Assembly (NCBI GenBank): GCA_951406725.2
Contig: OX597835.1
Span: 19,158,001-19,222,000 of the forward strand
DNA from: Octopus vulgaris
Taxonomy: Eukaryota
DNA length: 64,000 bases
Reading direction: 5' to 3'
Below the pieces are notes generated by a model. It worked only from the letters and a program-made list of their open reading frames with translations. It ran no database searches and was not told where the DNA came from. Numbering within the stretch: the stretch's first letter is position 1; the number at the start of each line of letters is the position of its first letter. Below, in pieces: positions 1 to 64,000 of this stretch. Both the position numbers and the translations under genes were made by a program.

Positions 1-29
1 CAGATGTTTTCGATCGGTTTACACAAGCC

Positions 30-190
30 AAGTGGTGTGGTAAGAAGCTTGCTTCTCAAAGACATGGTTCCAGGTTCAATCCAAGTGCATGGAGCCTTGG
101 GCAAGTATCTTTTGCTAGAACATCGAGTCAACCAACTCTTTCCTAGTGGATTTGGTAGACGGAAATTAAAAGAACCTCTTCAGACCCATG
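30..190 (+). mobile_element. Diverged 5' part of SINE family B (tRNA-derived head plus CORE-like segment)
   Basis: gtgtggtaagaagcttgct...ggttcaatcc...ccttgggcaagt...gtggatttggtagacggaaa matches the heads of the SINE-B copies at 8782 and 14825. Confidence 0.75.
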
Positions 191-632
191 TATGCGTGTT
201 TGTTTGCGCATATGTACGCTGCCAGCGAGTTTTGGTACATTTGCAAAAATTATCGACGTGCTTGTTTGCTTTAGCTAACTCATTAACAACTGCGTGTAAG
301 TCAAATATATGCAGCCGCTGGTATATATAATACTTCCGTTCTTTCCTTTGAAATTTAACTGTACATGTTTAAAAGTTTGGATATATAAATCGACGGTAAT
401 ACGACATAGACGCTGCATAGAAAAGAGTTTCATAATCATTTTGCTCTATTTTGTTTGTTTCTTCCCTTTTTACTATTTGTATTATCATTGGAATCAGTCA
501 AAAATTAGTTTAAGTAGACTCTCGCTGATAAAAAGCAGTACCTTCACTCATTTTCTGGTTATCGTAATCTGTACGTAAGCTTAATTTGTATCTCCGATTT
601 CTCAATAGAAATCGCTTCAAATATATCTATGC

Positions 633-750
<118 letters not shown>

Positions 751-1209
751 GAAGAAATAGAAAGTGCTTCTTACAATATCGTATAATTGTGATAATTCTT
801 TTGATAATTTCCCCGCTTTAATAATTAGGTTTTTATATATTATTTGGTGTTTACAAACGGTTGTATACAAAAGATAACTTTTTATTAGTTTCTCTCTTAA
901 AGGCGGTTTTCAATCTGATATTTTAGTTGCTTATCCACTGTGTTTAGGGTTGTTTAGCAACAAATATACGCACACATGCATACATATACACGCACACGTA
1001 CACATCCACATATATGTATACATAAGGACTAGCTATTATATGCATACATACAGATTATGCATTTCTATGCGTGTGTAAACGATGGGTATGTATACAGGTA
1101 AATTAGTTTCCAGGTTTCATAAATTAATAACGCACAATTATTTTATCTAAATCTAACTTTCATCAAATCAAATAACCTAAACCATTATAATCCAATATAT
1201 GATATATTT

Positions 1210-1593
1210 GGAAGCACTCCGTCGGTTACGACGACGAGGGTTCCGGTTGATCCGAATCAACGGAACAACCTGCTCGTGAAATTAACGTGTAAGTGGCTGA
1301 GCACTCCACAGACACGTGTACCCTTAACGTAGTTCTCGGGGATATCCAGCGTGACACAGAGAGTGACAAGGCCGGCCCCTTTGAAATACAGGTACAACAG
1401 AAACAGGAAGTAAGAGTGAGAGAACGTTGTGGTGAAAGAGTACAGCAGGGATCACCACCATCCCCTGCCGGAGCCCCGTGGAGCTGAAGGTGTTTTCGCT
1501 CAATAAACACTCACAACGCCCGGTCTGGGAATCGAAACCGCGATCCTACGACCGGGAGTCCGCTGCCCTAACCACTGGGCCATTGCGCCTCCA
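1210..1593 (-). mobile_element. Full-length SINE family A (tRNA-Arg-like head; octopus OR-type by inference)
   Basis: Reverse complement of TGGAGGCGCAATGGCCCAGTGGTTAGGGCAGCGGACTC...GGTTTCGATTCCC (A/B boxes) through CCGACGGAGTGCTTCC; near-identical to the copies at 11002, 12730, 49303 and 58934. Confidence 0.92.
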
Positions 1594-1639
1594 CATATGA
1601 TGTATAAAACTAGCGACAATCCATAACAATTCCAGATTG

Positions 1640-2630
1640 TGTCTACGCTTAATCAGCTGCAACAACAATGGAGGCGAATGTATTTAGGAGAGAATGGTCC
1701 TAAGAGATGAGAGATAGGCTCCTCACAGTAGGGAAGATTTGCTAGCAAGAAAGAAATGGGGTCTTTTCGGTTTGAACGGCAGTTTTTTTCTAGCGGTGTC
1801 ATATGAAATTGTCACCCATAATTATGACCCTTGAATCGATCTATTACATTTCAATCACTTTTAGGCTTAGGGTTAGTTAGGGTTAGGGTTAGGGGTGGGG
1901 GGAAGGTTTTTTTTTTTCACAAATGTAAATAAACCCAATCTGTTTCTTAAACGAGGGACATATTCATATGGCTCAGAATGCTTTTTAACTCAATAGACGT
2001 CATTGATTGGTTGAAGTTGCAGAAATTGAAGAAAATAAACAATTATCTTACAAACTATCGAATTTTCTCAATAAAGCCAAGAGAAAAAGATGTTTTATAA
2101 ACACATTCTACAAGTATACGAAGTTTAACATTTTTTAGGTACCTAGAAATTATGTTAAAAACTGCCGTTTAAACCGAAAAGATCCAAGAAATAAGACAAC
2201 CTTCCATAGAAAAAGTAATGCTTAACGGTTTTTTTTGGTGGGGGGGGGCACTAAAGCACCTATGGATCTGCAGTCACCAGTATAATCTACATAGAAATGG
2301 TGATCAACAAACGGAAACCAGCAACCTGATCCAAACACTGACGTCTATTGCAAAAGAAAGTGTTAGCTTTGCACGAAAATGCGCGACCACATACGGCCGG
2401 CCACACCGTTGAAACCTTTAAAAAAATTGGGTTTCGAGTGACTGGAACAGGTTGCATATCGTGCCTATTACCTACAGTTCGACTATTACTTCTTTGATTT
2501 GAACCATTTACGCATCCTTTACGAGGTCGACAATTATCTACGGACGAAATGAAGGTGGCCGTGCATAAATGACTGCACGACTACCCGAAAATCTTCGATG
2601 GAATAAGCAAGCTTGTGAACTGCTAGAAAC
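1640..2630 (+). pseudogene. Degraded mariner (DD34D-type) transposase, interrupted by a MITE
   Basis: Manual translation across frameshifts gives DER*, KKVMLTVF, LALHENARPHTA (cf. HDNARPH), LGFE..DYYFF and LRGRQLSTDEMKVAVHK*L..GISKLV, in the mariner motif order, with stops. Confidence 0.8.
1759..2185. mobile_element. MITE with ~28-bp TIRs (GGATCTTTTCGGTTTGAACGGCAGTTTT) and internal TTAGGG repeats, copy 1
   Basis: TIRs at both ends; 8-bp flanks aagaaatg/aagaaata; same element at 17353 and 61568. Confidence 0.9.
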
Positions 2631-2649
2631 AGGGCACAGAAAATAACTA

Positions 2650-3200
2650 TTCAACCTCTGCTTATAGAAACAAGAATACGAACGTAATCTCGTATGTTTA
2701 AGATACCCGAAAATTCTACTACCAATGCTGAACTATAATAATTGTAGGCGATGAATTGTAGCAACAGTGAAATGGAGAGAGTGGGTAGAGGAATGTGAAT
2801 CGTGTAGGGATGGTGTGTTGGATGAGGTGGCAAGTGAGGAGGAGAGAAGTATGCTGAAATTTGGAGAAGGAGTGTGGCCATGGTTTCTGTGGCAAGGTGA
2901 GATATTGTTAGTGAAGGGAAGATGTGACTTCTGGTGGATCGGATAATGGCACGCATGAAGCAGAAGGAGGTAGCGTCAAGGATGGGAAAATTCGTTGGAA
3001 GGAGAATAGTACATGGGTTATAAGTGGAGGCGGTAAACTTTGGTGATGAGATTGACGAGAAGGCAGCCACTGAGGTAGAAATTATAGCTAGAGAAACGGT
3101 TACTTTTTAAAATGAGTAGCGAAAGCTCCAAGGAAGGTTAGAGGCAGCAGATAGGGAATGAGGTGAGATTCTGTTTGAGAGGGTGATGTAGAAGAAAAGA
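2650..3200 (-). pseudogene. Possible very old Penelope-like ORF N-terminal remnant
   Basis: Minus strand reads RFSSYNFYLSGCLLVNLITKVYRL, similar to the H..FL..C....IPKG N-terminal motif of PLE ORFs; purine-rich plus strand. Confidence 0.25.
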
Positions 3201-4299
3201 GAGATAGATGTTAAGAAAATAAAATAAATAGAAGGTAAGAAAAGATATATATGTATATAATCTGAAGAAGATATGGTTTCTAGTCTGAAAATTTTTATTT
3301 GAATCTAAGAAAGACATTCATATTCAATTCTGTGATTTCGAAAATAACTCTCAATTTCCACCTTAAATTAACCCGATGAATTAAATTGATACAACTTGTT
3401 TTTAAATCAGAAATATTAAGTGTTAAATTAGAGACTTCTTAAATTGCACAGAAAAAAAACATTGCTTGATGAATGTTTATGTAAGCTCAAATAAAATAAA
3501 TGAAAATTAAATAAAAGGAAACAAAACACGATAACCAACACTTAAAACCTCCGTTTAAAAATAGATACGTATTCTCAGACCTAAACTCACAAAATTATTG
3601 GTTTAAACATTGATTTTAATTAGCAGACAAATTTTATCAAACAAACAAAGCTATATAATTATTATAAATATAGAAAAAAGCAAAAAGAAAAATCTCAGTG
3701 TATTTATTTTGAAAATGCTGCTGGTTTATTCATTCTGAGAGTTCTGTGTTTTCTTTTTTGGTTCTGTCGTTATTTTTACTTCATTTTGATAATTACTGTA
3801 AAAATTTTTGTCTGTAAAACAAAACAAAAAACTGAAATTATTATTTCGTGAAGATTGTAGATAATGACATATTGTATATACATATAGCCATTAGGGTAAA
3901 GTGTTCAGAGAATCACGAAAAAAAATTAGCTTTTTTTAATCAAACTTAATTCAGATTTGCAAATTACAACAGACTAATATCCATTTACATTTAGGAAATT
4001 GTTCCAGCAATTTGAAATACAATTGTACACACCAACTTAGATGTAATTTCAGAAAAACACGCACACCTATACACGCGCGAATGCGCAAACACGCAAGTGG
4101 GCTTGACGTTCAACGCATTTTGAAAATTCAGAGAGAATGTGGCATATTTTCTCTTCAAATGTTGCCTCCCGGGGCACCTCTTAAAAGCTATCACTGGTCT
4201 GCAAATATTCTATAGGTTTCTGTGCGTATGTACAACATATATATAATTTAATGAAAAAAAGATTAAGAAAGTAAGAAGTTTCTATTACACATTTTTAAT

Positions 4300-5000
4300 T
4301 ATAAGTTACAAATGTTTGCGTACCAGCTCAATTTGTATCACAATTTGCCCGTGTTGGAGAGGCACTTCCTCAAACTTACATCAAATTCGTGCTATCTCAC
4401 TGTGCATCTATGAGACCTTATTGTTAGGAAAGTAATGGGAGGAAATAAAAAGGAAAAATTTAAAAGTATGTATGCGGGATTTGTCTGCAGGGAAAATATA
4501 TGGTGGATGATCAAGGGGGTAGATACGTATAATGATAGGATGGAGATAGGGGAGAAAAAGGAGGAAAACGAATATAAGAAAGCGAAAGAGAACAACTGAG
4601 TAGGAAAAGTAGTAGAAGAGGAAGAAAGTAGAAGGGAAGAGGGAGAAATAAATACAGGGGGCAGTGGTGCATAGAGTAAAACGCTTAACCCAGTCGTATC
4701 CTGGATTTTGTCAGCAAGTACAGAGAGAGACATTGTTACGAAAATTCGTCTAATGAAAGACGATGTATTTAACCACACACCGACATTAGTCGGCCACAAC
4801 TAAAAGTGGAAAGATGTATTAAATAGATAACTACACAATTGTCCGGTGTCGAAGTATAAGGAAGTTAATGATCTGTGGTGATGTGGGGACAATTTTTTGT
4901 CCTTGGTGTGATTCGGCACTGGGAGAGAGAGATATAAGTAGGGGTAGAAAAAGTCTAACAAACACAAAATATTTACACACACAGATCTACATATCAACGA
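4300..5000 (-). pseudogene. Possible highly degraded Penelope-like RT
   Basis: Minus-strand motifs ISILSLYVSTP (cf. D..SLYT.IP) then YANI (cf. YANLF) in the expected order; many stops. Confidence 0.3.
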
Positions 5001-5459
5001 TAAACCGTGATAAGCTATTTGAAAGAATGAAATACAAGACAATGAAAGAAAGAAAAAGCAGACACCACGCGAACGACAGAACAATGAAAAGAACGGAATA
5101 ATAGAAAGTAAAAACAATCTGGCAAGAATGAATCTAAAAGATAAGAAAACTTGGGTGCCAGACATATGCATTCATAACTAAAGAAATGATGGTGGATGGT
5201 GGGAGGTTTGGCGTTTGATTTGTTGGTAACTCTACGCGATCGGAATGGTAAATTGCCAGAAGGGTATTTCTCTAATGCTGACCGGCATTCTTATTCATGT
5301 TGTCAAGCTTCTTACGATTTCCTTGTTCTAAGACGTTTGGAACAGGTTTGCAGACATGCTTGCGATATTTCTTTCTATATGTATATATATGTGTATGCGT
5401 TTGTATCTGTGTGTGTCATATGTTAGTGTGTATACAAATATACATTTTGTACATACACA

Positions 5460-5529
5460 CATTCATATATATATATATATGTATATATGTATATAAAGCT
5501 ATATGTATAGATATATGTATATACATGTA

Positions 5530-5576
<47 letters not shown>

Positions 5577-5694
5577 GTAAATGTATATATATGTACACAT
5601 CTATATACATATCTATATGTATATATATATATATATTTATATGTAAATATATGTATATATATATATTTATATATAAATATATGTATATATATAT

Positions 5695-5738
<44 letters not shown>

Positions 5739-5805
5739 GTAAATGTATATATATGTACACATCTATATACATATTTATATGTATATATATATATATATAT
5801 GTAAA

Positions 5806-5867
<62 letters not shown>

Positions 5868-5873
5868 TATGTA

Positions 5874-5918
<45 letters not shown>

Positions 5919-5945
5919 ACATACATACATACATACACACTCACA
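5460..5945. repeat. Degenerate (TA)n low-complexity tract with internal duplication
   Basis: Seen directly. Confidence 0.9.
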
Positions 5946-6504
5946 GGCACGCAAGCACACACACTCGCATACGCGGTAATAGTAACACACGCGTATATAT
6001 ATATATGTATGTGTGTGTGTTTGTGTGTGTAAGCATACGTGCATGTAAAATAATATATATCTTCTTTGAGAAATGTGGAAATATCGATAGGCTGATTGAA
6101 AAGAAAAATTACGCAGAATAAACAGGAGAGGTAGATACTGGAGTCCGTGGAATGATCTGCGAGAAAGAATTTTATACTGTTCTGCGCGAGAAAGAGAGAT
6201 ATAAAGAGAGAGAGAGAAGGTAGAATTATATAGAGACAGAGATGGAGTATGGGGGGGAGAAGGAGCTTTATGAGAAATAGTTGAGAAGAAAGAAGATAGA
6301 AGACGAGGTAGAGAATGGAAATGACAGGTAATTATGCAGTGATCACTTTATCATAACAGACAACAATGAATTCCATGCATCTCACAAAATTGCTAAGATA
6401 TAAGATATAATAGGCTTCCATTACATCCGTTTGTTCAGTTCTACATACTTATACATATATGCACACTTACACGCACACATCTATGATAAAATAATATATA
6501 TATG

Positions 6505-6619
<115 letters not shown>

Positions 6620-6996
6620 CATAGCATGTTTACATACACACACACCACTTTAATATGTATGCATGTGTATATAATTAATTACTTGTAGGATTCGTTTGAA
6701 TCAAAGTATTTTAATATTCAGGATATCAAGCAAGGGAAAACATCTGCACATCGGTGTATATATATACACTATGCGAATGGATTCGTATATACCCATGCAT
6801 ATCCGGACATATATTTACACTTATATATGCATGAACATGTACACACAAATATGCACATATACTTTAAAATAAATGTTTATGAAAACATATACACTTGCCC
6901 CCCCCCCGCCCCGGATATGCAGATTCTCAATCCAACATAAATAACGTTCCGAATATGGTGTTTACAAAAAATAGGAAACGCAAATGTATTAAAGTT

Positions 6997-7030
6997 GTAC
7001 TACAGCTGTTTCAGAGCCGTTTATCATTGA
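6997..7030 (-). ncRNA. Degenerate hammerhead-like motif, inverted and upstream of the PLE RT remnant
   Basis: Minus strand reads AUGAUAA-ACGGCUCU-GAAAC-AGCU-GUA-GUAC; the core is mutated. Confidence 0.35.
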
Positions 7031-7199
7031 TGAATAATTCGATTACATTTTGAAGAAATAACTTTTACTTCCCAGGAAATTTTCAAAATTTGATTTTGGG
7101 AAATAAAATCATGATCAGTTAGAAATGTAAAATTCAACCAAAAATCCAACAATTTCTAACACACATTACACATACTGAACTTTTCAAAACATCAACGAA

Positions 7200-8300
7200 C
7201 ATGTTTATTAAAGCAGAAAACAAAAAACAAGAAAAAATATTTATGTAGAAAACAACCAAACAACAACAAATTACTAACCGATAACGTGACTAAAACACAT
7301 GAAAACAAATAAAGAAATATCCAGAAAAATAGAAGACAATATAGAAAAGCTTATGCAAGAAAATCCTTCTTTAATTCCGAAAGACCATAAAATAACTTGA
7401 CGTAAAATGCTGGCTCTAGTATAATAAATCTCACCATATGCGAAATAAGGATTATTAATAAATCCTAATTAGATAATATTATACGACATATCAGAGCATA
7501 CTCAAATCTTACTCAATGGATAATCAGTAATGCAACTATTGAAACGTTTCACAAAATAGATGATAGACCCAAATGCATGTTTATAGAATTCAATATCGTA
7601 GATTTCTACCCCTCGATCTCCAAAAGCTTACTTCAGGGGGCACTTGAATTTAGTAAAATATATGTCACTATAATGCAAGGAAGTCATCACTTTTTTTACG
7701 ATAATTCCTATTGGGTAAAAATAACGAATACTGACGAGATATTTGATGTGGCAATGGGGAGCTATGACGGTCCAAGTATAGCTGACCATGTAGACCTTTA
7801 TATCTTAGATACCCGTAAATAAAGAAATTACAGAATTTAACATAGGTTTATATATGGATGATAATCTAGGAGTAGTATATAATGAAAACGGACATGATAT
7901 GGATAGAATAAAAAAAAAATTGTGCAAAATATTTAGCCAAACGCAATTAATTATGACGGTCCAAATATAGCTGACCATGTAGACCTTTATATCCTAGATA
8001 CTCTTAAAACAAGAAATTAAAGCATTTAACATAGGTTTATATATGGATGATAATCTAGGAGTAGTATATAATGAAAACGGACATGATATTAGTCTTTACT
8101 CTTTTACTCTTTTACTTGTTTCAGTCATTTGACTGCGGCCATGCTGGAGCACCGCCTTTAATCGAGCAACTCAACCCCGGGACTTATTCTTTTGTAAGCC
8201 CAGTACTTATTCTATCGGTCTCTTTTGCCGAACCGCTAAGTGACGGGGACGTAAACACACCAGCATTGGTTGTCAATAAATGCTAGGGGGACAAACACAA

Positions 8301-8333
<33 letters not shown>

Positions 8334-8780
8334 CATACATATATACGACAGGCTTCTTTCAGTTTCCGTCTACCAAATCCACTCACAAGGCATTGGTCGG
8401 CCCGGGGCTATAGCAGAAGACACTTGCCCAAGATGCCACGCAGTGGGACTGAACCCGGAACCATGTGGTTGGTTAGCAAGCTACTTACCACACAGCCACT
8501 CCTGCACCTATATGGATAGAAAAAAAGAAAAAAAGTTGTGCAAAATATTTAGCCAATCACAATTAATACAAACCTTAAAGAAGTCAACTTCCTAGACATT
8601 ACCATGAATCTTAACAGGAAAATTTAAACCCTATGAGAGACAAAACAGGAAGTCTCGTACATAGACATAAGTCACAACCATCCACCCACCCGCATCAATT
8701 AAACAAATGAGTAACATTATTAGCAGGCGCGTCTCCAATTTATCCACTGGCAAAGACACTTTAGAAAAAAACTGCCCCAT
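7200..8780 (+). pseudogene. Penelope-like retroelement reverse transcriptase remnant with an internal duplication and a SINE insertion
   Basis: KDHK, FNIVDFYPSI, FDVAMGSYDG, IGLYMDDNLG, NLKEVNFLDI and NHPP motifs in PLE RT order; ~190-bp tandem duplication (about 7762-7950 and 7952-8090). Confidence 0.85.
8093..8508 (-). mobile_element. Full-length SINE family B (tRNA head, CORE-like segment, internal microsatellite, LINE-derived tail ending in GAGTAAAA repeats)
   Basis: Many near-identical copies in the window; inserted within the PLE RT remnant. Confidence 0.92.
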
Positions 8781-8781
8781 G

Positions 8782-8954
8782 GGTGCAGGAGTGGCTGTGT
8801 GGTAAGTAGCTTGTTTACCAACCACATGGTTCCGGGTTCAGTCCCACTGCGTGGCACCTTGGGCAAATGTCTTCTACTATAGCCTCGGGCCGACCAATGT
8901 CTTGTGAGTGGATTTGGTAGACGGAAACTGAAAGAAGCCCGTCGTATATATGTA

Positions 8955-9009
<55 letters not shown>

Positions 9010-9217
9010 TTGTGTGTCTGTGTTTGTCCTCCTAGCATTGCTTGACAACCGATGCTGGTGTGTTTATGTCCCCGTTACTTAGCGGTTCGGCAAAAAGAGA
9101 CCGATAGAATGAGTACTGGGCTTACAAAAGAATAAGTCCCGGGGTCGAGTTGCTCGATTGAAAGCGGTGCTCCAGCATGGCCGCAGTCAAATGATTGAAA
9201 CAAGTAAAAAAAGAGTA
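8782..9217 (+). mobile_element. Full-length SINE family B
   Basis: GGTGCAGGAGTGGCTGTGTGGTAAG...GGTTCAGTCCC...TGAAACAAGTAAAA. Confidence 0.92.
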
Positions 9218-9491
9218 TATTATAAGGCCACCCAATAGTAATGTCACTTGATTCATTGATTCATTGTTTTATTTACGTGAATTTACGGAATAACCCCGTG
9301 AACTAAATGAGGCTGTTTTCCAAAATAGAGGCGAACACCTTTCTCCATATGATCGGCTTTATAAATTCTTGTTACTAAGATATTTTCCTACTTTTCTTAA
9401 CACAAAACTAATGGTAAATTTAATTCGCAAATAAAGAAATTATATCCACCAATGCGGTGTTGAGCACTAATTTTCAACGTTTGACATTGCA

Positions 9492-9550
<59 letters not shown>

Positions 9551-9552
<2 letters not shown>

Positions 9553-9707
9553 TAAAGTTTACGAAAAAAAACGAAGACAGGTGGTGTACAAAACAAACAG
9601 GTGTATTAGTATAACGCTGAGGAATAGCAAAAGTCTTTTACGTTTCGAGCCTACGCTCTTCTACAGAAAGAGACACAGAAAAAACAAGGAGAGAAAAAAA
9701 GGAGAGA

Positions 9708-9710
<3 letters not shown>
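9551..9710 (-). mobile_element. TA-anchored PLE-like terminal module (family H3) with a hammerhead-like motif at 9634-9671
   Basis: Minus strand reads UCUUU-CUGUAGA-A-GAGC-GUAG-GCUC-GAAAC-GUA-AAAGA; homologous to 40665-40870; flanked by (TA)n. Confidence 0.65.
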
Positions 9711-9739
<29 letters not shown>

Positions 9740-9744
9740 GCGTA

Positions 9745-9955
9745 TTTGTGTCTGTGTTTGTCACGCCATCACCGCTTGACAACCCATGCTGGTGTGTTTA
9801 CGTCGATGTAACTTACCGGATCGGCAAAAAAGCCCCTTATGGGTCCTAGGCTGCAAAAAGAAAAGTTACGGGGTCGATTCTTTCGAATAAGACCCTTCGA
9901 GGTTGTGCTCCATCATAGCGCAGTAAAATGAGTGAAACAAGTAAAAGAATAAAAC
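9745..9955 (+). mobile_element. SINE-B 3' half, diverged
   Basis: cgcttgacaacc...gctggtgtgtttacg...tgaaacaagtaaaag. Confidence 0.8.
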
Positions 9956-10384
9956 AATACAGAACACACACACATATATATATATGTTAGCTACTTATGA
10001 CGTTATATCATATAACGTTTTTTTAAACAATATTAATAGCGTTCTGTCTATCGCTATACGAATCCATCATTTTTTGCTAAAATGTCGTATTGACAAGTTT
10101 CGTTTTTTCACTTTCCCGAAGAGAAGATTGCATTGTTTATACCTTTTATTCTTTTGAATAAGTATCAGTGGAATTTTTGAAACATATGTAGAAAGTAAAA
10201 ATACTTGTTTAAACCTGCGTTAACTCCATTTTTTATTCATATTATTCAAATATTCAACGTAAATACGAAGTTTCAACCTTTATAAACAAGGAGTTACAAC
10301 ATCTTTACTTGTGAGATTTTTGCTGCCCTGGTAACTATTCATTCATTTATCCGTGTTAATTGTTAACAAGGTAAAATACACTCA

Positions 10385-10420
<36 letters not shown>

Positions 10421-10970
10421 TACAGTGTGTCAGGAAAATTTCAGTAAAATTCTTATTACTCTGAGAGTATCGAAGAAAATCAAGCGAAATTTATAATGAA
10501 TAGATAATGCAAACAGTATAACAGTATACAAATTTGGAACACAAAACAATTAACATTTTCAAAGATATGAACAAAATATTGATATTCAAAGGTTACAAAA
10601 ATATGTACGCCCTAAAGGAAATTTGCTATATTCAATATTTTATCCATTTATATTTTTATCAATCTCAGATATTGCTGATAATTTCAGTTCTAAGAAATTG
10701 TTTCTTCTGACATTTTTGCACCGGTCATTGTTATTGTATCTGCAGGAATTCTGATTTTTGTACCATATTGAAAATCTTCATTGTGATTAAAATGGTACTA
10801 AAATGAAAAGAATTGTCTGAAGATTTGAAGAAAACTATTTTTCATTTGCAAAAGAATGGTTTAGGGTACAAGTTAATCATCAAACTATTACATATTAGCG
10901 TTAACACAGTTGCCAATGTAATTCAGAAGTACTGGACGGTTAAGCAATAAACCTGATCCAGGTTGTCCTT
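10421..10970 (+). pseudogene. Tc1-like transposon 5' remnant (TA|CAGTG terminus plus N-terminal HTH of the transposase)
   Basis: 10806-10930 reads KELSEDLKKTIFHLQKNGLGYKLIIKLLHISVNTVANVIQKY, followed by a degraded NKPDPGCP (cf. GRPR). Confidence 0.8.
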
Positions 10971-11001
10971 CTATTTGAACTGCGCGTTATATACGCCACA
11001 G

Positions 11002-11380
11002 TGGAGGCGCAATAGCCCAGTGGTTAGGGCAGCGGACTCGCGGTCGTAGGATCGCGGTTTCGATTCCCAGACCGGGCGTTGTGAGTGTTTATTGAGCGAA
11101 GACACCTAAAGCTCCACGAGGCTCCGGCAAGGGATGGTGGTGATCCCTGCTGTACTCTTTCACCACAACTTTCTCTCACTCTTACTTCCTGTTTCTGTTG
11201 TACCTGTATTTCAAAGGGTCGGCCTTATCACTCTCTGTGTCACGCTGAATATCCCCGAGAACTACGTTAAGTGTACACGTGTCTGTGGATGTAGCCACTT
11301 ACACGTTAATTTCACGAGCAGGCTGTTCCGTTGATCGGATCAACCGGAACTCTCCTCGTCGGAACCGACGGAGTGCTTCC
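11002..11380 (+). mobile_element. Full-length SINE family A
   Basis: A/B boxes; TSD tatatacgcca on both sides. Confidence 0.92.
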
Positions 11381-12128
11381 CCTATATACGCCAAATCCAA
11401 CGTTACGTATTGGACGACAGGCGTCGTACAGCTTATTGTGTAGCCTACGAAGTGTCTTGTGATAGTGGAAGGAGTGTATCCGCCCAAACAGTTCACCGAA
11501 GTTTGAGCAGTATGGTCTTCATGGACGCATCCCTCGTAGGAAGTCTCTCCTCACTACAAGATACCACACAGTGGGACTGAAGCTGCAACCATGTGGTTGG
11601 TAAGCAGAAACATTTATGCGAAAAGAACGTTAATTAGAAATGTCTTTAACACGTCGAACAAAATCCTTAGCAATATGTCATCCTTCTAAAGTTCAAATTC
11701 CACCGAGTTCTAGGTTTCCCTCCTCATTTCAGTTGCATACAGGGGATAGGAAGTCAATGTAACCGACCTCCACACCCGTGAAAATTGCTTTCGTTATGCC
11801 AAAATAAGAAAAGAATATTATTGTTGTTGTTACAATTTTTGTTTGTCTTACTGTCATTATTGTTGATCTTAACGTCATTTTTATATTGTCATCGTCATCG
11901 TTGCTATTAAAATAACGATAAAAATATATTTGTTTTACAATCAATTTTAGTTTCAAAACCATAAGAATTATACTAGCAGGATTAAAAAAAATAAACATGA
12001 CATAAATTTAAAGAAAAATCTTATAGAATGTTAAATAGATAAAACTTTACATACGAAACTGAAAGTATAAAATGAATCCATAAGAATAGCGCTGTTATGA
12101 TTGTGACTACATACGTGTTTATCTTATA

Positions 12129-12525
12129 CTAGCAGTATTGCCCGGCGTTGCTCGGGGTGGTAAGGGAAATAACTATATAAGCATTTTTAGAGATGTAAAG
12201 TATAATAGCCATCTCAATATGGCTAACCACAAAAGTGGGGGTGTTACTGTAGCTTTTTACGTTCTGGGATTTAATAATAAATTTTTAGAGAGTTACTTCC
12301 CTTATATATGCCAAAAATGCATTAAAAATGGGAAAAATTGATGGTAAATTATTTTTTAAATCGTAGACTCATCGTAGACGCGCCCTAATACCCAGAAGGG
12401 CTCGATATAAATCACGACTATAAGATACCCGGTTTTGGTTAAACTGCACCGCAAAATGTGAGAGTAGTTAGGAATCTAAATCGTAGGAGACAGACAGCAC
12501 ACAACCTCACTTGTATATATAAAGA
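12129..12525 (-). mobile_element. Non-autonomous Helitron, copy 1
   Basis: Minus strand A|TC...CCCGAGCAACGCCGGG hairpin...CTAG|T, no TSD; homologous to 57248-57649. Confidence 0.88.
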
Positions 12526-12729
12526 TTTCTACCGTTGTTTTAACATTTTAGCATAGGTCTACGTTGGAGTAACATGTGTAAGTGTGTATGGCTGATTTTT
12601 GTGCTTCGATATTTCCACGACGTTGCAATCATCTCTCTAAGTATAGCAATACCTATATCTGCAAACGTGTTTAAGGTATATATGTATGTGTTGACCAATG
12701 TGTTTCTATCGTGTGTTTATGTGTACGTG

Positions 12730-13130
12730 TGGAGGCGCAATGGCCCAGTGGTTAGGGCACAAGACTCGCGGTCATAGGATCGCGGTTTCGATTCCCAGAC
12801 CGGGCGTTGTGAGTGTTTATTGAGCGAAAACACCTAAAAGCTCCACGAGGCTCCGGCAGGGGATGGTGGTGATCCCTGCTGTACTCTTTCACCACAACTT
12901 TCTCTCACTCTTACTTCCTGTTTCTGTTGTACCTGTATTTCAAAGGGGCCGGCCTTGTCACTCTCTGTGTCACGCTGAATATCCCCGAGAACTACGCTAA
13001 GGGTGCGCGTGTCTGTGGAGTGCTCAGCCACTTACACGTTAATTTCACGAGCAGGCTGTTCCGTTGATTCGGATCAACCGGAACCCTCATCGTCGTAACC
13101 GACGGAGTGCTTCCATTCCATTCCATTCCA
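12730..13130 (+). mobile_element. Full-length SINE family A with a (TTCCA)n tail
   Basis: TSD ttatgtgtacgt. Confidence 0.92.
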
Positions 13131-13459
13131 TTATGTGTACGTACTTTTCCAACTGTGTATTTGCTTGCATGTGTCCGTAGGTGACTTTGCCTTAATGCGT
13201 TTGTCTCTGAGTGTATTTGCTTAATACTTTCACTGTATTCAGAGAACGGTATTTGCATTCTAAATGTGTATCTCTCTGCTTGTGTTCCTATATTGACCAT
13301 GTCTAAGCCTTTATTGTATGTACAAGTATGAAATATCTATAATATGCCTCACTGCGTGTATATTCATGTGTACATGCACAATTGTTTGTATATGTATTTG
13401 GTTACATGAATTGTATGTATATATGACAAGCAAATATCTAAACATATATGTGCATGTAC

Positions 13460-13523
<64 letters not shown>

Positions 13524-13875
13524 CCAAATACATATACAAACAATATGTGTGTGTGTGTATCTACATAGATATTTATATTTATGTATATATCTTTATATAT
13601 AAATATGGATGTGTATATGTATATGTCTGTATTTATATTTATGTATGTATATATATCTAAGGGGAGGGGTGTACATATACATATATACTTTCTTATACAT
13701 ATATATATTAGTATATATATATATATATGTATATATATATGTGCGCATAGACGTATATATATATATATATATATATATATACGCGTCTGTGTATATATAT
13801 ATATATACGTATACAGATATGCTTATATATGTATATATTAGCATATATATATGTATATATGTGTGTGTATGGATG

Positions 13876-13908
<33 letters not shown>

Positions 13909-14245
13909 ATATATGCGTGTCTGTCTGTGTGTATGAGTGTTTGTGATTGTGCATATATGCTCTTCAGTCTTTTCCCGCGTCCATTTGCATTATTATAGTT
14001 CTGGAATATTCCGGCTTTATCTTGTAGTATTCCAAAACGTATTAAACAAATCTTGTTTACGTTGTGTTGACTTAAACCAAATACAAAAGAAAGAAAAATA
14101 TTTCATTTTTGTTTTCTACCTTTTGTTTACGTTTCGACATTTTTATAAATTTACAGTGATATTTCACAATTGTTGAATTAAAAATTACTGCACCATGAGA
14201 AATAAATCTGCACACATATGCATAAGGACAAATACACTAGTGTAT

Positions 14246-14277
<32 letters not shown>

Positions 14278-14323
14278 CTATGTATCTGTCTCTTTGTGTG
14301 TTTTTCCCCGTGTGTGTGTATAT

Positions 14324-14358
<35 letters not shown>

Positions 14359-14388
14359 CACACACGGGGAAAACACACAAAGAGACAG

Positions 14389-14437
<49 letters not shown>

Positions 14438-14477
14438 GATATATATGTAGATATATCTTTGTGCATGTGTTTGTACG

Positions 14478-14518
<41 letters not shown>

Positions 14519-14537
14519 TTGTGTATGTGTTTGTATG

Positions 14538-14600
<63 letters not shown>

Positions 14601-14689
14601 GGAGAGGAGAGATGAATATAGAGATAGATGTAGATACATACATATATACATATTTTGTGCTCTATTTTGTTGGCTACTAACTTACTGCG

Positions 14690-15430
14690 CCACAATATAT
14701 ATAGAGATACGCAGAGAGTGTTGGGAGAGAGTCGGTGAGCTGTGTGAAGCCGAGTGTAATTACAAGTATTGTGTATCTTGAGTAGGTCGATTTGCGAGGA
14801 TGTTATTTATTATCCCGATATATCGGCGCAGGAGTGGCTGTGTGGTAAGTAGCTTGCTTCCCAACTATATGGTTCCGGGTTCATTCCCATTGCGTGGCAC
14901 CTTGGGCAAGTGTCTTCTTCTATAGCCACGGGCCGACCAAAGCCTTGTGAGTGGATTTGGTGGACGGAAACTGAAAGAAGCCCGTCGTATATATGTATAT
15001 GTGTGTGCGTGTTTGTGTGTATGTTTGTATGCCTTCATCGCTTGACAACCGATGTTGGAGTGTTTACGTCCCCGTAACTTAGCGGTTCGGCAAAAGAGAT
15101 CGACCGAATAAGTACTAGGCTTACAAAGAATATGTCCTGGGATCGATTTGCTCGACTAAAAGGAGGTGCTCCAGCATGGCCCCAGTCAAATGATTGAAAG
15201 AAGTAAAAGAGTAAAAGAGAGAGTAAAGAGTATCGTACGTCGAAGGTGCAATACAACAGTGGCGACGAGGATTCGAACCATAACGCCACGGATGCAATAG
15301 TGGCGTCGAGATTTTCATCAGTACCGAAGTTTCGAACAATATTGAAACTGAAAGTAGCACCGAAATGGAAGAGTTACTGAAAGCGGTCGTAAAACGAAAT
15401 GAGCAGCAGCAGAAAGCGGAGGCGCAGTAA
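14690..15430 (+). mobile_element. Gypsy (Mag-like) LTR retrotransposon 5' remnant: LTR, PBS and start of gag
   Basis: LTR ends ...TACAACA at 15258; PBS TGGCGACGAGGAT (15260-15272) is complementary to the tRNA-Ser(GCU) 3' end; then MEELLKAVVKRNEQQQKAEAQ*; LTR resembles 16060-16234 and is interrupted by SINE-B. Confidence 0.7.
14825..15230 (+). mobile_element. Full-length SINE family B inserted in the LTR
   Basis: Complete head and tail; short TSD tatc. Confidence 0.92.
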
Positions 15431-15496
15431 AATGAAACTACTTGCTTTGGTAGGCAGGTAAGTCATTTTGATCCTCATTTTTACACCTTCATAATT

Positions 15497-16020
15497 CATT
15501 CGAGCTTTGGTGTTTGAGAAGACTTTTACGGAATCCATGGCCAGCGAGGCCGACCAATGGAGAAGTTCTTAAGCAGATCAGGCCGAAAATGTCACTAGAA
15601 GCTTGGATCATCAAGCATAGATTGGCATATTTTGGTCATATTATGAGGAGAAAATCCCTGGAGAAGGACATCATACTCGGAATGGTCAGTGGCAAGAGAG
15701 GAACAGGCCGACCAATGGAGAAGTTCTTAAGCAGATCAGGACGAGAATGTCACTAGAAGCTAGGATCACCAAGCATAGATTGGCATATTTTGGTCATATT
15801 ATGAGGAGAAAATCCCTGGAGAAGGACATCATGCTCGCAATAGTCAGTGACAAGAGAGGAAGAGGCCAATCAAGAACCCGCTGGCTTGACACCATCAAGA
15901 CTGATACCGGAATGGACATAGCAAGTCTGAGAGAAGCGGCCCAGGATAGAACTGACTGGAGGTCACTGATCCATGGAGTAACCGAGAGTCGACTTCGACT
16001 GAGCGGATATATAGATAGAT
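15497..16020 (+). pseudogene. RTE-clade (BovB-like) LINE 3' fragment with a ~158-bp internal tandem duplication
   Basis: FELWCLRRLLR..W, RLAYFGHIMRRKSLEKDIML...KRGRGQSRTRWLD and WRSLIHGVTESRLRLS are typical RTE/BovB C-terminal motifs; (ATAG)n tail. Confidence 0.9.
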
Positions 16021-16059
16021 GTATTTATATGTACCCCAATGTATTGATTTGTGTGTCCT

Positions 16060-16234
16060 TGTGATGTCCCCTCTTTATAAAGGCCATGTGCCTAAATCAA
16101 AGAAATAGAGCTGTGTAAGGACGCGAGTTGCGTATTGTCCAGTGTAGTTACAATTCTTGTATCTTGAGCAGAACACTTTGCAAGGAAGTTATTTATTATC
16201 CCGTTATATCGTACGTCAAATGTGCGATACAACA
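16060..16234 (+). mobile_element. LTR (TG...CA) related to the 14690-15258 LTR
   Basis: Shared blocks gagctgtgt, tgtatcttgag, gttattt(t)attatcccg, tatcgtacgtc and atacaaca. Confidence 0.65.
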
Positions 16235-16285
16235 GTTAGATAGATAGATGCAGATAGATAGATAGATACATACATACATAATTAT

Positions 16286-16359
<74 letters not shown>

Positions 16360-17352
16360 TGTTTCTTTATTAGCCACACAGTGCTGCACACAGACAGGAC
16401 AAAATTACAAGGTAGAGCTTTTGGGGGTAAAATAAGGGGGTTTGGTTTTCGATCAAAACGGATCGTAAATGGAAAGAAAGAGGACAAAAAAGGGGGGGGA
16501 TAAAATAAAATTAAAAATAAAGGTGGGTGGAAGGAAAAAAAATTGATCAATAGGGATCGTTATCACAGAAAATAGATAGACAGAGGTAGTTACATCGTAT
16601 GCATATACTTATATGACATTGCACATATATATGTGGACATACATACATACACACACATGCACGCACGTATATATACACTCGCCACGAAGTATCTTCTATG
16701 CTATTATTCAGAATTGTATCTGACTGCTTTGATATTTTATTATACATAAAACCACACACATAATGTGTACACATACAGACACACTCATGTATATAAAGAG
16801 AGTGAGCGAGAGAGTGAAAGATATAGAGACAAGCAGACAGACAGATAGACAAAGATTGAGAGAGGAAGAGAGAGAGAAAGAGAAGTACACACATAAAGAA
16901 GTATTGCTAATTACCATTAACAGATTTTAGACCTGACAATCATTCGGATATCGCTAAATATCTCCCGGAAAATAGGCTGAAGCAGATATATGACCTATCA
17001 ATCTCTCTTTGTACATGCTTAAGCCGATTATGAACTGACCTGAATGATGATCTGTGCTAAATCCGTTAATCTCTATGAATATAACACTGCAATTCATATA
17101 AATACGATTTGGAAGAAAGATAATAGAAGCAGATCCTGTTATGGTTAAACAAAACCTAACTAGTGGTTTGTGATTGTCATACACCTAGAATCTGATTAGT
17201 TATGCTGAGATTATTTGTTTTCAGATTCTCTGTGAAACAGAAAATTTTAAGACATACTGATACTAATATGAAGTAATGTAGCTCCTGCTAATAGTCGGTC
17301 GAAAAATGGAATAGTATGTATCATTGTGTTAATGGCAGATATTATAGAAAAC

Positions 17353-17817
17353 GGATCCTTTCGGTTTGAACGGCAGTTTTTTAAAATAATTTCCACGTAA
17401 CTAAACACTTTTAAACTTCGTATACTGGTAGAATGTGTTTATAAAACATCATTTTCTCTTGGCTTTATAGAGAAATTTCTATAGTTTGTAAGATATTTGT
17501 TGTTGTCTTTCTTCAATTTCTGCAATTTCAACCAATCAATGACGTACATTGAGGTAAACAACATTCTGTGCCGTATGAATATGTCCCTCGTTTAAGAAAC
17601 AGATTGGGTTTATTTACATTTGTGAAGAAAAAAAGATACCCTTATCCCACCCCTAACCCTAACCCTAACTAACCCTAACTAACTCTAACTAACCCTAACT
17701 CTAACTCTAACCCTAAAACAGATTGAAATACAATAGATCGATACTAGGGTCGTAATTATGGGTGACAATTTAATATGACACAGCTAGAAAAAACTGCCGT
17801 TCAAACCGAAGAGATCC
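17353..17817. mobile_element. TTAGGG-containing MITE, copy 2 (opposite orientation to copy 1)
   Basis: TIRs GGATCCTTTCGGTTTGAACGGCAG / CTGCCGTTCAAACCGAAGAGATCC; flanked by a 21-bp direct repeat. Confidence 0.9.
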
Positions 17818-17884
17818 ATGGCAGATATTATATAAAACTTTTATGCAAAATAAGGCATATATTTATACGGACTCATGTTACTTC

Positions 17885-18146
17885 TCATAGGGGCCGGTTT
17901 CTTTGGCGTATAGGTCCCCCACCTGGACAGGATGCCGGTTCGTCGCATGTGAGCTGCAAGATACAGGATGAAAGAGTGAGAAAAAGTTGTGGTGAAAGAG
18001 TCAGCAGAAGTTCGCCATTACCTTCTGCCGGAGCCGTGTGGAACTTAGGTGTTTCGCTCATAAAGACACACCGCCCGGTCTGAAATTCGAACCCGTGATC
18101 CCTCGACCGCGTGTCCGCTGCCCTAACCACTAGGCCATGTGCCTCC
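17885..18146 (-). mobile_element. SINE with an A-like head and body but a different tail
   Basis: Head resembles family A; tail (gcgacgaaccggcatcctgtccagg...tacgcca...gaaaccgg) resembles the tail of the 20113 element. Confidence 0.75.
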
Positions 18147-19378
18147 CCACCATCAAGTGTAAAAGTAAAGTATTTGTTACTGGTTCGAAATTAAACTGAC
18201 AGGAGAGAATGTCGTTATGTAAATCTATTTGTAGGCCAAGCCAGTGTACATACTCCACGCTACATTATTATTAGATAAATGCGGAGCGTTAGGAATTGGA
18301 GAGAAAAACTCGAAGGGTTCTCATAAAACAACGCCGAGCACCGTTAATGTAATTTCGAAAGGATCTGCTTAGCAACAAATCAAAAAGACTCTAAGGGAGT
18401 GGAGGTTTGTTAAATACAGAACAAATTTTCAGTGCTGTAATTTGGGGTTTTAAAACTGTTTTCAGGTGTGAAGTAATTATATGATCTGAAATATCGAAGA
18501 CGTCATTGAAACGTAGAGTTACATTAAGAAGAGACGAAGAGCGGCAGAATAAATATCAGCGAATAGAAAGAATTACTAAGCCGATTCATACATACGCTAA
18601 ACCAGGGATGTTGGAAATAAAGAACGTTGGTTGTGGCCGAGAGAAAAATTCTGAAATGAGAAACTGAAACACAAATTAGAGTCGCCCAGAAACAAGAAAT
18701 TACAACGCACTAGATAAAGGCAAATATTAATAAGATTAAATCAGAGAGCAAAAGCAGAATTTGTGAGAACGGAGAAATAATAATATAGCTGTTAAATCAA
18801 TGCAAAAAGCCAGCACAAAAGGAATATAGGTACATGAATGAGAGTATCATTGAAAATTACATCAGATGTTAGGATATTAGTCAAATTTGTGGATTCGAAG
18901 TTAGAGGATGTGTGGTATGAAGAAGAACCAGATACTATGATGGTAAATTACGAATGATCTTAGAGGATTTCAGTGTAGAAAGCAATATTGAAGCAAGAGA
19001 CACAACAAATATGACCGTGGATGTCAGAGAAAGACACAAAAAGACAATATAAGGTCTTTGACTTTGCAACCCTGTAATGTAAAGGAATGGACATGGAAAA
19101 AAATCTATGTCGTTCAAGAATATCAGAATGCAGGCAGAGGAGTAACGCAGGCCATAGTGGTAATGATAAACGTTAGTGGTCATACACTCCAGCTTCATGT
19201 CGATGAAGTGTGTCCGTATACATTCTTATTATCTGCCATGTAAAAACATGTACACATGTATTTGTATTTGTACGTATGAGTGTGCATTGGCACATATATG
19301 TTTATGTATGCGTGAATATACACGTTATGTGTGTATGTGCGCGTGTGTTTGTACATATGTATATGTATGTATGTATGT

Positions 19379-19527
19379 ACTTAGCGGTTCGGCAAAGAGC
19401 CCGATAGATTAAGTACTGGGCTTACAAAGAATAAGTCCCGGGGTCGATTTGTTCGACTAAAGGCGGTGCTCCAGCATGGCCGCAGTCAAATGACTGAAAC
19501 AAGTAAAAGAGTTAAAGAGTAAAAAGA

Positions 19528-19529
<2 letters not shown>
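19379..19529 (+). mobile_element. 5'-truncated SINE-B
   Basis: acttagcggttcggcaaa...gagtaaaaagag. Confidence 0.85.
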
Positions 19530-19579
<50 letters not shown>

Positions 19580-19582
19580 GTG

Positions 19583-19615
<33 letters not shown>

Positions 19616-19667
19616 GTGTATATATATATATATACTTTATTTAAAGCAGCAGAAAATTCAACAAAAT

Positions 19668-19705
19668 CTGTTACTCTGAGTTTCTCGTTGCCGTTCATCA
19701 GACAG
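19668..19705 (-). ncRNA. Minimal type I hammerhead ribozyme with canonical core
   Basis: CUGU-CUGAUGA-ACG-GCAA-CGA-GAAAC-UCAGA-GUA-ACAG. Confidence 0.75.
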
Positions 19706-19809
19706 TTTTTGCTACATACATACATACATATACATATGTACAAACACACGCGCACATACACACATAACGTGTATATTCACGCAAACATAAACATATATGT
19801 GAGCAAAAA

Positions 19810-19847
19810 CTGTCTGATAAACGGCAACGAGAAACTCAGAGTAACAG
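19810..19847 (+). ncRNA. Hammerhead copy with a core mutation (CUGAUAA)
   Basis: AAAACUGU-CUGAUAA-ACGGCAACGA-GAAAC-UCAGA-GUA-ACAGUUUU. Confidence 0.6.
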
Positions 19848-19948
19848 TTTTGTTGAATTTTCTGCTGCTTTAAATAAAGCATATTACTCTACCACTGGTA
19901 TTTGAGTACTCTTTTTTCCACCTTGTTTCACATTTATGTGTTTACTCC

Positions 19949-20368
<420 letters not shown>

Positions 20369-20393
20369 ATTTTAAATATATATTTACAATCTG

Positions 20394-20703
20394 TGGAGGC
20401 GCAATGTCCCAGTGGTTAGGGCAGCGGACTCGCGGTCGTAGGATCGTGGTTTCGATTCCCATACCGGGCGTTGTGAGTGTTTATTGAGCGAAAACAACTG
20501 AAAGCACCACGAGGCTCCGGCAGGGGGTGGTGATCCCTGCTGTACTCTTTCACCACCCTTTCTCTCACTCTTTCTTCTATTGGCCTGCTCGCTTAGCCAG
20601 CGGGGTGGCGCCATTCGAAACTATGCTAAAACAATGCGAACGCATTATGACCAGCGATGTGTAACAACATCTGATGTTCTGGTCGGTCACGGGATCACGG
20701 GAT
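20394..20703 (+). mobile_element. SINE with a family-A 5' half and an alternative 3' tail
   Basis: Matches family A up to ~20570, then an unrelated tail ending in CACGGGAT repeats; TSD atttacaat. Confidence 0.85.
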
Positions 20704-20726
20704 TTACAATATATATCCATTCATAC

Positions 20727-20958
20727 AGGCGGTGAGCTGGCAGAAACGTTAGCACGCCGGGCGAAATGCGTAGCCATATTTCGTCCGCCGTAACGTTCTG
20801 AGTTCAAATTCCACTGAGGTCGACTTTGCCTTTCATCCTTTCGGGGTCGATAAATAAAGTACCAGTTACGCACTGGTGTCGATGTAATCGACTTAATCCC
20901 TTTGTCTGTCCTTGTTTGTCCCCTCTATGTTTAGCCCTTTGTGGGCAGTAAAGAAATA
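20727..20958 (+). mobile_element. SINE family C monomer
   Basis: GGCGGTGAGCTGGCAGAAACGTTAGCACG...GAGTTCAAATTCC...GCCTTTCATCCTTTCGGGGTCGATAAA...AAAGAAATA. Confidence 0.9.
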
Positions 20959-22529
20959 TATATGCATACATATACATTGTATACATGCATATATATGCGT
21001 TATTGCATGTGGGTGTGGATTTGTTTGAGTTTATGTGCCCATCTACAGCCATGTACGCGCATTAACGCAGAGAAAGATAGAGGAATTTACAAACATATAT
21101 TTAGAATCTGACGAAGAAGAAGAATTTCTGATTGCCATTGACTCCATCCTTACCAAAGCGAAATCGTTGATGTTACTTGAGATCTTTGAAACACACTTTA
21201 TCTCTCTTTTAAGAAACCTAACGTGTCTTTTGAACTATGATAATAAGACCCTCAAACCCTTCTTAGAACACGGCTAAAAACCTAGCAACAAAACTCTCTC
21301 TATCTTTCTATCTCTCACTCTCTCTTTCTCACTCACACCGATTCTTTACAACTGGCAAATAATCAAATTTTAACTTGAGCCGCACTTGATTATAACGAAG
21401 CCATACCTAGAGGTGGGTTTAAAGAGAAAATATCTTAAAGTTAATTCAACAACACAGAACATATTATCATACGTTAACAGAACTATATAAAAGAAGAATG
21501 CCCTTAAGGACTCTCTGTTATCATAGTTGAATCTAACCAGTGGCCAGATCTTTCGTTGAATTACTTGAGGAAAAAACACTTCGAAACAAAAGATAGATTC
21601 TATCAACTTTTGAACAAAAAGACAATAACAAATTACGTATTCTACAAAACAATATTTTGCTCAAGTTCTGCTTTATTTTACCTCATATCAACGTGGTTTA
21701 AAATTTCACGGTAATTAAGATATGATTAAAAGATGAAAACTGGAATATTCTCAACGGACAGCCTACACTCTAGAATCTAAATGCCCAAAATATAAGATAA
21801 TTTATAATGTAATTAATTAGTCGCGCACGAAGCAACGAAGCTTAAAGTCTAGGTTTGTGACGAAATTATGTGTATAGTTATACGTACACGTTTGTGTACA
21901 AACAAACGATGCAACTATATTTGCTGAGAATACTATCTTGAGAGAGAAGTTCTACAGATGGTCAGTTAGTATGTGAACACACCAGTGAATATGGATGATT
22001 TCACCCAGATATAATTAGATCTCACTGTGTTTAATTATACATGCCTATATTTTAAACTTTGCGGCATACTATGTCTCTAATTAATTGCTTCCAACTTGGA
22101 AATGTTTTGTGGACATCAGCAAATTTAATATTTCCTGTTTAAATGTTAGAATGACAGTTTTTAGTGGTCTCGGGACGACGGTTTTAGGATTAGTAACAAA
22201 TGAAGTGTAACCATGCAGAAACACGTCGTAAGGTTGGTTAATGCCAAGCGAAATGTTTTCACAAATATTGCCTACAAGAAAAGAAATCGTGCTTTATTAG
22301 CAAAACGCTGACATTAAAAATCACAAACAGTTGAAGCATCACACGCTAGAATTGAGAATTCCGTAAATGGCTAAATCAAATATGCAGAAAGCGAATCTGA
22401 AATTTCTGAAGAATGTAGATTTCATTTATGCTTTGTGGTGTAGAAAAAAATGAAAAAATAACCTCCAAATTCAAACGCAAATACAAGAATTGTGAACAAT
22501 GGAATGTTTATTTCAAGGCCGGGTACTTA

Positions 22530-23100
22530 AGGCGGTGAGCTGGCAGAAACGTTAGCACGCCGGGCGAAATGCGTAGCCGTATTTCGTCTGCCGTTACGTT
22601 CTGAGTTCAAATTCCGCCGAGGTCCACTTTGCCTTTTATCCTTTCGGGGTCGATAAATTAAGTACCAGATACGCAATGGGGTCGATGTAATCGCTTTAAT
22701 CCGTTTGTCTGTCCTTGTTTGTCCTATCTGTGTTTAGCCCCTTCTGGGTACTAAAGAAATAGAAATAGGTATTTCGTCTGTCGCTACGTTCTGAGTTCAA
22801 ATTCCGCCGAGGTCCACTTTGCCTTTTATCCTTTCGGGGTCGATAAATTAAGTACTAGATACGCACTGGGGTCGATATAATCGATTTAATCCGTTTGTCT
22901 GTCCTTGTTTGTCCTATCTGTGTTTAGCCCCTTGTGGGTTCTAAAGAAATAGATATAGGTATTTCGTCTGCCGCTACGTTCTGAGTTCAAATTCCGCCGA
23001 GGTCCACTTTGCCTTTCATCCTTTCGGGGTCGATTAATAAGTACCATTTACGCACTGAGGTCGATATAATCGTCTTAAACCGTTTGTCTGTCCTTGTTTG
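22530..23100 (+). mobile_element. SINE family C tandem trimer (~190-bp units)
   Basis: One full monomer followed by two head-truncated units restarting at gtatttcgtctg. Confidence 0.9.
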
Positions 23101-23257
23101 TATAGGTGTGTGACAAATAATGTGTCAGCATATATATGTAGGCGGGTATCTTGACGACATTATGGTAGCGTGGTTATAGAACTTCGTTTGCAAATAATAA
23201 TATACTGAGTTTTGCGCCATTGGAGAACCTCTTTGTTTTGCGTATTTTGCGATAGAT

Positions 23258-23349
<92 letters not shown>

Positions 23350-25269
23350 GTTTGAAGTTGTGCAGATGAAAGGAAATGCAACTGTCCGTCGAGTGGAACA
23401 TACCTCGATTGCAGCAAGTGAAATTTGCTAGTCTTAAGATGTATAATGATTGTGGTAGGTGAAGAGTTCATTGACTTACCTTGCCAGCAGACTAAGCTCT
23501 TCAGGTTTTAAATAAACTTATTTAAATATTTCTATAAATAGTGTCGAATAATTGAGGAAGAGTTACGCAAACACAATTACACACACAAGGCACGGACATT
23601 GATAAGATACCCCATCACCAAATCACTAGAATCTTTTCGTCGTCTTCCTCTCTCATTGCAGTAGCAAGTTATGAACTATCATAAACTGTCAAGCCCTGAA
23701 ATTTTAGAAAAAGATTCCAAGATGTTCCTTCTAAGTATGCTGTCGGTAATGTGGGATCCCTTTCAGAGATAAATTGAAGAGACAGAATGGAATGGATGAA
23801 AATTGTATTTTCTGAGGAAATATTTTGTAATGTTTGCCTTTCTTCTACAGCATTGCATAAATCGTTGCTAAGCTACAAGACACGAAGTAAAAGAACTGTA
23901 CACATCTTTACCTATGATGCTTTATGTATTCCTGAGGCACCAAAATGGATGTACTTAATCTATTGAGTATATAACTGTAGAAATGTCTTATGTATTATTT
24001 CCAAAACATCCAGATAATATGGAATTATGTTTTGATTTTTCTTTTTTGTTAGGGAAGAGTGGCATTATGGATAACAATTTAAATGGCCTTCAACACTGAT
24101 GGAAAGAGAATGATGGCATTTTCAAAGTGTTATCTGTTCCAAATTCTTGCAATAAGAATGCACTCCTTTAAAGTTATCAAAATAGCCCAGTGACCACCTT
24201 ACGCCACAAGAAAACCAGTAAATCGAACGTACAAGGAAAATATCGCATTGTATCTGAGCCGGGGAGCTTACCATGTTGCTTTGGCTTTTGCATACGTTTA
24301 ATAAGCGATATCTCAAAGTTTCAGTGATAGAATTTCCGAGAATTTCCTTTGTACCTTTCAAAACTTACGTGGAAGAGATCTTTTCCTTTCTTGTTTTCTA
24401 CGAGGGTTATCTCTAGTTGATGTTGCTTCACCTAAACTGAAAACTTTACTCTCAGACATAAAAAAAGAAAATGTCAGCACACCGTACTCTCGACGCATAG
24501 TGTCTCTGGGGCCATTCTCTAGGATGCTGATCATTTGGCTGCTGCTTCTAGCAGATCCATCCACTGCAGAGATATTAAAAAATTATTCATTTTTTTTTCT
24601 TTTAAATTGGTAGTACCACTACGATATTGTATACTTTTACTTGTAATGTAGTTTGACAACTCAGTCTTTGTCAGAACACTACAACCATTATGCAAATTAC
24701 ACTCATAAACACAATAATAATTTTTCATGATTCGAGATATGATATCATGTGTTTTATACGAACGATTCTTGGAGGCTGATTCTGAACCTGATATTAGATT
24801 CTCACAAGCAATTCTACAAAGCTGTTTTGCAAATTTATCTATGTTTATTGCATAATATTGAATTAAATAAAACTTGATACAAAACTTATTTATTCCTTGA
24901 AACGAAATACTAAGAATTCAATTGATTAATTCATATGTAATTAATTTTTAACTCGTTCTTATATCATAGTTTCAATTAACTATACATAATTGATGCGTAT
25001 ACTTTACAGCAATTTTAAAACACGTTATAAATATGGCAGTCTCTCATAAAATCTGAGATATAGGGAAATTATATCCTCTGTATCAAAATAGCTGGCATGG
25101 ATACAGAAACCCAGAAACCTTGGTAACCTGCTTTAATTCAATAATCATCTTCATAGAATGCATCATTTTACTTATTGCTTGGTGCATTAAATAGTTTGTC
25201 GGGAAAACGAAATCTAAATGATAATGTATGGAACACATATATATGTTGTATATATATATATATATATAT

Positions 25270-25609
25270 AATAATAATAAATATTAGGGAATGAATCCAA
25301 AATTACAGGGAAAAATCAGATTTAGGGTTAAATCCAATTTTATAGTAAAATATTATATAATATAATTCGAGACAAAACCACTATTTTAAAACCAAACAAG
25401 GAAAGACTTAATCAATACATAAAATTTTAATATAAATTAAATAAACCGCCACTACAAATGTTTCATGTCTGCTCCGACAATCTTCAGGTGGATTTGTCGG
25501 AGCAGACATGAAACATTTGTAGTGGCGGTTTATTTAATTTATATTAAAATTTTATGTATTGATTAAGTCTTTCCTTGTTTGGTTTTAAAATAGTGGTTTT
25601 GTCTCGAAT

Positions 25610-25620
<11 letters not shown>
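25270..25620. mobile_element. TA-anchored palindromic module (family H1) with ~127-bp arms
   Basis: Arms 25354-25480 and 25494-25620 look perfectly complementary by eye; homologous to 50641-51260 and 44270-44390. Confidence 0.85.
25449..25491 (-). ncRNA. Minimal type I hammerhead ribozyme
   Basis: CCAC-CUGAAGA-UUGUC-GGAGCA-GACAU-GAAAC-AUUU-GUA-GUGG. Confidence 0.78.
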
Positions 25621-25681
<61 letters not shown>

Positions 25682-25690
25682 ATATATATA

Positions 25691-25858
25691 CCGGAGTAAA
25701 CACATACATGTGAAACAAGGTGGAAAAAAAGAGTACTTAAATACCAGTGGTAGAGTAACATGCGTTATTTAAAGCAGCAGAAAATTCAACAAAACCTGAG
25801 TTTCCCATTGCCGTTCATAGTAACAGGTTTTGTTGAATTTTCTGGGGCTTTAAATAAA

Positions 25859-25861
<3 letters not shown>
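25691..25861. mobile_element. Family H2 inverted module with a partly deleted hammerhead
   Basis: Homologous to 19633-19950; long minus arm joined directly to a short plus arm; (TA)n on both sides. Confidence 0.75.
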
Positions 25862-25934
<73 letters not shown>

Positions 25935-25959
25935 TTTTGTGTGTGTGTGTGTGTGTGTA

Positions 25960-26155
25960 TGTTTGTGTGTTTGTGTTTGTCCCCCAACATCGCTTGACAA
26001 CCGAAGCTGCTGTGTTTACGTCGCCGTAACTTAGCGGTTCGGCAAAAGTGACAGATAGTTATAAGTACTAGGCTTACAAAGAATAAATCCTGGGGTCGAT
26101 TTGCTCGACTAAAGGCGGTGCTTCAGCATGGCCACAGTCAAATGACTGAAACAAA
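25960..26155 (+). mobile_element. SINE-B 3' half
   Basis: Tail homology to full-length copies. Confidence 0.85.
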
Positions 26156-26524
26156 ATGACTGAATACTGACTGTAAATTCAATACTTGCTGAAATTTAAA
26201 AGTATAAGAAATGTTGGAAAATTGGTAGAGAAACTGAAACGGATGCCGGAAAGTTCGCACGTACACACACACATACACACACACACACACACACATACAC
26301 ACACACACTCATGCATGTGTTTGTGTGTGTGTGCGTATAATTTGAGGATATCATTAAATCGATTATATCATTGGTTAGCGTATAAAAACACCACATCGGT
26401 AAAATTAATATTTAAGCATATTTTATAAATATATAATTTATAATTGTGTAATTAAATTTATACCGATATGGTTTCTATACGCTGGTCACTGCTATAATAA
26501 TTTTAGTGACTCCATATAAATTCT

Positions 26525-26795
26525 TTAAATCGTTTCAGTTTCAAAGCTACGGTCATGCTGGGCACCACCGTTGACTGTGGTACACCGTTACATGAATCCT
26601 CCTCTGATATCTGGCATCTGGAACCCTTGACAAGAGGAAATCAAGTTTTGTTTTGAAGGTACCTGCATCCATATCATGCAAGTCTCTCACACATTTTGGA
26701 AGGATATTGAAGAGCTGTGGGCCCTTAAAACCAAAGCTGTTGGCGTATCTCGTCCTGTATTTTGATGGAGATACTGGGATATTTGGCACTATGCT
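26525..26795 (-). pseudogene. CR1/L2-group LINE ORF2 C-terminus and 3' end
   Basis: NSFGFKGPQLFNILPKCVRDL...FKTKLDFLLSRVPD; the 3' end resembles the SINE-B tail. Confidence 0.8.
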
Positions 26796-26928
26796 ATTGA
26801 GTGGGTCTGGTGTTTGTCATTATATATACAATTACAAACACCAGACCCACTCCTGACCGTAACTTTGAAACTGAACGATTTTTAAAAATATATATAGAAT
26901 CACTAAAATTATTATAGCAGTGACCAGC

Positions 26929-26961
<33 letters not shown>

Positions 26962-26962
<1 letters not shown>

Positions 26963-27097
26963 AATCAACTCACAAGGTTTGCATCGGCTCTAGGCTATAG
27001 GAAAAGACACTTGGTCCAGCTATAATGCAGTGGGAATGAACCTGGTACCATATATTTGGGAAGCAAACCTCTTACCGCATAACATCACTTGTGCCTA
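26962..27097 (-). mobile_element. Old SINE-B head
   Basis: Degenerate caaatc.actcacaagg...aagacacttg...cttacc. Confidence 0.6.
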
Positions 27098-27113
27098 CGG
27101 ATACACACGCACG

Positions 27114-27144
<31 letters not shown>

Positions 27145-28411
27145 ACGCACACGCACACACACACATATATATGCATGTATATCCAACCATAGTCCAAAAT
27201 AATATTAACGAAATATACGTACAAGTATCTATAAATATATTTATCGATCTCTCTATCTATCCATATATCTGTGTGTTTGTGCGTAATCCTATAAATGTAT
27301 ATAAGTACATACATCTATACATGTACTTATATACTTATAAATATGTATATCTGTACATGCTTGTGAGCGTGTGCATGCATTTACATAGAGAGAGAGAGTG
27401 AAACATAGAGAATGTGAAATTGGAAGCGAGATATAATATCTGATATTTGCAAATATATTAATTTGCTTCAGCAAAAGGAAAAATATTACTAACTTCCAAT
27501 ACTTTTCTATTGACCTCTCCTTCAAATGAATCTCGAATTTTTACGTCTTTCATCATAATGTTACAATATGGATTCATTGAAGCATTCTTGTTTCTGTTGC
27601 ATCATACATAAACTAGAAAACAATGTGTATGATAAATCGTATTGTAACCTTCAGCTTCGATAAATAAACACTTATTTTCTATTCTGCGTATATCGTGTAT
27701 TTTCAACTCTACTCAATATCTTTATATATATATTCTTTGCTTTTGTCATTGTTTTCACCAATATTAGAAGAAAGTCTCACAACATTACATTTCAGATTTT
27801 CCTGCATGGAATGAAATTGATGAGGTACTTCAATATCCCAACGGATTTTCACTCAGTAAGTCTTTCTAAGGATTCCTTGAAACAAGAATTGAATCATCAA
27901 TTTTGAAGCTCATTCACTTGAGTGGATATTATGAAGGAAATTATGTTTCACGAACAATTTCATTCAAATGCATTATGGCAACCTAAGCTAAAAGGACCTT
28001 TATAAATACAATAGCTCTTGTTATAAAGCATGATTAGTTGCTGTGGTGTTGTCACCTTTTCAATATTAGTATTGAAAAGATTTGTATTAAAATTCATATT
28101 ATCTTAATCGACAATGATATATTAAGACAGCAAGCAATCCATGTAACATGGCGGTTGAACTCACATGCTAAATGGTGTATAACAGAGAATTAACCGTAGT
28201 AGATGTGTATCTGACTGCTAGAAATAGCAGCTGGTGGATCCATGTAGAAAACGTTGTGGAATCAATAATTGCTATTAAAAAGAATTCCTTTAAAAAAATT
28301 GCTATTAAAAATAGCAGCCAAGTTTCCCCTCAAGCCAATGATTGCATTTCTTTATCAGAAATTACATGGGACATATAATTGTCAAATCTACAATCGAAAA
28401 AATCTGAGGTG

Positions 28412-28657
28412 GCCGGCGTAATGTCGGGCTGGCGTAATGTCGGGCCGGCATAATGGCGGGCCGGCGTAATGGCGGGCCGGCGTAATGTCGGGCCGGCGTA
28501 ATGTCGGGCCGGCGTAATGTCGGGCCGGCATAATGGCGGGCCGGCGTAATGGCGGGCCGGCGTAATGGCGGGCCGGCGTAATGGCGGGCCGGCGTAATGG
28601 CGGGCCGGCGTAATGGCGGGCCGGCGTAATGGCGGGCCGGCGTAATGTCGAGCCGGC
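28412..28657. repeat. GC-rich 16-bp minisatellite (GCCGGCGTAATGKCGG), about 15 copies
   Basis: Seen directly. Confidence 0.95.
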
Positions 28658-29029
28658 AATACAGTAAACAAATACACGCTTTCGACTAGAATTTACATGA
28701 AATAACATGAAATAAAATTTGTTTGCATACATCTTCGAGGGGGTGCTCAACAGTAACTGGCTTTGGTTAAAAGAATATACAAGATAATCAGTTAATTCAA
28801 CATATTCAACTCTCAGATTCACACACATATTGCTGTGGTCCTTCAGTTTTTCTAAGCTCTGTCAAAGAAAACGAAATCGTAAGACTGCAATCAGGCTTTT
28901 CGCGATAACACTAAATTTAGAGTCACTCTACCACCGCCTCATATAAGCATATATATGTATATATATGTATATATATATATATATTAAGTTCAGTATGTGG
29001 CAAAGTAATTTATTTTACTAAGACCTAAT

Positions 29030-29130
<101 letters not shown>

Positions 29131-29149
29131 CATATACATACATATATAT

Positions 29150-29527
29150 ACTCTTACTCTTTTACTCTTTTACTTGTTTCAGTCATTTGACTGCGGCCAT
29201 GCTGGGGCACCGCCTTTAGTCGAGCAAATCGACCCCGGGACTTATTCTTTGTAAGCCCAGTATTTATTCTATCGGTCTCTTTTGCCGAACCGCTAAGTGA
29301 CGGGGACGTAAACACACCAGCATATACAGACAAACACAGACACACACATATATATACATATATATACATATATACGACAGGCTTCTTTCAGTTTCCGTCT
29401 ACCAAATCCACTCACAAGGCATTGGTCGGCCCGGGGCTATAGCAGAAGACACTTGCCCAAGATGCCACGCAGTGGGACTGAACCCGGAACCATGTGGTTG
29501 GTTAGCAAGCTACTTACCACACAGCCA
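29150..29527 (-). mobile_element. SINE-B with an internal deletion
   Basis: Homology to full-length copies. Confidence 0.9.
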
Positions 29528-29580
29528 TATATATACTCATACATATATATATATATACATATATACATATATACATATAC

Positions 29581-29645
<65 letters not shown>

Positions 29646-29674
29646 CATATATATATACACATATATATATATAT

Positions 29675-29730
<56 letters not shown>

Positions 29731-30474
29731 GAGTATGTATGTATATGTGTTTGTGTGCTATATCAGAATGTATATTCTATATGCGATAGAGTATGTATAA
29801 ATTGGAAAAAAAAGGGGAAGAGTTTGTTACGCCCCGAAGGTTTTTTTTTTTTTCTTTCTTTAATACAATGACCATAGTGTATCTTAAGTTGAATTACTAA
29901 CAGCGATACCGGAAATTACTTTCCCTCTGAGCAGTCATTCAATTTCCCCCTGGCAGGTGTTTGTCTTTCAGAACAGTAACGAAGTCACTGGAACGGTTCA
30001 ACTCTCACAAAACCACGCTCATGTAAGAGATCAAACCCTAAATGATATCAGTTAACAGTTTGCTGCATCTACATTGATAGATAAAGTCATAACTTAATCT
30101 CAAACACGACTCAAATCCACGAATTTAGGTAAACGCTTTGAGTAGTTGTTATACTGAATTATATACGGCCAACAGTGTTAATCACTAAGAGGTTATATTT
30201 TTCTCTTTCGTTTGAGAAGAATAGCTATATACATCTGAGGGTTTAATTATTGGACACTTTCAAACAAAAGATGTCGATTCAGGGACATTAAAGACCGATT
30301 CTATACAATCAGGTTTTATCTTATACTAGCAGTATAACACGGCCTTGTCTGGGATTAAGTTACGATTATTAAGCTAATCAACTTCTTTATTTCAAACCAA
30401 ACTAAGTAATATAGACGTCAAATTTGGGCGAAATCCGTTGAAATTATATATATTATATATATATATATATATAT

Positions 30475-30759
30475 ATCAACAATTGAGGGTAAAATTAATT
30501 AATTAATCAATTTCACCAAGTGTTCAGTATGTAAAAGGACCATTTAAGGCGAATTCAAAATATTACATTATATAATTAGGGCTTAGTAAAATAAATTACT
30601 TTGCCACATACTGAACTTAGTAGAAATAGCAGCCCCAAAAAAATGGCAGCCCAAAAAAATAGTAGTAGAAATGCTAAGAAAATTTTTTTTGGCTGCTATT
30701 TCTACTAAGTTCAGTATGTGGCAAAGTAATTTATTTTACTAAGCCCTAATTATATAATG

Positions 30760-30763
<4 letters not shown>
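30475..30763. mobile_element. TA-anchored inverted-repeat module (arms about 30558-30635 and 30690-30763)
   Basis: Inverted arms seen directly; an arm fragment recurs at 28984-29040; no hammerhead core found. Confidence 0.65.
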
Positions 30764-30828
<65 letters not shown>

Positions 30829-31340
30829 GATATAAATATATATGGGCAACAAGCAAGAACACGCATACACACATGTACGTACGTACACATATTGCATGTT
30901 TTGTGCACGCATACATGTTCATAAACAGAAGTGAATGAAAAAATGTAGTTAAATTTGTAGATTAACACTCGCACAATTTTCACTAAGAAAAAAATAGTTT
31001 TTTTTTGCATAGAATCAACTACTCTGGCCTCAAAACCCTTTTTGTGGTCCGTGAAACGGAGTGAGGTGTGGTGGAAGCCTTGCAAATTGTAATTCACTGA
31101 CAAATTGTTACTCACTTCTTTGTTTCTTTTTTTGTTAAATAAATGGATTGTCAACAAAACACTTTTTTACTCGGCGTAAAATAAAAACAAAACACTTTCG
31201 CACCCAAAGTAATTTGTGAGAGAGAGAGAGAAGGGGGATATTCTCTGATTTTTGTAGTACAGAGTCTGTTCGTTTCTTGGCGTGCTTCCATTTCTCCAGC
31301 TGTGTCTCTTTCTCTAGACAGATATATTATTTTAGCTCAC

Positions 31341-31381
31341 CTTGATATTGTAGACAAAGTTGACACTTTCCTTCGAGGCAT
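31341..31381 (-). CDS. Candidate first coding exon (MPRRKVSTLSTIS..) of an unidentified minus-strand gene
   Basis: accATG context, 41-nt open frame ending AG|GTGAGC (strong donor), inside a repeat-free ~0.9-kb island; no homology recognised. Confidence 0.3.
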
Positions 31382-32583
31382 GGTTATATACGTATAAAGA
31401 AATACACGAATGTAGAAGATAGTAAACAATGGAAATAACTTGGTAACGAAAATTATGTTTCTTAATACGACAGGCAGAAATTAAATAAAAAATTTTAACG
31501 GAAAATAAAGTATTGTACGGGTTGAAGCGAGCCAAATGTGTCACTCGGTGAACCAAAGTGCGAGTATCGAAGGGGGCAGAAAAACCGCCAACAACAGAAA
31601 AGCACAAAACCGTACGAATTGAAGTGTAATTTATGAAGATACATCTGTCAGTAAATTATTAAATTACTTAGATCAATAATTGTGAATTTCTTTCTGTCAG
31701 TAATTTGTCTTTGTTTGTTTGTAAATAGTGATTGAAAACTTAAACTTACAGTGAAAACAATAACGATTAACGTTAATGTGAAAAACCTATGTCGTCTGAA
31801 AATTGAAAGTGAAAACAATACAGAGTGAGATAGCTAACAAGAGAGAAGGGGAGTGAGTGCTACCTAGTTAAACATGCAAATAAAAAGAAATATAGATAGA
31901 TAGCTATAGATAGATAAGATATAGACAGATAGATACAGATAGATTGAGAAATAGAGAAGAGATGGATAGAGAGATATAGATAGAGAGATATGTTACAGAG
32001 ATATAGAGATAGATAGAGAGACATGGATAGAGAGATACATATGGAGAGAAATACGTTACCTCATTGAAGCTATAAAAACCGCAATTTAATATTTTTAAAA
32101 CTTTCAAAGACGTGAAACTAAATAAGAAGCAATATTTTTTATTGTTAATAACAAAAATCAAATGAAGGACATCTTATATGTCCGAGGTCAAATTATTCAC
32201 GCATCACAAGTCTGGAAGCAATTGGTGAAGTCGCTTTCACGTGAAAAGTGAATACACACACACACATCTCTATTTTATATATTATTGGATATATATATCC
32301 ATCTATCCATCTATCTATATATCTATCTAACAGTACACTCATACATACACACCCACACACATGCATATATGTATATATATATATATATATATCACTATGG
32401 GCTCCGTGTGAGCAGTCATCTAAAAGTTTTTTGTGCATCTTGATGTTGACATAAGTTCCTTGCTTTTCCTGATGAGAAAGCGGCATAATATACTCCTTAT
32501 TCCTTCGCAATTAGGAATAAGCAGCCTTCGAAGCATATGGCGAAAATAAAGGAATTTTGTTAATTCGTCGTTCAACTACATTC

Positions 32584-32662
<79 letters not shown>

Positions 32663-32666
32663 TATC

Positions 32667-33002
32667 AGATGTGAGCCATTTCTGTCATGGATGTCCATGG
32701 GATTGCACCTAGAAACTTACCCTCCGAGGCACAAATTCGGGTACCGTTGTTTATGGAACACCTGCAGTCACCCATGCATACCAGCCTCTCCTCTCAATGC
32801 CACCAATGTTATCCAAGTGAGAGACAAAGACCCGTACAGCTTCACACCAGTGATGTCGCAACTCATTTCTACAGCTGAGTGAACTGGAGCAACGTGAACT
32901 AAAGTATCTTGTTCAAGAACACAAACACGCAGCCCAGTCCGAGATTGAACTCACAACCTCGCGATCGTGAGCTCGACACTCTAAACACTGAGCCACGTGA
33001 CC
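32667..33002 (-). mobile_element. tRNA-derived SINE related to family D (CORE-like), different tail
   Basis: Minus strand gtggctcagtg..tagag...gagttcaatc...tgtgttcttgaacaagatacttt...gttgctccagttcactcagctg. Confidence 0.75.
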
Positions 33003-33669
33003 CGAATAATATATGCTGACTGTTGCTGAATACTGTTAATAGTATAAATGTTATCACAAACCTAATGTAATTCTATAGTTGAATCGACAGTAGCTGGGGA
33101 TGATTTGTCTTGGATGTATCCGTTTTTATACGTATGGTGTTAGAAAAACAAATACAACTCCAAGCAATTTTATAGCAAATATAAGACATGTAGTATTGAT
33201 AATAGACAAAGAATAGAGCTGCTCTTCAGATAAACTGAATATTTCACATATGTAATGTGATTACCTATGAGCAGATACATTTAACACCATATATACTTCA
33301 ATACGGGGTGGTTTCCTTTCGTATAGTTTTGAAGTATAGTATGTTTCTTTAAAAAAAAAAAATGTCTTTTAAAGGTAATTTTCCTTGATGTAAACACCGC
33401 AGTTCCTCTCCTCTTAAAAACACATTGACATTAGGTGTGTGAAATTGAATATGATTGTATCAGGAACTGCTTCTGACATACGTTGAATATATCCTACTTG
33501 TGCAGCGCTGTTACAAACAGAATACTTATAAAAGCATAGCTCTTGCGATATTGATTGCTTTGTGAAAGTGAGGCAAGTACACGGCGCTTTTAGCTGAAGA
33601 GTCTTTCGAAATAGCGATACCCGCCGAAGTTGCTTCCCTTCAGGGGCTATTTCACTTCGCCTAGGTTTC

Positions 33670-33705
<36 letters not shown>

Positions 33706-33726
33706 ACACATATATATATATATATA

Positions 33727-33774
33727 AACTCAGAGTAACAGCTTTTTGTTAAATTTCTGGTGCTTTAAAATAAA

Positions 33775-33814
<40 letters not shown>

Positions 33815-34085
33815 TTTATTTTAAAGCACCAGAAATTTAACAAAAAGCTGTTACTCGGAGTTTCACGTCCCCGTTCGTAGGACAGTTTTGCTAAAATAGA
33901 ACCGAGATGACAATTCTGTCAAGACTAGTATAAACGTTACACCTTTAAAAATGGATTTGTTTGATTGGTCCTTTCAAATAACGGTCATATGCGAGTGATA
34001 AAGAAAAATAAACAAAAAGAAACAAAACAAAGTATTTGAGTACTCTTTTTTCCACTTTGTTTCACATTTATGTGTTTACTCCGGT
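33727..34085. mobile_element. Family H2 fragments: inverted arms around (TA)n, a degenerate hammerhead (about 33848-33885, minus) and a 3' piece
   Basis: Minus strand CUGU-CCUACGA-ACG-GGGA-CGU-GAAAC-UCCGA-GUA-ACAG; 34031-34085 matches 19898-19950. Confidence 0.7.
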
Positions 34086-34339
34086 ATATATATATATATA
34101 TATATATAATAATTATATATATATATGCATGTCGCAGGTGAGCGTGTTTGGATAGAACTAAGTATATATGCATTCATAAAAGAAGAGTTTTATAGAAAGA
34201 TACAGGTACGTTCATTCTATTATTCATAGTTTCTGGAAAACGTGGGTACAGCCATTATACTCTCTTACGGTAACATATTTAGAGGGAGGTATAAACTCAA
34301 ATTGATGGAAAATTGCGATGGCATTATGAACTGGCATTC

Positions 34340-34610
34340 AGTTGGTTATGACGATGAGTGCTCCTGAGGAGGAGATAAACAGAACAACCTGCTCCTCAAA
34401 CATTCATCTTCAGGAAGGTGGTTCTCAACAAGATTCAGTGTGAATGATAGAAATGTAGTTGTTTGAATAACAGGTGCAAGTCATTTTTCCAACTGAGCGG
34501 ATGGGGCAACGTGGAATAAAGTATTTTACTTAAGGAAAATCGCGCCACTAGTAGACGAACTCTGAACCTTCGATCCCGAAAACCCTCACTGCTAAGCGAT
34601 GAGACTTCAT
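34340..34610 (-). mobile_element. Old SINE (A-type tail, D-type middle)
   Basis: ggttatgacgatgag...aacaacctgctc; aactgagcggatggggcaacgtg. Confidence 0.5.
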
Positions 34611-34958
34611 TCAAAATAGCACCTACACAGGTAACGTGTCTTTGATGGAGGGAGTGAGCACAATCTATCATCTACGTGGTTGTTCATAAAGAAATTGCAG
34701 AGACCTCATAGGTCTTCAATGTACAGGAGAGTCCAGAACGATAATGTAGCTGATGAAGATAGTGAACTTACATCTGAATATATATCTATAGCATGTAAAA
34801 GATCGGAAAATTTCGATTATCACCACGTTGTGATGTAAATAATATATATATATATATCAAGTAAAGGAAGGAAAATGGGGGATTTTGAAAGAAAACCCCT
34901 ATACACAACTTGGTCTTAGGTCTTCATAAAAAAAAGTACGAAATTACAATAATTTCAA

Positions 34959-34991
34959 TGTCATGATTAGCGAAAGCGAAACCGGTGGACA
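34959..34991 (+). ncRNA. Degenerate minimal hammerhead
   Basis: UGUC-AUGAUUA-GC-GAAA-GC-GAAAC-CG-GUG-GACA; stems intact, core and cleavage triplet mutated. Confidence 0.45.
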
Positions 34992-35145
34992 ATCATAATA
35001 CTCTTCCAGTTATAAAGTATATTGAAAAATATATCAAAAGTATGTAAACTGTCTGCATTTACTTCTTTTAATTGATATATATACATACATATTTAGACAC
35101 ACACACACACTCATATATATATATATATATATAAAAGTATTTTTG

Positions 35146-35178
<33 letters not shown>

Positions 35179-35198
35179 GTATGTATATGTATATGTGC

Positions 35199-35229
<31 letters not shown>

Positions 35230-35289
35230 AATATATATATATATATAGGTTTGTGTGTGTGTGTGTATGTATGTATATACCGTGGCACA

Positions 35290-35520
35290 CCGGTGGTTAC
35301 GACGACGAGGCATCCCTGTGGAGCGAAAAAAGGAACAGCCTGCTCCTGATATTAGCGTGCAAGTAGCTGTGTACTCCACAGGCACGTATGCCCATAACGT
35401 AGTTCTCGTGGAGGTTTAGGTGTTTTTGCTGAAAAAAAACACTCACTCAGTCTGGGAATCGAAACTGCGATCCTACGACCGTAAGTCCGCTACCCCAAAC
35501 ACTGGGCCATAGCGTCACCA
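35290..35520 (-). mobile_element. Diverged SINE-A with an internal deletion
   Basis: ggttacgacgacgagg...gggaatcgaaac...cactgggccat. Confidence 0.8.
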
Positions 35521-35554
35521 CACACACACATATATATGTATATTGATACATATA

Positions 35555-35900
35555 TTACTCTTTTACTCTTTTACTCTTTTACTTGTTTCAGTCATTTGAC
35601 TGTGGCCATGCTGGAGCACCGCCTTTAGTCGAGCAAATCGACTCCGGGACTTATTCTTTGTAAGCCCAGTACTTATTCTATCGGTCTCTTTTGCCGAACC
35701 GCTAACTGACGGCGACGTAAACACACCAGCATCGGTTGTCAAGCAATGCTAGGGGGACAAACACAGACACACAAACACACACACATACACACACATATAT
35801 ATATATACATATATACGACAGGCTTCTTTCAGTTTCCGTCTACCAAATCCACTCACAAGGCATTGGTCGGCGCTACTTACCACACAGCCACTCCTGCGCC
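35555..35900 (-). mobile_element. SINE-B with an internal deletion
   Basis: Homology to full-length copies. Confidence 0.9.
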
Positions 35901-36356
35901 TATATATATATATATATCTATATATATATGCATCAATGATTGATTGACTACATGTACGTATTTAACGCAATGCGTATGTTTTTGCCGTTTCTAATTCTGA
36001 GAATAACGTGATATGTTTTATGTCAGCGAGTGCGTGATCTTTTGTTACCGATTTGTAAAAGTTACGCTAATATTTTCATTGTTGGGTCTATATTTGTATG
36101 AGAAACTTTCATGCAGCTCTGTTTTTCATCACTGCTCTACATTCGACTCTGCTACAAATCTGACTCGCTTTGGAATGATTGATGAATGTCCTTTATACAC
36201 ATGAATATATATGAACACACACACACACACTCTCACACACGCACACATACCCACATATTTATATATTTGTAAGTACATCTATACATATACATATATAAAT
36301 ATATAAAGATAATATATATATATGATATAGATATATAATCATATATATTAATATAC

Positions 36357-36387
<31 letters not shown>

Positions 36388-36568
36388 TATATGTATGTAT
36401 GTATGGTTATATATATAAATATCTAGGTATGTATGTCTATATATATGATATATATATATATCTATGTATGTATGTCTAGATAAATATAAATATATATACG
36501 TATATATGTGTGTATATATATGTATACTATATATATATATATATGGGTATAAATATATATATATGTAT

Positions 36569-36614
<46 letters not shown>

Positions 36615-36991
36615 GTATATGTATATATATATATATGTACATATATATAATTTATACGCGCACACATGTGTATATTGCTATTGGGCTTTACTTTAACACG
36701 TTGTGTTGGCAGCAGGCAAATATATGGAAGGCAAAGGAGCACAATTATATTTGTTTTCCTCACGCCGTTACTTCCTTCCCGTTTGTAGATGCTTCATCAT
36801 GTAAATTACATCGGTAATATATTTTAATTATATTTAGCTTCAAAATTTGACACTTCTATTTTTAACAAACCTTATACATATAAGTATTTATACGCGTTTA
36901 GGTTTTCTCGTACTTTTGTGCGTGTATTTCTCTCGCTGTTTCCTTGTTCTTCTCTCTCTCTCTCAGACACAATCTCTTCTCTCACTCTTCC

Positions 36992-37380
<389 letters not shown>

Positions 37381-37756
37381 TCTACTTACATGCATGACAA
37401 CCATCCTCCCTATCAAACTATCTCTTAAATTCATACGTGTACTGTATATATAATTACGTGTATATATGAATATGCTGTTATATAAATATGTACATATATA
37501 TTTATAATATATACATGCATATATACATATAAATATATATATATATACATATACGTATGTATATTTATATATATGTATGTATGTTTACATAGACATTACC
37601 TACATGTGCCTCTGTGTGTACGTGCGGATGCATATATACTTTGAAACATGTATATGTATATATATATATGTATGTATACATATATGTGTGTATATATATA
37701 TATATATATAAATATATATATATATATTGATAAAAATATACTCGAAATAAAACGCT

Positions 37757-37801
<45 letters not shown>

Positions 37802-38109
37802 ACACACTCACACACACATTATATATAATTCATTTACTTATATACCATGCGTATCTGGTTTAGACAACCACCCGTTTGGGTTTTCTGAAGATAAGTGAGA
37901 AATAAATCTAATATAAATCTTCGTTGTTAAGACGAAATTATTGTGTAGACGTGATCTCAGTGGTAGGGTTATGTGTTCGGCTAATGATTGGTTTACAGTC
38001 TTTATGTGTCGGTTCGAGTGACATCGCGAGGGCATCATTTCAAGTTCAATCTGACCTTTCTCAGAAAATGTTAAAGCGAACATTATGGTGCTGGTTTGTG
38101 GTGTCTGTT

Positions 38110-38184
38110 GTCTTAGTGGTGGTGGTGGCGGTTGAGATGAGGACGATGATGATGATGGTAATGTTGTTGATGATGATGGCAGTG

Positions 38185-38230
<46 letters not shown>

Positions 38231-38665
38231 GTAGTAGTAGTAGTAGTAGTAGTTGTAGTAGTAGTAGTAGTAGTAGTAGTATTAATATTATCATCATCAT
38301 CATCACTGTGATGATTACGCCAATGATGATGATGGCATGTTAATGACGATGATGTTGCTGACGATAATGATGTAGATAATGATGATGATGATGAAGACGA
38401 TGATGATGGTGATGTTCAAGACTACGACGACAACGATGATGATGATAATGATGATGACGATTAAGACGTCAACGATGATCATGCCGACGACGACGATGTT
38501 CATGATGATTATGATGATAATGATGATGATGATGGTGGTGGTGTTAGTGAGGAGAGGAGGCTTGGTGAGGATGTTGACGAAGGGTGATAATGATGAAGGT
38601 TGTGGTGGTGGTGATAGCAATGTTTATTTTGATGCTGGCGGTAAAATTCAGGACAAAATTGATGT

Positions 38666-38700
<35 letters not shown>

Positions 38701-38914
38701 GTGATGAACGCGGTGAAAGTGATGACACTAATGATCGTAAAGGATCATCTGGACGTTGTTTTTAGGCGCTGCGATATCCAAATGCCACCAAATCTTTCCA
38801 AAACTTCACACACATTTACATCATTTATTTTCATTTATCATTATTTATTTTGCACTAAATCTTCCGAACGATGCATCGTCATCGTCATCGTCATCATCAT
38901 CATCATCATCATCG

Positions 38915-38959
<45 letters not shown>

Positions 38960-39345
38960 CCATCATCATTATCATCACCTCCATCATCATGGTCAAAATC
39001 ATCATTATCATCATCATCATCATCATCATCATCGTTGTCGTCGTCGTCATCGTCGTCGTCGTCGTCGTCGTTGTCTTCGTCGTCATCGTCATCATCATCA
39101 TCATATTCATCATCAGCGTCGTCGTCGTCGTTATCATCATCAATCATCGCTAGTACAACCACCACCTCTACCACCCTCTCCATTATCATCACCATCATGA
39201 TCATCTTCGCCATCATCCATCATCGCCCGTACAACCACCACCACCATTACCACCACCGTCATCATCATCAGCATCATCATCACTATCATTGCCATAAATT
39301 ATCACAATCACCATCGTTATTATCACCACCATCATCAACATTCCT
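38110..39345. repeat. Trinucleotide mosaic: (GAT/ATT/AGT/GGT)n, then (ATC/GTC/ACC)n
   Basis: Seen directly; produces poly-M/D/S/H/I ORFs in all frames. Confidence 0.93.
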
Positions 39346-39841
39346 AATCGTTCCTATCATTATTATTCTGATGACCAGCGTTTTTCATCGAATTCTTATA
39401 ATTGTTGGTGTCATCATTGTGTTGTTCGTGTTTCCTTTTAATTTCATTAGTTTTTGTTGGGCGACTTTTGACAGAAGATTTAGAACTCCAGGAAAAAATA
39501 CCTGGCGTTATAAATTCCAATAATTCCTCATCTGAGTTCAAATATCAGATGGATCAAATTACATTTCATTTCTAAAGGGCCATTTGCCAATGTTAACGAT
39601 TACACAAGTCTCTTCGAAACCACTGGTATGGAGCTTAAATTCGAAAACTTTTTGCTTAGCTTACCTTTTATATCTAGATTTGGTTTACATCCAGTATTCT
39701 CTTTGGCACACAAAGAAAACCAAAATTGTTAATAAATTGTTGTACATGCAATAAACGCGAAGATCTCTGCACTTCTGAGCTTCTAAATATATCTACGAAT
39801 GACATTAAGAATGTTAAACTTAAACGTTTAATGATATCAAT

Positions 39842-40005
39842 AGGCGCACGTGTTGCTCTGTGGTAAGAAGTTAACTTCCAAAACACATAGTTGCGAGCTT
39901 AGTCCCACTGCGCAGCATCTAGGGCATGTGTCTATAACTGTTATCGAGGGCCACCTAAAGCCTTCTGAGTGGATTTAGTAGACAGAAACTGAAAGAAACA
40001 CGTTG
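39842..40005 (+). mobile_element. Diverged SINE-B 5' half
   Basis: ggcgcac...tgtggtaagaag...agtcccactgcg...gagtggattt.gtagac.gaaactgaaagaa. Confidence 0.75.
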
Positions 40006-40009
40006 TATG

Positions 40010-40086
<77 letters not shown>

Positions 40087-40298
40087 TATAATCGTGGTTT
40101 TGGCCATGTACGGCTGCTACTTCTAGCATGTAAAATTACCTGTTAATGGGTAATTTTCCTTTTTGTTTAAATGTACACTATTTTAAAATATGAATATGTT
40201 GTCTATTGACTATCTATACATGTTAGACCACTGGTGGTGATATTTATAACGAATATTCAGTACCCTATACATTATATATATGTATATATATATATATG

Positions 40299-40396
<98 letters not shown>

Positions 40397-40664
40397 CCCT
40401 CTTCTCCTCTCTCTACACTACACCATACGACTTTACACATCACATCATATATACGTACACACGTCTAGACCTCTCATACGCACTAATACTCTCTCATACA
40501 CACACACACACTCTTCTCATACACACACACACACTCTTATGTTTGAGCGAGGTCATTCAACCCTATTATCTCCCCTAATTTCGCTCTTGCGTCTCATGTT
40601 TGATCTTTGACTTCTGGCCGAAATCAGATCGCCATGTTGATTCGGTAGCTTCTGCACGCATATT

Positions 40665-40866
40665 TTTTCTCTCCTTCTTTCTGTGTTTTTTCTCTGTGTA
40701 TCTTTCTGTTGAAGAGCGTAGGCTCGAAACGTTAAAGACTTGTTTCATTTATATTTCCTGAACGCCATACTAATACAATTGTTTGTTTGCATTCTACCTG
40801 CCTTCGTCTTTTGTTTATTTCCGTAAACCTGCCTTCGTCTTTTGTCTATTTTCATAAAGCTTCCCG

Positions 40867-40870
<4 letters not shown>
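40665..40870 (+). mobile_element. Family H3 PLE-like terminal module with a hammerhead-like motif at 40701-40738
   Basis: UCUUU-CUGUUGA-A-GAGC-GUAG-GCUC-GAAAC-GUU-AAAGA; ends in (TA)n. Confidence 0.65.
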
Positions 40871-40921
<51 letters not shown>

Positions 40922-41512
40922 CATACAGAGATATATATACGTATCTGTGTGAATGTTTATAATACAATATTTCGGTTGGATAAAGTTTAAAAAGTGGTCT
41001 GGTTTTCACGTTTTTGATTGTGGTATTTAAACATTAAATAACATTTTGTTATGCTCATAAAATTAAATTGGCACCTTCAGGAATTTCAGATGTTACATAT
41101 GACGTTTTTATTGAAAATAAAATAAGTACGTACATACATTCATACATACGTACGTACGTACATAAAACATACATACATGCATACATGCATACACACTGGA
41201 TAATTAACACACTGTTTAAATAGCAATCTTGAGAAATCAGTCTTCTCAAAATATAGATCCTATCCATTACTGGAACTGTAAAGATATGTAAAACTTTCCA
41301 GTAGTTTATCATTTGAATATACACGAGCATGTCTGCAAGTGCAACTATATGCATGAGAATACATGTATAAAACAAGCAAATATGCACATACATGCATACA
41401 GGCAAAAAATACCCTGCTGTTGATGTTGAAATTCAAATGAGGAAGCCTTGGATCTAGGTTAGAAAACTGTTCTTCCTCGCTGGCAAGACATTTTGAAATA
41501 AACTGAATAACG

Positions 41513-41721
41513 ACATACATACATACATACATACATACATACATACATACAAACATACATACATACATACATACATACATACATACATACATACATACAT
41601 ACAAACATACATACATACATACATACATACATACATACATACATACATACATACATACAAACATACATACATACATACATACATACATACATACATACAT
41701 ACATACAAACATACATACACA

Positions 41722-41769
<48 letters not shown>

Positions 41770-42529
41770 TACATACATACATACATACATACATACATAC
41801 ATACATACATACATACATACATACATACATACATACATACATACATACATACATACATACAAACATACATACATACAAACATACATACATACATACATAC
41901 ATACATACATACATACATACATACATACATACATACATACATACATACAAACATACATACATACATACATACATACATACATACATACATACATACATAC
42001 ATACATACATACATACATACATACATACATACATACATACATACATACATACATACATACATACATACATACATACATACATACATACATACATACATAC
42101 ATACATACATACATACATACATACATACATACATACATACATACATACATACATACATACATACATACATACATACATACATACATACATACATACATAC
42201 ATACATACATACATACATACATACATACATACATACATACATACATACATACATACATACATACATACATACATACATACATACATACATACATACATAC
42301 ATACATACATACATACATACATACATACATACATACATACATACATACATACATACATACATACATACATACATACATACATACATACATACATACATAC
42401 ATACATACATACATACATACATACATACATACATACATACATACATACATACATACATACATACATACATACATACATACATACATACATACATACATAC
42501 ATACATACATACATACATACATACATACA

Positions 42530-42561
<32 letters not shown>

Positions 42562-43441
42562 CATTACATACATACATACGTACAAACATACATATATACA
42601 TACATACATACATACATACATACATACATACATACATACATACATACATACATACATACATACATACATACATACATACATACATACATACATACATACA
42701 TACATACATACATACATACATACATACATACATACATACATACATACATACATACATACATACAAACATACATACATACATACATACATACATACATACA
42801 TACATACATACATACATACATACATACAACATACATACATACATACATACATACATACATACATACATACATACATACATACATACATACATACATACAT
42901 ACATACATACATACATACATACATACATACATACTGGCATACATACATACATACATACATACATACATACATACATACATACATACATACATACATACAT
43001 ACATACATACATACATACATACATACATACATACATACATACATACATACATACATACATACATACATACATACATACATACATACATACATACATACAT
43101 ACATACATACATACATACATACATACATACATACATACATACATACATACATACATACATACATACATACATACATACATACATACATACATACATACAT
43201 ACATACATACATACATACATACATACATACATACATACATACATACATACATACATACATACATACATACATACATACATACATACATACATACATACAT
43301 ACAAACATACATACATACATACATACATACATACATACATACATACATACATACATACATACATACATACAAACATACATACATACATACATACATACAT
43401 ACATACATACATACATACATACATACATACATACATACATA
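41513..43441. repeat. About 1.9-kb (TACA)n microsatellite array
   Basis: Seen directly; source of the 764-aa and 657-aa MYVC ORFs. Confidence 0.97.
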
Positions 43442-43560
43442 CGTTTGGTTACTGTAATGTCCAGATGTGTCACATTAGCACGGGTTGGATAGTAACCACA
43501 TTTGTACACTATGTGAATCGATACGCATATGGCTGTGTATATATGAATGTGCACACGCGT

Positions 43561-43678
43561 GTCTGTGTTCGTATCACGTTGGAAGCACCGGTTCTCGTCC
43601 GATCACCGAAGTTAAGCAACGTCGACCCTAGTCAGTACTTATATGGGTGACCGATTGGGAAACCTAGATGCAGTAAGC
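43561..43678 (+). pseudogene. 5S rRNA pseudogene (dispersed, diverged)
   Basis: atcacgttggaagcaccggttctcgtccgatcaccgaagttaagcaacgtcga...agtactt..atgggtgaccg...gggaa; substitutions near box C and in the terminal stem; no oligo-T terminator. Confidence 0.88.
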
Positions 43679-43879
43679 GTAACACACATTCATATAGACT
43701 TGTACATATATATATGAAGATATGTATCATTACACACGCATACATAAGATATACCTAGATTGTTTTTCACAGAAGATTAGCCATGTGCATTTGAGCTCGA
43801 ACAATTGCTTGGTTACAGTAGTCTTGTTATTAGTAGTTCATGTTTAAATACTCTGTATATGACACAATAGGTATCTCAC

Positions 43880-44111
43880 AGTGGCGAGTTGGTAGAAACG
43901 TTAGCACGCCGGGCGAAATGCTTTGTGATATTTCGTCCGCCGCTGTGTTCTCAGTTCAAATTCCGCCGAGGTCGACTTTACCTTTCATCCTTTCGGGGTT
44001 GATAAATTAAGTACCAGTGACGCACTGGGGTCGATTTAATCGACTTAATCCGTTCGTCTGTACTTGTTTGTCCTCTCTTCGTTTAGTCTCTTGTGGGTAA
44101 TAAAGAAATAG
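43880..44111 (+). mobile_element. SINE family C monomer
   Basis: Homology to 20727. Confidence 0.88.
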
Positions 44112-44190
44112 TTATCTCCTAGTGGATGGAGTGCTATTTTGCTGGACCTACATAAAAGGAACACTATGATATATAAGTATGTATATATAC

Positions 44191-44267
<77 letters not shown>

Positions 44268-44268
<1 letters not shown>

Positions 44269-44384
44269 TAATAATATTAGGGAGTAAATCCAAATTTACA
44301 GGGAAAAATTAGATTTAGGATTAAATCCAATTTTACAGTATGTTTATCACTGTTTGATTTGCTTAATAGTGGTTTTATCTCTAA

Positions 44385-44390
<6 letters not shown>
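44268..44390. mobile_element. Family H1 module lacking the central palindrome and ribozyme
   Basis: Left part matches 25275-25347; right part matches 51130-51171; (TA)n on both sides. Confidence 0.7.
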
Positions 44391-44454
<64 letters not shown>

Positions 44455-44455
<1 letters not shown>

Positions 44456-44848
44456 TATTCCTTTATTCTTTTGCTTCATTCACTCGATCACTGGACTTAC
44501 TTTTTGTAAGCGTAGTACTCATTTTATCGGCCTTATTTGCCGAACGGCTAAGTAAGGAGGACATAAGCTCAGAAGCATCGGATGTCAAGTGGTATTGGGT
44601 GAACATATACAGACTCACACGCGCGCACACACACATACGCATAAAAAGTTACATAAATAAATACACAGACACACACACATATATATGTATATATACATAT
44701 ATATGTGTTTATATGTGAATGTATATACGACGGGCAAAGAATTTGGTCGGCCCAAGGCTACAGTAGAAAATATTTTCTCAACGTGTCTTGCATTTGGGCT
44801 GAGCCCATGTGATTATGAAGAAAGCTTCTTACCGCAGAGCCACGCCAT
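44455..44848 (-). mobile_element. Old SINE-B
   Basis: Degenerate gccgaacggctaagt and ttggtcggcccaaggcta. Confidence 0.65.
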
Positions 44849-45164
44849 GTGTGTGTATGTGTGTGTGTGATTGTGTATGTATGTGTGTTTGTATGTATGT
44901 ATGTATGTATGCATTTATATGCGCCTGTTTCTCTCTGTGCATATATTTATATATATATGTATGTATATATGTACGTGATCATATGCTTGTGTGTGTGTGT
45001 GTTTGTGTGTGTGTGTATGTGTATGTGTGTTTGTATGTATTCATGTATATATTTATATGCGCCTGTTTCTCTGTGTGAGCAAACATATATATATATATAT
45101 GTATGTATATATGTACGCGATCATATGCTTATGTGTGTGTGTTGTGTGTGTGTTTGTGTGTGTC

Positions 45165-45196
<32 letters not shown>

Positions 45197-45632
45197 GTGT
45201 GTGTGTGTGTGTGTGCGTGCGTGCGTGTGTGTGTGCATATATGGCAAACCAAAAGAATGAAGAATATACTGTAATAGCTTGATCGGCGACCTGCAATAGA
45301 TTTATTCCATTCTAAGTTTATAGAAAGCAAGAAAAGGACATTTGTTGCCTGTTAGAATATATGTTTCACAAAATATATCACCAGCTCCATTAAAGACTGA
45401 AACGGCTAACGTATATACAGAAGCATATAGAATGATATACTTAGGCACTTAGGAACGGCTCTATATTCAATGCATGTTTGTAAATACTAGTATATAGATA
45501 TACGTGTATGTGAGTGTGCGTGCAATTGTGTCTGTGAATGTGCGTGTTTCTGTGTGTATACACGCAGGAATGGCTGTGTGGTAAGATGTTTGCTTCCCAG
45601 CCATTCATATATACATATATATATATATATAT

Positions 45633-45675
<43 letters not shown>

Positions 45676-45852
45676 CATGTATGTATCAATCCAAAATATA
45701 TATTTATCTACATATATGTGTGTGTATGTACGTATGTACGTATGCGAAAAAGACTCTTCTATCATTAGACGACGTATGAGGATTACACAATTTCTTATAG
45801 AACCATACAATATGTATATGTATGTAAATACATATACATACATATGTGTGTG

Positions 45853-45934
<82 letters not shown>

Positions 45935-45936
<2 letters not shown>

Positions 45937-46047
45937 AATTTACAGAATAAGATAAAAAGATAAAAATCCTAGGATGTAAAGACTTCAGAATATTTATAAC
46001 TGGAAGGTCTTACAGCTGTTTCCGGGATATTTTATATATCCCTTCAT
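45935..46047 (-). mobile_element. TA-anchored module (family H4) with a 5'-truncated hammerhead
   Basis: Minus strand ..AUGA-AGGGAUAU-AUAAA-AUAUCCCG-GAAAC-AGCU-GUA-AGACC; the CUG is lost at the microsatellite junction. Confidence 0.55.
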
Positions 46048-46074
46048 ACATACGTACATAAAGGCATACATACA

Positions 46075-46110
<36 letters not shown>

Positions 46111-46160
46111 TATATATACATAATTATATATCTATATAGATATATCAATAAATATATATG

Positions 46161-46201
<41 letters not shown>

Positions 46202-46889
46202 CATATATATTTATATATATATGCACTGTATCAAGCATGAAGCTTAAAGAAAAAAAATTTCAGTAATGTACAAAAATGAAGACGTTTACTTCTAGTTGCA
46301 GGTAAAAGAACCATTCTATGTTGAGTTTCCAGAGAAAAAAAATATATATGGATATTGCAAAAACAGTGGTGATTAGGTCAACAGAATCTCTAGATATCAT
46401 TCACTATCAATATTGGATAAACATATTGATAAAAATGATATTATTTCGGATAAAGTTCCACAGCTCCATATTTGATATAACATATTTTGTTGTCACGTTC
46501 TTTCCAGTTAGATGACGATATTGCTGCTGCTGCTGCTGCTGCTGCCGATTTTGTTGTTTTTTTTTGTTGTTGTTATTGTGGTTGTTTTTTGTTGTTGTTG
46601 TTGCTGATATTGTGCTATCGTTTTAGCTATTCCTTCTTTCAATTTTTTTTTTTATTATGGTATTCCTTTCCATTTGGATCTCAGTGTTTATATTGATGTC
46701 GTTGTTCTTGTTCTTGCTACTGTTGCGGCTCCCTTTATTGTTTTTGTTTTGTTTTATTTTTTTTTTGCTTGTATAAATATTAGCGATGTAAACAAGAGAG
46801 AAATGACGATGCTTTCATCTCTCACTCTCTTTGTAACACTGCCCCTCTGTCTCTCTCCTTCTTCCTCTCTTTTTCTCCCCTTCTCTCTC

Positions 46890-46936
<47 letters not shown>

Positions 46937-47134
46937 TTATTTATTTATTTATGCATCTATCTCTATGTATATATTTGTGTGAATACATGCAAATACAATT
47001 ATGTAAATATATATATATTTATTTATATATGCGTATATCTATCTATCTATCTATCTATCTATCTCTTAATATGCCCATATTTTTTGTCTACATATGTGTG
47101 TATGAATATACACACACACAAACACACACACACA

Positions 47135-47211
<77 letters not shown>

Positions 47212-47283
47212 TATATATATATATATATGTATATGCATATATACATATATACATACATAAATATATACATATATACATACATA

Positions 47284-47349
<66 letters not shown>

Positions 47350-48857
47350 TATATATACACGCATAGATACCTGTATGCACATATTAATTTCTCCTTTCAC
47401 GGTTTAGTTAATATTGAGGAATCGGATGTTGTTCTCATCGTTGCTCCATCTCTTGTTACTCTTATATTGACAGTCGTTTTTGTAAATGTTTGTTTGTTGT
47501 TGGCGTTGTTACCAGTAGGGTTTCTGGTAGTTCGTCGTTTATTTGTTTGCACGTGCTTATACGTATATATATATATATGATATCATGGCTGTTGTTGCTG
47601 TTGCTTGTTTGTTTGTTGTTTGTTTCTGCTTTTGATTTTCTTTCTGTTGTTGTTGTGATTTTTTTTTTTTACAATTTCTTGTTCTTCTTTGGGTTGTTAT
47701 TGTTAATGGCGTCTCTGTTATGAATCATCTGTGCAATGCTGAAAGTGTATTATTTAGCAGGAAATGTTTTAAAGGTTCATCAACATTGCTTCTGGAAAGA
47801 AAAACTGGTTCAGTAAAAGGTCCAGGGAGATTGTGTGTATGTGTGTGTGAGAGAGAGAGAGAGGGGGGAGACAAACACACACAGTGACGGAGAGAAAGGC
47901 TGACAGACAGACAAAGAGAGAGAGAGATACACACACAGACCGAGAGAGAGAGAGAGAGGGAGAAAATGAGAGAAACGGAGAGAGAGATACACACACACAC
48001 ACACACAAACAGAGACACAGAGAAAGGCTGACAGACAGACAAAGAGAGAGAGACACACACAGACCGAGAGAGAGAGAGGGAGAAAATAGAGAAGGGAGAG
48101 AGGGAGAAAATAGAGAAACGGAGAGAGGGAGAAAACAGAGAAACGGAGAGAAACAGAGAGACAGAGAAGTGGGGGAGAGAGAAAGGGTTGGTGTTGAAGA
48201 GATGAGAGTGAATGGGAGGAAGAGGAAAGAGGGAAGGTGGAAGTGAGAGAAAGGAAGAGGAAAGAGGAATAGAAAGAAAGATGTAGACCTCGGATGAGGG
48301 AAAAGGAAAACGAGAACTTCAGGATTAGGAGAGATAATGCATTGCGGGAAGCCAGTAGGTTAAGTAAATAAGTGTATGTGTGTGTGAGTTCGTTGGGCTT
48401 TGTAGTGCGTGTTTGTGTGTGTCTGTGTATGTGTGTGTGCGTGTGTGTGTATGTGTGTGTGTGTGTGTGTGTGTGTTTAGAAGCTATGATCTGAACACAC
48501 AGTAATAGAAAGAGATTGTCAGACGTGTGTTCAAAAGTGAAGAAAGAATTCATAAATTAAGAGTATATATGGAGAAGAGATAACAGCTACATAAGGAATG
48601 CCATATATATCTGAACCTCGGAGTAAGAAATATTTTGCATGAGTTCACGGTTTCACACAAGCGCACCCATGCATGCACACGTATATCCACACACACACAT
48701 GTGTATGCATGTAGTGCTCTGCGTTGTTAACGCTTCGGTGGACTCGTAGTGGCTGGAGCATTGTAGACTTTAGAGAACCATTCCTTCCCTGGCGCTAATC
48801 ATTGTGCATTTAGTCCACGTGAACAGAAAGAAAGAGTCAGATATTAAATAAATATAT

Positions 48858-49080
48858 ATTTCTTTATTGCCCACAAGGGGCTAAACATAGAGAGGACAAA
48901 CAAGGACAGACAAAGGGATTAAGTCGATTACATCAACCCCAGTGCGAAACTGGTACTTTTATTTATCAACCCCGAAAGGATGAAAGGCAAAGTCGACCTC
49001 GGCGGAATTTGAACTCAGAACGTAACGACAGACGAAATACCGCTAAGCATTCCGCCCGGCGCGCTAACGTGTCTGCCAGC
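48858..49080 (-). mobile_element. SINE family C monomer
   Basis: Reverse complement of the family C consensus. Confidence 0.9.
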
Positions 49081-49302
49081 GTTACATTAAGGAGATAATC
49101 GATTCCAGTAGAGCAACACAACTTTATTGAGCACTAGATTGTTTGGTTTAGCTTGACAGCCAAAAGGATAAAGAAAATGGAGAAGACAGTGGTGTTATAT
49201 GTACTAAGTATTTATAATTCCTCCTGTGTTAATCAACATTTGAATTGAAGAATTTTTGTGTCGCATCTCTTTTATCCTCTTCATAGTAATGATATAGGCT
49301 AC

Positions 49303-49689
49303 TGGAGGCGCAATGGCCCAGTGGTTAGGGCAGCGGACATGCGGTCATAGGATCGCGGTTTCGATTCCCAGACCGGGCGTTGGGAGTGTTTATTGAGCGA
49401 AAACACCTAAAGCTCCACGAGGCTCCGGCAGGGGATGGTGGTGATCCCTGCTGTACTCTTTCACCACAACTTTCTCTCACTCTTACTTCCAGTTTCTGTT
49501 GTACCTGTATTTCCAAGGGGCAGGCCTTGTCACTCTCTGTGTCACGCTGAATATCCCCGAGAACTACGTTAAGTGTACACGTGTCTGTGGAGTGCTCAGC
49601 CACTTACACATAAATTTCTCGAGCAGGCTGTTCCGTTGATTCGGATCAACCGGAACCCTCGTCGTCGTAACCGACGGAGTGCTTCCACC
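49303..49689 (+). mobile_element. Full-length SINE family A
   Basis: TSD ataggctac. Confidence 0.92.
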
Positions 49690-50582
49690 ATAGGCTACTA
49701 GAAAGAATTTGTAAAATATTTTCGTTCAACACAGTTCCAGGCTTGTATTTATTTTATTACGTTGTGAATAATGTTTTTATTTCTCTTTTTACACGTCGTT
49801 CTTCTCAAAGATATCAATTACACAATCATTTAATATGCAGTATTTTAGTATTAGTTTCTCTTACCTTGTCAGTATTATACACAACAAGACAAATAGTTAC
49901 ATAATTAGCAGCTTCTGTACCCGGTACACCTCAACATCTACCTGAATGACTCCATTTCATCTTCGAGAATATTCTACGTTTCCAAATCAATATATCATAT
50001 TGTCAGCCTTATACACCTGATATTAACCCCATGAAGTACACAGAATGCATATCCGATGATTTTATATGACGGTCCAATAACAATATGTAGTAATTCATTT
50101 CCACAGGGCGCCATTTTTTTTTACATCAATTGCAAGAGGGCCAGGAAATAACCTGCTGCATATATATTTGCACAACTACAGCATAGCTTCAGGCTATATG
50201 CTACAAAATATAAATGACGTTTTGCTCTCTGCTATCTGCACGCATTTCACAAACCAGTTATTTAGAACGACAGCGAAATTTCCTGTTGCTGTCTACAAGG
50301 GATCTCCACCTTCTGTGACAACTTTCATTGATATTTCAACGGAATATTTACCTAAAACCTCCAAGAAGGTAAGGAGATAGACAAAGAACATGCTGTCTTC
50401 GCTTCAGTTTTGAAGCTACTAATGCATCAAGAAGAAAGACTTGTTACAGATCTAGCTTGTCACTGTTTTAATTCATAGTCTTGTTTATCACATATTTATC
50501 ACATCTTTTTCCAACAAAATCTAAGGCCAAATATTTGCTGTACAAATATATATAAGCATGTATGAATCTATGTATATATAAT

Positions 50583-50647
<65 letters not shown>

Positions 50648-50777
50648 TTAGAGATAAAACCACTATTAAGCAAATCAAACAATGAAAAACTTAAGCCAAT
50701 ACATAAAATTAATTAATTTATATTATTTTAAATATATATCAAAATTATTAAAAGTTTAATAAAAATAATGAGTAAAA

Positions 50778-50846
50778 CACTACGATCGTTTCATGGCTGT
50801 CCAATTCGTAATAATTCGAGTTATGGTTACAGTCAATCTTCAGGTG
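50778..50846 (-). ncRNA. Type I hammerhead with extended stem II and palindromic loop III (ACGAUCGU)
   Basis: CAC-CUGAAGA-UUGACUGU...ACAGCCAU-GAAAC-GAUC-GUA-GUG. Confidence 0.75.
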
Positions 50847-50965
50847 ATTAAAATATCAGACTCTATATGTTTTAATTTAATGTCTTCTTTATCACATATT
50901 TATCACATCTTTTTCTAACAAAATCTAAGGCCAAATATATTGAATATAGAGTCTGATATTTTAAT

Positions 50966-51034
50966 CACCTGAAGATTGACTGTAACCATAACTCGAATTA
51001 TTACGAATTGGACAGCCATGGAACGATCGTAGTG
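50966..51034 (+). ncRNA. Hammerhead copy with a GAAA->GGAA core mutation
   Basis: CAC-CUGAAGA...ACAGCCAU-GGAAC-GAUC-GUA-GUG. Confidence 0.6.
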
Positions 51035-51290
51035 TTTTACTCATTATCTTTTATTAAACTTTTAATAATTTTGATATATATTTAAAATAATATAAATTAA
51101 TTAATTTTATGTATTGGCTTAAGTTTTTCATTGTTTGATTTGCCTAATAGTGGTTTTATCTCTAATTTAATATAATATAATATTTTACTATATAATTGAA
51201 TTCAATCCTAAATCTGATTTTTCCCTGTAAGTTTGGATTTATTCCCTAATATTTTATTATATATATATATGTGTGTATATAATGAAACAG

Positions 51291-51370
<80 letters not shown>

Positions 51371-51779
51371 TACTACTTTCTGAATACTATCTAAATACTA
51401 TCTGCAAATAAAGATAGAATTGGCTGCAAGAAAAGTGTCTTGTATGCGGTACTATACTCCAAATATCCCGAAATCAAACTCCATCACAAGAGGAATTTTA
51501 AAATGTATGTTTCCTTTACTCATTTAAGATTGTATGATTTTAAAATGTGATACATAAAAGAGACAGAAATAATGAGTTGTGTGATTTGATTTACTGGTTA
51601 TATATGGTATATTCTCTTGTAGTGAACCGCGAATGTTGATTCAGCGAAATAAAACACTAATCATGTCCTTTGGAAACGAATTGATCTCTTGAGGCTGGTG
51701 CCTTGCAAAGCTTTTGGTAAATGGAACAAGTTGAGGACTCAGAATAAATAAATACATACATCCATCCATCCATAAATAT

Positions 51780-52191
51780 GAGTGGCTGTGTGGTAAGTAG
51801 CTTGCTAACCAACCACATAGTCCCGGGTTCAGTCCCACTGCGTGGCATCTTGGGCAAGTGTCTTCTGTTATAGCCCCGGGCCGACCAATGCCTTGCGAGT
51901 GGATTTGGTTGACGGAAACTGAAAGAAGCCTGTCGTATATATGTATATATATATATATATAAGTGTGTGTGTATATGTCTGTCTGTCTGTCTGTGTTTGT
52001 CTCCCTAGCATTGCTTGACAACCGATGCTGGTGTGTTTACGTCCCCGTCCCTTAGGGGTTCGGCAAAAGAGACCGATAGAATAAGTACTGGGCTTACAAA
52101 GAATAAGTCCCGGGGTCGATTTGCTCGACTAAAGGTGGTGCTCCAGCATTGCCGCAGTCAAATGACTGAAACAAGTAAAAGAGTAAAGAGT
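51780..52191 (+). mobile_element. SINE family B
   Basis: Homology to full-length copies. Confidence 0.9.
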
Positions 52192-52923
52192 ATATATATA
52201 TATGTATGGATGTATGTATGTATATACGACATAAACTCTTAATACATACTTGTGTATGCGTATACATATGTATACACACACACATACACACACATATATG
52301 CATGTATGCATAATAAAATTTTTATATTAAAAATTTCAAAATTTTAATTGTACTTCATTAGTATGCTAGTTGAGAAATACGATGGACGCAATCATATTAT
52401 CAGAGTGTTTTAAAGTAGGTGCTCATCCAGTGATTGATGTGCTACTTGTAGAATGTCATAAACAGCATATTCTGATTGATCTTATAACTAACATTACAAT
52501 ACACACCGAAGAACTATAATCCATTAAGATTTCCTCTCCGTTTCTGCAATGTAACTTTTAAAAAACATATGTGATTCCTAAACATGAAGAACAAAAGGCT
52601 AAAATGTTGAAAATATCTTCATCCTCTCTCTTGGTCGGAATGGGAATTATGGTCACCAAAGGCAACGGACGGACGAAAATTATTCCAACTGAGACAGTCA
52701 TTTACATGTGTTCAGAATAACAACATAGAATTAAGACCGTGCTTTAAAGAAAGTATCATACTGTGTTTGTCACGAAGAAAACATAACTAAAGTTACTTCG
52801 CTTCTAATATATGTGTGTGTTGGTGAGCATTGCAATGTGAAAGTGTTTCTGTGATTGTGTGTTGTATGTTCATATATATACATATATGAACTGCCATATA
52901 TGTATGTACATGCATAAAAATAT

Positions 52924-52985
<62 letters not shown>

Positions 52986-53133
52986 ATATATATAACGAGA
53001 GAGAGAGAGAGAGATAGACAGACTGACAGAAAGAGAGAGACACACACACACAGAATGAAAGAGAGAGGAATACATATTATGTATATATGTATTATATAAA
53101 TATATATATATTTATATAAACATATACATACTT

Positions 53134-53190
<57 letters not shown>

Positions 53191-54467
53191 CTTTATACAC
53201 AAACACACACACGCGCACACACACACACATATATATATATATATACATATTCTTTATACACAAACACACACACATATATATATACATATACATATACTTA
53301 TATACATACACATGCATGCGCGCGCACACACACACACATATATACACATATACATATACTTATATACGAACATACACACACACACGTAAATATATATGCA
53401 TATTTGCTTATATACACACACTCAGACACGTATAAATGATTACACACACATACGTAAATATACACATTCACTTGAACTGTATAAAAGCACAGTTTCCGTA
53501 GGAAGCAAAGTGCTTTTTCAGTATTTTAATCAATTTGCCTTTTTATATTTTTCTTTTCTGTTTCTTTTTCCGTTCATTCGCAACATCCTTTCTAATAACC
53601 AGCAAGCAAAGCAGTTCCAACTTTCTTTCCCGAATATCACAGCATCCAGTGCTACTTAACAAACAATTCTGCGGAATTGGTTAGTCTTTCTAAGTCAATT
53701 GCTTCGCTGCTAACTCAGTAGGGATTCCGCGATCTGCTTGTAGCTGGCTCACCTGAGCAAGCCTGGGTTCCTCCTGTTAAAAGTCGGATATTATTTGATA
53801 GCGTAAATAGTAATTGTATGAAATCAAACATGAGGGGTTTGCGAATATATTTGTATAGGAAGCATAGGATGTTTTGAGTGTATAGGAGACGGAAAATTGG
53901 TTCAACGATTAATGAAACATTGATAAACATGGTGGAGTTGTTGAAATAGCATGGCAATACAGGGATGGAGGAAATAGTAGTATGTGATTATGTAGGCGGG
54001 AACATCATGCAAATTGATTGTAGTAGATGTGTGTTTGGAGAAATATTTGCTGGTTACGATTGAGGTTGTTGATGAAAAGGCCGATTTCATTGTCTCCAAC
54101 TCAGCTTCGTGCCTATTCATACTTGCGATTAGGGATTTTCTGTAATGATTGAAAGAAAACGATCGTAAATACAAGAGGCCAAAACAGGGTTCCTACAAAG
54201 GGTTACTGGAGAAAATGGTCACTCTTCAGTTGGAGACTCTTTCCGCATTGAGAAGTCAACGTACCGCTACCACGGATATGTGGATTGAATATCACAGGAA
54301 AGAATCGCAAGATAGTTTATCCAAGCCAAACGAACCGGCAGGATACCAAGGGGTGGACGAAGAACGCGATGGTTCGATGATATCCATGTTATCAGTTAGT
54401 CGCGCTTGGTAATCCAACCGTAAAATGTAGCGAGATTACTTCACATAGACTTCACATAGACATATAT

Positions 54468-55219
<752 letters not shown>

Positions 55220-55966
55220 CTGGAAAGCTGGATGTGTGAGCGTTTGTAATTGCGGGTACATTGAGTGTATTTGTGTGTACAGCTAAAGGGAGAAAGAGGA
55301 AAATAAGAAAACTTTGTGTGAGACGTAAAAATTCTGTTTGGTTTACGAGTCTCTAGGATTATATATCTAGACGTATATATTGCGATTATGAGAAAGAGTT
55401 GGATTTTAGGTGGAATGGAAAATGGAGTGAAAGAGCGTTAGTGCACTTCGGACCTGAAAGTGTAGTGGTGTTAACGTTGTTGTTCTTTTTTATTATTATT
55501 GGCGGTGACTGCTGTGGTGTTTGAGATGTCGGATGTCATATAAAATCCAATTTCCACAACAGTAAAAATGCCGTTAGCATCACCAGAAATAATCATTATT
55601 GGATTATCGAGGAAACGGGAAGAAACGGTAGTGAAACCAAAATTGAAGAGAGGAAAAAAAAAAAATAAATCGCCAAATATTAATTTTTTTTTTTATTTTT
55701 AAGGAAATACTTTTCTTAACTACAAACATGAAGATATCTCGAAGTGTTGGAAATAATGTTAAGATGGCTCAAAATTTTCTCGGTTCATTTCCGAGTAATA
55801 TTTAAAAAAAAGGAGATATATTTTTCTTCCTTCAAACGTTCTAAGAAATGAAAACCAATTTTGGGAAATTGTAAGTCTAACCATAGCTGAATAATTGAAT
55901 CACCCGACTCATTTTTATCATCGTAATCACTATCATTATCGCCATCGTCCACTTCGGCGTGATTAG

Positions 55967-56037
<71 letters not shown>

Positions 56038-56144
56038 CCATCATCATACTGAATTATAACAGTAGCAGTAGCAGGCCTAGTAGCAACATTATAGCAAAGA
56101 CGACAAAGGCAACGAGGACTGAGAAGCGTTAAGATCTCCAACGG

Positions 56145-56285
56145 TAGGCGCAGGAGTAGCTGTGTGATAAGTAGCTCGCTTTCCAACCACATGGTTCCGG
56201 GTTCGATCCCACTGCGTGACACCTTGGGCAAATGTCTTCTACTATGGCCTCGAGTAAACAAAACCCATTACAGTGGATTCGGTAA
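56145..56285 (+). mobile_element. SINE-B 5' part
   Basis: ggcgcaggagtagctgtgtg...ccttgggcaaatgtcttctactat. Confidence 0.85.
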
Positions 56286-56289
56286 ACTC

Positions 56290-57240
56290 CCATTGTGAGG
56301 CTCGTCTTTCCGCAGCTCGTCTCTTTGCGAGAGCTGCAGTCCTGTGTGAAGAAAAGATCGGGACCGGACGACTGGCATATAGAATGTGGTCAGACGCTCA
56401 TAGCCTTCGACTAATCATGCAATGGGATCGGCGGATGTTCCGCTTAAGAAATTTATAGTGGATTAGCGGCAGGGAAATGCGAAGACGTTCTCGGGGAGGC
56501 TCTAGGCACCGATGAGAACGAATTGGTAAGTCTGTTCTGGGGAACTTTTCGGTCGGAACTATCATGAATAATTTCCAGATGTCCTTGGCCTGGCAGTGAT
56601 ACCGGAGGGTTCTACCGGTTCGAGATGAACTCTTCAGGCACGGATGTGCTGTCAGATGGACCTAACCGAGGTGCACGCAGTGACGAAACCGTTCTGCACG
56701 CCCTCGTTCAGTGATAAGGCATTGCTGACATGTGGGACGGATCCGTCTGTCGTCCGACTCTGTAGTGATGATCGCATCTCCACCCTCCTTCAATCGGGCA
56801 AGCAAGGCAGTTCCCTTTTCCTGGTGGCTGTGGAGAAAGATGTTGTTTGGTGGACAAGACTGAAAGGCATGAGGACAGACAAATTCCTCTTTTATAGAGC
56901 TCTCTTTGGCCTCTTCAATTTTCACTTGAAAATGAAGTTGAGAGTGGAGAGGGAGGTGCTGTCCACAGTTGAATTTACTGAAAGGTGGATGAAAGTTGCG
57001 AAAATGGCAAGAGTGGATGGCTCCTGTCTAAGTGTAGATCTGTGAGAGGGCACTTACTCCTTGGGTTTCAGAGTAATCTCAGACAGTGAGGTTCCTGGAT
57101 TATCCCTAGAGACCTTGCCTTATCAGGAGAGCCACATGTCTATCATCCACCCCACCATTGTTCCTTTTTTTCACCTGTGTATACTATGCATATATCCCTT
57201 CTTTTTCAGTGCGTACCTTGTATACTTCATGTTTTATCAT
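56290..57240 (+). pseudogene. L1/Tx1-clade LINE ORF2 C-terminal fragment and 3' UTR
   Basis: SLAWQ*YRRVLPVRDELFRHG, a degraded zinc knuckle PRC..DETVLHALVQ, then VVWWTR...LRVERE...FTERW; stop at 57045. Confidence 0.75.
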
Positions 57241-57247
57241 TTCCTTA

Positions 57248-57649
57248 TCTTTATATATAAAAGTAAGGTTGTGTGCTGTCTGTCTCCTACGATTTAGATT
57301 CCTAACTACTCCCACATTTTGCGGTGCAGTTTAACCAAAACCGGGTATCTTATAGTCGTGATTCATATCGAGCCCTTCTGGGTATTAGCGCGCGTCTACG
57401 ATGAGTCTACGATTTAAAAGAAAATTTACCATAATTTTTTTCCATTTTAATGCATTTTTTCGCTATTAAATAAAGGAAGTAACTCTCTAAAAATGTCTAC
57501 GATGAGTCAACGATTTAAAAAAAAAATTACCATCATTTTTTTTCCATTCTTAATGCATTTTTTTTGCTATTTTTTGGCTATAACTCTCTAAAAATTCTTA
57601 TATAGTTATTTCCCTTACAAACCCGAGCAACACCGGGCGATACTGCTAG
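57248..57649 (+). mobile_element. Non-autonomous Helitron, copy 2 (internal ~100-bp duplication)
   Basis: A|TC start, CCCGAGCAACACCGGG hairpin, CTAG|T end. Confidence 0.9.
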
Positions 57650-57729
57650 TTATATATAAACCCCAACACTTTATGTTTGTCTCTGTATTGTCTTCCTCAT
57701 CATTCACCCTAGTGGAAAAATAAATGAAA

Positions 57730-57794
<65 letters not shown>

Positions 57795-58434
57795 GTTGTT
57801 GTTGTTGTTGTTGTTACTATTAATATCGTAATTTGTTTCAAACCATCTGAAACATATATTGATTTGTTATGTCATTTATATCAAACGGTATGTTATTCAC
57901 TTTGACATGGCAAGATTCATTAAAATCTTTCCTTAATTTTTTTCTAACTATTTCGTTGAAATTTTTTACATCGATTTCCACACATCTATATATGGTTTCA
58001 AGTAGTCGACTGATTGTTTTCATAATTTAATTATTCTTAATTACTGCTTAATAGAATCGAGTGTCTACTCAAAAAGAGCAAGAGACACACACACACACAC
58101 ATACAGACACACACACTTCCAGACACACACACATACATTTATATATACACACATGGCCTCGCATAACCTAATTGAGTCAAGTTGATTCGGTACTAGATTT
58201 TCAGTATATATCATAAAACAGAATTAATAAAGCCCTATGAGAGATATTAGATGTACTAGAAATAGTACACTGTTGAACTCAATGGCGTGCAATAATTATT
58301 ATTAGCAGAAAATGTATATCTCTACTTCTTAGAAAATATAACACTTGAAATACCACACTGGTTAATTCGAAAATGTTATAGGTACAATCGGTAGATCGTA
58401 CGTTTTAGATGATGTTATTTTATGTGACGATCTG

Positions 58435-58695
58435 TTTTTTGGTATTTTTACTACTATTTAAATTAGTCATTAGAATACAGCCATGCTGGGGCGCCACTTT
58501 GAATTGTTTATTGAAAGAAAATGTTGCCCCCCAGGATAATTTTCTTTGAAAATCTGGCACGACTTTTTCACCCACTCTGGGCCGAACTGCTAAGTTACGA
58601 AGATGTAAACAAATTATCACCGATTATCAAGCAGTGGTAGGGAACAAGCCGAAGTGGAGACTCATGCGCACGTGCACACACGCACACATACACAC

Positions 58696-58751
<56 letters not shown>

Positions 58752-58850
58752 CATGTATGTATATGATGAGTCCCCTTTCATTTTTCGTCTAAAACATATC
58801 TTGACGTGCCTTTGATCGGTCAGTGGCTATAGTAGAAGACACTTGCCCAA
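58435..58850 (-). mobile_element. Old SINE-B
   Basis: gccatgctggggcgcc, gccgaactgctaagttacg and ggctatagtagaagacacttgcccaa. Confidence 0.7.
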
Positions 58851-58933
58851 ATTACTGTAATTTGGACGTCGTATACCCGTGTCTACATTTCCAAAAAATG
58901 TCTTCTTGATAGGACAAATACAATCATATATAT

Positions 58934-59316
58934 TGGAGGCGCAATGGCCCAGTGGTTAGGGCAGCGGACTCGCGGTCGTAGGATCGCGGTTTCGATTCCC
59001 AGACCGGGCGTTGTGAGTGTTTATTGAGCGAAAACACCTAATAAGCTCCACGACGCTCCGGCAGGGGGTGGTGATCCCTGCTGTACTCTTTCACCACAAC
59101 TTTCTCTCACTCTTACTTCCTGTTTCTGTTGTACCTGTATTTCAAAGGGCCGGCCTTGTCACTCTCTGTGTCACGCTGAATATCCCCGAGAACTACGTTA
59201 ACGGTACACGTGTCTGTGGAGTGCTCAGCCACTTACACGTTAATTTCACGAGCAGGCTGTTCCGTTGATCGGATCAACCGGAACCCTCGTCGTCGTACAC
59301 CGACGGAGTGCTTCCA
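58934..59316 (+). mobile_element. Full-length SINE family A
   Basis: TSD acaatcatata. Confidence 0.92.
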
Positions 59317-60008
59317 CAATCATATAGGCAACATTCAAACAGCATTTCCATATGCATTTCCGCAAACAATTGAATAAAAGCATATTGCAACTAAACCTCA
59401 ACAAAACAGCAGCAAAGAGATGACCAATTCTAAGTGCATCAAACATTACTCTTAAAGATCACAAAATTCAACTTAATACTGACACAAATTCCATAACATG
59501 TATTCTCCAGAACCAACCAAGCACTATTTTTCAAGGAATTACTATATGTTTGCACTATGCGGTATTATAGAATTTCATCGCGTTCCAACTATGAAACCAT
59601 ACTTCTCAAATCTTATATTTTGCCAATACCATCAATCAAGCAATTAATATGTAATGAATAGCATCACTCACAAATACATCAGTCTTAGTTTTGTTGAAAC
59701 ATTCTGATTTAAAATGCGAAGAAATTTCTCGTTATCCGCCACACCAGTTGCATAAATAATTCTTATCTTGTTAAGCGGATTGGTAAGTGGGTGGAATAAA
59801 ATAAAACAATGACAGATCTAGGAAAGTATTAATAGATTATATCCAGTGTTATATATGAGATGATAGCAATCGCCATCTATCCATCAATCCATCCATTCAT
59901 CTATCCATCTGTCCATCCATCCATAATACAAACATATATATGTGCCTGGATTAGAGCATATGTGTGTGCGTGTGCATATGTGTTTGTGTGTGTGTGTGCA
60001 TATGTGTT

Positions 60009-60046
<38 letters not shown>

Positions 60047-61567
60047 GGAGAGAGAGAGAGACAAAGGTGATAGGATTTGGATATAATATATTTAGCGATT
60101 CCGACCTCTTTAATGTTTCATATTTAAAGATTTCTTATAAAAAGAAAAAAAAAAACCTACCTTATATATCAATTATCTGAAAACTACTTGGATTTGAAAC
60201 AGGTTTGAAAAGACGGTATTTGCGAGTGGTCATGTGAGATGTTCTTTGTCATTTTAAATTTATGTGTGTGTATGTGTATGTATGGATGCGTATATGTGGG
60301 TGTGTATATGTGTGTGTGTATGTATGTGTGTGCTATGAGTTTAGGAAAGTGTGTTTTCCTGCGATGGCAGGTCACAGAGTCAAACTATTTCATGAATTAT
60401 TTCATGAGTTACAAAATAATTCACTTAGTTATTGTGTGAAAGACATTTTTAGTGCAATTGCCTTGTTGGCCTGTGGCACAAAACAGAGTTTTATCGAGTT
60501 ATTTGGGGTGGCTTTGAAATATCTGCGTGTCTCTAAATGAGTTTAAGTGATGCGTGTGAGGGAATCTCTGTATGTGTGTGTATATGGGTGTTTTGTGCGT
60601 TTGTGTGCGCGTGTGTGTGTGTTTTTTTGTTGTTGTTGTGTAAGCGAATTTGTCCAGTTACTTTAGCAGTAGTCATTACATCATTATTAATAATGACATG
60701 CAATGGCCATCTGGATTGGTTCATCTGCAGGACAATTATTTTCTAATCTTCTCACTATTACATTGCTTTAGATTAGATAATACGTCGCATAAAAAAGTAG
60801 TCCCATTGCCTTCTGGTATATTGGATAACCTTGGGGGTATTTGTAGAAAGGAAAGAAGTTGAATCTGCTGTTTCCGAATATTTCCAGATGCTTCCTGAGA
60901 GGAGTTTACGTAATTCTTTTTATATGATGGGTTGTCGGTGGATTCCTATACGTTTGCAAGAAGACTTGAAGGTTTCACAAACAAATTTATTTTGCACAAG
61001 CTTTTAGTATGTTGCTATCTCCGTCTTGCAGTTCTTTTTTTGCATTTTTATTTGCAAGTCGAATCCACTTTAAAATTTAATATGGGAACTTGTTTCCAAA
61101 GAGTTGATTTTTTTCTTGTTCTTCTTGCGTATTTTACATCTATTGTTCCGTATACCTTCACACAAAATACTAAATTGCTCTCTGATGCGAATGTTGCCCT
61201 TGTGAACTATCCTTTTTATATTTACAGTTTGTTGTGAGATTTTCCTCAACTAAATTTCTCATTTTGGGATTTTTAAAGGTAATTGTTGATTTGTTTTACT
61301 GTTTAAAAATACTACACTCCAGGAATGTGCGTACTCATAAACGGATCAGCATTTCCTTTAATTTTTTGTCCATAGTTGATCTCTGTTTTATGAAGTCTAG
61401 TTTTATTGCTTCTATAATTCAATTATTTATAAATTTTATGGAGGAACTGTATTGTTTGAGAAGTCTTTAAGCTCACTGAGTCGAGTCTGATGTATTTTTG
61501 GTTCAACTACTATTGCACTAAATAGATACGTGTGTATGTACGTGTGTGTATTCCCGAAACACTTTTA

Positions 61568-62134
61568 GGACCTTTTCGGTTTGAACGGTAGTTTTTAACA
61601 TAATTTCTAGGTAACTAAAAAATGTTTAACTTCGTATACTGGTAGAATGTGTTTATAAAACATCTTTTTCTTTTGGCTTTATTGAGAAAATTCTATAGTT
61701 TGTAAGATATTAGTTGTTTTTTTTTTCTGCAATTTCTGCAATTTCAACCAATCAAATACGCCTATTGAGGTAAAAAACATTCTGTGTCGTGTGAATAAGT
61801 CCCTCGTTTAAGAAACAGATTGGGTTTATTTACATTTGGGAAGAAAAAAAAGATATACTTACCCCCACCCCTAACCCTAACCCTAAAACAGATTGAAATG
61901 CAATAGATCGATAATAGGGTCATAACTATGGGTGACAATAACTCTTTTTATTAACTAACAGATTGGGTTTATTTACATTTGGGAAGAAAAAAGACATACT
62001 TACCCCTACTCCTAACCCTAACCCTAACCCTAAAATAGATTGAAATGCAATTGATCAATACTAGGGTTATAATTATGGGTGACAATTTCATATGACACCG
62101 CTAGAAAAAACTGCCGTTCAAACCGGAAAGATCC
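61568..62134. mobile_element. TTAGGG-containing MITE, copy 3, with an internal ~130-bp duplication
   Basis: TIRs present; 8-bp flanks cactttta/ctctttta. Confidence 0.9.
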
Positions 62135-62232
62135 CTCTTTTAATATTCGAGACAAGTATGTTCTACCATTCTGAAGTCCTAATGAATAACAAATATAGCC
62201 ATTCCTACTATTCCCGAAAAGCTTGTATTGGT

Positions 62233-62698
<466 letters not shown>

Positions 62699-63401
62699 GA
62701 GTCATTTATGTATGCCTCATAGTGTAAAAAAGAAAAAATAATAACATCAGAGTATACGCTGTGTATAAATTTATCCCGGAATAAAAAATAAAGTTTAAGA
62801 GATCGTACATTTACCATTAGTGCATTTTTCATTTTCCTATGAATCATATATATTGTATGAGGACAATTACTAAAACACAACAATCAAATTGTGTTGTAAA
62901 AATTACGCTTTTTTTTATTAACTAATATAATTAAAGAAATCTTTAGAACTATAAAAAAATATAAACTCTTCTACGTTTTATTAATTGGCCAATTAATGGT
63001 AAATTGCTAAATATTTTTCGCTTCATTTTATTTCATTACAGTGCAGTGCGAAAATATAGGTTACGTCTAAAATTTTATCTTCCTGATTAATAATTATTTT
63101 AAGGTTTTCGTTGAACAATATATTTGGCAATCAAATATCCTGAAACAACACTCAAAGAACGTCATCTAAAATAATCGTATTATTATTACTTTTTTTAAAG
63201 AAGTAATATGCTAGAGGTTTAAATTTTAGTGGTAAATAAATAAAATATATTCTTAGTAAGTGGAACAGAATGGCATTTATAAACTTTTAAAATTCATATA
63301 TAAAACTGAAATGCCTAAAAACGCCATCAATTTCTTCTGCTATTTGAAAACTATTTAAACATGCAAATCAGGAAATATAAGTAGAAAATTTTTACTTTAG
63401 C

Positions 63402-63479
<78 letters not shown>

Positions 63480-63503
63480 AATATTAGGAATAACCAAACT
63501 TAC

Positions 63504-63898
63504 ATTTTACTCTTTTAAATTAATTTGCTTCAGTCATTTGACTGCGGCCATGCTGGAGCACCGCCTTTAGTCGGGCAAATCGACCCCGGGACTTATTCTT
63601 CGTAAGCCCAGTACTTATTCTATCGGTCTCTTTTGCCGAACCGCTAAGTGACGGGGACGTAAACGCACCAGCATCGGTTGTCAAGCAATGCTAGGGGGAC
63701 AAACACACACACATACACATATATATACATATATACGACAGTCTTCTTTCAGTTTCCATCTACCAAATCCACTCACAAGGCATTGGTCGGCCCGGGGCTA
63801 TAGCAGAATATACTTGCCCAAGATGCCACGCAGTGGGACTGAACCCGGAACCATGTGGTTGGTTAACAAGCTACTTACCACACAGCCACTCCTGCGCC
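63504..63898 (-). mobile_element. SINE family B
   Basis: Homology to full-length copies. Confidence 0.92.
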
Positions 63899-63903
63899 TA
63901 TGC

Positions 63904-63961
<58 letters not shown>

Positions 63962-64000
63962 CAATGTATTTGCTCACAAATTATAGCAGAATTCGGCTAA

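Follow-up and report, generated by a model that had tools for sequence, protein, structure and literature searches.

A copy of flanking DNA in the loop of a likely Penelope-type inverted-repeat insertion of Octopus vulgaris

Anatomy of the insertion and of its loop

The window analysed here, a 64,000-nucleotide stretch of Octopus vulgaris DNA (contig OX597835.1, positions 19,158,001 to 19,222,000), carries at 50.6 kb an insertion of a repeat family termed H1, consisting of two inverted, head-to-head arms that are identical in 227 of 230 alignment columns. The left arm (50640-50868, minus strand) directs its 3' end outward into a (TA)n tract, and the right arm (50944-51173, plus strand) differs from it at 51021 (G/A), at 51144 (C/T) and by a 1-nt indel at 51048. 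The arms had been put at about 225 bp in the preliminary description, to which it must be added that the right arm alone is extended by a tail of about 120 nt (51174-51290, plus strand), common to the H1 copies at 25.3 and 44.3 kb, the left arm breaking off where the tail would begin. On the left, 50535-50643 comprise uncopied flank and a (TA)n target tract, and the right (TA)n target tract extends from 51291 to 51367; (TA)n bounds both ends in all three H1 copies of the window. The 50.6-kb insertion has neither a discernible target-site duplication nor poly(A).

Each arm can be parsed into a short helix I, the motif CUGAAGA, a 44-nt helix II region, GAAA, a palindromic helix III and a GUA site, the core behind this parse being that of the hammerhead ribozyme. 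Measured against this core (CUGANGA, GAAA and UH, with helix II, a short helix I and a palindromic helix III), the left-arm motif (50776-50849, minus strand) is complete and of the minimal type I, and it folds with -6.8 kcal/mol in helix II and -10.0 kcal/mol in the helix III self-duplex. In the right-arm motif (50963-51036, plus strand) the core A13 is replaced by G at 51021, a position that is A in all aligned contigs of the public runs X2 and X4; the 5' ends of both motifs point toward the loop. Rfam gave no hammerhead match in 50400-51300 even at E 10 and, at the gathering threshold, only a 5S-like match in the whole 64 kb, and unconstrained folding of five hammerhead regions was no better than that of shuffles (z 0 to -1.3). 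The ribozyme call, already made in the preliminary description, thus follows from the motif parse, by which the arms carry putative self-cleaving ribozymes.

This architecture suggests that the H1 element is likely a short remnant, of the terminal-repeat type, of a Penelope-type element (PLE), a relation that had been overlooked together with the known locally templated patches of L1 and R2. In the available parts of the published descriptions, PLE terminal repeats are inverted, head-to-head and optionally tailed (PMC3846280, PMC8557442), and the minimal hammerheads of PLEs sometimes occur in pairs, one on each strand, with 100-700 bp between them (PMC4209133). Like the PLEs of these texts, and of PMC11167929, the H1 element combines inverted pseudo-LTRs in head-to-head orientation, minimal hammerheads located on opposite strands at a distance of a few hundred bases, a tail on one repeat only (as also in the 25.3-kb copy), an AT-rich or (TA)n target and heavy 5' truncation. 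The single ORF with a PLE-type RT and a GIY-YIG endonuclease that characterises EN+ PLEs is absent from it; no ORF was found in the 650-nt element, as expected for a truncated terminal-repeat remnant, and none was found that ties H1 to an RT, the decayed RT-like piece at 7.4-8.7 kb having no link to H1. The locus is non-coding and probably without function.

Between the arms lies a loop (50868-50938, plus strand) in which the local flank at 50464-50534 (plus strand, the donor) is copied in direct orientation, as had been proposed: the two are identical at 66 of 71 positions, and the local alignment score of 117 compares with a shuffle maximum of 32, with none of 100 shuffles equalling it. The loop is a locally templated insertion in the sense of an insert that matches DNA beside its own insertion site, the donor ending 109 nt from the left arm. 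The donor contains an 11-bp tandem repeat and ends within a 10-bp palindrome. Four of the five substitutions (50878, 50880, 50881, 50887 and 50916) fall in the first 20 nt of the loop, the end copied last under a templated-patch model (p = 0.024, a clustering noticed post hoc), and three of them (50878-50881) make loop positions 10-14 repeat positions 5-9 in a slippage-like manner. Microhomology amounts to 1 nt at the left junction and possibly to about 4 nt at the priming end, and the right junction holds five extra bases (50939-50943, plus strand) with no exact match to donor or left arm. No third copy of the loop was found in the window (best other score 25 by local alignment, with blastn at word size 7 in agreement).

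Other two-armed insertions and the abundance of H1

Seven two-armed insertions between (TA)n tracts were recognised in the window, at 19.6, 25.3, 25.7, 30.5, 33.8, 44.3 and 50.6 kb; a hairpin at 26.3-26.9 kb was excluded from this set because it lacks a hammerhead motif and contains a LINE-like end. The loop was copied from the local flank in two of the seven (at 50.9 and 19.7 kb). The 19.7-kb case belongs to another family, H2, and is a head-to-head element (19635-19950) with a tail on its right arm only, whose loop (19713-19801) matches, in inverted orientation, a donor at 19291-19379 (plus strand) located 255 nt from the arm (88 of 89 positions identical, score 173). The earlier claim that the same phenomenon recurs here in a different family was correct as to local capture, but the copy is inverted and not direct; local capture in two families, from which a shared mechanism that duplicates host sequence into hairpin loops had been proposed, is supported, the opposite orientations having been overlooked. 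Both local donors sit on the side of the tail-less arm, and the distance from the right end of the donor to the first base of the loop is 333 nt in both (50534-50868 and 19379-19713), with family, orientation and intervening sequence all differing. This equality may be a matter of chance, since it concerns two cases only and unstable TA tracts lie in between.

Among the H1 copies, a survey of spacer-flank identity within the window found it in one of three. The copy at 25271-25614 has head-to-head arms identical at 127 of 127 positions and a 13-nt loop of purely element sequence, and in the copy at 44262-44388 an inverted tail piece is joined directly to a short arm, with neither overlap nor foreign loop; the tail-less end of the 50.6-kb left arm recurs in both, at 25.6 and 44.4 kb. 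The solo arms of two further families likewise terminate at the tail-less site of their family.

A direct join is seen in three of the seven insertions, where the inner ends are offset by 13 or 25 nt or show no overlap. Symmetric arm ends are seen in the insertions with a foreign or templated loop (0-5 nt at 50.9 kb, 0-1 nt at 19.7 kb, and also at 30.6 kb), and no perfect spacer-less head-to-head pair was found among the seven. The element at 30477-30761 has a 37-nt loop with three pieces of 7-11 nt repeated from its own left arm, the footprint of repeated re-priming; a solo arm of this family lies at 28985-29035. The 33.9-kb insertion includes 138 nt that have no donor in the window and may be element sequence. 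This region (33727-34084) is a tail-to-tail palindrome formed by two H2 insertions, each in one of two neighbouring TA tracts, the second insertion having the 138 nt between arm and tail. No donor was found within 2 kb for the loops at 26556-26853, 30640-30690 and 33894-34031 (scores 16-24, at shuffle level), nor anywhere in the window for the first and the last of these. The left part of 40394-40600 was considered as a donor match and left uncounted, only a low-complexity stretch being matched (score 52). The excluded hairpin (26330-26935) is older, with arms identical at 73 of 81 positions, symmetric inner ends and a 298-nt loop that contains the end of a LINE-like ORF on the minus strand and a 54-nt inner hairpin. 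By eye, 9551-9707 (minus strand) and 40394-40867 represent another family that is flanked by (TA)n and has a hammerhead-like core.

Contigs of runs X2 and X4 and reads of runs X14 and X15 were aligned to 50830-51250, the summed depth being no copy number. Over arm and tail (50965-51249) the contig depth ranges from 14,704 to 242,603 in X2 and from 173,726 to 2,973,956 in X4, versus 0-298 and 0-1,106 over the loop; it is 0 over 50830-50889 and amounts to 298 (X2) and 1,106 (X4) over about the last 36 nt of the loop. Over the innermost 15-20 nt of the arms the X2 depth drops from 14,704 to 2,040 and then to near 0. No contig of X2 or X4 continues across 50939-50949, and no read or contig of the four runs crosses the loop-arm junction or 50830-50889, X14 and X15 being sampled at about 3%. 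The H1 family is very abundant in these runs, and the loop is attached to H1 nowhere else. The spacer is accordingly not a common H1 repeat, in agreement with the preliminary description, being absent from the two other copies of the window, of low depth, and without contigs across its right junction; on the same grounds (other H1 copies without the loop, contigs never joining it to an arm), we rejected the possibility that it is a piece of the H1 consensus.

Contigs of raised depth cover about 50901-50936 without a listed difference from the loop, even at 50916, where they share the T of the loop against a C in the local donor. Some relatives of the donor's 3' half exist in the genome; this half is hence not strictly unique, and the uniqueness previously ascribed to the donor holds within the window but not for its last ~36 nt. 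Relative to all aligned contigs, right arm and tail carry private changes at 51021, 51193 and 51199, and the arms therefore look not homogenised relative to the tail; a minority base at 51068, common to both arms, accounts for about 15% of the X2 depth. In the samples of about 3% of each run, one read of X14 and 3,974 reads of X15 were aligned, the latter derived almost entirely from a tandem satellite with a unit of about 46 nt. At 51099-51141, about 7,000 read joints of X15 reflect this satellite, whose unit resembles part of the H1 arm; X14, which bears the same species label, has the one read. Pattern scans for H1 in metagenome and viral contigs, and for H2 in metagenome contigs, returned 0 loci.

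Origin of the loop

We favour, with a probability of roughly 0.7, an explanation in which a truncated non-coding PLE-like element was inserted into (TA)n and the loop is a flank-templated patch added while two new DNA ends were being joined. The anatomy (arms, motifs, tail, (TA)n and a loop equal to the flank) is observed, and from it we infer every step that follows. A PLE protein acting in trans would cut both strands inside the TA tract, and both 3' ends would prime reverse transcription, one at the end of the tail and the other at an internal, tail-less start, both cDNAs stopping within 5 nt of the same point. As the cDNA ends would then be identical and not complementary, they would be unable to anneal, and a bridge would be needed. 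Resection of the left side would leave its top strand single-stranded, and the right cDNA end could pair with it via about 4 nt (ATAT, 50531-50534), extend 71 nt leftward, release and join the tip of the left cDNA; such priming in trans on the exposed top strand would yield a copy in direct orientation, as seen at 50.9 kb. In the 19.7-kb case it would be the left cDNA that snaps back onto its own strand (with TA shared at 19713), giving an inverted copy. A single-stranded flank is expected to give rise to local copies of both kinds, direct and inverted, so that one geometry would cover both cases. The copying could be due to polymerase theta of the host or to the RT of the element, both of which fit the sequence.

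The tail-less end is a true family end and a real start, because it recurs in all three H1 copies, in the loose ends of contigs (10 of X2 and 26 of X4 enter TA at 51171-51179) and in the solo arms of two families. In vitro, the purified anole PLE protein cleaves AT-rich DNA and extends its two strands, with initiation at two RNA positions that delimit the tail (PMC11167929); these two start sites suggest how one end could receive a cDNA with a tail and the other a cDNA without it. The protein uses uncut RNA as its template (PMC11167929), and the arms run across the ribozyme site, in keeping with this. Several points count against a patch: microhomology at the left junction is 1 nt, and the right junction has five bases without explanation; the donors lie 109 and 255 nt from the arm, whereas L1 templates are typically within 15 bp of the site in the available part of 10.1101/2024.08.27.596794; local capture occurs in only two of seven insertions; and no read or contig of the four runs spans the junctions.

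The comparison of spacer-flank with arm-arm divergence, put forward earlier as a sign of a single event when the two are similar, gives a divided answer. For H1, loop and donor differ at 5 of 71 positions (7.0%) versus 3 of 230 (1.3%) between the arms (Fisher p = 0.020; Poisson probability of five or more loop changes 0.003-0.015), or p = 0.15 if the three-base cluster (a 5-nt slippage) is counted as one event, whereas the 19.7-kb case, with 1 of 89 versus 2 of 79, is compatible with one event. The excess divergence of the H1 loop goes against a plain single event, which is compatible with these numbers only if the changes at 50878-50881 are one slippage or arose during copying.

The equal spacing of the two donors would fit a more specific version of the templated patch, in which, whenever the cDNA ends are identical, the PLE complex bridges them by copying host DNA located on the tail-less side at a fixed distance of 333 nt from the cDNA tip. 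We regard this version as doubtful; if it were true, genomes with tens of thousands of hairpins would record the last step of PLE transposition, and hairpins would be a steady source of short local duplications.

Palindromes can be stabilised by break and repair at their centre, and it is conceivable, if rather unlikely, that a perfect spacer-less palindrome formed first, that its tip later broke as a hairpin or cruciform, and that end-joining inserted a stabilising, flank-templated spacer. This would account for the symmetric arm ends and for the lack of a spacer-less pair among the seven insertions, and the hairpin of the element does fold, as single-stranded DNA, at -236 kcal/mol. However, a later repair predicts a loop younger than the arms, where loop-donor divergence instead exceeds arm-arm divergence, and deletion would be the simpler outcome, yet the inner ends of both arms are kept within 5 nt.

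There is a small chance that a single cDNA produced the whole structure, the RT having first made the tailed arm, then switched template to the flank (or to a read-through RNA containing it) and finally folded back on its own product for the second arm, with resolution into TA by microhomology. Self-priming and template jumps have been proposed for head-to-head PLE repeats in the available part of PMC3846280, contigs of the family rarely or never include the innermost 15-20 nt of the two arms, as if one arm had copied the other, the tail-less end of H1 is TA-rich, and the ends of the 19.7-kb loop are partly complementary. Yet the solo tail-less arms of two families indicate that this end can be reached without fold-back, a top-strand fold-back at 19.7 kb could not give the right arm its tail, and the microhomology available for fold-back at the H1 left junction never exceeds 1 nt.

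An older duplication of the flank, followed by two separate H1 insertions on either side of the second copy, would explain why loop and donor diverge more than the arms, but it is very improbable: two insertions would have to share their 5' end to within 5 nt as well as the minority base at 51068, and to bracket the copy exactly, and the inverted 19.7-kb case is left out. Hardly any weight can be given to a copy from a distant member of a low-copy repeat with a coincidental match nearby, since the raised-depth contigs that equal the loop, including T at 50916, miss its first 33 nt, which the local donor matches, and a repeat with a few tens of members would seldom have one within 500 bp in a large genome; the donor of the 19.7-kb case is local as well. 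A fold-back chimera of the assembly, although the junctions are unspanned by reads or contigs in four runs, has a next to negligible probability in view of the three arm-arm and five loop-donor differences (the latter already read in this sense in the preliminary description), of a left arm that ends at the family's own tail-less end and of an architecture that recurs across families. A large target-site duplication was rejected as unable to yield the inverted 19.7-kb case, and a functional RNA hairpin was rejected as well, nothing being in its favour.

Relation to known systems

The flank-templated patch that we prefer would be a process known in kind from L1, R2 and Pol theta, and the capture is modestly new for PLEs: no report of a local flank copied into an inverted PLE repeat junction was found in the full-text literature, supplements and much early Drosophila Penelope work lying outside the search. 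Compared with the available text on published PLEs, the element has no ORF and tails of about 70-120 nt versus 30-40 nt, and its inverted junction is a local flank copy, whereas a palindrome or an overlap is described there (PMC3846280). Non-element DNA between PLE terminal repeats is known from the Penelope elements of Adineta vaga, where, in the available part of that report (PMC3846280), 0.9-1.5 kb or a whole gene lies between direct repeats and is read as mobilised in trans; here, in contrast, 71-89 nt are copied from within 110-260 nt of the insertion and lie between inverted arms. New PLE insertions in Chlamydomonas are reported without such junction detail in the portion available (PMC9977147).

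For L1, templated insertions of less than 250 bp from beside the site make up 22 of 3,598 insertions in the available text (10.1101/2024.08.27.596794; also PMC11702581). The likeness to L1 twin priming, as described in the same parts of these sources, consists in both target ends being primed, inverted parts being end-joined and nearby DNA being duplicated, but the inverted parts of L1 barely overlap, whereas the arms here overlap across the whole 230 nt. The snap-back 5' junctions of R2, in which the cDNA 3' end primes on cDNA or nearby target, resemble the inverted 19.7-kb loop; in the accessible part of that study (PMC11371274), however, they concern engineered single-arm insertions, and the direct 50.9-kb copy would need priming in trans and not snap-back. 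Insertions by Pol theta likewise use flank templates, iterative re-priming and short microhomology, but the Drosophila examples in the available part of PMC2895639 are shorter (up to ~50 nt) and come without a tie to retrotransposition, and Pol theta is here a candidate only.

The formation of inverted PLE ends has been named as an open question (PMC11167929, and the available part of PMC8557442). From a flank-derived loop one can read which strand lay exposed and over what distance, as well as which cDNA end did the copying, and the locus is likely a fossil record of a step of PLE movement. As the H1 family is very abundant, a genome survey would be able to test twin priming against fold-back and to gauge how much host DNA is duplicated by PLEs.

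Elsewhere in the window, a decayed RT-like ORF at 7469-8700, with a YMDD motif, a 138-nt internal duplication and SINE-like insertions, presumably resembles a PLE RT; it matches no Pfam family (Pfam on four translated pieces of the window gave 0 families), and its Atlas look-alike cluster has RVT_1 in 19% of members. A 5S rRNA-like sequence (43561-43676; Rfam, 78.7 bits) is located between microsatellites and is either a pseudogene or a 5S-derived SINE, and a minisatellite with a 16-nt period occupies 28411-28658. Dispersed repeats of about 385 nt and 94-95% identity occur at 1209-1593, 11001-11380, 12729-13114 and 49303-49687.
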